Shown here: positions 1-64,000 of the stretch, one piece after another | Layout of the letters: every line of letters starts with the position of its first letter | Numbering within the stretch: the first letter of the stretch is position 1 | Notes under the pieces: model-generated | Told to the model about the DNA's origin: nothing | Seen by the model: only the letters and a program-made list of their open reading frames with translations | The model's database searches: none | Translations under genes and position numbers: made by a program | NCBI GenBank assembly: GCA_016748015.1 | Contig: JAAOMT010000088.1 | Span: 217,663-281,662 of the forward strand | Source: Geosiphon pyriformis uo1 | Taxonomy: Eukaryota; Fungi; Glomeromycota | DNA: 64,000 nucleotides | Direction of reading: 5' to 3'

Positions 1-198
<198 letters not shown>

Positions 199-1382
199 TA
201 CATATTTGAGGGAATTATAAAATTGCCAGAGAAATTTGGAAAAAAACATTTAGTAGTTGCATTCCAAAGTAACGTGATTTTAGAAATTCTTTATGCTTAA
301 TAAATTGATTTTTGAAACGCAAAAGGAGTTCTCTTACAGAGTTTGCTTTCCAAATTTTATTTTGTAAAGAATGAATAAAAGCTAAACACATGATTCATTG
401 ATGATGCTTCAAAAACCTTCTAGCCTTGTTACGAAAGATCAATCTTTTCAAAAACCATTTTCATGTTGTAGTTTCTATCATTATTGGGTGGTTAGTTTAA
501 ACACACTATCGTTCCAGCGTGAAAAACATATAATGAATTTGCTAATTTTGATGAAAAAAACTCTCGATAAGTCACTTATGATGGTTTTCCTTTAAAGAAA
601 GATTTTTGTAGAAACTAGATACTATATCTTTAAACCATAGATTCTGTAAACGATTAGCGATCCAAAAACTTTTTTTTTTCAAATCAGATCATTTTTAATC
701 AATTACGAATAGGGGTAAAAAGAGGCTTCCTCTAAAATTTTTTGTCGATGTTCACTGCATGCATTTATGCATATCTATTTGGTTGGTATCATTTTTTTTT
801 TCTTGTCATGCTGGTCTTAAAGAGGTGTTTTGAAGAATAGAGAACGGGAAAAAAAAATACATTGCTCAACATGTACCGATGCTGTAGCATGAGTCAAAGG
901 CAGATAAAAAAATTTTGATGTTTTTTAGACGATATGTGTTTTTCTTTTAAAAAAACTAGTATTGTCGAGGGAAAAAGAAGTCAATTTTAATGATTTTCAA
1001 TTTGTGATGATAATAAGATCTTCAACATGCTCACGCATCAATAGGCAAACAATTTTTAATTTTTAATTTTTTTTTTCTAATGAATCTTTTTTAAGGAGGT
1101 CCTGGTGTGGTTTAAGTTTTAAAGCGTATTTGTTAAAAAGGTGTGTTAGGTCAGCAGGCTAGAGCACAACAGACGCTTTTCTAGCTTTTTTTTGCATCAA
1201 ACAAATATCAAATGTATGCCCGATATTTTCAATGGTCATTCTCCAGCTTTAATGTTTTTTACAAAGCAACCTTTTTTGAAATCTTTCTTTAATTGTATGT
1301 TATGAGACTCATCTCTCTTATAAATGCTTTATAAGATCCCTATATTTGGTACATTTTTAAGTACCTGAAAAACACAATCACA

Positions 1383-1423
1383 GCAACAACAACAACAACA
1401 ACAACAACCATAATCACAACCAT

Positions 1424-1456
<33 letters not shown>

Positions 1457-1457
1457 G
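1383..1457. repeat. Interrupted (CAA)n microsatellite
   Basis: Two CAA runs; explains the poly-L/poly-C ORF 1329..1517. Confidence 0.9.
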
Positions 1458-2339
1458 CATCTTTGCCGTTGTGCATTTTCTTAATTTGTCCAAGGTTTTA
1501 CATGTTTCACTAACCAATAAAATGAGTTGAAAAAATTTTTATTGCTGATCAATTTCCTAACCTTGAACAATGCCATAGAAAGCCCCAATTCTTTTATGTC
1601 ACACAAACTAAATTTTATAATTAGTACGTAAAATTTCAAAACATTCTGCTCATTTAGAATATCCCTTTCTAAGCTAATCCAGGACTTTAGGTTCTAACAT
1701 GAGTTTCAATCTTCTTTTTCTCCGGTTAATTGATTCCGCCAGTTAGTGATGACCTGTGGCTTGAACTCATGTTTTTTGATCATTAATCATAGGATTAATT
1801 ATACATACAAATGTTCTTTTCGTTGATTAAATATTACATTTGATGAATTCAAATTTTCATTCAAAATCAAGCGTTGATTATTTAATTAGATTCACATATA
1901 GTCTCATGATAACTAATTCCCCTCCCCTCCCCTCCCCTCCCATCCCATCAAAACTTCTCTTGCCAATAAGATTGAGTCATTTATCAATAATGGTAAGAAA
2001 ATGTTCAATTTTTTGTTTTCGTATCAAAGTCATTGAGAGAATGAAAATGAACGGACTATATATTTAGAGCATTGAAAATTTTAATTCGAGATATTAAGGT
2101 AACGTATTCACAATAAATATGTATTCATTTTAATAATAGCTATGAAGAATCTTCCCCAATATTGAAAAAATTTCCTTTTATGGTGCATCAATGAGGAAAT
2201 TGATTTTCACGTGATTTTAATATGTCTAAACAGTAAGTTACCGATTTGGATAGGAATCACCGGTTTGAGTGTAGAATAGCTCCAATAAGAATTTAAGCGA
2301 AATAATTAATGGAGTGACAGAGTCATCGGGTCAATCTTC

Positions 2340-2340
<1 letters not shown>

Positions 2341-2404
<64 letters not shown>

Positions 2405-2455
2405 TAATAATAATAATAATAAATATAATGATGATGATGATGATGACGATGATGA
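2341..2455. repeat. Compound (AAT)n/(GAT)n microsatellite
   Basis: Direct reading; explains the poly-I/poly-M ORF 2314..2535. Confidence 0.9.
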
Positions 2456-2650
2456 TATTAATTAAACTCTCTCTTCCTAAAAAAGAAAAATTCTATGAAG
2501 GTAGAATGAAAACCTTGAAAAAAAAATCTTGTTAAACAGTGAAAAAAAAGGAACCTAAAAATAAGTTTTCATATTAGGTAACATACAATGCGTAAATGAT
2601 GATGTTTTTTTTTGGTGTTTCTAAATTTTAATTAAATAAATTGAGATATA

Positions 2651-3749
2651 CAGGGGGGTATAAAAAGTATTGGACACTTAATATAATATATAAAAAAGGC
2701 TATATATAGTAATACCATTACCAATTTAAGCCATAATTTTTTTTATAATTACTTATAGTTATAATCTACAAATCAACATAAATCGCGTCCTTGTAAAACA
2801 CAACAGTGGATCATACGCGTATATATAAAATATCAAACATTCTTGTCGTGAAAAAATTTACCGCATCAAATGTGTCTTGGAAAAGAACTTTCTGAATACC
2901 AAAAAAGAGGGATTATTTCAGCAATAAAGTTAGGACATACAAACAGTGAGATTTCCANNNNNNNNNNNNNNNNNNNNNNNNNNNNNNNNNNNNNNNNNNN
3001 NNNNNNNNNNNNNNNNNNNNNNNNNNNNNNNNNNAAAATTGGACAGTAGAAGATTTTAAACAAGTTGTTTGGTCAGATGAATCTACATATACACAATTTA
3101 GGACTACAGGATTTGGACGTGTATGGCGTAAACCTTCCGAAGAGTTTCATAAGGATTGTATTGCAGCCACAGTTAGAAAAAGCTTTGGTCGCATGTTTTG
3201 GGGATGTTTTTCATGGGTTGGTTTGGGTCTTTTAGTTCCTTTGGTTGGTCATATTACTGGAGTTATACACCGCAAAACCTTGGCTAATTATGCAATTCCT
3301 ACGGTAAAACTTCATGCAAATAAAACTAAAAAAAAGTTTTTTTTTCAGGAAGACAATGCACCAATTCACACATCAAAAGTCGTGCGTTCTTTTCTTACCT
3401 CTTCAAATGTTGAATTACTTCCTTGGCCAGCACAAAATCCTGATATTACTCCAATAGAAAATCTTTGATCATATATTGAAGTTAAAATTCGTCAACGTAA
3501 TTCACAACCCTCAAATATTGTACAATTGGAACGGTGGGTTAAGGAAGAATGGGATGCGATACCTGTAAATTACTATCGTAATTTGATCAAGTCTATGTCA
3601 CGTCGAGTTCAAGCTATTCTTAAAGCAAATGGGGGTCAAACAAAATACTAACATGTATTTTAATATAATAATAAAAAATTAACGAATTATAAGTTAGTTC
3701 TTTTATATAACATATTATAAAAGTGTCCAATACTTTTTATACCCCCCTG
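2651..3749 (+). mobile_element. Tc1/mariner superfamily (Tc1-like, DD34E) DNA transposon with intact ends
   Basis: Perfect 29-bp TIRs: CAGGGGGGTATAAAAAGTATTGGACACTT at 2651-2679 and its reverse complement at 3721-3749. Flanked by TA at 2649-2650 and 3750-3751 (TA target-site duplication). Contains an internal transposase. Confidence 0.95.
2870..3651 (+). pseudogene. Tc1-like transposase with premature stop, partly hidden by an N-gap
   Basis: N-terminus MCLGKELSEYQKRGIISAIKLGHTNSEIS (HTH-like), then the gap at 2958-3034. After it: WTVEDFKQVVWSDES...MFWGCFSW...FQEDNAPIH...WPAQNPDITPIENL*SYIE...EEWDAIP...SMSRRVQAILKANGGQTKY*. There are 34 residues between the second D and the E. TGA at 3466-3468 replaces the conserved Trp of IENLW. 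Confidence 0.92.
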
Positions 3750-4599
3750 TATTTAAAAATTACATGAAAATATTTTTTTATTTAAACGAATAAAAAACAT
3801 AATATATATCAAAAAGAATATTTAACACCTTTTTTTTTAAATTGTTTCACAACTTATCATCAATGTGATCCAAGACAAAGATTTAATGCAGGCACCAAAA
3901 AATCAATTATTAATTCAAAATATAATATTGTGAACACTAAATTTATCACCTATTATGAAAGAGTTCAATAAAATAAATTTTATTAAACAAATTTTATTAA
4001 AAAAAATTTTGAACCCTTAAGAAATACATCCAGAGCAATCCTGAAGACAACATGAATTATGAAAATCTCTTTTTATATAAAGTTTAAATGAAAGTTTAAA
4101 TGAAAGTATACGATCCAAACAAATCTAGGCTTATTCAAAATTCTTTTCTGAAAAAGTAATCATTACAAAAAATTTTTTAGAAAGTCCGAATTTAAGGTGG
4201 TAAAAATAGTAATGAAGCTAATATTGAATATATATGAACTCTTAATGTAACATCCCAAAATGACGTAAAACAACTAGGCTAAACTTGTTGAAATTTAAAG
4301 CTTTTGGAAGTTTAAAAGACAACTTTAACATTATGTTTAACGGGGTAAATTGATGGCATCATATAACTGAACTTTAAGACTCCAGAAGAATTATACAGGA
4401 TACCTTTTCCCAAAATAGTTTTGTGAATAGCTGTTCCTTTGGCTGCGGTAAAAATTAAGGCACGATTTGATTTCTAATTGGTGATTCCTTGTCATACTTT
4501 GTACTTAAAATTATTCCAACTCTTGGGAAATTTTTATCTTTGACCTCTTGTATTAAAATTTTCTATAAGCCTTTGACTCCTTAAATATTTAAAATGCAT

Positions 4600-5505
4600 T
4601 AACGCATAAAACTATTTTTGCAAAAATGACAAATAAAGTTTTCAATTTTAAAATATTATATTTTAATTACTTCAATATAATAATAGAGATTTTATATTAA
4701 ATATTAATATAAAATCACTATAAAACCAATTATTTAAAAATAGCTGTTAAATAATTATTTTTTTAAAGCAATCAAGCAAACCTCTTATTTGTTAAGATTT
4801 TTTAATAGATGACCCCCTGTTATATTTTTGTGCATTGATTAAAAATAACTATAACGTACAATATTAACTTTTAATTTTTTATTTATTTTAAACTTTAAGA
4901 TTATTTGTCTTAATTACATAAAACTAGATTGGTTAGATAATATTAATTTTTGTTATATTATTATTATTATTATTATTGTTGTTGTTGTTGTTGTTGTTAT
5001 TGTTATTTTTGTTCTTGTTCTCAATCTTGATTAAAAATTAATTTATAATTGATATAATCTTATTTTTAGTATATATTTTACGTTACCCTAATAATAATAA
5101 TAATATAAATTTATATTTAAAATTTTAACCAACTATCAAAATATTATAATGTAAATCTTTTTATCAAAAAATGTAATCATTAAAAAACAAATTCATTATT
5201 ATAAAAACATTATATCTGATTTTATTTTGAATGGTTTTAAATAATTACATAAAATTTATTATTACTTGATTTGCAATAAATAATTACTATTAAATAGAAT
5301 TGTATTATATTTTTTTTTAACATTTTATAATGTTTAAATCACATTAAAATGTCATATTTAAAATTTAATGTTTAATTTATAAATTATTTTTTAAAATATT
5401 ATTATTTGTTTTAATTTTTAAATTTTTAAATTTATTGAAAATTATAAATATAAAATTAAATATGAAATTAATTTTTAAGAATTGTTTTTTAAAAAATTTT
5501 TATTC

Positions 5506-5563
<58 letters not shown>

Positions 5564-8500
5564 GTTAAAATTTCAGAACATAAATTCGATAATTGCTTAA
5601 TTGTTGTCATTACTTTTTGGTATTTTCGGTATTAATTCAGTTTAATTATTTATATATATTTCTTAACAGGAATAAAATTCAATTTTAATCAAAATTCGCG
5701 AATATTTTTTTGCTTAAATTCACTTATCTTACTTTAAAGAAAAATAAAACAAGAAAATATTAATATTATAGTTGTCTTAATTCATTCTTTTGATAATTCA
5801 TCTATATCAACTTAAAATTTGTTCATTTACAATTAAATTTAAATATATTTTAAGTTTAATTTAAATAATGTTTTAAATAAACCATTTTTTAATAATGTTA
5901 AATTAATAATGATATTGTTTTTTAAAAAATTAAACAAATATTTAACAATACTTTTGGTAATCTTTGTTTGTTTTTCCTTAAGTAAAAAAAATATATCTAA
6001 ACATTAACTTATTAAAAATTTTGCATTATAAATAATAAAAATTTTATTTATGCTTTAAATTTGCATTTAAGATTTCTTTTAAGCAATCAACTAAGACAGT
6101 TTTAATGTAATCACTATTACTATAAAGAATTCTAAGATCTTTAACAACAAATCATTAAAAAACCTACTTTTTTTTATTTTTCTTATATTTGTTTAGATAA
6201 CCAAGAAAACCAATTATAATACTTAATTTAAATATGAGTGTAAATAATAGTTTTTTTTCTTATTTAAATAATAATAGTAATAACATATTTGTTAAAGCTA
6301 GCTTTAATTAATATTTGGTTAAATTTTTAATATATTGAATTTTAATTAATTTTTGCCAGTTTTAAAAACTAAACAAATTATATCTTTACATAACTTTAAC
6401 CAATTACCTTATTAAATTACCTAATTTTAAGAATTAAATTAATTAAATAAAACTAAACCACTTTTTTTTTGTTTTTTAATAATAATATTAGTTCTGATAA
6501 TATTTAAAAACTTTTACAAATTGTTAAAAGTTCTTTGAATAAATAATTTTTATTTTGGTGTTTGGTAAAATTATAAAAATTAAGGTAACTTATTTTAAAA
6601 CTGTTTTTTAGTTTTTCCTAGTTTTTTTAATTTAAAATTAATTATTAAGAATGATATTAGATTTTTTTGTATAAAGTTTGTATTTTAATATCAAGTTGAA
6701 ATTTGTTGATTGATAATAATATAATATTATTTATTTTAAGTTTTATATATTATTAAATATTGCTTTGACTTATTAATTAGTTTTATTACAAAAGACAATA
6801 TTAAGATTTTTTAAATTAAAAAAAAATTGTTATTTTAAAAACTGTATTTAAAACTAAGTTAATAAATTTTTTTCTGGTTATATTGTTTTTGAAATTAATA
6901 AGTTAATTTTTTAAGTTTGTAATTATAATTGTTTTATTTTTTATTTTTTTTTAATTTGTCTTAACAATTAAAATATATTATTGTTATTTTTGGTTTTCAA
7001 ACTAATTTAAAAACTATTATTGTTAAAATTAATATCTTAAAAAAAAGTTATATTTAATAAAAAAATCTTTAATTGTTAGTGTTATTTTAAATATCAAAAT
7101 TTGAATTATTTGGCTTTAAATTATAATAGGTTTTTATTTTCCTATTTTAAGTTTTCAATAAAATTTAAGATTGGTTTTAAAATTATTTTTCTAATATAAA
7201 ATTATATATAAAGATTACTACTTTTGTGATTTTATTATTATTAATATTAATTTTGTAATTGGTTTTAGATTGGCTTTTTTAAAATTTTGGTTGATTAAAC
7301 TTTCTTGTGATTAAGTTTATTGTTAATTTTATTGGTTTTTTGGTTGTTTTAATAATTAAATTAGTAAATTTTTTTTTTTTTATATGCTAGAATTAAAAAA
7401 AAAATTTTTATAAATAAAAAAATTTTGTTAATTTTAAAAGATTTTTTAAAGATTTGTGTAAAAAGTTTGTTAATTTTAAAACAGAATATAATATAGATAA
7501 TTTATTTGTAAATATATAATTGTTAATAATTTTAAATTTTTTTTTAATAAAAAGACTTTTGATAAAATAATAATTTTTTGAAAGTATTAAGCATTTTATA
7601 TTAAATTAGATACAAATTTATTACTACATAATTAACTGGTTTGTTTTTAATAATAATATTTTAATTTTAATTATATTATTATAGTTAAATATAATATTAA
7701 GATAGATAATAAAGAATAATAATATTATAATTTAATTTTAATAAATAAAATAAATTAATAAGAATTTTTAATATATATAAATTTAATCTTATAAATATCT
7801 TAATTACTATTTTTCTAAAAGATAACAAAAAATTTGAAGATAAAAAAATAGTTTATACTGTTAACAAAAAAATAATACACTAATATAATTTTATATTTTA
7901 TATTAATATTTTTAAAATTTAATATTAAGTATTATTTGTATTTTTTAGTAAATTTTTATTTAATATACTTCAAAAAAATTACTAATTATACAAATTAAAA
8001 GAAGAAAAAAATAATAATAAAAAAATAGAAAAGTTAATATTGTAATATAATTATTATTTTAAATAAATTAATCTAAGTATAAATAAATTTCTATAATTTT
8101 AAAAAATTTTGCTTATATATTTTCAAAAAGAGATTAATAATTATATTGATAACTAATTCTAAAAATAAAGTGGTTAATATAATTATTTTTGTTTAAATCA
8201 AATAAAAAATTCAATTAATATTAATCTAAAAATTATCATAAAATTCTTCTTAATTTTTATTATTATTAATACAATACTTTAGATTTTTATATTAATTATT
8301 ATAAACAGTTTACATATATATTAAATATTATAATTAGATTATATATTATTTAAAAATATTTAAAAATAATAAATTTAACCAATTTGGATTTAATTAGTTA
8401 AAATTTCAAGTAATTTAAACTAATTTACAACAAAATAATAGTTTATATTTAAAATAAATGTAATTTATTAAAAAAAATAAGAAAATATTTTTTTTATTAA

Positions 8501-9846
8501 AAACTGATAGCTTTGCAGTTATTAATTTTAAATATGTTAATTTTATTCAAATTACTGAGCACAAAATTAATAATATTGTAACTGTTTTATAAAATTAATC
8601 TTGAAATTTTTGAATTTTAAAAAACTATGCATTTAGTTAAATTAAAAAAAGAAAAAGCTTTTAGAAAAGAAACATATTTTAGTAACAAATATAAATTAAG
8701 AAAAATAAAAGAATTATAATCTTTTATTTTAAGATGTTTAGATTAAAAAATGAATTAGATATAAAAATAATAAATAAATTAAAATTTTTTTTATAATTTT
8801 AAAAGTTTTATTTATATATTCTTAAATAATAAAGTTAACAACTAAATTAACAATTAAGTTAATAATAATTCAATAATTAACTTTAAAAATAGTAATTAAT
8901 AAATAATTTAAAATAATAAAAAGTAAGTACTAATAGAAAAAATTGAGCTGTAATAATATTAATTTAATAATAAAATTGTATTTGTAATTTTGTATATATT
9001 TTTACAATATATAATGGAAATAAAACAAGTAATAATTATTAACCAAAAAAGTATTTTTTTAAAAAAAGATATAATAATAATATAGTTAATTAAAAAGATA
9101 ATATAAATAAAAAACAATGAATTAAAATATTAATAATATTAAAAATTAAGGAAATAAAAAAGCAATTAAAAACTACGAATAACAATATTTTTATTTTTTT
9201 TTACATCAATTCTTAAGTAACAAAAACATTTTAGATTATTTTGTATCTAAATACAAGGTTATTTTTCAAATACTCCAATAATAATTAAAATTTTTTTAAT
9301 AAATATTATACTTAATTATTAAAAGTTTTTGCATAGTGCCAAAAACAAAATAGTGTTGCTAATTAATTTAAATAAAAGCCGTATATATTTTTATGAAATT
9401 AATAAAATAATTAATATTTAAATAAATATCTGTTTTTTATTAAAAATTAAATATTGAACTTGAAAAAAAAACGAAGATTTTTTTATTTGTCTTTTTTATT
9501 AGTTATATAAGTAAAATTTTCAAAGTTGTAAAAAAATATTCTAAAAAACAGAGATTAATTAAATTTTCTTTTTTGAATTTTATTTATTAAAATTAACTTG
9601 AAAAGTAAGCAAATTGCTGTTGTAATGTTTTAAATAAATAACTATTAAAAATAATTGCAATCTGTTTTTGAATTTTTAAAGTGCCAAATGAAACATAAAA
9701 TTATGCTAGCATATTATCTTTTTACTCTCAAATATTCTTGAAAAGATTAAAGCTGCAATTTTGAAATTTTTTACACATTCAATTTGCTATTTGTTAACAT
9801 TTTACTTTAATTTGTAACAATATTGTTGATTTTGACTTGCCTGTAA
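4600..9846. repeat. Extremely AT-rich, CpG-depleted degenerate repeat (TE relic) block
   Basis: No real ORFs and very few CG. About 5970-7160 aligns by eye with ~56920-58230 and in part with ~46100-46270; ~9630-9720 aligns with ~62590-62670. Boundaries approximate. Confidence 0.75.
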
Positions 9847-11810
9847 NNNNNNNNNNNNNNNNNNNNNNNNNNNNNNNNNNNNNNNNNNNNNNNNNNNNNN
9901 NNNNNNNNNNNNNNNNNNNNNNNNNNNNNNNNNNNNNNNNNNNNNNNNNNNNNNNNNNNNNNNNNNNNNNNNNNNNNNNNNNNNNNNNNNNNNNNNNNNN
10001 NNNNNNNNNNNNNNNNNNNNNNNNNNNNNNNNNNNNNNNNNNNNNNNNNNNNNNNNNNNNNNNNNNNNNNNNNNNNNNNNNNNNNNNNNNNNNNNNNNNN
10101 NNNNNNNNNNNNNNNNNNNNNNNNNNNNNNNNNNNNNNNNNNNNNNNNNNNNNNNNNNNNNNNNNNNNNNNNNNNNNNNNNNNNNNNNNNNNNNNNNNNN
10201 NNNNNNNNNNNNNNNNNNNNNNNNNNNNNNNNNNNNNNNNNNNNNNNNNNNNNNNNNNNNNNNNNNNNNNNNNNNNNNNNNNNNNNNNNNNNNNNNNNNN
10301 NNNNNNNNNNNNNNNNNNNNNNNNNNNNNNNNNNNNNNNNNNNNNNNNNNNNNNNNNNNNNNNNNNNNNNNNNNNNNNNNNNNNNNNNNNNNNNNNNNNN
10401 NNNNNNNNNNNNNNNNNNNNNNNNNNNNNNNNNNNNNNNNNNNNNNNNNNNNNNNNNNNNNNNNNNNNNNNNNNNNNNNNNNNNNNNNNNNNNNNNNNNN
10501 NNNNNNNNNNNNNNNNNNNNNNNNNNNNNNNNNNNNNNNNNNNNNNNNNNNNNNNNNNNNNNNNNNNNNNNNNNNNNNNNNNNNNNNNNNNNNNNNNNNN
10601 NNNNNNNNNNNNNNNNNNNNNNNAGAGTTTAATGGTTTCTAAAATTAAAATTGATCCGCATTCCCATTTTCACAAAAGGAGATTTTGATTGAAAGCCTCG
10701 ATCATTGTTGTGGCAAACCTACATGAACAATTTTAGATTTTGAAGAATTAGTCTATCATAATTTCCTTTCTTAATATTTGCATCATTAATTTGGCTCTTC
10801 TTTTAAGGTTTAGCCTAAATTTGGTTAGTATAGTTGCTTGACTGTTGGCACATATATAGAAATTATCATTATAAGGCTAAAGACCAAATTTATAAATATA
10901 ACTTTAGGTAAATCGAGGATTATATTATATTAAAGTTAAAATATTTCCTTAAAATAGACCTTTGCAAATTCATAGTTGCCTCTCTGAATGAAATTTGGTT
11001 ATTTTTTTCATAGAAATGCATGCAAGATTTATTTGGTATATTTGCTCAAGGAAAAATGCCGCATGTAAATTACGCCAGAGAATAAGATATTTGATATTAT
11101 AAGATGCAAATCGATTTGTTGGTTACCTGCGGATTTTTTAAATTTAACGTAACTTATATCCTGCAAATTTGTATATGGGTTAACAGTGATTATGAAAATC
11201 TATCTGTTAAATTAATTATTTTTGGATAAAACTTTCAATATGATTAACCTTTCGTCAAAGAAAGTGCCTTTCAAAGTTTAAAAAACACTAGAAATTATGG
11301 TGAATAAAATAGACTTTTAAATAAACATCATAAGCGATCATATAAATACCACAAAATACGATCACATATGTTGTTTTTCCCTAGGAAATTTAACTTGCTC
11401 GCAAAAGACGGTTTCTTTTAAAAATTTAGCCCTAACTACTTCAAGTACAGTCCTGGCGGATATTAATGGAGAACAATTCTTTTGGATTACACAATTTTTT
11501 AAAATACAAACCCAGAAAAACTTGTCATTCAAGATATCTTAATCCCAATGCTATGATATATATAAAAACTAATATTTAGTATGGCCTCCTTCTGGATTTA
11601 TACAAGCTTGAATATCGGCAAGAATGTTATCAATATTAGTAAGTACCACTTCTCTGGAAGATTTGCCCATTCTTTTTTACTCCCAATAAAAATCTCTAGA
11701 GACCGTTTTTTTTTCAACCATTTCTTTTACTTTTTTATCCAAAATTCCTCAATGATAGCTATATGATGGCCATGGCAGAACACGACATCGAGGTCTTGCT
11801 TGGAGGTGGG
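9362..11810 (+). repeat. Direct segmental duplication, copy 1 (contains N-gap 9847-10623)
   Basis: Both flanks of the gap match 59471-59954 and 61094-62163 almost base for base. Copy 2 lacks ~95 bp present here at ~11130-11224. Confidence 0.93.
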
Positions 11811-11811
11811 T

Positions 11812-12150
11812 GACATGCTTAGACAGAATGACAATGTAGCCAAACCTTGAAAACTTGTTTTAAGCAGTTTATTTGCCAATTTCGAACCCAGGATGCATTC
11901 TTTGAACACTTTGATTTCCCCTACCGTAACAAAATGATTTCGGTGGACGATTTTGTCGACCTGGTGAAGTTTGCGAGAAGTATTACTGTGTGAGCGGCCA
12001 AGACGATGAAGATCCCAATTCTAGCCGGTATTGCGAATTAGGGCGACGTAACATTAATAGGAGCGAAGGGAAACACCAGTTACTTTGGCGATTTCGGTGG
12101 TATTGCTGTGACTATTGGGTCAAAAGCACTTAACGACTTTACAGTTTGAT
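11812..12150 (+). pseudogene. GC-richer relic of an unidentified gene (Cys/aromatic-rich frame)
   Basis: Coding-like composition. The best frame reads NDFGGRFCRPGEVCEKYYCVSGQDDEDPNSSRYCELGRRNINRSEGKHQLLWRFRWYCCDYWVKST* with stops upstream. A diverged inverted copy lies at 42618-42955. Confidence 0.35.
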
Positions 12151-12544
12151 TTTATAGGGTTTGAGTGCATTAAGTAATTTGATTTTTAACATAATATCAT
12201 TTAATAAACAGCCTAAATAAACTACAAAAATAATAATAAAATAATTAAAAAATAGAGATATCTTATATTTATCTCAACAATATACATGTAGAAAAACGGA
12301 TGCCGAAGAATTTATTAAAATTGGAGCATTTTATCGTGGAGTGGAAAGTTATTTCACAGGACGTTGTAGTTAATTTAGTAAAGAACAATGCAAACCAATT
12401 ATTTAAAACCATTCCTTAAAGTGGCTACTGATCAGAACTTGTGATCTAATACAAATGTTGTCGATTGGCGAACGAATGATTTAGGATTATAAAATAAAAA
12501 TTGTTGTGCTAAAACTTGAATTTAAAAAAATAGTTTAAAATTAC

Positions 12545-12840
12545 ACTCATTTATTCATTGCATCAATTGTACTAAGAGAGATTGCACGAGTTATCAAGCC
12601 AGGTGGATCGCTTGAATAGACTGGATTGCTTTGAATATGCAAATATGGAGAAGTAGCAGAAAAATTGATAAAAAGGTCGTAAGTAATATTCTTTGCTGTG
12701 AATTATATTGTTGATTTTAAGTAAGAGTTCCAGTTACTTAAGTGAATTTGATAATAGAATTAATGCTTTCAAAAATACTTAGTTCTAACCATTTTAGAAA
12801 ATATCAAAGATGTATTGTTTTAGGCCAAATTGGGCAAAAG
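12545..12840 (+). pseudogene. Fragment of the SAM-dependent methyltransferase gene
   Basis: ACTAAGAGAGATTGCACGAGTTATCAAGCCAGGTGGAT is identical to 19273-19310. Remnants of the introns and exon 4 follow, with stops and deletions. Confidence 0.85.
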
Positions 12841-13456
12841 AATCGGGATTTAAAAAACTTAATTCCTACCTTTTTAACCCATTCAATAAAAAACGGTTAA
12901 GCGGGATAGATTATGCAATGAAATCCAAAAGTTTTTCGGTTATAAAAAAAATTTGAATAGGCAAAATCTAAGACTTAGAAATGTGTTCTTATGAACTATC
13001 AAGCTAAACTCTTTTGAGTGTAAATTATCTGACCACAACCGATGTTGTTTAATAACGCAAATGAGTAATGATTTCTCATTGGGAGGAATTATTGTATCTT
13101 AGTTAAAGTTGCTAATAATGAAAAAATACATTGGTTTGAAGGAGTTAGAAGAATATTATACGATGTTAGCAATGTATATTTTTACATTATTAATAGTGAT
13201 AAAGAGTTAGATCGCAAAAAAACGACTTAAAATATAGCTGGCAATGCACAATCACCGATATTCCAGTTGAGCTTGAACGCGTTTGGGTATAAGACTTTGC
13301 TTGTTCTTTTACTATTCCACTCTAATATTAAATATTAAAATATAATTACAATGTTTAACTTTGGCATGAGTTTATAAAGGTATGAGATATGTATATTTAT
13401 AATTTGATGATGTAATAACAAGTAGTCTCGAAAACCCGAGGCAGAAAATATATTCC

Positions 13457-15014
13457 TCATAGGTCAAGGCTAGAAGGCAATTTCAGCTCACGAACGCCTG
13501 CCAAAACATTATCAACACTCATGTTTCCCATCATGGTTCGTGTTTCTATGGTGGAAGTCCCTATATGGGGAAGCACAAGCACATTTTGAAACTTCAATAA
13601 GGGATGATCAGAATCCAAAGGTTCAGGTGTTGTCACATCTAGACCGACCGACCCAATAAGACCTTCGGACAGTGCACGTACAAGGTCATCTTGTTGAACG
13701 ATACCACCACGAGCAGTATTTACAAATATCTCCAAGAACAGAATATTAATTAACCCTTTTTTTTTGTAAAAAGTGAATAATTTGGGACGTGGAAAAATTA
13801 CTTACTACGCTTTTTTTCATCTTTTTGAAAGCCTCGTAATTAAACATTTCCCTGGTTTTTTCATTGAGGGTGCAACTCACAGAAATGACGTCAGATTCGC
13901 GCAATAATGTTTCAAAATCAACTCGAAGGGCACCTAATTCTTTGGCTACGGGTTTATCACTGTTTCCAGTATAAATTATTTTACCATTTAAGCCTATAAA
14001 GGGTTGTAATCGTTGTGTAATCGCTATCCCTATCCTACCGAGCCCAACAATCCCAATGGTTTTATCGGTTAGTTGTGTTCCTAAAACATTTTATTTTAAA
14101 AACAATTAGCTAGAAATTCATCGGGTACACTAATTGGAAATGTGAAATGGGAACACTGACCTAAGGATGATGCAAAACTCCAATTATTCCATTCTCTGTT
14201 TAAAACCGCATGAATATTCTATAAAAGATGAATGAATTTAATAAAAAATTAATCGATAAGCGTCATGATTAAAGTTTCAGTTTACCTCACGTATTCGACG
14301 TGCCGCCCCCAAAATCAATATAATAGCAATATCTTATAATCGAATTCAGTATAGAAAGGGATTGGCCAAAGCAAAATTTCTCACTAGTCAAGTTTTCACT
14401 GACCTGCTGTTGCATCGGTCAAGACGCCCGGCGTAAATCCAAGCACTATTCCGCGCTTTCGAAGTTCATTGGTATCGATGTGATCATAGCCAACTGTGTT
14501 AAGATAAAAATATCATTCACTTTTAGGGAAAGAATCTAATTTTAACACATTATAAATTCAAATTCACACCTGAATGAGTCGACACGACTTTGAGCTGTGG
14601 ACCAGCTTGATCTAATAACTCGGCATCAATTTTATCCTTTGGCGCACACAATATCCCGTCAACACCTTATAAAAAAAATAAAGAATAAAATTTATAGCTT
14701 TTAGATTTCTTGAATTTATATTCTCTTATAATAACTTAATATTGCAAAAACTCACCTTTTATGATTTGTAATAACACAGTACGTGAAAAACTGCCGTTTT
14801 CTGGACGAAGTAATTCAATATCAGGAGCCGACTGTAGGCGTTCCATTGAACTCGGTAACAAATCTTTCGTTATTAAGATTTTATAACGCTTATTAGTTTC
14901 GGAGGTATTCGAAAAAGACATTGAACTTGATCTAAGAAAGATTTTATTATGTCGTAATGATGGGAAAATTAAGTTACAATATTTTGAATAAGTAGGTAAA
15001 ACCCAGCGGTGCAT
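13457..15014 (-). CDS. Glyoxylate/hydroxypyruvate reductase (D-2-hydroxyacid dehydrogenase family), copy A; 7 exons, 31-aa N-terminal extension
   Basis: Spliced product has [24 protein letters not shown], the Rossmann motif [24 protein letters not shown] and LPHIG. All introns are GT-AG. The second ATG at 14921 matches the copy-B start. Confidence 0.93.
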
Positions 15015-15509
15015 TGAATTTCGCAGAGTGAATGGAAATTATAAATGTTTAATTAAGCATTACAATATCCATCTTTGATTGATGATCCAACTAGATTAGT
15101 TTCGTTTTGACGGGATTTCCCGATGAAGTTTCATTAAATATGCGAGTTAAATAGGTTTAATGTGAAACATCATTTTGTAGATAGAAAAAGAAAAGTTTAG
15201 CACGCCAATCCCTTATATCCTCAGTCTTCACGAAGAAACTTAAAATTTTGAACCTCTTTAATCTTTTAGGATTGCTGCTCATAAAAATAAATGTGAAAAT
15301 TATCATCGTCACTCTTTGGTTAATTCCGGCATATAAGTACTCAACAGCCTTCTTTTAAATTTTATATATTTTTTCACTTGTATTGGGAAAAATTCCACCT
15401 GAGATGTTTCTTTGAAATGAGATTTCTTATAAATATATAGACAAATATATATTAGAACAAATTAAGATTTGGATTATAAGAAATTAATACATTTAAAATT
15501 TGGTTCAAG

Positions 15510-17300
15510 TAGTTTTATACTCAAAAAATTATATTTAAGATTTTTTGTAACCTAAAATTAAATAAAAAGAATTTAAACTGAGTTTTTGGCATATAAAAAA
15601 GATTAAATAAGAAAACTTATACAAAATTGGTAAATACTTATAATAAAAATAAAGACAAACTGCAAGGTTTTACAGAATAACTAAACTAAAAAAACTAAGA
15701 CAAAGACTACTAAAAAATTAAAAAACAGGAAATAAATATATAAAAAGTTTTATTAGCAACAAAAAATGTATAAGGGAAAATGTTTTAAAATACATTTTTG
15801 TAAACAAAAGTGTAATATTATAATTAACAACCAAGTGGTTTTAAATAATGTGTTTTGAAACAAAATTTTCGAGGATTAATTTATGTAATATATATTGGCT
15901 GAAAAAACATATATTAAGTTAATTATAATTAATAAGAAATTAAAAATTAATTGGATTAAGATCAAAATCATTTTTGAATTAATAAAAATAATAAAACAAA
16001 CAAATCAAATAGTTATAAATAATAAAAATTAAACAGAAATAATTATAATATAATATTTAAATAAATATTTAAATACAAATACAGCAAGTAAACAAACGAA
16101 ATTTAAATATGCACATCATAACAATCTTGCATAATATGCTGTTAGTTAATTAAAAAAATTGTATAACAGAAATTACTTTATTATTGTATGTATTAAATAT
16201 AATAAATTAGGCTTTTAAATTACATATTTGTGTATATATTTTAATGTTAATATAACAAATAAATATTACAATCTTTAAAAACTAGTTGTTAAAGTTTTTT
16301 GTAAAAATTCAATAATTTTTAACAGTTAAAAAATCTGAAATTTGAATACACTAATATTAGTAATAATAATAAAAAATATATTTTTGGCAAAAAAGTTTGT
16401 GTTTAAGAAATAATATATAAAATATTAAAGCTGATTTTTAATCATGTATTTGAAAATTATTAGCCAGATTAAAAACTGAAATAAATTAATCATTAATAAA
16501 AAATTGACATTTATAAAACAGCATTAATTTAAAATTTAAGAAATGTGGTATTTTTTTAGATCACTTAAAATTTATGATGTTAAATATTCTAGAAAAAATA
16601 AATCAAGATTTTATAGACATGTGTTTTAGTTTAGCTTTTTTTTTGCTGAATAATATAAGTTGATAAGCTTAAATAGCTAATTATATATAAAAAATACATA
16701 AATTGCATCTATTTTAAAACATATGTATGTTTTATGTATATAAATAGCAGTTGAATTACACTCAATTAAGCATTTAAAGCTTGAATTTAGCCAATTGATT
16801 ATAGTTCTTAACAGTAAATAATTTGATATACAATAAGATATTATTGCTGTTTGTAATACAACATTTAATAAATTATAGTTTTTTTATTTTTGAATATAAT
16901 TCAGATTTCTTTTAAACAACTTTTCTTGTTAATATTTTAATATATTATTTAGACAATTGGCATATTTATTTGTTAAATGTGCTTTAATTCTATTTGGTTT
17001 ACTATAACCACTTATTTTTCAATAACTACAAGCAGTCTTAAAATATCCATTGATTTTTTTAACAAAGTAATCTCTTACTTTAGAAAATTGTTAAGGTTTG
17101 CTTTGCTGCTTAATGCATTTTTTTGGCTTTTGAAGTGTGTAGTTGTTCAAATTTGTGAATTGTACTAGTAATAGTTGTTTTTGCAATTTTTTTGGATTTT
17201 TCTTCTGTTTCTAAATTAAATTTTTTTATTTTTTCCTAGAAAGATCTCATGCCTTTTCCTTGAACTTTCTTCTTTTATTGTCATAAGCTGAAAAAATATA
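15510..17300. repeat. AT-rich degenerate TE-relic block
   Basis: Very low GC, near-absence of CG, only broken frames. Boundaries approximate. Confidence 0.6.
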
Positions 17301-18601
17301 ATCTTTACTATAATTATTATCACTAAACCATATATATTGCTATATAAAAAACGTCATTATCTATGGTTTACGGAAATTTTACGCTTACGTCAAAAGTTAC
17401 ATGATAAGGATAACTACCTTAGTCATAAGAAATATCTGCCTTATAATAAAATATATACACTGTTATTTCTCATTTAAATTATTTACAAATGGCGTTAAAT
17501 TCGTAATTATATATTGCAAGTCAATATAATGGTTTCAATTAAACCAGTTTTTTTATTGCTCTATATTTGTCTTTTTGAATAAGATTTTGCTTTTTAATCT
17601 GAAATTATTTATTTCTAATGATTTGTTTCCATTTTGAGATTTGTATGCCTTAGCTTATTCGTGTAACATGTAAATTCTCACTTAACTATAAATAAGAAGT
17701 AAAAAAAACATTCATTACTTTTGAAACGTTGTTTCTTTGGGATAGATGTCAAATTTTGAAGTTGTACTGCCAACCAATAATAAAATAGAAGGTTTTGAAG
17801 GCCTAAAATAATTTTTTTTCCTTGCGAGCAGTCATACTTCAAATTTGCTTTACTAATTTTTATTTCTCAATTAGAAATAAGTCAATATAAAACTTACATT
17901 TTTTTGGATAATAGTCAACTTAGTAAAATGAGCTTAATTGGTTTTTGTGTGTCTTGAACAACCTCAACCTGGATATCGCAGAAGAATCAATGAGTTTTTC
18001 TCTCAACGAACCAGTATATTAATTCGTAATGATAAATAATTTTTACTTTCTCAAATGCGTAACAAATTAGCCTTTCTTGAGAATTGAACTTAAAGTTTAA
18101 GGTTCATTATGAACTTGAATTAAAGACTTAGTATTTAAATCCTAAGTAAAAGTATTATTATTTGAAAGTAGATGAAATATATTTCTTGAAAAGGAAACTA
18201 ATTATGCTTTCATTGCGAGATTATTGGTGCGTTTTAAAGATTGCTCCATTAATAAAAAGTTTGCACCCACTTTGATGAACGAGTAACAATTCGCTTAAAA
18301 GTTTTAGGTAAGCTCCCAATTTAGATCTTAAAAAACATGAATTCGTGTAACTTATCAAAAAAATTACATTGGACAACATTAAAGTTTAAAACTATATGCT
18401 ATAATTCTCCCGTCATACCAGCTACTTAATTGACATGTATTTGATAAGTTACCCCAATAATATTATAAATCTTCAAAGTTTAACTTATATTTCACAAGCT
18501 GCTTGTATCTCAAATACCCAAATGATAAAAAGAGTAACTTTTAGATTTCAATTAATCTTTAAGAATTTTAGGAGTTTCAAGTTTTGACAAGAACAAAAGA
18601 T

Positions 18602-19858
18602 ATGGGCAATACTATTTCTAAACGGAATCGATCGAAAAAGGCAAAATATGCTGAGAATAAAAGTGAGGAATTATTTGAACCACAGCCAATCTCGTCTAAT
18701 GATTCAACTGTTCGATACTCAGGTGGACGTCGATATTTTTATGAGCAAAACAGTCTTTCATTATTGGTAATTTTTTTTAATTGATCTTGTTGAAAATCTT
18801 ATAAGCTGCCCTAAACTTTGTGACTAAATCTAAGCTGATAAATACAGCCAAATGATGAAAGAGAGATTAAAAGAATTTACAATACGCATTATTGCCTGAA
18901 AGAAATATTTCAAACTAATTTTACAGCACCTGTAAAGCAACAACTGCATAATGGTTGTCAGGTTCTCGAATTTGGGTATTTATATTTTGTGATTTTGGGT
19001 TAATTTCTAGTTTGTGAAAATGAAACTCATTTATTCATTTTATAAAGATGTGGCCAAGGGATATGGTCATTAGACATGGCTCAGGAATTTCCACAATCAA
19101 AGTTTATTGGTGTTGATGCAGACAATATTTTCAAAAAAAATGAATTTGAAAATATTAAATTTGTACAAGCTAATATATTTGATGGGCTTCCATTTGAAGA
19201 CGACACATTCGATTTTGTCTCAATGAGAAGATTGCTTTCATGTTTTACGATGAAGCAATTAGAAACAATTATACTAAGAGAGATTGCACGAGTTATCAAG
19301 CCAGGTGGATGGCTTGATTGGACTGAATATGGATTCAATATGCAAAATTCTGGAGAAGTAACAGAAAAAGTGATCAAAGGCAGTGAGTATTATTCTTTGC
19401 CATAAATAATATTGTTAATCTCAAGAAAGAGTTTCAGCCACTAAATTGCATTTTGAAAATAGTGTGCAATATGATGTGTGCCCATGCGATAAATCCACAT
19501 TTACCATTGATGCTTCCGAAAGTACTTACTTATCAAGCATTGTGGAAAAATATCATAGACCATCAAAGGCTTGTTGTTTTAGGCTCTCAAGGAGGAGAAA
19601 TGGGTAGAAAGGTATAAAATATTAATTTATGCTTTCCCAGTATTGTAGCTTATCAAAATACTCACAATGAAAATTTTCAATTCTTCACAGATTCTCGAGA
19701 ATAGCGTTGAAGGATTATATAGTTACAAAAAAGTTTATCTAGAATTCACAAGCCAAGATTCTGAAGAGTTTGACAAAGACCTTGAAACATTTTTCGAAGA
19801 AGTCGAGAGATTTGGAACTATGAACGAGTGGCACCGATGTTGCGCACAGAAAATATAG
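18602..19858 (+). CDS. Class I SAM-dependent methyltransferase (fungal LaeA-like/Methyltransf_25-type), 5 exons, 314 aa
   Basis: Exons 18602-18766, 18848-18975, 19048-19382, 19463-19611 and 19691-19858 join in frame (945 nt). Motifs: LPNDEREIKR, VLEFGCGQGIWSLDMA (motif I), FIGVD, GLPFEDDTFDFV, EIARVIKPGGW. Starts MGNTISK. Confidence 0.92.
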
Positions 19859-22699
19859 AAAAACTTGTGTCATGATAATACATGTAGTTTGTCTTGCATT
19901 AAATATAATTGTTTATTAATAGATCTACAAATTTTAAAAATGAACCCTACCCTATATATTGATTCTAAAGAAATGGACTCTTGGATTCTTTATAGCAAAA
20001 CCCCATTTATTGTTCAAACTGGGGCGGCTGAGTTCAATAGTTTTAACGAAGATGAAAGGATTTTTTTATGTAACGTGTATTTGAGTCATTCAATAAAAAG
20101 ATTTCAAGTGGGTAATAGCCGATCACCTAAAAACCAATCCTTTTCGAGAGCTATGCATTTTCCGCATTGTAACCCAAATAAGCAAACAAGAAAGTCTAGG
20201 GATACGATTACAACTAAATATCTTTCATCTTTCCCTCCATTTTGATAGATATACACAAAAACCTCGGGTAATTTAAGGTATATCTTCAATGGATAAACGT
20301 GCTCAGATTTCTCCTTTGAGGAATTTAAAATAATAAGATACTAAGTAAGAAGAATGATTTTTATCAAGGGTTGGTTTTATCTAACTGTTGCATAAATAAT
20401 CAGCTCAAGATTTGTTGACAAAATTTGTATTTCTTTTCACATTGTAATACAATTTTTTGATTGATTAAAAGGGTCTTGACATAAAAAAGTAGAAATAAAC
20501 AGTTTCAAAGGCAATAGCTAAAAAATTTGAAATCAGGTTTTTTTGTCTCATATTATCTTTTGGTTTAGCTTTTTTTAGTTATTTGTTGCAATAAATTTGA
20601 ATTTAATCAATTTAATGTTTTAAATTTTAAAAATTAAAATTAAAAAACAAGATATAAATAATATTTTCTTAACAAAATTTATTTTGTTGTAAAAGTTTAT
20701 ATTGATGGGGATTATTTTATATATTTTTTGTATTAAAATTTATTTATATCTACTTTTTTAGTGATGGTTTGTTAAATGTATTCATGTATTATTATTTTGC
20801 TTGATGTTCTTAATTTATTATTGTTAAAAGATATACAAAAGTAAAGAAATTGTTATTTTAAGAGTTGACAAATAAAAAATAAATAAAATAAAATAGATAT
20901 TTATTTTATATTGGAGATTTCCATTTTCTTTTATCACAAACCAAGGTTTTTGAACATTAGATTGTGATTAATTTCTTATTAATTTGTGTCAATTATTTTT
21001 TTCGCTTTAAAGATGTTTCAGAATATGGTTTTAATTATTATTAAAACCTAATTTTACAGTCATTGAACAAATAAAAAGTTTGTAAACTTTACTTTAATGA
21101 GTTTTTAGGGTGAAATTTGTATTTCTAAAAATGCAATTTCAAAAGTTGTTTTTTATTGTTTTTCAAAAGTAAGATTCTATTTTTATTCTGCATATTGATA
21201 GCTAAAAACAACGGAAGAAGGATAAAAATATTTTTTTCGAAATATCTTTTTGAATTGGGATCACCTATAGCACTATCAACAAAGGGTTTGCCAATAATTT
21301 TCATTTAGATTTCTCAATCTTAAAATTATAATTTTAAGAAAGAGAAAGGATATTTGAAGGAGACCTAATTATAATATTTCCACAATTAAAGTGGGAAAGG
21401 CAATTCGTAGCAACTTCCCATCGTTTCATTCAAGTATAGTCCATTATGTGCAGCAAACAACCTCATTTCCCTCACGTCAATACACATCTAAATGCCAATG
21501 TGTAACAAAGTTCTTTTCAGAAATACCAACTTCACTGGTTTCAAGTGGACAGTTGCACACAACTTAAATCCAATATTGAGGCACAGTATGCAAGCACGGA
21601 CCAAAAACGGGCATACCCGGACAAGATCTGTGGAATGTGTGGATCGAGAAATTTCAATGTACTTATTGGCAATAAATTTTTCATCTTTCAGAATAAGTTA
21701 CCTTGGTCCTGTGCCATTATGAGCGTCAACCTCAATATATATAAAAAATAGTTCCATTTGGTCAAACACGTATCGGTGATAAAGAATTCGCACGTTATAA
21801 CGGATAAATATTTTAGAGAACTCTGAAAGATTATCATAGTATAATTTGCTCCCATCTTCAATACCAACGAATCTTTGAATTTCCATTAAATCTCGAATTA
21901 AACAAGAAATTTATCTTAAGCGTCCAAAAATTTCTCGAGGAACTGGAAATTCATTCAGATAATCAAAGCTATCGAGCTTTGACGCTTATTATTAACTCGT
22001 TATATGCGACCTTAATTCCTACTATGTACACAATAGAAATTAAAATCGTTGTTATTATTGCTTGAGAAATATATTAAAGTTCGAGAGTTATACCAGAGAT
22101 GTCATGTGAAGCCTTGTTTTCTTCGGTGAAACAATTTGTTTGCATCGCATAGACTGCATATATTTAAATTGCTTCAAGAAACTTTTGTCCATTATGGGAA
22201 TTCCAAATGGTGCAGGTGAGTCATGGAATTTCTAATTTCAGATGGAAGCCGTTTTGTTTGGACGACTTTTCATGAATTAATTTTTTTAATCAAGAGAAAA
22301 GCCATCAAGACTATTATAGTTAGAGAACTTCTCTCCAATGCTAAATTCTATAATATTCTTTGTGCAATTGCCATGGTATTTCTTGTTTTGTATTTCTGGT
22401 GTATAAAACATATGCAACTTTTACATTGAAATAATGCAAGGCAATTAGATAGAAGAGTTCATATAATATCAAACTAAAGAGCTATATTCACCCGGGTTTT
22501 GTTTGCAAGAAGGTTTTCGTAAATAATAACTCATATTTTTTTCTTAAAATTAGCTGGTAACATTCACAAAAGTTTCTCTTGAGACTGAAGTTTCGTTACA
22601 TCCTATTAGAAGTAGAAAAATGAACTTCTACTTTTTTGATAAGCTTAACGTGTAAGATACATAAAAATCAAGATGACAAGCATTTTCCAGAAAATTTAA

Positions 22700-24450
22700 A
22701 AAACTCTTAAAATTAATTTTGAGAAATAACTGTTTTGAGATAAAATGATGTAATTAAACTACAATATTTGAACAATTTATTATTATTTAAACATCATCTG
22801 TAAATTAACAATGAGAGCTTAATTTTTTACAATTAATTATACTGGAAATAATTATTAATCAATCTTACTTATGTCTTATTAAAATAATTTCAATAAATAT
22901 TCCGAAAATGAAAATAAAATACCAATATTACTAATGTATTTAGATAAATATATTAAAACTTTTGATAAATATTATTTGAAATAAACCAAAAAATTTAATA
23001 TACAAAAATTATTTATTTAAATGAATAAAAAAGTCAAAGCCCTTATAATTTCTTTTTCAAATGCTTTAACAGAGTGAGACTTAACCACTATCTAATTACA
23101 TGCTTTTTCTGCAATTTATTTATTTTACATAATTTTTAGAATAACAATTTTTTTTTACCAAATGATTAATTATCAATTTTATCATACATTTATTTCCCAT
23201 TTTCAAGAAAATTAAATATATTTTAAAAATATAAATTTTGAATCAAAAAAGGCAGATATAATATAGATAAAAAATTTAAAAATTAATTTTTGCTTAAAAA
23301 ATTCATTTTAAATAAATAAATAAACAAATTATTATACATATTTTATTTGATATTTTGTGATTTAAAAGCTGATAGGTTTACTTAACAACAAATACTAGTG
23401 AGCAAAAATGACCAAAAAACCATAGAGGAACCAAAAAATCTAATAAGATAAAAAATAATATAAGTGAACATTGTGTCAGAATTGATTACAAAGAACAAAC
23501 AAAATACATGTTAATAATTTCAAAAAAACATTATGATATTTGTTAACATGCTATAATAAAATTTAAATAAATTATTATTTATATATAATTATGATAAAAA
23601 AAAAAAAAAAGTTATTTTAAATAAAAATTTTAAAATATACAAAAAAAATAATAATTACCACTTTTTTTTTCTATATATATTTTTATTTTTAAATTCTTTC
23701 ATATTATCTGATAATATTTTATTATTAAGATTTTCATTTTATTTAATAAATTAAAAAGTGTTTATCAAAAATTGATAATACATATTTTTTAATCTATTAA
23801 CCAAATTTATAAATGTATTATTCAAAATGAATACATAATTAAATTAAAGATATAAAAATAAATATAACAAAAAATCAATCATACAAGTAAATTCAAGGAA
23901 CCCAATCATAACTTTTAATAATTTATAAATTCAAAAATTTTAAAATATTTTATATATTAATTCAATTCTAAAATAGTGAAAATAAAATACTGCATAAACA
24001 TTTATAAATATAGTATAAAATTTATATGATTAAAAATCTATTAATATGTCAGAATTTAATGATAATTATAAATAATTTTAAAAAAATATTTTGAATTCAA
24101 ATTTACAAGTAAATATATGGCTATTATAACAAAATATAATTAAGTAATTAAGATGAAAATTAAAAGCGTTTTAATAATCTCAAGTAAATTATTATTTTTC
24201 AAAATCATTGAAGATTGACTTTTATTGGTTCTTTTTACAAATAAAATGACATGTATAATTAAAGTATCATGTTAAATAAAAAAATTATCAAAATTGAAAA
24301 TTGAAAATTAAAAAAAAACAAAGCAACAGCCCTACTTTTAATTTGAAATTGGTTATGAGCAGTTGACTTTTATAGATTTTAACATCTCAGGCCTGAGAAA
24401 TAGTAAATTTAACAATATTAATCGATTTTTTTTAATAAAGAAATTATTTA
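22700..24450. repeat. AT-rich degenerate block
   Basis: Very low GC, CG nearly absent, no credible ORF. Boundaries approximate. Confidence 0.55.
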
Positions 24451-24781
24451 AAATCTTACGCAAAAAATTTGATTCACAGGGTATTTAAACACAAAGGAGG
24501 GGAGACCTACATCTTTGGAACGTTCGTAAATAAAGCACGATATCTAGCTATTAGAATTTCGTTTAAGATCCTTGTGAAGCCAAATATATTAACTTTCCGG
24601 ATTAGTAAACATTTTGGTAAAGTTTTTTTCAAACATCTAGGATTTTTCTTGCAAAATAAAAGCTTTAAAAAAATTTCAATCTTCTTTCTTTGCTTCATGA
24701 GTTTTCTGTAATTGTAAATATTTTATAACTTTGGATTCCAAAATACTAGAAACCTTCCAAAAATTCTTGAATAAGAACTCA

Positions 24782-25139
24782 TCACACTGATGTGTTTTCT
24801 TTTCCATCGGATCGATCCTTTTTTTCACAATAAGCATAAGGGCATAGAAAACAGGTCTGGGACACAATTTTGCATTCTTCATCGGGGTTACATTTAGGTC
24901 GGCATCGAGGAATCATTGAAGTGCAAAAAACGCAGCCTTCTTCTTCTTCTTCTACAAATAGTAAAGAAATGATAAATCTGGCGAAAAGTTGCTTAAAACT
25001 AGAAATATCAGAGTCGAATAAATTTTGCTTGGCAAAAACTTATTTTACCTTGGTCATAATAAAGCAATGAATTACTTTTTAAGAGGAGAAAACTTTTGAA
25101 AATGTATAGAAAAAGGAGATAAAGTTTTGCAAAAAACAT
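24782..25139 (-). CDS. Small secreted 8-Cys protein, 86 aa, Opy2-like cysteine-rich domain (2 exons; not in ORF track)
   Basis: Exon 1 25139-25049, a 97-nt GTAAAA...TTTGTAG intron, then exon 2 24951-24782. Product: MFFAKLYLLFLYIFKSFLLLKSNSLLYYDQEEEEEGCVFCTSMIPRCRPKCNPDEECKIVSQTCFLCPYAYCEKKDRSDGKENTSV*. It has a hydrophobic N-terminus, an acidic spacer and C-x2-C-x6-C-x3-C-x5-C-x6-C-x2-C-x4-C. Confidence 0.85.
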
Positions 25140-26231
25140 TTTAAAGAAATCCTTGAAAATCCTTAATTTTTGAATGAAATAGCCAATTTTTCTAACTTGG
25201 CATGTCCCTAAAATATAAACTAATTTGATTTTTTGATGATCAAACCACTGAGCTTTAATTATTAAGTCATTTTTAAATAAATTGGAGTTGATTTTATTTA
25301 AATAAATATATAAAGATTGGGATGTTCTTTTCTATACCTCCTTTATTTAAATTTAAAATAAATTTGTAATTAAGTTTGGGGAAAATTTTTTTATTTCACC
25401 CGTACAAAAGAGAAAGTTCAGGAGAAGGAGCATGGTAAAATTTTTTATCAACCGTAACCAAATTTCTATATGTATTGTAGTAGTCTAATTTATCTTAAAA
25501 AAAAAAATTTAATTGTATTTTTTGTAATATTTTTTGGCTGATAAGCTAATCAATTTAATTACTCACTCATAAAAATGATTCTGCTAAACCGTTTGCAAAT
25601 TATGGAATGTTTTTGAGTAATTAAACATAAATCTAAAAGTAATAAAAACAGGTTCAAAGGTGTAAAAATTCTTGTTAGAAAAGAATGTGAATTTTTAAAA
25701 GATATTTTATTTAAACAATTTAAGTTTTAAAAGTAAAATTCAGGATTTTCTGAAAAAGTTCTAACCTTTCAAAATATTATAACTTTTTTAAATACTTTAT
25801 GCTGCTGTTATCATTGATCTGACTTCCTTTGAGAAAACATGGATATAAAACAAATAATCATATGATACAGTAAATACAAATTTTATAAATAAAGTTTAGA
25901 AATGGATGTCGTACTTTTGGAATTGACAGTTCCCATTTTTTGTCTTAAAAGAACTATAATGTTTTGATCATACGAAAGGGACTTGGTTCTTTAGTTTTAA
26001 TACATGTAGTACCCCGATAATGGCTGAATTGTCAACATTTCAATATAAAAATTTGAACCGCAAATCTAAAACACAACTAGTAATAAATTAAGGTTTAACG
26101 AATAAAGATAATCCCTCGTGAATAATAAACAAATTTTAGGTTTTGAATAAGGGGTAATTGCATGACAATCAGCAGCGATGAAAAGTCACGACAGAATTTT
26201 TTGCCACATATGCCGCAGCAAATGGGTTATC

Positions 26232-26263
<32 letters not shown>

Positions 26264-28180
26264 GTAATCATAATAATGACAAATTCATTACAATCTAACA
26301 TGTTTATGTTTCAGAAAAGTAACCAGTATAAATTTTGACCAAAATTTTTATTGCGAATCAAGTGAATTTTAACTAGTTACCTTACCGTTTGACGATGTCC
26401 AGTACAATAAAAATAAAAGTTTTTACTTAACTTTAAGTTTTTCGGCACGTTTTAGCAACTTTTCATCAATTGAAATTAGCAACACGGTTTAAGATTATAT
26501 AATTTATTGTTTCTTTGAAGTAAAATATAAATTTCTTTTTTCTCATGGTTTACCATTGTTATTTAAAATTGTAACCAAATTCCCTGGACTTCAACATTAA
26601 TTTGAATCACGTTTCTCAACCTGAATGTTCTCTCTTAATCAAAAATTGGTTTATTTTACAAGTGCAGAATAAAATAAGTAATTTTTTTTTATAGTTTCAC
26701 GCACTTAATATGTCACGAATTTTTTTTCCAAAACAAAAGATTGAAATGAATATATATAATTTTCGATCATTTATTAATAATAATATTTTTTATTTTGAAT
26801 TTCTAAAATACTTTTATGAACCTATAGGAATAAAATTAAATTCTAAAGTTTCAATATTCAATTTTAATCATAGGTCTCACTTTTAAAAGTTTATTAAAAA
26901 TTTTGATGTCAATTGCAATTTTTTGAAATTAGGTTAAGGTTTAAGTAATCATGAATTGTAGATCAGAAAGTTGCTGGGATTTCTAATTTTTAATTTAATG
27001 GTGGGCCAGATTATCAAAAGTAACATGCTTACATACATAGACACATGCATATATATATATGTTGCATAGTTTTTGTCACATTATCATCATCATTAAAGAA
27101 TGACAAACAAATGCTGCCCCGAGGATGGTAAAGAAAATCATTATGGCTTGTGCGTGCATGATTTTACCTATTAACTTTTACGAAAATGATTCAGCAAAAA
27201 AATGTCGTAGCATGACATTACTTTTCAGCTTAGAATTACAAAAGATATAAATTTTAAAATTTACCTCAAGATATATATTCATTAAGGACAAATTTTTTTA
27301 ATAAAAGGCAAGGATCAAATCAGAACACAGCAAATGAGTCATTAATAAAAATTAAATTCATGAAATCATAAATTCTCCAGTCAATTTATTTATTTATTAT
27401 TTGCTGTCAAATACTAAAGGTTTTATATTGTGAAAATCACATGAATGTGTTCTTGTTCAAACAAAATAGAATTTAACGAACGTGATCAAGTTCTTTCAAT
27501 TTTTTCTACATAAATAGAAGGAGTGATCCAAAATTCAATTTTCATTGGAAAAGAGCTTTTACATTGATTCAAAATATGCATTGTCCAATGAATATTGAAT
27601 ATTTGATGAAACAAGAGAAATTTGAAATAATTTCAAAAGATTTTTTATGTTTTTTGCACGAAAATTTGCCAAGATAAGTTTTTACATTATTCTTCAATTG
27701 ACATTAATAATCGGAGGAGATGTTACCTAAAGAAATTAATTAGGCTACTGAATTATTTGAAGATATGAAAAACACCAGTCACAAATAATTGCTTTAAAGG
27801 TTATTCTCATTTAAACCAGATATTTTTAGAATCAAATGATCTCATTTAAACTTTACTCATTGTCAAAAATTTTTATGTTTTGTCACCTAACACAATCCCA
27901 TAACATAAGGACTTGTACACAAGTTTATACCCTTCCCCATCTTTACATTAACATCAGACCATTATTGCCTCACCAATAATATTACGAGTTAAAGTGTCTC
28001 AAAGTTAATAACTGATAAAACATTTTAAAGAAAAATTTAAAATCCCCGATTTAACTGTATTATTAAAATCGGTTTCACTATTTTATATTGCTTAGGAAAA
28101 TGCTTCTGGCAAATAATTCTGAAAAAATCTTGATATTTTGACGCAAATGGTTGCGTTCATTACAGGAAGTTGTTTCTTTG

Positions 28181-28219
<39 letters not shown>

Positions 28220-28220
28220 G

Positions 28221-28276
<56 letters not shown>
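28181..28276. repeat. (ATT)n microsatellite
   Basis: About 32 units with two GTT variants. Confidence 0.9.
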
Positions 28277-28277
<1 letters not shown>

Positions 28278-31046
28278 TGGATTCTGCATTTGATTAGCTT
28301 CAAAAACCGTGGAATTTATAAATGATGATGAATCATTGTGAGCGAATCTTTGAATAAAACCCTTGGAAATCAATTATTTTTTGAACCGTCAGAGAATCTG
28401 GAACATACCATTTTCAAAAGAAAAAATTATCAATTGGTTATGCCAAGAGAAATAAGTATGTAGATCATTATCAAGTGTTTTTTTAAAAGTATCGTCGTCC
28501 ATCGAGCTTTCTTCATGTCCTCCTAAACAAGCATACTCTGAATTTATCACCAACGTTCCCAAATACAAGATCAAGATTGTTGAACATTAAAAAAATTTCA
28601 TTTGGCAGTTTTATTGATGTATTTCGGTGTGCAAAATACGATATATAGTATACAAAAAAAATTAGATTTTATTTTGTCAGACAGCGCAATGAAATTTGTT
28701 TGCTTATTAAATTAAATACGCAAACAAATTTAAACGTTTTCTGTATATTTGTACAACAACCAAATATTATCTGCATGAATTACTTCAATACAAATAAATT
28801 TGGCAGAAATTTGACAACTCATTATCTGAAGTTTTTTGTACATCTATAGACTATTCCCTAATAAGTAAATTTGTACACATTAATTTGTCAACTCATAGAA
28901 CACCTAACAAAAATTCTTAATAGATGCATGAACAATGATATCTGTTAAGTTTCCCAAAGACGAATTAGAAACAACTAAAATAAAAAAAAAGAACTATTTA
29001 TGACTAATTTAATCTAATCTATAGCTTTTTTTTTCATTTCAACAGAAGAAAATTTTGGAACATTTGAAAAACAGGTTTTGAGAAGATTTGTACATTCTCA
29101 TACACTTTTATGTTTTCTGAAATTTTCCTCAACAGGCAATGAGAAGAAAATTTATTTTACAAAAAAAATTTAGTCTTTGTGAATTTGTTTAAATATGACA
29201 AACCAATAAAAATATTTAGTATCAAAAATTTATTAATAGATTTTTCTTGATAGGATATTTATAAATCGATATGTAAAATGTTTTTATTAAAAAACAATTC
29301 CTTTCTTATCATAAATCCAAGGATTGGCATCAAGCAAATTAACTCCTTTTTCAATGGAACAGTGTGTGAAAAACTTTTTCTCTGTAATAAAAGAAAATTG
29401 AACCCATTTATAAAAACTTTATTATGTTTTAATTTTTTTTATTACTTATTAGTTGCAGAGGTTTTTTTTTTGAACATATTTTTAAAGTTTACTTTAACAT
29501 TAAAACTTGAATTTTTTTTTTACATATAAAAAAGATAAATATGAAAAATTTCTGTCAGGCAAAAGTATCTCTCTGTATTTTTTGTATAAATTGAAAAAAG
29601 AATTTGAACCAGTTTAATAAAGATAGTATAATGATCATTCCAAACAATTTGCCAATTTTTTGAGACTCAAAGAAAATTTAATGCTTCAGTTTTAAAAAAC
29701 AAAAGTTATCGAAAAAAATGCAATTTTTATCACGTTTGAAAAATGAGCATTGTTAAACGTAAAACAGTTAAAATAGAGATTTCAAAATGCAGTCCCGCAT
29801 TTTAAAGAATTTCTGTGATCAGTTGATTATAACCATATATGAAAAAGTTTTGTTACCTAATATGCAATCTTCACCCACGGGCTTTTACTCTATTCATAAC
29901 ATTCAACAAATTTAATGCTTTCTTGTACCTTGCCTATTTTCTAATACTATTACGGGATCTCATTCCACGTGTTATCGACATCATAATTTAATATTTCGGG
30001 GAGTCAATGTAGAGATACTATTTTTTACCAAGCGTTTTTGACATTTTATGTTTCTTTTCATCGAACGGATCTTCTATTATTAGTAGTAGTTGAGTATTTA
30101 TGATTAATTGTGAAATTCTGTTTTTAATTTCAATATATATTTTGTATATATATTAAAATCTATTGTGAACACAATAAAAGAAAAGATTACCTTTGATATG
30201 CCTCATGGCGTTAATTAGTGGTTTGAAATTAGCAAATTGTCTATCAAACAACACTAATTCAAAAATAAAGTTCTTTCAATACTATTAAATTAAGAAAATT
30301 AAATCATATGGTCGAAATCGCGTGGAAAGAGCCTTATTTTCTGTTCATAATGCATAGAGTTTCTCGGAGAATCGGATAAATCAACTGCTTATAATAGAAA
30401 TCAAAAAAAGAAAATTTCATTTCTTTCCAAAATAATGAGATGTCCTTTTCATCCAAATTTCCTATTTTTATTAAGGTTTAAAAATAAATTATCATTCTAA
30501 ACATATTTATATTAAGATTCTTTCAATGAAAAGGAACAGTCTTGTCATTCGGAAAACCGACAAATATCGAAAATAGAAGTGAATCGAGTAAAGTAGAAAT
30601 TATGAGTTAAGGGGATATCCTACATATTTTATTTTATTTTATTTTATTTTTCTTTTCTTTTCTTTTCAATAAACTTTTTCTGTAATATTTGAAATTGAAC
30701 TCAAAAAAAATAATATTTCCCATGATATTTTTTTAATCAAAAAATTTAAGGTAAAAAGAAAGAATGAAAGAAAGAAAAAAAAGTGAAATAAAGAAAGAAA
30801 GAAAGAAAGAAAGAAAAGAAAGAAAAAATCCTCCGAATTTCGTTTATTCAACACACCCCTACAATTAAAATTTTGAATTTTTACTTTATAAAATGGCAAA
30901 AGAAAATTAAATTTTGATTGGTGCTTTTTTCCCTTTGTGAGACAATATAAATAAATTTTTGGGATAAAAGTTTTAATTTATTCAATAGATTTTTCGAATC
31001 TTCGAATGAAAAGTGGTCAGTGCGAGTTTGACAGGTTTGAGAAGGA

Positions 31047-31087
31047 GGGGGGGGGTTGGGTTGGGTTGGGTTGGGTGGGGTGGGGGG
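31047..31087 (+). promoter_or_regulatory. G-rich tract with G-quadruplex-forming pattern ~0.9 kb upstream of the HMG gene
   Basis: G9-TT-GGG-TT-GGG-TT-GGG-TT-GGG-T-GGGG-T-G6 in otherwise AT-rich DNA. A regulatory role is inference only. Confidence 0.35.
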
Positions 31088-31978
31088 TGATTGAAACCTT
31101 GATTTTTATTTTCCCACGATTTCTTCGAAAAAAGATGAGATTAAAATGCAAGATTGCAAATAAAATCCTAAATCTCATGCTTTATGTTTGTAAATAGAAA
31201 TTCCTAAAAAAAATTTTTTGCCCTCTAAATTTCTTTCCAGGACCACTCAAACATTTTTCTTTCTCCCTAAATCTCTACGAAAAGAGATAACAAAGACATT
31301 TTTTTTCCTCTTAACTTTCCCCCTTGGAAATCTTCTCGCCTCAAATGTTTTATTAAAATTCTTGAAAGTAATAACATTTAAGCAATAGTATTTATTTTGG
31401 GAAAAGTAAAATCATTGGTTCAAGTTTCGATCTTATCAAAGAGAAGGATCAAACTTAATACAATGGAATTCATAAATTCACCTGCATACTTCTAGGATAG
31501 CAAACAATGGCTTTACTATAAGCTCTTCGTGGGTGTTATTGTTACATATAATCGACAGAAATAATACAAAGACCTAGCCGCGGGGTGCGGAAAAAGTGCT
31601 GATGCATTTAATAAATTACAATCTAAATACACCAATCGAAGAAACAAGGCTTCTTCGTTAAAATTTTATTTCACAAAAAAGATGATGCCATATGATAAGG
31701 ATAATATTTTTGAAATTATAAAAAGGAGACCAAATTTTATGACTTCTCATGAATTCCTTTTTAACAGAACTAAAAATTTAGTGTCAAAAGAATTCAGAAA
31801 GAGAATAAAAAAAACCATATTTGAAATATTTACCTTTGATTCCTTCCTGATATTTATAAATTTATTGATAAATTTCTTAAATATCCCATAAAAATTTTTC
31901 ATTACTTGACTTTTTTTTCTTTTATATTCATTGAAAACTGACCTCTGTTATTATCCACTCTTGTTCCTATCAACTATA

Positions 31979-32520
31979 ATGGATGTACCAATTAAAAACT
32001 ATTGCCATCTATTGAGCTTCGAAGATTTAAATGTTGACCAACATCATCAACAACAACAACTGGATTCCACTTTCTCTTTTCATTTAAATAAAATAAACCC
32101 TTCTTCTTCTTCTTCTCCTTCTTCTTCTTCTTCTCCTTCTTCTTCTTCTTCTTCTTCTTCTTCTTCTTCTTCTTCTTCTTCTTCTTCTTCTACTTCTCAA
32201 TTAAATCAACAAAATATTTACGTTCGACCTGTTTTCCCTAAAAATCAAGTTAATTTTCACGTAAATTCTTTTAATAATCCTCAAGGATACAATCAGGATT
32301 TGTCTCCAATGCAATCCTCTTTCATGAATTATCATTTTGAAAATAATCCCTACAAATTTATTCCTCACAATTATCAGCTTCCTTCTCCTCAAAAATCAAT
32401 TAATCAATCCCATCAGACACTTGCTCATCAACCATCAATTAATCAAAACTCACAACCAAACTCTCAAACACCTTTTAATTCTCCAGAGATTAAGAGTTCT
32501 CAATCTACTACTACTACTAC

Positions 32521-32564
<44 letters not shown>

Positions 32565-33943
32565 TCACTCCATCTAATACGGCAACAAACACAATTTTCA
32601 ATCAAGAAATCATTGAACAACAACAACCTTCTACAATTACAAAACCACAATCAAAAACAAAAAAGAAAACAACAAAGCCAAAAATTAAACGTCCAAAACG
32701 AACACCACGTCCCCCAAATGCTTTCATACTTTATAGAACAAACATTCAACCAAAGATTGTTGCCAAATATGATACCTTAACAAATGCTGAAGTATCTAAA
32801 GTGGCCAGCAAATTGTGGTGGAAAGAAGAAGAAGAAATACGTTTTCATTGGGAAAAGCTTGCCGATAGAATCAAGTTGAAACATATGCAAGAAAATCCTG
32901 ATTACATTTATCAACCAAAAAAAACTCAAGCGAAAAAAAATAAGATATCTAAAATTTCGGTAAACAGAGCTGGCGCTTCTTCTCCAACACATCCCCCCAC
33001 TCCAATCAATAAAAGATTGGCAACCGTTACTTTCAAAGATGATGCCACCTTAACCGCCATTGCTGAAGAAGCTTTCGTCAATTTTCAAACAAATGGTGCT
33101 ACAGAAAGGTCAACTATTCAGGACTCGAAACATAAATCAATTAATTCTATGATGCAAGATCATAAAGATTTTGATAAAAATCAAAATAAACATTTATCTT
33201 ACCCAGTCCATCATTTCACAATTGATAAAACAAGTAATAAAAAGCTTCTTGCTAATTCAAAGAGATTTCAACCAAATTCCAAAAACATAGTATCCTATAT
33301 AGAAGAAGCATCTTCCCTGTCTGTACCTCTAACAACACAATCAACACACAAACTGTCATTTCCTCATCACAATCATTTGATGCAGATTGATTCTCCTTTA
33401 TCATCAAATTACAATCAAAATTCACCCCAATTACAAACTACATTTCACGCTGAAGAAAATACGAATTCTTCAATGATTTTGGAGCAGGCTCACAACGATC
33501 AAACTGGTCATTATGACGCGTCAAACAATACCTCAAGGTCACAGTCACAGGAAATTTCTTTCCTGAATCCAATTGTGATTGAAAACTTTCATCCACTTCA
33601 ATCATCAAACTATTATAACTTGGAACATCATAACCAAGAAACTCAAAAATCTTATCATGATAACCATTTTTATCCTAACCAAGAATATTTTACACCACCC
33701 TGTTCAAACAGCTTCGAGGAGCCTAATATTAGTGATACAAGTAGCTTAATTCCATGTAGTCCTAGCGAACAAGGTGGAAGTGTAACATCTTGGTATGTGA
33801 ACGAGTATAGTTCAACACCAGCAAGAACACCTTCTGATGTCGATATGGATGGATATATGAGGGAACAACCAACTCCGTATGCTTGTTTTGATCATACCAC
33901 CACACCTTACACTTCCTCAAGATGCAGTAGTGTTGGTCTTTAA
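31979..33943 (+). CDS. MATA-type (sequence-specific) HMG-box transcription factor, intronless, ~654 aa
   Basis: First ATG at 31979. HMG box at ~32705-32920: PRPPNAFILYR...TNAEVSKVASKLWWKEEEEIRFHWEKLADRIKLKHMQENPDYIYQPKK, preceded by a basic NLS-like stretch. Flanks are low-complexity (poly-S, poly-N, Q/S/P-rich). Confidence 0.93.
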
Positions 33944-35796
33944 ACTTTTCTTTGTCTTATATAATATTAATGACCTTAAGAGACCTTTAAATTCGTATTG
34001 AAAATTTTCAGTCTTAACACATTAAAAATCACAATCATAGTTACATTGAACAATTTTTCATCTTTTCTTTGCATAAACAATTTTCATTTTTCGCTTTTGC
34101 AACAAAAAAATCAAAAACCCAAAATTTTCATTTTTTTATAGACTTTCGTTTTCCTCAATTCTTTAGCTTAAAACTTTCAAAAAAAAAATTGTAAAATTCA
34201 TTTTCATGAAGCAAAATTCTGACACACATTTCATTTCATATATGATCATCTGTGTACAAAAGATCGATATTTTAGGATCCATATTCAAATTGATGTACCT
34301 AAAATAAAATGTCGCAAATATTTCATGCAAAATGGCAGAATAAAATTGTGTGTAACTACCTTGATCTTTATAATCGCATTTTTACCCCAATTTTATGTTA
34401 TAGGAACACACGTTTTAATAGGAAACCATGGCGCTGGATTAATTGTGACTCGTTTAAAATAGTCTTTAAAAGCTCAAATATTTAGCGGAGAATTCTTTTG
34501 CTTTTGAAAAACTACGTCAGACACAAGGGGAGAAAGTACTCTTGAATATAGATTTTCTGATAAGAAAACATAAAGATAAAACTGATTATCGGAGGAGATA
34601 ATGAATAAAATGTTGAGAACACGTGATTTTAATGAAATTGATTACAGAATTAAAAATTTACTTTTTGTATATTTTTTTAATTGCGTTGTATATTTGAGAT
34701 GCATGCTTTGTTTAATTACCAATTTTTCTTAGTAACACTGTTTTTGCAGAATAGATGAGCAATATCTTCAAAGCAGCTCATCTGACGCCATATTAAGGTT
34801 GGTGCCATTATATCATTTTTGTGTAAAAGTTTAGATTACCAATTGTTCATACTTTTGGATGTACACAAATTTTTGACTTGTGCATTTTAAGATTTACCAT
34901 ATCTGGACAAAATGAAGAATTAATTAAACATACTGCGAAAAATCATACGATGTGTCAATGAGTGCTGTTTAATTTTAATTATCATCTTTTTTAAAAGAGG
35001 AAGATAAAAAAAGAGAATTTTTCAAAGGTCAAGAAGAAGGAAAAAGCGTTAGAAGCTTCAATATTTGAAGACAAAAATTGTTGCAGAAGAGTGCAATGTG
35101 ATTGATTCGCAAGAAAATTAAAGAATCTGTAAGAAAATTATTATTTCAAAATAATTGATGAGTGATTGATTAAAAAAGTAGTTTAAATTTGTAATATGTC
35201 TTGTGTAAAAGTTGGTTTAATTTTTTTTCAACCTATGAATAGCCGTGAATTTATATATTTTGTTTGGATTCAATTTAATTTGTGTCTTTTAGTGTAAGAA
35301 TGAGTACAATAACAGATTAGACTAGCCTGAACAAGTCTTAATAAAAAATTGATTTGAGATTCATTTTATTGATTCCGCCAATGATTTTTCTGATTTTAAG
35401 ATTTAGACAAAATGTATTCCAAACTATAATTTGTCCTTTGACAAATTTCTCTTTTGTTTTTATCAGTTAAAAAACACATATGTTTACCTTCTAACATTGA
35501 AAATAATGATTTCGGAATACAAAATTTTGCAAAGTTTAATTGAAAATTTTTAGTATTTTTAAGTTTCTTCAGGAGGTCTAATTGAAACACAACTAAATTT
35601 GTTTGCACTCATTTTTTTTATTAAAGAATTGTTTATGAAACATATGTGCATATGTGTATATGTGTGATAAATTTGATAAATGAATGTTCAAAAACATGTT
35701 TCGCCGAAAATTCATAATTAAATGTTTAAAATTGCATTTACATCAAATAGAAAAAGAAAACTTTTAAGGATGCGATGACACTTTCTATGTGTTTGT

Positions 35797-35848
35797 CGTT
35801 ATTGTTATTGTTATTGTTATTGTTGTTGTTGTTGTTGTTGTTGTTGTT
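35797..35848. repeat. (GTT/ATTGTT)n microsatellite
   Basis: Direct reading. Confidence 0.85.
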
Positions 35849-37260
35849 TGTACAACCTTTAACAAATATTAAAATTTGATTGAATATTTTCTCTTTTATT
35901 CTAAATTAATTTACTCATAAAAATATCATTTCAAATTAAAAATAAATAATAGTGAATTTGATCATGATTTCATTAAAATAATTTCAAAAATAATAATAAC
36001 AACAATATTTTTTGAAAATTTTTATAAACACAAAAAAAAATTGATTTAAAATACAATATTAAGAATTTTTGTAATTAAAATATTTTAGTATTTAATAATA
36101 TTGTTTAAATAAAATATTTTTTAAACTTCACGATTACAAATACGAAATTTTAAAATTGAAATAACTTGAATGTTCAACATTATTTAAAATATTTTAAGAA
36201 TAAAACTTGTTTTTATAGTACATTGTTTATTGATTGGAAATTTAAAAATTTATGTATTATGCAAATATTATAATATAAATTTACTTTGATTTTTTTTTTT
36301 GAACCAAATTTCAAATCTATTAATTTCTTATAATCCAATTTATTATAATATATACTGATTTAAAAAGAGATCTCATTTCCAAAAAAATTCTCAGATTGAA
36401 ATTTTCCCAATTCAAATAAAAAAGAATATAAATTTAAAAGAAATCTGTTAAATACTTTTATGCTGATCTTACAAAATTATGGCCTTGTAGATTCCTGATA
36501 TATTTCACTCATGGGAGATATCCGTCAAGTTGGACTTTGGCTTGTATGTTCTACGAATCCATTTTTAGAAGTAGGCATTTTTCTCAAAATAGACATATGG
36601 CCAATTTTCGTTCCTTAGCATCTATGATTAACTTAGTCTCAATTTAGTGAAAATTTATGTGAAGCCAGAGAAATTGCCTTTCTAGCCTTCGAAGCAATTT
36701 GTAGATAAAATCGTAGAATGGATAGCATGAACAGTGGATTCAATTTTTAAATATTGCTCAGGTTAGAAAGTTCATATTTTAATGGAAGGAGCAGAAGCGG
36801 CTGTAAGGAGAAAGCTTTTTTGATTATTTTATCTTTACAATCTCATCAAGAGAGTTTTTAATACAACTGTTTCTTCATAAAGGTCTCAAGGATTAATGAG
36901 CAGCAATCCTAAAAGATTAAAGAGGTTCAAAATTTTAAGTTCCTTCGTGAATACTGAGGAATTAACCTAGAATCTTCTTTTTCTATATACAAACTTTTGG
37001 AAAACTAAAAAGTGAAACGTCATAACAGTAGCGGAAAATTATGATTCACACTTAATCGGGAAATCCCGTAAAAAAAAACTGATCTAGATGGATCATCAAA
37101 CAAAGAATTAAGATTGATGGATATCGTTATTGCTTTATGATTTTCCATCCGCTCTTCAAAATTCTGGGTTTTATCTACTTATTATTTCAAATTTTCAAAA
37201 TATTGTAATTGTATTTTCTCATCTTCACGATATAATAAAATCTTCCTTAGATCAAGTTCA

Positions 37261-38742
37261 ATGTCTTTTTCGAATACCTCCGAAACTAATAAGCGTTATA
37301 AAATCTTGCTAACGAGTACATTGTTACCGAGTTCAATGGAACGCCTACAGTCGGCCCCTGATATTGAATTACATCGTGCAGAGAACGGCAGTCTTTCACG
37401 TACTGAGTTATTACAAAACATAAAAGGTGAGTTTTTGCAATATTAAGTTATTATAAGAGAATATAAATTCAAAAAAACTAAAAGCTATAAATTTTTATTC
37501 TTTTTTACTACAAGGTGTTGACGGGATATTGTGCACGCTAAATGATAGAATTGATACCGAGGTATTAGATCAAGCTGGTCCACAACTCAAAGTCGTATCG
37601 ACTCTATCAGGTGTGAATTTGAATTTATAATGTGTTAAAATTGCGAACAGAGATTATTCTTTAGATTCTTTCCCTAAAAATGAATGATATTTTTATCTTA
37701 ACACAGTTGGCTATGATCACATCGATACCAGTGAACTTCGAAAGCGCGGAATAGCGCTTGGAATTACGCCGGGTGTCTTGACCGATGCAACAGCAGGTCA
37801 GTGAAAACTTGACTAGTCAGAAATTTTGGTTTTGGCTAATCCCTTTCTATACTGAATTCGATTATAAGATACTGCTATTATATTGATTTTGGGGGCGGCA
37901 CGTCGAATACGTGAGGTAAACCGAAACTTTTATCATGGCTTATCGATTAATTTTTTATTAAATTCATTCATCTTTTATAGAATATTCATGCGGTTTTAAA
38001 CAGAGAATGGAATAATTGGAGTTTTGCATCATCCTTAGGTCAGTGTTCCCATTTCACATTTCCAATTAGTGTACCCGATGAATTTCTAGCTAATTGTTTT
38101 TAAAATAAAATGTTTTAGGAACACAACTAACCGATAAAACCATTGGGATTGTTGGGCTTGGTAGGATAGGGACAGCGATTACACGTCGATTACAACCCTT
38201 TATAGGTTTAAATGGTAAAGTAATTTATACTGGAAACAGTGATAAACCCGTAGCCAAAGAATTAGGTGCCCTTCGAGTTGATTTTGAAACATTATTGCGC
38301 GAATCTGACGTCATTTCTGTGAGTTGCACACTCAATGAAAAAACCAGGGAAATGTTTAATTACGAGGCTTTCAAAAAGATGAAAAAAAGCGTAGTAAGTA
38401 ATTTTTCCACGTCCCAAATTATTCACTTTTTACAAAAAAAAAGGTTTAATTACTATTCTGTTCTTGGAGATATTTGTAAATACTGCTCGTGGTGGTATCG
38501 TTCAACAAGATGACCTTGTACGTGCACTGTCCGAAGGTCTTATTGGGTCGGTCGGTCTAGATGTGACAACACCTGAACCTTTGGATTCTGATCATCCCTT
38601 ATTGAAGTTTCAAAATGTGCTTGTGCTTCCCCATATAGGAAGTGCCACCATAGAAACACGAACCATGATGGGAAACATGAGTGTTGATAATGTTTTGGCA
38701 GGCGTTCGTGAGCTGAAATTACCTTCTGGCCTTGACTTATGA
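37261..38742 (+). CDS. Glyoxylate/hydroxypyruvate reductase, copy B; 7 exons
   Basis: Exons 37261-37426, 37515-37610, 37707-37796, 37869-37915, 37981-38038, 38119-38393 and 38470-38742 join in frame. Motifs: [42 protein letters not shown]. Confidence 0.94.
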
Positions 38743-38929
38743 GGAATATATTTTCTGTCTCGGGTTTTCGAGACTACTTCTTGTTATTACATTATCAATT
38801 TATAAATATACATATCTCATACCTTTATAAACTCATGCTAAAGTTAAAACATTGAAATTACATTTTAATGTTTAATATTAGAGTGTAATAGTAAAAGAAC
38901 AAGCAAAGTCTTATACCCAAACGTGGAGA

Positions 38930-41230
38930 AACAAATAATGGCTCTATAAATAATTTAACACAATTTTACAAACTTTCAAAACTTTTAACAAAATGTAATT
39001 TAGATGATTTTTATCAGAAATTTGAATTTTTTCAAACTTTTCAAATACTCTATTACTGGCACAAAAAAATTGAAACCAGAATTAAAGTTTTTTTTGTATT
39101 TTAACATCACAGGAACTTCAAAAATTTGTATAATAATAATGTATGAATGCAATCAAGTTTTTTACATTGGTTAGAAAAACTTAACATTCAAATGCAAAAT
39201 TCAACAAAAAAATTTTATTATTTTTTGGATAATGTTAATCTTAAATACTTGAAGAAATTACTTCTTTTATTATTATTACTTTTTATTATCTTTTTTCAAA
39301 TTTACAATTATATAATATTAAAATTTATTTATTTATTCAAAATAAGTTTTTTAATTTAAAATGTTAATATAAAAAAATTACTTATAATAAATTTATAACA
39401 AGCCAAACAATTATTTTCATTATATAACATTATATAAATTTGGAAATTTGTTAAATTTTGTTTAATTTGTATAGATTATATAATACCAAAAAAAAATTTG
39501 TTGATTAATACTTTATCATTATTATTTTTTATGTCTTATTGTAATCTAATCACCAACTATTATCATAAAACTTAATTATTATATATTAAATGTAGATTAC
39601 GCAACAAACTATGCATAAATACTTTATTATTTTATAATAATAATAATAATAATAATAATAGTTATAATAATAAAAATAAAAATACAATATATTATTAATT
39701 AATTTCAATTAATAAATTTTTATCTGTTAAAAAATAGCTTAAAATTGTTTCATCATACGAATTGAAGTTATAAAATATTATTAATGTTTTTAATAATAAA
39801 GATAATCTTTAAAAATTGAAAATATTGTAAGCATAATAAAAAACCATACAATTTTTGGTATAAAACAATGAAAAACTTTTTAATTTCAAAACTAACTAAA
39901 TAGAATTTTAATTTTATTACAAATAAACTCAAATAAGATTTTTTTTATTTATAATTTTTATTATATAAAATAACACTATATATATAATACTATAAAAATA
40001 TTGTTTAAAAATTTATACAAGATTGAAAGTTTAAATGCGAAAATGTTACAAAAACAATGTTAATAATTAATATACTATTATGATTAACATTTTTTGCTTA
40101 ATTATTGATCTAATTAATAATTTAATTATTAACATATAAAAAAGTATTAAGCAAATAACTTCTGATTTAGTTTTACACATTAATATTTCTTGTTTTGTAT
40201 TTTAAAATCTCTTTTTTTATAATTAAAATAACTTAAAATTTATTAAATAAACTACTATTCAAAATAATTAATATATATATTATTAAAATTTAAAAATATT
40301 AATTAAGACATAGAATTATACTAATTATATCTTTTGTTAACAATTATAAACTATTATTTAATTTTTAAATTTTCTTTAAAAAACTAATAATGAAGCTAAT
40401 TGCATTAATTAAATCAGTTAGTCATTTAATTTAAATTTATTCTTTTTTGTTAGTTTATTACTTAATGTATAAAAATACAAAAACTTATAATTATTATTTA
40501 TTACAAATAAATATTTAACAATTAATTATTTTAAAATACAACTAATAAAAACTGCTTATTATAAAAAAGAAGGATTTTGGACAGTACAATAACAGTAAAA
40601 ATAGTAATAATAACAATAATAACATAGTGACAACTCTGTAAAAAAAATTATCTATTTTAATTATTGCATTGATTATTATATGTATTATAACTTGTAAACT
40701 AAAGATGTATATTTCAATATTATTAACATAGTAATTTTTAATTTTAATCTTAAGAAAACAATTAATTTTCAAAAAAACATATTTAATAAGATTTATATTT
40801 TTCTAAATATTACTGTTAATAAACCACTTTTCCAGTATCTTTTTTTTGTTTTAGAATAGGTGGTTTTTATTATTAACGTCTTTATTTTTAGGGAGTAGAT
40901 AAGTTTGTAATTATAAGTGATATGAAGTATTATTATAGCTAAGAATTAATAAAGCCCAAATGTTTATTAACAGAGGTTTTGTTTAAATTTAACTTTAATT
41001 AGAATATTTTATTGTGTTAATAAATAAGATTTCAAAATAAACATTTACCTTGCTAAATAAAATTATATGAAGATAAGTGGGAATTTTTAAAGTTAAGATA
41101 CATCTGTTGTAAATCTTAGTAAATCTTCTTAAGAGCATTGGGTTGTGAATTTTACATAAACTTTTTTATAATATAAAACACTTTAAGATTAATTTGGATA
41201 GCTAAAAAACTGTATTATTAGATTCGTTTT
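38930..41230. repeat. AT-rich degenerate TE-relic block inside the right inverted-repeat arm
   Basis: Absent from the left arm, very low GC, few CG. Confidence 0.65.
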
Positions 41231-41239
41231 GATAACTCA

Positions 41240-41625
41240 GAAATAGCGATGAGTTAATTGATATTTTTTATACCTTTTTACCCAATTTGGATTAGAACAA
41301 TACACCTCTGATATTTTCTAAAATGGCTAGAACCAGGTATTTTTAAGAGCATTAATTCTATTATCAAATTCAATTAAGTAACTGGAGCTCTTATTTGAAA
41401 TCGACAATATAATTCACAGCAATGAATATTACTCACGATCTTTGATCAATTTTTCCAGATTTTGGATATTGAAAGCAATCCAGTCTGTTCAAACATGCAA
41501 TCTCTCTTAGTACAATTGGTTTCAATGGCTTTTTTGTGAAAGCTCGATGCCAATCTTTTTATTAAGACAACATGGAATCTGTTGCCTTCAAATGGCCATA
41601 TACTGGATGCAATGAATAAATGAGG
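41240..41625 (-). pseudogene. Second methyltransferase gene fragment
   Basis: Minus strand reads ...PFEGNRFHVVLIKRL... and GTACTAAGAGAGATTGCA, homologous to 19190-19620 and to 12545-12840. Frameshifted. Confidence 0.82.
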
Positions 41626-43310
41626 GTAATTTAAAAAATTTTTTCTAGCTGTGTTTATGATTTGTTTTTAGTCATGAAGTTAAGCAATTTGTAAAATTTT
41701 CAACAATATCAATTAGAATAACCTTTTTGCACTTTGCCTGATCGTTTTTCTAATAATTTTGAAACGATTAAATATTATTTTATTGTCATTGGAGATATTT
41801 AATTTTGGAAATATACTTTTTTATTTCTTAAAACTTACCTGAGAACGAAAAAATCATAAACATTCCTAACAAAAACAGAGTCAAATTTTAAGATTTAATT
41901 TAGGATGAGTCTTTATAAATTGATTTCTTTTTGTCAATAATAATAAAATTTGAATCAAAACTAATTGCTAACTTTTAAATTCTTTTCAAAAAACTCAATG
42001 GAGATAATTTATCAAAAACATTTTTTCTTTTCAAAAAGGTTAAACTTATAATGATAAAACTCAAGTTTTGAAAACTTTGTGATCAATTCAAACAACAATT
42101 TTTATTTTGTAATGCTAAATCATTCAGTATTCATTTTAATAGAGAATCAATTTTGCCTTCATTTTGAATAGTTGGTTTACATTGTTCTTTACTAAATTAA
42201 CTACAACGTCCTGCAAAATAACTTTCCATTTCACAATAAAATGCTCAAATTTTAATAAATTCTTCGGCATCCATTTTTCTACATATCTATTGACTATACT
42301 ACCCAAATTTTAATAGAATTTAGGTTGGGACAGTGGAAAGACGGGAAAAGTTTTCTTTAAAGAATTTTCTGGTTTAAACTAGATGTGCTTTGGATCGTTA
42401 TTCTCTTGAAGCTGTCTAAAACCTTGTCATATCTTTGTTACATGGTTTATATATATTTTATGTACATATATATTGTTGAGATAAATCTAAGATATCTCTA
42501 TTTTTTAATGATTTCATTATTATTTTTGTAGACTGTTTATTAAATGATAAAAATAATTATCAAATTTGAAATTATGTTAAAAATCAAGTTATTTAATGCA
42601 CTCAAACCCCTATAAAATCAAACTGTAAAGTCGTTAAGTACTTTTGACTCAATGGTCACCGCAATACCACCGAAATCGTCAAAGTAATTGGTGTGTCCCT
42701 TCGCTCCTATTAACGTTAGGTCGCCCTACTTCGTAATAACGGCTAGATTTGGGATCTTTATCGTCTTGGCCACTCACACTGTAATACTTTTCGCAAACTT
42801 CACCAGGTCGACAAAATCGTCCACCGAAATCATTTCGTTACGGCAGCGGAAATCAAAGTGTTCAAAGAAATGCATCCTGGGTTCGAAGTTGGCAAATAAA
42901 CTGCTTAAAACAAGTTTCAACGCTTGGCTACATTGTCATTCTGTCTAAGCATGTCGCCAAATTGATAGTCTCGGGTTTTATCTCATTTCGGCATTTAAAT
43001 TCGTGTTTTTTTTAGCATTTACAGTACCAATGAAACATCATAATTTTTAATAGCATTGGAGTATATTTTTTTAGCCCATTTAGTAATCGAATTTTTTCAT
43101 TACAGTATCTTCTCATTTCACTAGAACCATGATTTAATTCAAAATGGTATTAAGCAATTAATTTCTTGGCAAGGCAACATAATCAGAAAGAATCGTGAGA
43201 ACCTTCCTTTTTCATTTAGTTATTGTTGCCAATGGTATTATGACATCAAAAATCTCAATGAACACTGTCATATCTTGAACAGAGCTTTTGTAGGAGTACA
43301 TAAATAATCG

Positions 43311-44133
43311 TCAAAAATTTTCAGAACTCCACAAAATCCAAAAATGCCAGGAAATTAATGCCATATGAACAAAAATATCGTAACTGGTACCGATAGTTTG
43401 TCGCCAATGCCAGGTACACATTTTCTTAGCCTTCCGATATAAAAACAAAGAGAAAATGTGATTTGAAGTTTCATTTTTGGAAATTGAAATTTTATTATTT
43501 CATTCTATTATATAAAATTATTCATGAAAATATACTTACATTCCAGCTGTCTGCTGCAGACCAAATCAACACATTTTTGACATGTTTTGCTCCAAGAAAA
43601 ATTTTCTCCTCCACTTTATTACGACCAATTTCTTGATCTACATTTTCATTCATCTTTCTCTTTTCATTTACTTTTTTTTCGTGGTTAAAACGTCGCTGTC
43701 GTTCAGCGAGAAACTCTTTTTGCCCTTTAAACCATCCATTAATATAGTATGCATGAAGTAAGAGATGACCCAAAACAAGTACGGTGGTAATTTTCCAGAG
43801 CCAAGAAATAATAATACTTTCTTTTTCAATGTCCTCTCGATTATTGGGGGGAGTAATGAAATTATGTGCCGACAAATAAACGATAATCACGTAAAAAGAG
43901 GTGAGAGCAGTCAAAACATCGGCATAAAAGTAGTACCACCGCCCCCAAAGGACCTCGGCTGTAAATCGACCACCGAATGCTTCCCAACTCAATAAAACTT
44001 TGAGGTGTGCCAAGACGTGAAAAATTTCGCTTATAAGAAGAAAGGTAAAAATTGAGAAGCTTTGGTCAGCAGTCCAGTTATAAGGGGTTGTTGGAATGAA
44101 GCGCCAAATAGGGTTTGATAAAGAAGCTTCCAT
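43311..44133 (-). CDS. Uncharacterised multi-pass membrane protein, 2 exons, ~237 aa, His-containing helices
   Basis: Exon 1 44133-43540 (donor GTAAGT) and exon 2 43430-43311 (AKKMCTWHWRQTIGTSYDIFVHMALISWHFWILWSSENF*). About four hydrophobic segments carrying EIFHVLAH, YADVLT, GHLLLH and YDIFVH. Confidence 0.75.
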
Positions 44134-44681
44134 TTTTCTTGGGATTTGGAAGTTTAGAATTAACAATGACTATGTTTGGGCTGAAGGAACGTTTCTCTCG
44201 ACAGATGCATTTTAAAACTTTTCCTCAATATTGATATATTCCCTTATCGTTTAATTGATAAAATTTATTATCCTCTTTCACTGTATACTCATGATCTTGA
44301 TTTATTGATACTTGCAAGATATTCCCTGACTAAAATCGTGATTAGGAAGGAAAGTTTATTAAATGCATTATCAATGAGAAAGCTTGAATAACACTTTTCT
44401 TAATTTTTCTACTAGGCACCACCGAAGTTTCATAAGATTCCATCTTATGCTTTTTGCTTATCTAATAGAAAAAATCAAGCTTTTTTTGTCATAAATCTTG
44501 TTGAAATCACATCACACTAGACGAAACATTATTTCAAAATTCCCAAAACAAAAATGTGATATATTAATTTAATAATTATATAATTAAGAAATTATATAAT
44601 ATGCTGGAATTCATTATTGAAAAGATTGGTTCTTTAATAGATTCAGTTTCATCTTCTGTGAAAACCTAGGTAAATCCAGTT

Positions 44682-45008
44682 ATGAATTTTGAAGTGCACT
44701 TTAATTCATTGAAGGTCCAGGTAAATCATCTTTCTAAAGTGGTTACTAGCTTGCGCAAAAACTCTGATCAGTCCAGAAACAGAAAAAAGGCCTACTCTGT
44801 GGGTGTTGGTGGTTTTGAAAGTCAATTTTTGGTTGCAATTGGCTATAACTGTTTATACAATATGTGGATTGCAACAGATAAGGAGGTAATCTTTTATAAG
44901 AAGGTAACGAAAGAGTCAATGCAAAAACATATTCATAATGAACAGGTTTTTGTAGACTACCTTGGTAAAATAGAAGCATTAGATGTCTTTGGTTTGAAAA
45001 ATAGATAA
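44682..45008 (+). CDS. Hypothetical 108-aa ORF, possibly a repeat-derived remnant
   Basis: ATG-initiated open frame with protein-like composition at the edge of an AT-rich block. It is CG-poor and has no recognisable motif. Confidence 0.25.
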   Translation: MNFEVHFNSLKVQVNHLSKVVTSLRKNSDQSRNRKKAYSVGVGGFESQFLVAIGYNCLYNMWIATDKEVIFYKKVTKESMQKHIHNEQVFVDYLGKIEALDVFGLKNR

Positions 45009-45009
45009 A

Positions 45010-47440
45010 TATTTAATGACCTAAGTTTGAATAACTGGTTACATGTTAAAATTACATAATCTATGTTTATAATTATAGACTACACTTTGTTAAAGCAATA
45101 AAAAAAATCATATAATTAATTAAAAACAAAAAAAAATCTAATAATTAATGTCAACAAATAGCTGCAAAAAATTTGGCATTTTTGAATAATTTTCTAAAAT
45201 AAAATACATTAATTTTGAATATAATAAAAGTTTTAATTATAAGTTACTAAAATTAATTTTGTTAATAAATTTTTATATTTTTATATTGATTAATACATAC
45301 AGTTCTATCACTTTTTATTATGATACAATCATAAAAGATTTCAAAATAATTATGATTCATATTTTTTCTATACATAACCAGTTACTTGAGCTAATCAAGA
45401 TTACACTATATATCTATAATACTAAAAACTTTACATATTTCCAAAAATCATTAAAAACTAACTATAAGTAAAGTTTTTACTATTAAATCACAAACATTTA
45501 TCAAAATTAATTTATTAGTAATATTCAAATCTTTTTTTTTACAATTAACTTTTAACTTAAAATTTGGTAATCAAATATTTATTTTATAGTACATAATTAT
45601 TTTATAAACAAGATTTAAAATATACAAGCCAGTCTTAATAATATTTTAAATATTAGAAATAATTTAAAAATCCAATTCTTGAAAATAAAATTTTAGCAAT
45701 AACTATATAAATATAATTATTAACAACAGTATTATATAACAATTTAAAAACAAATAAACACATAAACAATCTATTAAACAAAGTAATTTATTTATTAAAA
45801 TATTTATTAATAACAGTTTTTTATATAATAAAATTAAGATATACAAAAAAATATAATCAAAGTTTTTTTCAAATTACAATATTTTTAACTATTATTTTTA
45901 ATAGTTTTAATACTTAAAAATTTATTTAATGTTTTTACCAATTTTATTATAATTGTATTAAATATAATTTTCAATTTGAATTTAATTGTAAAAAACAGTT
46001 TTTAAATAATAATAATAATAATAATAATAATATATTTATCAAAGTTAATTTAAATTAACACATAATTAAGTTGCTTAATATATTAAATTTTTGCTAATTT
46101 TAATAATATTTAAGAAATAATTACAAATTATTAAAAAAATTTTAAAATAATAATCTTTATTTTAATGTTTAATAAAACTGTAAAAATACAATTAGTTTAT
46201 ATTAAAAGTGTATTTAAGTTTTTATATGGTTTAATCAGTTCAAAACTAATTATTAAAGACAATATTAGACTTTTTATATAAAATTTGTGTTTTAAGTTTT
46301 TTTAAATACTGTTTTTTAGTTAAGTTTATTTTATTATTCTTAAAATTATAAAATTTTTTGTAGTATTTGAGTCTGTTTTTGTTATTACTGTTGTTTTTTG
46401 TATAATAATTTTTTAAAAGCAATTATAAATAATATTAAAAATATTTGAGTGTTTTAAATAAGATCTTTAATATTTAATTAAAATTTATTTGTTAATAGTT
46501 ATATATTATTATATATTTTAAATTTTATATGTTTTTAAATACTGTTTTGGTTTGTTAATTAATTTTTATAAAAAAAAACAATTTTGATTTTTTTTAATTA
46601 AATAAATATTATATTTAATAGTTATTAATATGTTAAAATTTAAAACATTTAACTTTTAACTATAAGATTTTTTTATTTAATCTATTAAAGCTTTTTTTTA
46701 AGTTTGTTGTTAAATTTATTAATTTTCTTAATTGCTTTAATTACTATATTAATAAATATATTATTTACAATAAACTATATAATATAGAAAAAAGTTATTA
46801 TTTTAAAAAATTAAATTGGCAATTTTGGTAAAATAATAGACAAATCAAGTTAAAATATGGTTTGAATAATTTGTTTAATATTAAGATAGATGTTAATAAT
46901 AATTTTTTATTAATAAAAAATTTTTTATAAGAACTTTAAACTCTTAATATCAAATTAAATACAAATATAATTGTTAAGTAGCTAAGTGGTTTGATTAAAA
47001 ATAGTTATGTTTATATATAGAATAACTACATAAAGTATGTTTTATATTGCTAATTTAATACATAATGGCTTTAACTGGCTTAAATAACTGATTATGTGTA
47101 GAAAAAACATAACCTGTATTTAATATGTAATATTTACATATTAAAAGCAATTTATAAAAAAATATAATATAAAACTATATAAATTTTTAAAGTAAATTAC
47201 AAAAATCTTTATTGTTTAATTTAATTGTTTTATTAATTCAATATATATAATAATTTATTAAAATTGCTATTTATATCAAAAGTTAATATATTTATTCTAA
47301 TAACATTATATTTATAAAAATAATGCAATTAAAATGTCTTTACTTTAATTAATGTTTTTTATTATTTGACTGAAGACTTTAAGTTTTTGTTTTATTTTAA
47401 ATTATTAATAATTATAAAATTAAAACTTAATAATAACAAA
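45010..47440. repeat. Extremely AT-rich degenerate repeat block
   Basis: I could not find a CG in ~2.4 kb by eye. ~46100-46590 aligns with ~57500-57930, and its first part with ~6520-6650. There is an abrupt composition change at ~47443. Confidence 0.8.
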
Positions 47441-47576
47441 CTTTGCGGCTCGAGAGACTGTTGAGTTAATAAAAAGCATAGATCAGATATTTTTCTCAAT
47501 CAAAAACAGAGCTCCCATTTAAACAATTCATGACATCAACATACTCAATCATGGGCTCTCGAGGCCGTAATCGCTT

Positions 47577-49439
<1,863 letters not shown>

Positions 49440-49766
49440 TATGTATGAAAAAATCTTTAGGAATTAAAGAAGGGAGTTGGGTAAAAACTAGTGTATATAT
49501 TAAATTATTGTTATGATGTTGTAATATTTACACAGCAGATATCAATTTTAATATCCCCGATCAATTCCTTTGATAGTTAGCTGCCTTACTGATCAACCCA
49601 ATCACAAGCGTATTTTTATGTAACTGCATACCCTTGGTGCCAAGAAATTAATTGATTTGTTTGGTTGGCGTATATTCTTCCGTTAGTAGGGCCTTCAGAA
49701 TTCGCGTTAAATATTACCTTTTCAGAATTTTGATAAAGAAAAAGACAACAATTCTTTTTTAAAAAA
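49440..49766. promoter_or_regulatory. Probable bidirectional promoter between the sirtuin and CorA genes
   Basis: Only 327 bp separate the two divergent ATGs. Confidence 0.5.
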
Positions 49767-51869
49767 ATGGCAGATCAGAAAATAGAATCAGATGCATCAT
49801 CGAACTTAGTCAGCGAGGAGGAAAAAAATTCAACCAAGTCTTGCGAACCAGCACCACTTCCAAATCTTGAAATTCAAAAATCATCACCACCGTCCACCTT
49901 TATTGAAGATTTTACTATAGATCCAAATCCTAATAATATTGTATTTAAGCGGTATTCAGAAAAAGATCACGATAATGATAGTCATAATCCAGCAGAATCA
50001 TTCGGTGAAGAAAATCGCTATTTTCCGGAACTGTTACGAAAGACTTCCGGTGGTGCTCAAAATGATCCTTGTTTTCTTAGTAATTCTCTATTGAAGTCAG
50101 TAAAGAGCAATATTAATTTTGAAGCATTAGAAAAATATGCGAGAGAAGAAAACACCGATTTTCTGGAACGGGATATTTTAAAAGAGGAATTCCTTGTTAA
50201 TAGCCCGATTCATCTATCCCCAGCTTCAATGGCTCCTTTTCCACTTTCCAGAAATTCTTCACATCAAAAAATAATTCCCGCAAGTAAGATGAGTTTATAT
50301 GGAGATCGAGTAAGGGTCAGTGCCAAGTTTTGATTTCAGGAGAATTCAAAAACTTAATGCAATTTGGAGATGGAATATATATAAAAAATTATATATTTCA
50401 TAGGTGCTGGAAGAAGATTCACAAGATAAAATGCGGTTCACCTTTTTTTCTATTGATACTGGAACAATACAAGCGAATTCTCTTTTTGAAATACCTCCTC
50501 AAGGAACATCACTTACAAGTTTATTAAAAAAAGGTGTTTTTTGGATTAACGTGCTAGCACCAAACGATTCAGAAATGAGAATTTTGAGCAAGGTAGGAAT
50601 TTTTGGGGTTCAACTCTGGAATGTTTTAGTAATTTGAGATGTTCATTCAAATTCTAACTTTAAAATGGACACTCAACCGCAGATTTTTAACATTCATCAT
50701 TTGACAATCGAAGATATTGCCATGGAAGAATCTCGGGAAAAATGTGAACTTTTCAAAACATATTACTTCATTTCCTTCCGTTCTTATGTACAAGATCAAA
50801 ATAGTCCAAATTTCTTGCAGCCTGTGAATATGTATAATGTTGTGATGAAAGAGGGAATTTTATCAGTAAGTGAGGAATAATAGGTTGCTAAATTGAACGC
50901 TGCCTTTTCACGTTGAGATTTTTGTTGACATCGGCATAGTTTCATTTCAAAGATGCACCTCATGCTTTCAATGTTCGACAAAGAATAAAGCAATTGAAGG
51001 AGTTCATAAAAGTCACGCCGGGTAAGTTCACATTTGCTAAAAATATTCTTGATAAAAAATTACTTTAATAAATTTTCTTCTTTCATTCAATTTTAATTTT
51101 CAAACAAAAGACTGGATAAATTATGCTATACTCGATGACATCACGGATTCTTTTGCCCCATTAATCCACAAAGTCGAAGTAGAAACCGATACTGTGGATG
51201 AACTAGTGCTTATCCTCAAGCAATCGGAACAATCAGATATGCTATTACGTATTGGGCATAATCGAAAGGTAGTGATGAGTCTGTTACGCTTACTGGGAAG
51301 TAAGGTTGATGTAATCAAAGGTCTCATTAAACGTTGCGAGGAAAGAGTACTGGCGACTGCGGGTGGTTTCGGAGATGTGACAATTTATTTGGGGGATGTT
51401 CAAGGTATGAATCAAATGACGACTTTATGAAAGGTCGAAAATTAAATATTTGGAATAATGGAATTTCTTTTAAATTTTTTAAGATCATATTATCACCATG
51501 CTTCAAATCCTAAATCATTGCGAGAAAGTTCTTGGCAGGTCCCATTCCAATTACCTTGCCCAAATTTCTATCGAAATCACACAGCTTAGCAATCGAACAA
51601 ATGATGCAGTCGGAAAGTTGACAATTTTCGCTAGCATTCTGGTTCCGATGACTTTAGTATCAGGTATGTGGGAATATTCTTGCAGTTTAATCTCTATTGA
51701 GATTAAATATTGAAACAAATTATGTGTTTCCATAGGAATTTTTGGAATGAATGTCAAAGTTCCAGGCAGAGATGAGGATGACTTGGTGTGGTTTTTCTGG
51801 ATCAATGGAATATTGTTATTTTTTGGCATAATTGGGGTCATGGGAGCTAAACGACGTGGTTTAATATGA
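49767..51869 (+). CDS. CorA/Alr1-Mnr2 family Mg2+ transporter, ~7 exons
   Basis: Motifs: FWINVLAP, IFNIHHLTIEDI, SREKCELFKTYYF, DWINYAILDDITDSFAP, DMLLRIG, YLGDVQDHIITM, RSHSNYLAQISIE, and the TM1 signature SGIFGMNVKVPG followed by TM2. Stop at 51867-51869. Confidence 0.93.
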
Positions 51870-52777
51870 TTACTTCATTTTCGTTTCCCATCTGCTCAAA
51901 GCTTGAGGAAATATTTCTTTTGGATTTGCATAAATTTTGGTTTCTAGTGATTTTAAACAGAGTATGGATACATAGAACTATTTTAGAGCTAGAATTAATT
52001 ATAAATAGTAACGTTGTGAGTTCAAAAGTTAATTAATAGTTTAGCGCGATCAAACCTAATTGACAGCATCGGGCAATAATACTTTTGAAATTTTATAATC
52101 AACTAAGGATCATGTCAAATAAAGTTTTTGGATTGAGTTTATAATTTTTATAAGTTGAAGTGAATTTTTTTAAAAATCGTTTCGTTTTCACGAATAAAAA
52201 TCTCTTTTACCGACATAGTTTCTTAATATTCAAAATATTATTGTTATTTGGATAGCATTACAAAATTAATTTAATTTTCAACAGCTCTGCAAAGGGAATA
52301 CAATTTAAGAAAGTGAAATTTGGGATTTTTTTCAATTAACGTGGAAAGTTGCATTAATTGTGTTTATTGCGGCTCGTCAGAAAGATATTTAGAATTCAGT
52401 TATTACTTAAACTATATCTTGTGATCAAATGATTTGAGATTAGAAGGTATTACAAAGCCCTAGACTGTAAATTTTTTAAAAGCAAAAATGCTTTCGCTCC
52501 AACTATTCATCTAAAAAGCTCACAAAGAGGATAAAGCAAATTTAGAAATGCAGAAATATTCAGAATCTGAATATAGATAAGATTCTTGTGCTACAAAAGT
52601 ATTGGCATTCGATTATTTTTTGAGTATTTCTTCCCACATCGAAAATTTGACGTGAGAATATAATAAAAAAGCTCACAGTTTTGTTATATTAGATTTAGAA
52701 TATTTGTTACGCGAGAATTAACCTTTTTTTAAAATGAGGGTTTGTCATATGGGAAATGATTATTAAAATAGTCAAAT

Positions 52778-54354
52778 CTACTTTTGCCAGGTTTTATCAT
52801 TGGGAATAAAGCTTTCAGTAGGAGTTAGGCTTGAAGGAACCTTTGGTAAAAAGTTATTCTGACTACAATCTGTAATCATAACACCAAAGTAAGGTCCATA
52901 ATGATCCTTCGGATTTTTTGTTTTTTCTTTATCAATGCAATTCTAATAAATTTTCAATTAGGAAACGGGTTAATATTTTATAAATATATGATCAGCTTTA
53001 AAAAATAAGAAATTTCAAATTTAACCTTGTTCTCCACAAAATCCGTTGAAAGTGGGTTCGAAGCTCTTGCACAAATTATAATTTGATGGTTTACACCACT
53101 ATCCCAAAACTCAGTGCCACCATGAACATAATTCTCGCCTTTATATTCAACTGGTTCCCGTGGGATATTATCTCGCTGATTAGTGAATCTAACAGATGGT
53201 ATGAGACTGTTAACATGTTTTGCGTAGGCCTCGTTGCCGATACGTGGTTTCCCAAAAGAAAAGGTTTCGACTACTATTGAACGCTTGATATTTTTGACGA
53301 GATAAAGAGCAGCAAATTCAGCATAAACTAAAGATTAATTAGATTTTGAAAGTTATATTTTAAAAATAAAACCTCCAATAATTCTAAATTTTGAAGAGGG
53401 AAAACAAATCATATATATTACCACCAGCGAGGCCATATCCAATAAAGTAAATGGATTTCCAATTTGGGTTTGATTCAACACCGTTAATTAGATCTTTGCC
53501 TTCATGCGATTCCCATTCTAAATATCTCGCCTTGAAACCATTATGGATTTTAGCACCAGGTACGCCAGGAAAATCCACCATTTGAGAGTTTTCTTTTCGA
53601 AGCTCTTGAGTCAATTCATTTTCCATCTTGCCAAATGCATATATAGCTATATTTTTGTTAATCGTAAAGACTCCTGCAGCAACAAGAGATGGGTTAACAT
53701 TGAAAAATAATAACAATTATGTTTGAAGTCAAAAATTAAATTAAGCTTGGAAATTGATTCGACAAATTTACCAGAAGTTTCTTCAGTTGGTTTTATTTGT
53801 TTTTGAACTAAACAATATGCGGCTGTGGCTAATTTAGCAAATTTGTAAAAAGTTTCGAATAAAAGTCTGTCGACTTCATTGTCTGATTTTGGAGGGTTGG
53901 CTGCGATTATTTGCTCATTGGAAAATATAGTTTCTAAATTAGAGCCATTAATTTCTTCTAAGGGTAAAAAAATTGGAATGGTTGAGAGGTTTGATTGAGA
54001 AATATTCGCATCTGTTTCAGGTTTTGAAGGTTCATAGAATGGATTCAGGCTAGTGTCAAATTCTTTTTTGCTAGCTGCTGTGATAAGGTTTGAGGCTCTA
54101 AAATCTTGAGCTTGTTCTTCTATACTCTCAAAATCGGATACCGATTCATCATATATCTGGTTTTCAAAAGCATCCTCGTCATATATGTTTTTTGATGGGA
54201 TCAATGTATCGATTTCTTCAGTGAAATTTGGTAATACAGGACTGATTGGATTCAGTTCGTATGTTATCGGCGAAGCGTTTAATAAGAAATACAAAGAGCT
54301 TGAATTCCAAAAGAGAATGAACACAAATATAGCTCTAGATAAAGATTTTTTCAT
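52778..54354 (-). CDS. Secreted class-3 lipase-like alpha/beta hydrolase lacking the nucleophile Ser (probable pseudoenzyme), 4 exons
   Basis: Exons 54354-53772, 53673-53422, 53327-53026 and 52942-52778. Signal peptide, acidic pro-region, AKLATAAYC, AKIHNGF, IYFIGYGLAGVYA (where GHSLGG is expected), TFSFGKPRIGNEAYA, RFTNQRDNIP, YVHGGTEFW, DHYGPYFG. Confidence 0.88.
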
Positions 54355-55949
54355 GGTTGAAAGATTTTTGTATTTTCACCGAACTTTATAACCGAAACAT
54401 GTAAAGATACTGAAGGAACTGATAAAATTAGCTAGAAGTACCCTGGATTTCTCTAGCAAACTTTATATCATTATGTGTAAATGTTAAGCTTTGTTTTGTT
54501 TACAAATAAACTTTAAGATCGAGGTTATCGTTATCAATTTCTAAACCGAGTTTGGTTTCTTGAATTTAAGTAGAAAGCAGGCCTTAGTTGCTTGCGAAAA
54601 ATTTTAGGCAACTAAATTAATTAGGAAAAAAAGGGCTCTTCCGAAATATTTAAGTCAGTCCAATTTTGAAGATTAGGCTGAACAAAAAGATTGATTGAAT
54701 GAAAGCCCCAATTTAGGGGTTTAGTGAATGATGGCGAAATTTATTATTTGTGATCTAAAGATATTATTTTTGTTGAATAAAATTTGAAGGTGGCACATGT
54801 AAATAGATCAAACTCTCATCTAATCAATGAAAATGAAATTTTAAATTCCCCGAAAAAGGGACTCGGTTCATAAAAATAATAGCTTAATTGAAGAATCCTC
54901 TTAATAAAAATAACCAATATAAAAATATAATGTGGCTCTGCCCTTAAAATCAAAAACATTCACAACAGACTCTTGATTCAACATTTTTTCAAATCCATGT
55001 TCAATATTATAGAAGTAATGAAATCTTAATGCTTTTTCAAATATTGAGATCCTAAATGAGAATTAAACTTAAAACTGACATTTCTCAAAATATGAAAGTT
55101 GCAATTAGTGTAAGAAGTTGAAATGATGCTGCACGAAAACATTATGCATTTATGGTGGGATAGGATATTCTTAATCAGAAGTCGTCTCCAATAAATTTAT
55201 GAGACACAACTAAAATGTTGTCAAGCGGGTAAACAACTGAGCCATTACGAGGTTCGTCAAAAAAATAATATTTATAAGTGAAATTAATTAGATAAGATTG
55301 TTAATAAGATGTAATTAATGTTAAAGCCAATTTATACAAAAAATTTAATTTATATTTTACTTGAATGAGATAAGATTTCTTTCTCGACTGAAAGGCAAAA
55401 GTCCATGAAGAAAAAATTAATTGATTAGTGTTTCAAATCTTGAAATCTCAACTCCGTAGCAAAGCAAACCAGAAATTCAAACAAATTATTAAATTACTTT
55501 GTTTTCATTGTTTTATTAGGTATTTGTTCAAATGACGTCTGATGGTAAAGTCCCACAATAATTTGTTTTGGAATATTTCTTCACATCTGACGGTTTTTGC
55601 CTTTGTTATTGTTGTTGCTTAACTTGGTTGATCATTTCAGCGTTCAAGAACCCTTTAACGTTTCAAGAATTTGTAAATGTGATATTTGTTTAGGTTTTCT
55701 AATAAAATGTGTACAAAGAAATTGATTATAGAACTGGGATTCTTTTTCAACTATTAATGACAAAAAAGTCTCTTTTGAAGGTAATCATGCATATTATTGA
55801 AGGTATCTTTTGAATTATTATACTGCTGAAATACTTAAAATAAATGCAACAATTCAAATTCTTTGTGAATAAATTCTTAAACCCAAAAATTAGCCAACAA
55901 TATTTAGATTAACCAAAATCAGATTTCAAAAAATGATTGAATCTTATTA

Positions 55950-58900
55950 TTATATATATGCAAATAAGTTTTTTAATAATTTTACTACTATAAATTTAAC
56001 AAAGGAATGCTTTTCAACGTGTAAAATATTTGCTTAAGATTTCAGTATTTTGTTTAAACATCAATTTTATGGCTTGAATTATCAATAAAACTTAATTAAG
56101 ATTGAATATTACTTTTTTAACATTTAAATTATTGAATTGTTATTTTTTTTCATAAAAATGTAAACATATTTTTGACCATTGATTTATATCAATTTTTGAA
56201 TTTTGTATAGTTAATGTTTAACATTGTTTTTTATTGTTTTAATTTTTTGAATTAGCATTGTTATGCTTGGTTTTCAATTTTATTATTAATTATATAGATA
56301 ATGTATTAACTACTAATATCACATATTTAACCACTCTATTTTTAGAATTAATTGCTGACTTGGTTATTTTTTTTCTCTTCAAAATTAATTTTATATATAT
56401 TTTATCTCTTTCTAAATTTGTATTTTATTAAAGTTTGATTATTTAATTATTTTAAAATACTTAAAAAAAACTAACCAGTATTGTTAATATTGTTATGAGT
56501 CAAAATAATATGCTAACAAATAGTAAAAAAAATAAGTTGTATAATAATATAAATAATTTAATCAAGAGAATTAATTGAATAAATAAATAATTTAATTAAT
56601 GTAATTAGTTTTATAAAATTACGTTTACTTGTTTTTTCAAAAAATCTTAAAGTTGAAAAATAGTTTGTAATAATTAATAAAAAATAACACAGCTGTTATG
56701 ATCTATGTTTTAGTTAACACTTTTAATATTTAATAACAAGTATTGTTTATTTTTTAATAATTCTTTTACTAAAGTTAACAGTAATATAATCAAAAAAAGA
56801 ATTAAATATAAAAATAATAAAGATAAATTTAATTGTTAATAATTAGATAAATAAATATAGTTTTAAGAAATTTTACTTATATATTTTAAAAAAAAATAAA
56901 CAGCATTTCTTTAAAGCATTTTTTTTAAGTAAAATAAACACAAAACAGCTTTTGGCTTTAAGTAGAAGTTTTTTTTTGTTTAAAGTTTTTTCTAAACAAT
57001 TAATTAAGACCAGTTTTAGTGTAATTGTTATTATCATAAAGAATCTAAGAATTTTTAACAAAAAACTGTTAATAAAACCACTTTTTTTTCTTAGCAAATC
57101 TTTTTATTATTGTTTAAATAACCAAAAAAGCCAAAGAAACAACTTTTCATTTTAAAGTACCAAAAAAAATTGTTTCTTTTTATATTTTTTAAAACAATAC
57201 TTTTAATCTTAAAGTTTATTTTTTTCTTATAAAAAATAAGATATTAATTTTTTAATGTTTTTATTAATTCTGTTATAATTATACTAATTATAGTAGTTAA
57301 TTTTAATTCGGCTATAAATAATAGTTCTTTTCTTATTTTAAATAATAACAATAGCAACATATTTGCTAAAACTGGTTTTAAAAGCAAAACAATTTATATT
57401 TTACACATAACTTTTATTAATTAATTTATTAAATTAATAAATAGAAACTTAAGTACTTTTTTTTGCTTTCTAAAAACATTATTGGTTTTAATAATGCTTA
57501 AAAAACAATTTCAAATTTTTGATAAATAATTTTTACTTTGGTATTTAATAAAATTACAAATATTAAATTGGCTTATATTAAAACTATCTTTTAGTTTTTA
57601 TTTAGTTTTATTGGTTTAAAATTAGTTATTACATTTTAAGTTTTTTTGAATACTATTATTAAAATAAAACTTATTAAATTACTTTTTTTATTACTTTAAA
57701 AATTGCAAAATTTTCTGTTGTTTTTGTTATTATAGCTTTGTATAATATTTTTATAGACATATTTTTTAACAAATTAAATATAGTTTAAATGTTTTAGTAA
57801 AATTTTAAATATTAAGTTAAATTTTATTAATTTATTACAATATGTTATTGTGCATTTTAAGCTTTTTAAAGTTACTAAAACTGCTTTTATATGCTAATTA
57901 ATTTTAATAATAAAAAATAATTGCTTTTTAAGATTTATTTAAGACTAAGTTATTTAATTTTTTTACTGTATTGTTTTTTAAATTAGTAAATTAATTTCTT
58001 AAATTGATAATTAAACTTGTTTTATTTTTTAGTTTCTAAATACTTATTATCAAAATTTTGTTATAATTAAATTTAAGTTTAAAAAATTCCAAATAATACT
58101 ATTTTTAAAACTGGTATTTTGTAAAAAAATTATATTTAATAAAAAATTCTTGAATGTCAATGTTATTATAAATATTAAAATTTAAAATATTTGATTTTGA
58201 TTGTAAATGGTTTTTTGTTTTTTATTTAAATAATTTACTGATTTTAAAGTACTGGTTTTTTAGTTCAATAGAAAAATATCTTATGTCAAAGCAGTGTATT
58301 TTTATTATTAAATTTTTTTCAATTGTATTTTTAAAAATATATAATAAGTTGATAATATTTTTAAGTTTTTAAGCTTTTTTATAAAAGATAACAAAAAAGC
58401 AATTTGTTTATAATTATGTAAATTTATTAAAAATATTAAATGTTTAGATTGTTTATAAATAAAATATAAATACAAAGTTTGTTGTTGTCTAATTTAAAAT
58501 AGTTTTGATTGATTTAAATGATTAATTATATATTGTTTTTAGCATAATCTATAATTATATAAAATAATCATATTTTATAATAGTTTTTGGTTAAACTATA
58601 TTTTTGAATAGAATTTAACCTATTAAGTTATTTTTTTGAATATTATTATATATAAAAAATAAATATTTTAAAGTAATAATAAAACAATTAAAAAATAATA
58701 TTTAAATATATTGTAATTTAAAATTAATAAATTTAAATAAATATAATAAATTATATATATATTAAATTTAATAATTATAGTTTACAAAAATATTATTTGT
58801 TTTATTAAAATTATTTAATTGTCAAATCAAATTAAGTACTAAAAATTATGTTTTATTTTAATAAAATTCTATTTATAAAAACAGATAAAAAAAGTTGTAA

Positions 58901-59950
58901 TTGTAATTAATTTGAGTTGATTATTAATTAAAAGTTTTATGTCTTTTTAAATTAATATTTAAAATGTTTAAAAGTGTATTTGGCTTTTATTCCTGTGTTT
59001 AGGCTTATAAATAATTACAAAATCAAAGTCTAAAAATAATAAAACTAATAAGCTTATTTTTTTATTAATGCTTTAACAAAATGAGATCCTTCCACTAACT
59101 ATAGCACAAAACACATGTGTTCTACAATAGGCGCGAATTATGAGCTTTCTGCACGTGACCAGCCACTAAGCTTATTTTTATTAAAAGCTTAAGTGACAAA
59201 AAATATTTTAAGTTCTTTTAATTACAAAATATAATTATTTTAGATTGTTTGTATTTAAATAAAATGCTATTTTTTAAATACTGTAAACAATTATTAATAA
59301 ACTATTGAATATAATATTATTAACATTTAATTTAAAGCATTGAAAATTAAAAATAATAGATATTAATTTTTGATAATTTTATTGAATTTATGAAATTTAC
59401 ATATATTTTTAATAATTTGTTTTTTAATAAATAGTATAATGCATTCAATTTTGTTTCAAAAAGTATATATATTAATTTAAATAAAAGCTGTATATATTTT
59501 TATCAGGTTAATAAAATAATAATATTTAAATAAATATCTGTTTTTTATTAAAAATTAAATATTGAACTTGAAAAAAAAACGAAGATTTTTTTATTTGTCT
59601 TTTTTATTAGTTATATAAGTAAAATTTTCAAAGTTGTAAAAAAATATTCTAAAAAACAGAGATTAATTAAATTTTCTTTTTTGAATTTTATTTATTAAAA
59701 TTAACTTGAAAAGTAAGCAAATTGCTGTTGTAATGTTTTAAATAAATAACTATTAAAAATAATTGCAATCTGTTTTTGAATTTTTAAAGTGCCAAATGAA
59801 ACATAAAATTATGCTAGCATATTATCTTTTTACTCTCAAATATTCTTGAAAAGATTAAAGCTGCAATTTTGAAATTTTTTACACATTCAATTTGCTATTT
59901 GTTAACATTTTACTTTAATTTGTAACAATATTGTTGATTTTGACTTGCCT
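55950..59950. repeat. Extremely AT-rich degenerate repeat block
   Basis: Homologous to parts of the 5970-7160 and 46100-46590 blocks. CG almost absent except in a short island at ~59083-59167. Confidence 0.8.
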
Positions 59951-62163
59951 GTAAGATTCATGAGTTACGGGTCCATAAAAAGATTTTGCAAATTTTAGGG
60001 CAGAACGAGTGCTATCTGTAAAGTCAATTTGCAAATGAGAAGATTCTAGAATTCTTTATTATCCTATTCTGATGAATACCACTTGAGGAAGTGTGGAACG
60101 GGAAGTGATAGCTGTTCCCATTTTCATAAAACGCATGGTAGCTACGGTTTCAAAATTAAATTAAAAACAAAACCATTTTTTGAGAGTTAAATTCAAATCC
60201 CTCATATTTATTATGACAATTTTTATTTTCATTGAAATTCCACTAATGATATATATATTTAGTACACATTTGAATAAAAGATCAAAAAAATAAATAAACT
60301 TGCTAAAAGTTTTTCTTTAATCTAAAATATAAATTAGCTGATATTGAATTTCAATTGCCAAAGCCAATGACCCACCAAGGATTCCACCACCAAGGGACAC
60401 AATAAGCTTGAGCACAACTCCAGCAAGTTTTCGGTTTGACCACACATTTCTTATTTATCTTCTGACAATGCAAATTTTGCCACCAACTACAGTATGGTGA
60501 TACCCAAGGGCACCAAGCACATTGCGGCCAATAGCTGCCGCTCGCTTGTATATTTTTATTTGAATTTCCATTCACGCTTCCATCTGCTTGACCATTTGCT
60601 TGACCATTATTTTCTGGTAATGGAGTCTCATCCAATGGTACCGGATCATTGGCAGTGTTTGGAGGGTCTTGGGCCGTGACCATGGTCACGGTGTTGACAG
60701 CGATTAAAGCCAAAAGGAAAATAGCCACAAAAAATAGATTCAAAGTTTTTTTGTTCATTTTTGGAAGATTCTTTGAAGCTAACAGTTTAAATTATTTTTA
60801 CTTTGGTTCTGTTTTCAAGAATGATTTGAAATTTGATGGATTGAGGGGGTCTTATATAGCGAATTTAGAAATATAAAAGATAAAATTTTTACGTTGTGAC
60901 CATTAAAATCAACTAACTAAAAGATAGGCTACATCTGGCGTAAATTTCATTGTCGTTAAATTTTGTAAACTATGAAAATTAACAAATTTAGAATAGGTTA
61001 TCGGGTTTTTAAGTATACCTCACCTTCCTAGTAGGAGTAAAAAGATAAATTTAGTTTAAAATTTCTGGTAAAATTTTTAGAATTTTCGCAATGAGAGTTT
61101 AATGGTTTCTAAAATTAAAATTGATCCGCATTCCCATTTTCACAAAAGGAGATTTTGATTGAAAGCCTCGATCATTGTTGTGGCAAACCTACATGAACAA
61201 TTTTAGATTTTGAAGAATTAGTCTATCATAATTTCCTTTCTTAATATTTGCATCATTAATTTGGCTCTTCTTTTAAGGTTTAGCCTAAATTTGGTTAGTA
61301 TAGTTGCTTGACTGTTGGCACATATATAGAAATTATCATTATAAGGCTAAAGACCAAATTTATAAATATAACTTTAGGTAAATCGAGGATTATATTATAT
61401 TAAAGTTAAAATATTTCCTTAAAATAGACCTTTGCAAATTCATAGTTGCCTCTCTGAATGAAATTTGGTTATTTTTTTCATAGAAATGCATGCAAGATTT
61501 ATTTGGTATATTTGCTCAAGGAAAAATGCCGCATGTAAATTATGCCAGAGAATAAGATATTTGATATTATAAGATGCAAATCGATTTGTTGGTTACCTGG
61601 ATAAAACTTTCAATATGATTAACCTTTCGTCAAAGAAAGTGCCTTTCAAAGTCTAAAAAACACTAGAAATTATGGTGAATAAAATAGACTTTTAAATAAA
61701 AATCATAAGCGATCATATAAATACCACAAAATACGATCACATATGTTGTTTTTCCCTAGGAAATTTAACTTGCCCGCAAAAGACGGTTTCTTTTAAAAAT
61801 TTAGCCCTAACTACTTCAGATACAGTCCTGGCGGATAGTAATGGAGAACAATTCTTTTGGATTACACAATTTTTTAAAATACAAACCCAGAAAAACTTGT
61901 CATTCAAGATATCTTAATCCCAATGCTATGATATATATAAAAACTAATATTTAGTATGGCCCCCTTCTGGATTTATACAAGCTTGAATATCGGCAAGAAT
62001 GTTATAAATATTAGTAAGGACCACTTCTCTGGAGGATTTGCCCATTCTTTTTTACTCCCAATAAAAACCTCTAAATTCCGTTTTTTTTTCAACCATTTCT
62101 TTTACTTTTTTATCCATGATGGCCATAGCAGAACACGACATAGAGGTCTTGCTTGGAGGTGGG
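59471..62163 (+). repeat. Direct segmental duplication, copy 2 (complete)
   Basis: Matches 9362-11810. 59955-61093 (1139 bp) corresponds to the 777-N gap of copy 1. Confidence 0.93.
60351..60758 (-). CDS. Small secreted Trp/Cys-rich protein, 135 aa, Opy2-like 8-Cys domain
   Basis: Signal peptide MNKKTLNLFFVAIFLLALIAVNTVTMVTA, an acidic N/D/P/G-rich spacer, then CAWCPWVSPYCSWWQNLHCQKINKKCVVKPKTCWSCAQAYC and a PWWWNPWW tail. 8 Cys and 11 Trp. TATATAAG lies ~95 bp upstream. Confidence 0.9.
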   Translation of the reverse strand: MNKKTLNLFFVAIFLLALIAVNTVTMVTAQDPPNTANDPVPLDETPLPENNGQANGQADGSVNGNSNKNIQASGSYWPQCAWCPWVSPYCSWWQNLHCQKINKKCVVKPKTCWSCAQAYCVPWWWNPWWVIGFGN

Positions 62164-62199
62164 GGTGATTCCAAGATAATTCTATAATTTTTGTATAGC

Positions 62200-64000
62200 C
62201 ATTGAATAATTTCTGTATCGAGTCATATTTCAATTTAAAGTTCAATTTTGGTTGAAGTAACAAAAAGCATTCCTTATTTTAATTAGAGTTTGAGTAAATT
62301 AAACTTTTTTATTCATTCGAATTTAAGAAAAAATTTGAAAGATATTAAGTTTCCTTATTTTACCAAATACTCTACTACAAAGTACAATTATCATATATCG
62401 TGTTCTATCTAAATAATATTGCTATTATTTAAATGATGTAATCATAATTGATTTTTTGTTAAAGTAAATATACATAAATAAAAACAGATAATTTAATAAT
62501 TATCTTCTTAATATGCTTTTTTTCTTTTTTCTTGAATTTTATTGTTAAAATTAGCTTGAGAATAAGAGACTTGTCCCTTAATTCATTGAATAAATAACTA
62601 TTAAAAATAATTGATATTTGTTATTAAATTCTAAAACATCCTAACTAAAACATAGACCTATAGCAACTGTAATTTAAGACAAATTACATTAAATGAATTC
62701 TTTACATCTTTAATTTGTTTTTTGTTAAAATTTTTTAAATAGATTTATATTGTTTTTAATTACTTTACTTTTTGCTATTTATTAGCTTATTAGTTATATT
62801 TGTAACAAAATAATTTTTTAAAATCTATATAAATAAAAATTCTAATAAATACATCTTTAAATGTTTAAAAATCTTATTTAATTTTTGCAAAAAATAGCCA
62901 TTTTTTACACATAACTAGCTATTTAAATTGGTTAAAACTATTTTTCAATCATAAATTTTTTTAATACTTATATTATTTAGTTTTGTCTTACAAAGATAAA
63001 ATCTATTAAAATATTTTTTAAGTACTTTTTAGCCATCCAATATGTTATAGTTGTATTAAAATTATTTTTATGATTAAAAATATTAAATATTAAAATGTTT
63101 ATAACATTTTTAATTTTTTTTATAATCTTAGAAATTTGTGTATCTATAATTTTAAGTATATTGTGTATCTATAATTTTAAGTATATTATTATAATCCAAA
63201 AATAAATTTTTATTTAATTCTTTAATGTCTAAACCAATATGAAACAACCAAAAATTCAGTTTTTTTAAAATATTGTTTTAATAATTGCAGTATTTAAAGG
63301 TTTTTGGGTTTTAAAATTTATAATTACATATTTTTAACAATAATAAAATAGATAATCAAAAAATTAAATAGATTAATTATTGCATTATATTATTGTTTTA
63401 TAATTTATATTAATTATTTTATTGTTTATTTTAGTTTTATTTAATTTTTATTTAATTTTAAAGTATTAATTAAGTGTAATTTAACTATTAACTATAATTA
63501 TATAATAGAAATATATATAATGGTTTATATATTGTTTATGTGTAATCAGTTATCTGTTTTATTATTTTAATTTACAATTATATATAAATACAATTATAAT
63601 ACTATAATTAAAATATAATTGCTTTAAACTATATATATTAAGCATTTTTTATATGTAATTAACTATTTAAATTAATTAAAATTATATTATATATTATTAA
63701 TATTATTATTAATATATAGCAAATTTAATAGCATTAAAACCAAATTAAAACAAAACAATATTTTTTATATTTAAAACTATAAATAAAACCAATTCTATAT
63801 AGTTTCATATTTTTAAAAAAAATAAAAAAACTTTTAATATTAATAAATATAAAACTATAATTAATAATTAAATTTTTTTATATTTTATTTTAACTTAGAA
63901 TTAGGCAATTAAATACATTTTTTATAAGTTACTCTTTTTTTAATGTTTTTAATGCCATTTTGCTGTTAATTTTGCTGTTGATAAAAACTGGTGAATCTTT
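62200..64000. repeat. AT-rich degenerate repeat block
   Basis: Very low GC. ~62590-62670 is homologous to ~9630-9720 and ~59740-59820. Contains a perfect 25-bp tandem duplication at 63136-63185. Confidence 0.7.

Follow-up and report, generated by a model that had tools for sequence, protein, structure and literature searches.

A small, probably secreted Opy2-domain peptide of Geosiphon pyriformis and its anchor-less relatives across fungi

The 64,000-nucleotide stretch of DNA analysed here, hereafter the window, is part of contig C643 in the 128-Mb eukaryotic assembly of Geosiphon pyriformis, a glomeromycete of the Archaeosporales that hosts cyanobacteria. At positions 24782-25139 it very probably carries a real two-exon gene for a small secreted Opy2-domain peptide. 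The predicted 86-residue product belongs to the Opy2 cysteine-rich domain family, as judged from profile score, cysteine spacing and modelled fold. The product itself is no Opy2 membrane anchor, and the fungus has its Opy2 ortholog in a separate gene on contig C669. The Opy2 domain has been studied only within a membrane sensor, and the comparisons below indicate that it also forms a widespread soluble class across fungi.

The two exons (Table 1) are open in the frames that the spliced model uses and add up to 261 nt (91 + 170), or 86 codons and a stop. Exon 1 translates from its Met into 30 hydrophobic codons that end in YYDQ plus one base. The predicted intron begins with GTAAAA and closes with a pyrimidine tract followed by TAG. 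GC content is 40.6% in exon 2, versus 23-28% in exon 1, the intron and the flanks. The two exons, canonical 97-nt intron and 86-residue protein proposed by the first-pass annotation agree with the lengths and frames, and with a phase-1 layout like that of the paralogs. The locus DNA is single-copy in the assembly. Splicing from another in-frame donor, at 25075, or to one of the tandem AAG acceptors would shorten the protein slightly.

Table 1. Features of the gene and of two related genes in the Geosiphon genome (window positions unless a contig is named)
Feature	Position	Strand	Description
Exon 1	25049..25139	(-)	91 nt; ATG in AAA-ATG context; ends in phase 1
Intron (predicted)	24952..25048	(-)	97 nt, GT-AG, phase 1
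Exon 2	24782..24951	(-)	170 nt; acidic Glu run, 8-Cys domain, 14-residue polar tail, TGA stop
Opy2 cysteine-rich domain (PF09463)	24827..24934	(-)	36 aa; Cys 37, 40, 47, 51, 57, 64, 67, 72
Second family member	60351..60758	(-)	Intronless, signal peptide, Trp-rich diverged 8-Cys domain; profile E 0.0016
Membrane Opy2 ortholog (L001)	C669:1234756-1237857		Phase-1 intron after signal exon

Secretion is suggested by a signal-peptide-like hydrophobic stretch at about residues 1-24, as assessed by hydropathy alone (2.5 over 9 residues). This putative signal peptide is rich in Phe, Leu, Tyr and Ile, a composition that AT-rich DNA yields by chance, and a Lys breaks its core. Among 165 pyrimidine-tract acceptors in GC-matched DNA of the window, three, the real one included, had 60-150 nt upstream a hydrophobic first exon with A(-3)-ATG that ended in phase 1. 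We are highly confident that the locus encodes a real secreted peptide of the Opy2 fold.

Several other genes were recognised in the window. The nearest on the 3' side is a spliced SAM-dependent methyltransferase gene at about 18500-19900 (+), with Methyltransf_11/25/31 matches. Two near-identical inverted copies at about 13400-15100 (-) and 37100-38800 (+) appear 2-hydroxyacid dehydrogenase-like from their translation only, and an intronless gene at 31931-33943 (+) encodes a 670-aa HMG-box protein (PF00505, E 6e-15) of a large family expanded in Glomeromycota.

The first-pass annotation had called the gene hidden. It is indeed missing from the list of open reading frames, but GenBank already holds it as G9A89_010695 / KAG9305187.1, a hypothetical protein of 84 aa that was the sole match in a word search with exon 2 (100% identical, Geosiphon pyriformis); searches with the spliced model were made separately for each exon. 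Residues 30-84 of KAG9305187.1 are identical to the exon 2 product, and the donor is the same. The 5' end differs from that of the 86-residue model: the public model starts at 25057 and removes an intron of only 21 nt, so that intron sequence is translated and the N-terminal signal exon is lost. This public 5' end is probably wrong, and would keep the gene off secretome lists.

We prefer the 86-residue model because paralogs have a signal exon and a phase-1 intron just 5' of the domain, because a first exon of this kind is rare by chance, and because a spliceosomal intron of 21 nt is implausibly short for this fungal group. The 21-nt intron was rejected as far under the 95-218 nt found in the Opy2-domain family. 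The phase-1 introns of two paralogs checked against NCBI proteins measure 118 and 120 nt; in most other soluble paralogs the intron predicted at the same place is 95-124 nt long, as against 218 nt in the gene for membrane Opy2. One pair of soluble paralogs is intronless. The locus might instead be a silent or decaying copy, or be expressed from an NCBI-type or other 5' end that lacks a working signal peptide, as the differing NCBI model and the existence of an alternative donor and acceptors would allow. We consider this quite unlikely, given that the frame and all eight cysteines are intact, that the GC content of exon 2 gives no sign of erosion, and that the intron position is that of the paralogs, with 21 nt lying well outside the family's range.

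The identity of the domain is clear. Exon 2 matches the Pfam Opy2 profile (PF09463) with 28.5 bits, versus a gathering cut-off of 22.1, over the full length of the profile (1-35/35), and its translation confirms the eight-cysteine spacing read earlier, C-x2-C-x6-C-x3-C-x5-C-x6-C-x2-C-x4-C, which is that of Opy2. An AlphaFold (AF2) model of the 36-residue domain has a pLDDT of 87 and little regular structure. Its best fold match in the atlas is a cluster of Ascomycota Opy2 N-terminal domains (TM 0.67, rmsd 1.5 A over 35 residues; remaining rows 0.48 or less), in a comparison of one predicted model with another for a short domain. Both the domain and the fold agree with the match to Opy2 that the first-pass annotation had named for the pattern. 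Sequence and fold searches of the PDB with the domain matched no solved structure, the results being blank or marginal. Two leads from the atlas feature search, an unnamed one at 0.75 and a nematode CC domain at 0.80, were rejected as sub-threshold.

The stop codon lies 14 codons past the last cysteine, leaving no TM helix and no cytoplasmic Ste50-binding tail, as had been noted at first reading. Splice-site and frame reading downstream of exon 2 revealed no credible TM exon after the stop codon. The candidates there were rejected: the donors beside the stop (GTGTGA/GTGATG) are weak, the acceptors lie >400 nt away, and the frames are AT-rich and pseudo-hydrophobic. At 86 aa, with eight cysteines, a putative signal peptide and no TM helix, the product falls into the broad class of small secreted cysteine-rich proteins and candidate effectors. 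No CFEM domain was found; Opy2 was the sole Pfam match at E up to 1.

The pattern of cysteine loss across the family bears on the state of these residues. All eight cysteines are present in 142 of 197 related domains, exactly Cys1 and Cys6 are missing in 40, and Cys3 and Cys5 in two. Joint loss of Cys1 and Cys6, one from each CxxC, is the behaviour of disulfide partners and supports disulfides in the family, with Cys1-Cys6 as one bond; the cysteine-rich domain of yeast Opy2 is likewise described as disulfide-bonded (bioRxiv 10.64898/2026.05.06.723240). Disulfide bonding of the peptide, proposed in the first-pass annotation, is probable in light of this co-variation. The two CxxC motifs, together with a marginal match to the Gal4 zinc cluster (E 0.87), could alternatively mark a secreted Zn/Cu thiolate peptide that binds metal instead of forming disulfides. 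The paired manner of cysteine loss, the bonded yeast domain and the oxidising secretory route make this highly improbable.

Within the Geosiphon genome, a profile search gave 25 domain matches in 13 loci. One locus is the genuine membrane-anchored Opy2: its product has a signal, the domain, a TM helix and a long tail, and is 36-56% identical to membrane orthologs throughout Glomeromycota. In the other twelve, which have one to about six domains each, reading of the frames or of the annotated proteins revealed no TM helix. Four of the twelve are on the window's contig, one of them in the window itself (the second family member of Table 1), which is a paralog and separate from the gene described here. 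The gene is accordingly less unusual than its first description as a stand-alone protein implied: the Geosiphon genome has about 12 loci without an anchor, and the 79 matches of the full profile search include about 44 further relatives with a signal but no anchor.

The soluble domains of Geosiphon have diverged. Their identity at non-Cys positions is 18% among themselves, compared with 33% among sampled membrane Opy2 domains, and the domain studied here is 15% identical to the membrane Opy2 of its own genome. In a mostly unresolved domain tree it stands apart from that membrane Opy2 and does not appear as a recent copy of it. A word search with exon 2 and the locus DNA returned no close ortholog for a selection test. 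Among the other loci, L002 and L003 (C597, 180.5 kb and 190.5 kb) are near-identical intronless duplicates, one with three domains and the other with the middle one missing, a repeat unit having been gained or lost recently. L007 (C549, 389.6 kb) and L021 (C702, 1445.7 kb) have almost identical signal exons on different contigs, one in front of a four-domain gene and the other in front of a single six-Cys-domain gene.

Looking beyond Geosiphon, a hydropathy rule sorts 45 of the 79 profile matches into the group with a signal-like N-terminus but without a TM helix, a count that includes KAG9305187.1 and three other Geosiphon proteins. The named ones belong to Rozella allomycis, three Syncephalis species, Lobosporangium, Gryganskiella, Calcarisporiella, Mycena and Favolaschia; Mortierellaceae are among the groups represented. 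Single-domain forms exist outside Geosiphon too (P0063, P0076). In UniRef/NCBI, several relatives already go under the name 'Membrane anchor Opy2 N-terminal domain-containing protein'. In the literature searched we found no study of the soluble class and no tested soluble member; the one mention for Glomeromycota was a passing note on an Opy2-like membrane anchor gene of Rhizophagus (PMC10234402).

The presence of the anchor-less architecture in fungi of very different lifestyles implies that it is old, widespread and independent of a mycorrhizal way of life. Compared at the sequence level, the gene is neither unique nor symbiosis-specific in architecture. This matters for the suggestion that the peptide is a symbiosis effector with Nostoc in the bladder or a partner plant as its target. 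The product is small, cysteine-rich and signal-bearing, and comes from an expanded, diverged family of a symbiotic fungus, all of which would suit an effector. The same architecture is found, however, in Rozella, Syncephalis, Lobosporangium, Gryganskiella, Calcarisporiella, Mycena and Favolaschia, and its sharing by mycoparasites and saprotrophs weakens symbiosis as a family-wide explanation. We regard an effector role as improbable.

Some related sequences have distinctive surroundings. Two metagenomic anchor-less Opy2-domain genes (L029:2125-3237 and L047:986-2483) lie directly 3' of an Erv1/Alr sulfhydryl oxidase gene, an adjacency that constitutes conserved synteny, on gene-dense, intron-poor eukaryotic contigs. 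A viral origin of these relatives was rejected, as their neighbours are eukaryotic housekeeping genes. P0041 has Opy2-like domains on a bacterial-looking phosphoesterase, and P0076 is a 68-aa single-domain protein amid closely packed genes (peptidase C14, thioredoxin) of possibly viral origin. From these two proteins, the Opy2 module may extend beyond fungi.

With middling confidence, we propose that the gene encodes a diversified secreted scaffold of the Opy2 fold that would bind an extracellular protein or glycoprotein, a type of target that we infer. The two-exon gene would yield the 86-residue precursor, from which the signal peptide would be cut near residue 24. In the ER the eight cysteines would form four disulfides, and an acidic-flanked miniprotein of ~60 residues would then be secreted. 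Its mode of action would resemble that of the Opy2 cysteine-rich domain: a rigid module stapled by disulfides, whose loops, on a re-tooled surface, would contact an extracellular protein or glycoprotein. This would probably not be the partner of the fungus's own membrane Opy2. Together with the other anchor-less Opy2-domain peptides it may form a diversified set that acts at the cell wall or where the fungus meets other organisms. Alternatively, the low loop identity among the soluble domains could reflect relaxed selection.

The first-pass annotation had suggested a ligand or decoy for mucin sensors. A soluble domain of this kind might compete with membrane Opy2 for an Msb2/Hkr1-type mucin and so tune the HOG or filamentous-growth MAPK pathway in Geosiphon or in neighbouring fungi. 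Arguing for this, the cysteine-rich domain of yeast Opy2 binds the HMH (SEA) region of Hkr1/Msb2 (PMC13233613; bioRxiv 10.64898/2026.05.06.723240), a conserved membrane Opy2 is present in Geosiphon, and the peptide keeps the fold. Counter to this, the membrane Opy2 proteins of Glomeromycota have the motif L-x-[LVI]-R between Cys5 and Cys6 (Leu in 86%, Arg in 68%), which we infer to be their binding face, and the peptide has I-V-S-Q at this site, along with its low identity to its own membrane Opy2. A decoy should keep the binding surface, so the absence of the motif argues against a decoy of mucin sensors. Nor does the domain group with its own Opy2 in the weakly resolved tree.

In searches for other components of the pathway, both of them insensitive, no Msb2-like gene and no Ste50 SAM domain were found in the genome; the failure to find the former may also weaken the decoy idea. 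The Msb2-type tail motif is too degenerate, with 461 matches, and the single exact ENSLGW lies in a 51-codon frame without mucin or TM context; the Ste50 SAM search gave no match anywhere, controls included, and so is uninformative. Reports of SEA mucins cover two fungal phyla, and the examples given all come from Dikarya, a further point against a mucin partner here. We therefore consider the decoy reading unlikely.

On a broader and distinctly doubtful reading, the anchor-less Opy2 peptides would be ancient secreted ligands of SEA-domain mucin sensors, from Rozella to Mycena, tuning the MAPK signalling of their own or of rival or host fungi, and expanded in Geosiphon, possibly to manage formation of the Nostoc bladder. 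Should some member of the class bind mucin sensors, fungal HOG/MAPK signalling would have a natural modulator outside the cell; for the gene described here the sequence evidence leans against it. Our preferred reading remains the secreted scaffold with a re-tooled surface.

The closest known system is the cysteine-rich domain of Opy2 itself (PF09463), as found in yeast Opy2 and in Glomeromycota orthologs, including that of Geosiphon on C669. The eight-cysteine spacing and the predicted fold are common to these domains and to the peptide, and in the genes of the orthologs, as in the gene described here, a signal exon is followed by a phase-1 intron. Unlike membrane Opy2, the peptide has no TM helix and no cytoplasmic tail, and its loop residues are not conserved. 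Proteins of Lobosporangium (ORZ16035.1), Mycena pura (KAJ7195207.1), Rozella (EPZ32938.1) and Syncephalis (RKP23680.1) resemble it in combining a signal-like N-terminus and one or more Opy2 domains with the lack of a TM helix. Most anchor-less relatives have 2-7 tandem domains, in a search that favours repeats, whereas the peptide has a single domain behind an acidic leader. CFEM and other small secreted cysteine-rich proteins of fungi are likewise small and extracellular with eight cysteines, and a resemblance between Opy2 and CFEM has been noted (bioRxiv 10.64898/2026.05.06.723240). Compared with CFEM, the domain is shorter, has a different cysteine spacing and has no CFEM Pfam match. The gene probably adds one more to the small secreted cysteine-rich proteins whose domain is already known, in a soluble architecture that is unstudied but widespread.

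What the first reader, a model, noticed from the sequence alone, without database searches (positions are those of the whole stretch)
60351..60758. Trp-saturated secreted peptide shares the same 8-Cys scaffold: a locally diversified miniprotein family
Seen: CAWCPWVSPYC...C...CVVKPKTCWSCAQAYC aligns with CVFCTSMIPRC...C...CKIVSQTCFLCPYAYC of the 24.8-kb gene. They share CxxC-x4-P-x-C and C-x5-TCxxC-xxAYC; only the two central loops differ in length. Both have a signal peptide, acidic spacer and Cys domain, yet differ in intron structure and surface chemistry. This one has 11 Trp and 5 Lys and no acidic residue in its last ~60 aa, ending PWWWNPWWVIGFGN. Inference: a cationic Trp-rich mature domain balanced by an acidic pro-piece is the layout of membrane-active antimicrobial or toxin precursors and of glycan- or surface-binding proteins. 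The scaffold may be a reusable effector fold in this lineage. This is my best candidate for an undescribed system in the window.
Basis: partly seen in the sequence, partly recalled or inferred. Interest (0 to 1): 0.82.

Follow-up and report, generated by a model that had tools for sequence, protein, structure and literature searches.

The report
Trp-rich secreted Opy2-domain peptide, Geosiphon
This is an apparently intact gene of the cyanobacterium-hosting fungus Geosiphon pyriformis for a small secreted peptide whose eight-cysteine core is a diverged copy of a known yeast sensor domain (Opy2), rebuilt into a tryptophan-rich, positively charged variant seen only in this fungus; what it binds is untested.

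Summary
Window 60351-60758 (minus) is an intact, intronless 135-aa ORF with a signal peptide, an acidic Asn/Gly/Pro-rich spacer, a 41-aa eight-Cys domain and a Trp-rich tail (11 Trp, 5 Lys, no Asp/Glu in the last 61 aa). Its cysteines align one for one with the two-exon gene at 24782-25139.

The scaffold is not undescribed. It is the Opy2 cysteine-rich domain (Pfam PF09463).
- The 24.8-kb gene passes Pfam's cut-off (28.5 bits); the focal gene falls just under it (18.6 bits, E 0.0025).
- The focal clade matches the genome's own Opy2 domains profile to profile (90.9%, E 1e-6).
- Shuffles that keep the cysteines fixed never reach its score (0 of 1000).
- An Opy2 cluster is the nearest shape in the ESM Atlas.

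The genome is Geosiphon pyriformis. The gene belongs to a single clade of at least 7 intact Trp-rich paralogues, plus copies cut by assembly gaps and dead copies. Every member has a cationic domain and an anionic spacer. A profile search of 1.84 billion protein representatives found no convincing match outside this species.

This scan had already reported the wider secreted Opy2-domain family elsewhere in this genome; the Trp-rich clade is the new part. Expression, processing and activity are untested: no RNA run was listed and there is no dibasic cleavage site. It is a new variant of a known domain, of moderate interest.

The parts
60351..60758 (-). Intronless coding sequence of the Trp-rich secreted peptide (135 aa; stop codon at 60351-60353)
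   Evidence: The frame is intact in 7 paralogues and all 8 Cys are invariant. dN/dS is below 1 in most pairs over the signal peptide and the Cys domain.
60672..60758 (-). Signal peptide, residues 1-29: basic start, 17-residue hydrophobic core, V-T-A before the predicted cut
   Evidence: Sequence. Kyte-Doolittle peak of 3.2. Nearly identical in all paralogues, with dN/dS 0-0.5. No signal-peptide predictor was available.
60522..60671 (-). Acidic spacer rich in Asn, Gly, Gln and Pro (net charge -5), probably disordered; it changes fastest among paralogues
   Evidence: composition, charge, no dibasic site, no N-glycosylation sequon. (dN/dS 0.3-2.9 from small counts).
60399..60521 (-). 41-aa eight-Cys domain: a diverged Opy2-type cysteine-rich domain with enlarged Cys3-Cys4 and Cys4-Cys5 loops and the clade-invariant motif C-S-W-W-Q
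   Evidence: Pfam PF09463 matched over all 35 positions, 18.6 bits, E 0.0025. hhalign 90.9%, E 1.1e-6. Shuffle control. Nearest ESM Atlas shape is an Opy2 cluster.
60354..60398 (-). 15-residue Trp-rich C-terminal tail. There is no hydrophobic stretch, so no membrane anchor or GPI signal
   Evidence: Only V-x-W-W after Cys8 is shared by the whole clade. The long tail is shared only with the C597 paralogue.
60759..61167 (-). 5' flank (promoter region) copied together with the gene in the other Trp-clade loci
   Evidence: window 60668-61167 is 73-75% identical in DNA to the stretches upstream of the copies on C568, C549, C643, C614, C527 and C437.
24782..25139 (-). Two-exon gene for an 86-aa secreted single-domain Opy2 peptide (exon 1 25049-25139, intron 24952-25048, exon 2 24782-24951; Opy2 domain 24827-24934)
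   Evidence: sequence, GT..AG, phase 1. Pfam PF09463 28.5 bits, above the cut-off of 22.1. AF2 model pLDDT 85.
9362..11810 (-). Near-identical duplicate of the focal gene's flanks around a run of 777 N (9847-10623), exactly where a further copy of the gene would lie
   Evidence: 9362-9846 is 99% identical to 59471-59954; 10624-11129 is 100% identical to 61094-61599; 11223-11810 is 94% identical to 61598-62163.

Best explanation
SHOWN. The ORF is an intact, constrained gene of Geosiphon pyriformis. It encodes a precursor with a signal peptide, a 46-aa acidic disordered spacer, and a 41-aa eight-cysteine domain followed by a 15-aa Trp-rich tail. The domain is a diverged copy of the Opy2 cysteine-rich (CR) domain. 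It has lost the membrane anchor and cytoplasmic tail of Opy2. It has gained a 7-residue Trp-rich insert between Cys3 and Cys4, which is modelled as a short helix packed on the domain's beta-hairpin. The gene is one of at least 7 intact paralogues that form a single clade found only in Geosiphon, inside a wider expansion of anchorless secreted Opy2-domain genes.

INFERRED. After secretion, four disulfides hold a compact core that displays Trp, Lys and Arg and carries no acidic residue. I take this surface to bind an anionic, lipid- or glycan-rich envelope outside the hypha. The most likely target is a bacterial envelope: Nostoc in the bladder, endobacteria or soil competitors. This would work in the manner of Trp-rich cationic antimicrobial peptides. 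The anionic spacer would mask the charge until the peptide is released or engaged.

My confidence in the identity part is about 0.85. My confidence in the envelope-binding, antimicrobial-like mechanism is about 0.35. The figure given in the confidence field is for the whole statement.
For: Gene and layout:
- Searches show the ORF and the layout.
- All 7 paralogues keep the same signal peptide and all 8 Cys.
- Spacers are anionic (-4 to -9). Domains are cationic (+5 to +8) with at most 1 acidic residue. Trp is 14-18% against 1.1% in the window's open frames.

Selection: dN/dS is 0-0.5 in the signal peptide and 0.3-0.7 in the Cys domain for most pairs.

Opy2 origin:
- Pfam PF09463 is matched over its full 35 positions, and by 6 of 7 members.
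- hhalign against 14 Opy2 domains of the same genome gives 90.9%, E 1.1e-6, with all Cys in register.
- The shuffle control gives 0 of 1000.
- The two AF2 models share the hairpin around Cys5 and Cys8.
- The first ESM Atlas shape hit is an Opy2 N-terminal domain cluster, TM 0.53 over 49 residues.
- Trp-clade genes lie 2-5 kb from ordinary Opy2-domain genes on C549.

No anchor: the protein ends 15 residues after Cys8. The canonical Opy2 on C669 has a transmembrane helix and a long tail.

Lineage restriction: a profile search of 1.84 billion representatives gave only Geosiphon proteins plus one spurious repeat protein.

Single clade: support 83/96.

Mechanism by analogy: Trp plus Lys/Arg is the hallmark of interface-binding antimicrobial peptides (review PMC6017362). 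Cationic cysteine-rich peptides control intracellular bacteria in legume nodules (PMC12886489). The Opy2 CR domain is an extracellular binding module, binding the HMH domain of Hkr1/Msb2 (PMC13233613).
Against: - The Pfam score of the focal domain is below the curated cut-off (18.6 against 22.1 bits).
- The Trp model is only moderately confident (pLDDT 71). Model coordinates, and therefore disulfide pairing, could not be compared.
- No spacer has a dibasic (Kex2-type) site. If the spacer stays attached, the secreted protein is about neutral, which weakens the antimicrobial reading.
- Expression is untested: no RNA run was listed.
- The deposited gene model starts at Met26 and lacks the signal peptide.
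- dN/dS counts are small.
- There is no functional evidence of any kind.
Confidence: 0.4

Rival explanations
1. Glycan or cell-wall binder. The Trp clusters form aromatic platforms, as in carbohydrate-binding modules. The peptide would coat or cross-link a polysaccharide such as fungal chitin or glucan, the symbiosome wall layer or the Nostoc sheath, without harming cells.
For: Trp is 14-18% and conserved Trp pairs sit next to cysteines. The parent Opy2 CR domain binds a heavily glycosylated mucin domain (PMC13233613). The spacer resembles a flexible linker and has no cleavage site.
Against: No carbohydrate-binding family was hit in Pfam. The complete lack of acidic residues and a net charge of +5 to +8 are not typical of neutral-glycan binders. 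No binding data exist.
Confidence: 0.25
2. Soluble decoy or ligand of a signalling mucin. The domain would keep the ancestral Opy2 CR function of binding the HMH domain of Msb2/Hkr1-type mucins. As a free peptide it would tune MAP-kinase signalling in the fungus itself or in other fungi.
For: Homology to the Opy2 CR domain. CR-HMH binding is established in yeast (PMC13233613, citing Yamamoto et al. 2016).
Against: The Trp clade sits on a long stem branch and has two remodelled loops and a wholly changed surface charge. This reading fits the ordinary secreted Opy2 paralogues, such as the 24.8-kb gene, better than it fits this one. A Geosiphon Msb2/Hkr1 was not sought.
Confidence: 0.12
3. An unexpressed or decaying ORF. 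The copies would be carried along by segmental duplication in repeat-rich DNA, with no present function.
For: Repeats flank the gene on both sides. Dead copies exist at C643:411930 and C578:245707. No RNA run was listed. The annotated models are poor.
Against: Seven copies keep open frames and all 8 Cys. The signal peptide shows dN/dS 0-0.5 at dS up to about 1. Trp at 14-18% in a genome of 25% G+C, where TGG is rare, needs selection.
Confidence: 0.1

Closest known systems
Opy2 cysteine-rich (CR) domain, Pfam PF09463 (membrane anchor of the yeast HOG/SHO1 branch)
   Same: Eight cysteines in the same order, with the shared motifs CxxC-x4-P-x-C and C-x5/6-C-xx-C-x4-C. The domain is extracellular. 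The C-terminal hairpin around Cys5 and Cys8 is predicted in both. Homology is supported at profile level and the nearest predicted shape is an Opy2 cluster.
   Different: No transmembrane helix and no cytoplasmic Ste50-binding tail. It has its own signal peptide and an acidic spacer. The Cys3-Cys4 loop has 7 residues instead of 2-4 and is modelled as a helix. The surface is Trp-rich, cationic and free of acidic residues. The Pfam score is below the cut-off.
Other secreted, anchorless Opy2-domain peptides of Geosiphon (the window's 24.8-kb gene; clusters on C549, C597, C643; earlier scan reports s1-554904 and s1-505737)
   Same: Same genome, same domain and the same signal-peptide-plus-domain design. 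They are clustered and duplicated, and some lie 2-5 kb from Trp-clade genes.
   Different: Those genes have short loops, mixed or acidic charge, 1-4 domains and often an intron after the signal-peptide exon. The Trp clade is intronless, always has a single domain, and has its own conserved signal peptide and 5' flank.
[quoted passage not shown]
   Same: A secreted precursor, a cationic Trp- or Cys-rich mature part and, for NCRs, large lineage-specific families in a host of intracellular bacteria (PMC6017362, PMC12886489). This is analogy only.
   Different: No sequence or family relationship. The cysteine framework differs. No processing site is seen here and no activity is shown.
Cysteine-stabilised alpha-beta (CS-alpha-beta) defensins and scorpion toxins
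   Same: The Trp model has a helix followed by a two-stranded hairpin. There are weak shape hits to tamapin (Foldseek E 5.3, 29 columns) and a scorpion defensin (Z 2.1, rmsd 2.6 over 30 residues).
   Different: The scores are at noise level. The defining CxxxC (helix) and CxC (strand) pairs are absent.

Membership tests
Opy2 CR domain (PF09463) | Eight cysteines in the order and spacing of the family model, aligned over the whole model | tested here: met
   model positions 1-35 of 35 are matched and all 8 Cys are in register. Two loops are longer than in the family.
Opy2 CR domain (PF09463) | Score at or above Pfam's gathering cut-off (22.1 bits) | tested here: not met
   18.6 bits, E 0.0025 for the focal protein; 6 of 7 clade members match, none better than E 0.0025. 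The 24.8-kb gene meets the cut-off (28.5 bits).
Opy2 CR domain (PF09463) | Homology to bona fide members beyond cysteine spacing | tested here: met
   hhalign 90.9%, E 1.1e-6. HMM of 14 Geosiphon Opy2 domains gives 27.2 bits against Cys-fixed shuffles of 2.9 +/- 4.6, 0 of 1000.
Opy2 CR domain (PF09463) | Same fold and disulfide map | tested here: inconclusive
   The same terminal hairpin appears in both AF2 models. The first ESM Atlas hit is an Opy2 cluster, TM 0.53. No solved structure exists to compare. Model coordinates are not returned, so disulfide pairs could not be read.
Opy2 protein (HOG-pathway membrane anchor) | Single transmembrane helix and cytoplasmic Ste50-binding tail after the CR domain | tested here: not met
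   The protein ends 15 residues after Cys8. The genome's true Opy2 orthologue, with helix and tail, is on C669.
Opy2 protein (HOG-pathway membrane anchor) | Binding of the CR domain to the HMH domain of Msb2/Hkr1 | not testable with these tools
   Known for yeast only (PMC13233613).
CS-alpha-beta defensins | CxxxC in the helix, paired with CxC in the last strand | tested here: not met
   The sequence has neither motif. Shape hits are only Z 2.1 and E 5.3.
Hydrophobins and hevein/CBM18 (other fungal 8-Cys domains) | Adjacent CC pairs in the cysteine pattern; a Pfam match | tested here: not met
   There is no CC pair, and Pfam gives no hit other than Opy2 even at E up to 10.
Propeptide-processed antimicrobial peptide precursors | Recognisable cleavage site (dibasic, Kex2-type) between the anionic pro-piece and the cationic peptide | tested here: not met
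   no K/R pair in the spacer of any of the 7 members. Other proteases cannot be excluded.

The most novel reading that the evidence does not exclude
Geosiphon, the only fungus known to house cyanobacteria inside its cells, has turned a sensor domain into a private family of cationic Trp-rich peptides. It would deliver them into the symbiosome to control growth, permeability or differentiation of Nostoc (or of its Mollicutes-related endobacteria). That would be a fungal counterpart of legume NCR peptides, built on a different fold.
Probability: 0.1. Interest if true: 0.8.

Novelty: new variant of a known kind. Interest (0 to 1): 0.4.

Why it matters
No solved structure was found for the Opy2 CR domain, and it is characterised only as part of a yeast membrane osmosensing complex. 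This gene shows the domain freed from the membrane, multiplied, and in one clade rebuilt into a Trp-rich cationic miniprotein found in a single symbiotic lineage.

If the peptides act on bacteria or on the symbiotic interface, they would give a testable molecular handle on how Geosiphon manages its intracellular Nostoc. They would also add a new disulfide scaffold to the known host peptides that control symbionts.

There is a practical point too. The deposited gene models lack the signal peptide or are shifted in frame, so a secretome survey that relies on these models would probably miss the clade.

Tried and rejected
- RNA evidence: the look-up of sequencing runs listed no RNA run for window 59300-61800, so read laying could not be used. 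None was listed, which is not the same as none exists.
- Solved structures: a sequence profile of the Opy2 domains against PDB chains gave only chance FYVE hits, E 4.5-4.9. Foldseek against PDB gave nothing at E <= 0.001. VIA-align against 48,161 chains gave a best Z of 2.1-2.2 for both models.
- ESM Atlas by features: no usable hit for the focal domain. For the three-domain paralogue P0006 the hits were weak (scores 0.76-0.80): two nematode Cys-rich clusters and one cluster with no recorded taxa.
- Word search with P0006 found only P0006 itself.
- The 611-aa hit P0005 in the deep search is an unrelated tandem-repeat protein. It was picked up through six weak repeats and rejected on inspection.
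- Literature: no paper in the library links Opy2 or PF09463 with secretomes or effectors. The Geosiphon genome paper (Malar et al. 2021) and Yamamoto et al. 2016 are not held.
- The tree does not resolve which ordinary Opy2 paralogue is nearest to the Trp clade.
- The spliced model of the 24.8-kb gene was searched only exon by exon, by reference. The joined protein was never built or submitted.
Full report
WHAT IS THERE

Window 60351-60758 on the minus strand is an uninterrupted ATG-to-stop ORF of 135 codons. It reads as follows:
- a 29-residue signal peptide with a basic start, a 17-residue hydrophobic core and V-T-A before the likely cut;
- a 46-residue spacer that is 65% Asn/Gly/Gln/Ser/Thr/Pro, with net charge -5;
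- a 60-residue C-terminal part with net charge +5, 11 Trp (18%) and no Asp or Glu.

That C-terminal part holds eight cysteines within 41 residues (window 60399-60521). It is followed by a 15-residue Trp-rich tail.

A loose eight-Cys pattern run over all six frames of the window finds only this place and 24827-24934.

The second place belongs to a two-exon gene. Exon 1 (25049-25139) encodes a hydrophobic N-terminus. A 97-nt GT..AG intron in phase 1 follows. Exon 2 (24782-24951) encodes five Glu, the eight-Cys domain and a short charged tail (the splice is my reading of the sequence). I searched this gene exon by exon, by reference. The joined protein was never built or submitted.

WHAT THE SCAFFOLD IS

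Both proteins hit one Pfam family and no other, even at E up to 10. That family is PF09463, the Opy2 eight-cysteine domain, matched over all 35 model positions. The 24.8-kb gene passes the curated cut-off (28.5 against 22.1 bits). The focal gene does not (18.6 bits, E 0.0025).

Cysteine-rich domains can match by spacing alone, so I tested the link in four further ways.
1. A profile of the seven Trp-rich paralogues matches a profile of 14 ordinary Opy2 domains from the same genome, with all cysteines in register (probability 90.9%, E 1.1e-6).
2. An HMM of those 14 domains scores the focal domain at 27.2 bits. A thousand shuffles that keep every cysteine in place give 2.9 +/- 4.6 bits (maximum 19), and none reaches the real score. 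The 24.8-kb gene is one of the 14 domains, which favours the match a little.
3. The AlphaFold models share a two-stranded hairpin centred on Cys5 and Cys8. The Trp clade model has pLDDT 71 and the ordinary domain pLDDT 85. The Trp model adds a short helix in the enlarged Cys3-Cys4 loop.
4. A shape search of the ESM Atlas with the Trp model puts a cluster named 'Membrane anchor Opy2 N-terminal domain' first (78% of members carry PF09463; TM 0.53 over 49 residues).

I found no solved structure of this domain. A sequence profile, Foldseek and VIA-align against the PDB all gave nothing above noise. The tools do not return model coordinates, so I could not compare disulfide pairing.

WHOSE GENE IT IS, AND THE FAMILY

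The nearest database proteins are hypothetical proteins of Geosiphon pyriformis. The window is C643:217663-281662 of a 128-Mb assembly with 25% G+C.

The genome has at least 19 six-frame hits to PF09463 above the cut-off.
- One, on C669, is the true Opy2 orthologue, with a transmembrane helix and a long Ser/Thr/Pro-rich tail.
- The others that I read lie in short open frames with one to four domains and no anchor. They are clustered on C549, C597 and C643.
- One of these is annotated as the 163-aa protein P0006, which has a signal peptide and three domains.

The focal gene belongs to a distinct subgroup. It has seven intact, intronless genes:
- C643:278016 (the focal gene);
- C597:261783;
- C549:429100;
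- C549:431873;
- C643:427118;
- C527:34410;
- C614:84962.

These seven share an almost identical signal peptide, an invariant C-S-W-W-Q motif, all eight cysteines and V-x-W-W after Cys8.

Further copies are cut by runs of N (C568:39797, C437:12986). One is diverged, with CxC and CC in place of the CxxC pairs (C364). Two are dead (C643:411930, C578:245707).

The seven form one group on a tree of 21 domains (support 83/96; present in 82% of bootstrap trees). Deeper branches are unresolved.

About 500 bp upstream of the start codon is copied with the gene in the other Trp-clade loci, at 73-75% identity. On C549 the Trp genes lie 2-5 kb from ordinary Opy2-domain genes. This fits an origin by local duplication followed by remodelling.

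A profile search of 1.84 billion representative proteins found only three Geosiphon proteins and one unrelated repeat protein. On present data the clade is therefore confined to this species. A 59-position profile has limited reach, and other Archaeosporales genomes could not be searched.

IS IT A WORKING GENE?

Pairwise Nei-Gojobori estimates by region:
- signal peptide: dN/dS 0-0.5;
- Cys domain and tail: 0.3-0.7 for most pairs, about 1.1 for two recent pairs;
- spacer: 0.3-2.9.

The counts are small, so these are indications only. Together with seven open frames, invariant cysteines, and Trp at 14-18% in a genome where TGG is rare (1.1% Trp in the window's long open frames), they argue for selection on the protein.

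Expression could not be tested. No RNA run was listed, so no reads were laid.

The deposited models are poor. The focal gene's model (P0001, 110 aa) starts at Met26 and lacks the signal peptide. The C597 paralogue's model (P0003) leaves the conserved frame after residue 56, although the genomic frame is intact. A secretome survey that relies on these models would probably miss the clade.

HOW IT MOST LIKELY WORKS

Shown:
- a secretory N-terminus;
- no anchor;
- an Opy2-type disulfide domain;
- a clade-wide split of charge, with spacers at -4 to -9 and domains at +5 to +8 carrying at most one acidic residue;
- conserved Trp.

Established elsewhere: the Opy2 CR domain is an extracellular binding module that grips the glycosylated HMH domain of the mucins Hkr1 and Msb2 (PMC13233613, citing Yamamoto et al. 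2016). Trp with Lys/Arg is the signature of peptides that sit in the interface of anionic membranes (PMC6017362).

Inferred: the domain is a compact disulfide-locked core showing a Trp/Lys surface. It binds an anionic envelope, most likely bacterial. The acidic spacer offsets the charge in the precursor. I put this at about 0.35.

Against this reading, no spacer has a dibasic processing site. If the spacer stays attached, the whole secreted protein is about neutral.

The rivals are:
- a harmless glycan or wall binder (0.25);
- a soluble decoy for Msb2-type mucins (0.12), which suits the ordinary paralogues better than this remodelled one;
- an unexpressed ORF (0.10).

COMPARISON AND NOVELTY

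At domain level this is a diverged member of a known family. One membership criterion, the Pfam cut-off, is not met, and three independent lines support homology.

At protein level it is not an Opy2: it has no transmembrane helix and no Ste50-binding tail.

It is not a CS-alpha-beta defensin, a hydrophobin or a hevein domain, because their defining cysteine motifs are absent. The weak tamapin and scorpion-defensin shape hits are at noise level.

The likeness to Trp-rich antimicrobial peptides and to NCR peptides is one of design, not descent.

This scan has already reported the secreted Opy2-domain family on other DNA of this genome (s1-554904, s1-505737, both followed up). It also holds two first-reader notes: one on the 24.8-kb gene (s1-491484) and one on the C643:427118 paralogue of the Trp clade (s1-528920). 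I found no paper that links Opy2 domains with secreted peptides.

The Trp-rich clade is therefore a new variant of a known kind. It is of moderate interest until expression and activity are known.

Noticed in passing
window 9362-11810: The flanks of the focal gene are duplicated 50 kb upstream at 94-100% identity, around a run of 777 N (9847-10623) that sits exactly where another copy of the gene would lie. This is either a very recent duplicate hidden in an assembly gap or an assembly artefact.
   Followed up: partly
L010 (G000:C568:39797 onward) and L014 (G000:C437:12986-13168): Two further Trp-clade copies are interrupted by runs of N just after the signal peptide or spacer. Assembly gaps coincide with this family three times, so the copy number is probably underestimated.
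   Followed up: partly
P0001 (focal gene) and P0003 (G000:C597:261783-262175): The deposited gene models look wrong. P0001 starts at Met26 and lacks the signal peptide. P0003 switches into another frame after residue 56 although the genomic frame is open and 88% identical to the focal protein.
   Followed up: yes
L015/L016 (G000:C364:4328-4609 and 336-617, opposite strands): A diverged relative with a similar signal peptide has CxC and CC in place of the two CxxC pairs. It is present twice, in inverted orientation, on a short contig.
   Followed up: no
G000:C597:180-262 kb against C643:175-278 kb; C549:429-436 kb against C643:412-427 kb: The order of ordinary Opy2-domain genes and Trp-clade genes looks parallel on different contigs. 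Flanking DNA is about 82% identical where measured. This suggests old segmental duplications rather than alleles.
   Followed up: partly
L020 (G000:C669:1236256-1236357, minus): This is the genome's canonical Opy2 orthologue: a CR domain, then a transmembrane helix, then a long Ser/Thr/Pro-rich tail, all in one 485-codon open frame.
   Followed up: partly
window 53384-54354, minus: Two overlapping open frames (235 and 110 aa) carry a hydrophobic N-terminus and motifs that, from memory, resemble a class-3 lipase. They are probably exons of one secreted enzyme gene.
   Followed up: no
window 59471-59954 and 61820-62163: Both flanks of the focal gene match many contigs at 70-82% identity. They are dispersed repeats, so the gene lies in repeat-rich DNA.
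   Followed up: no
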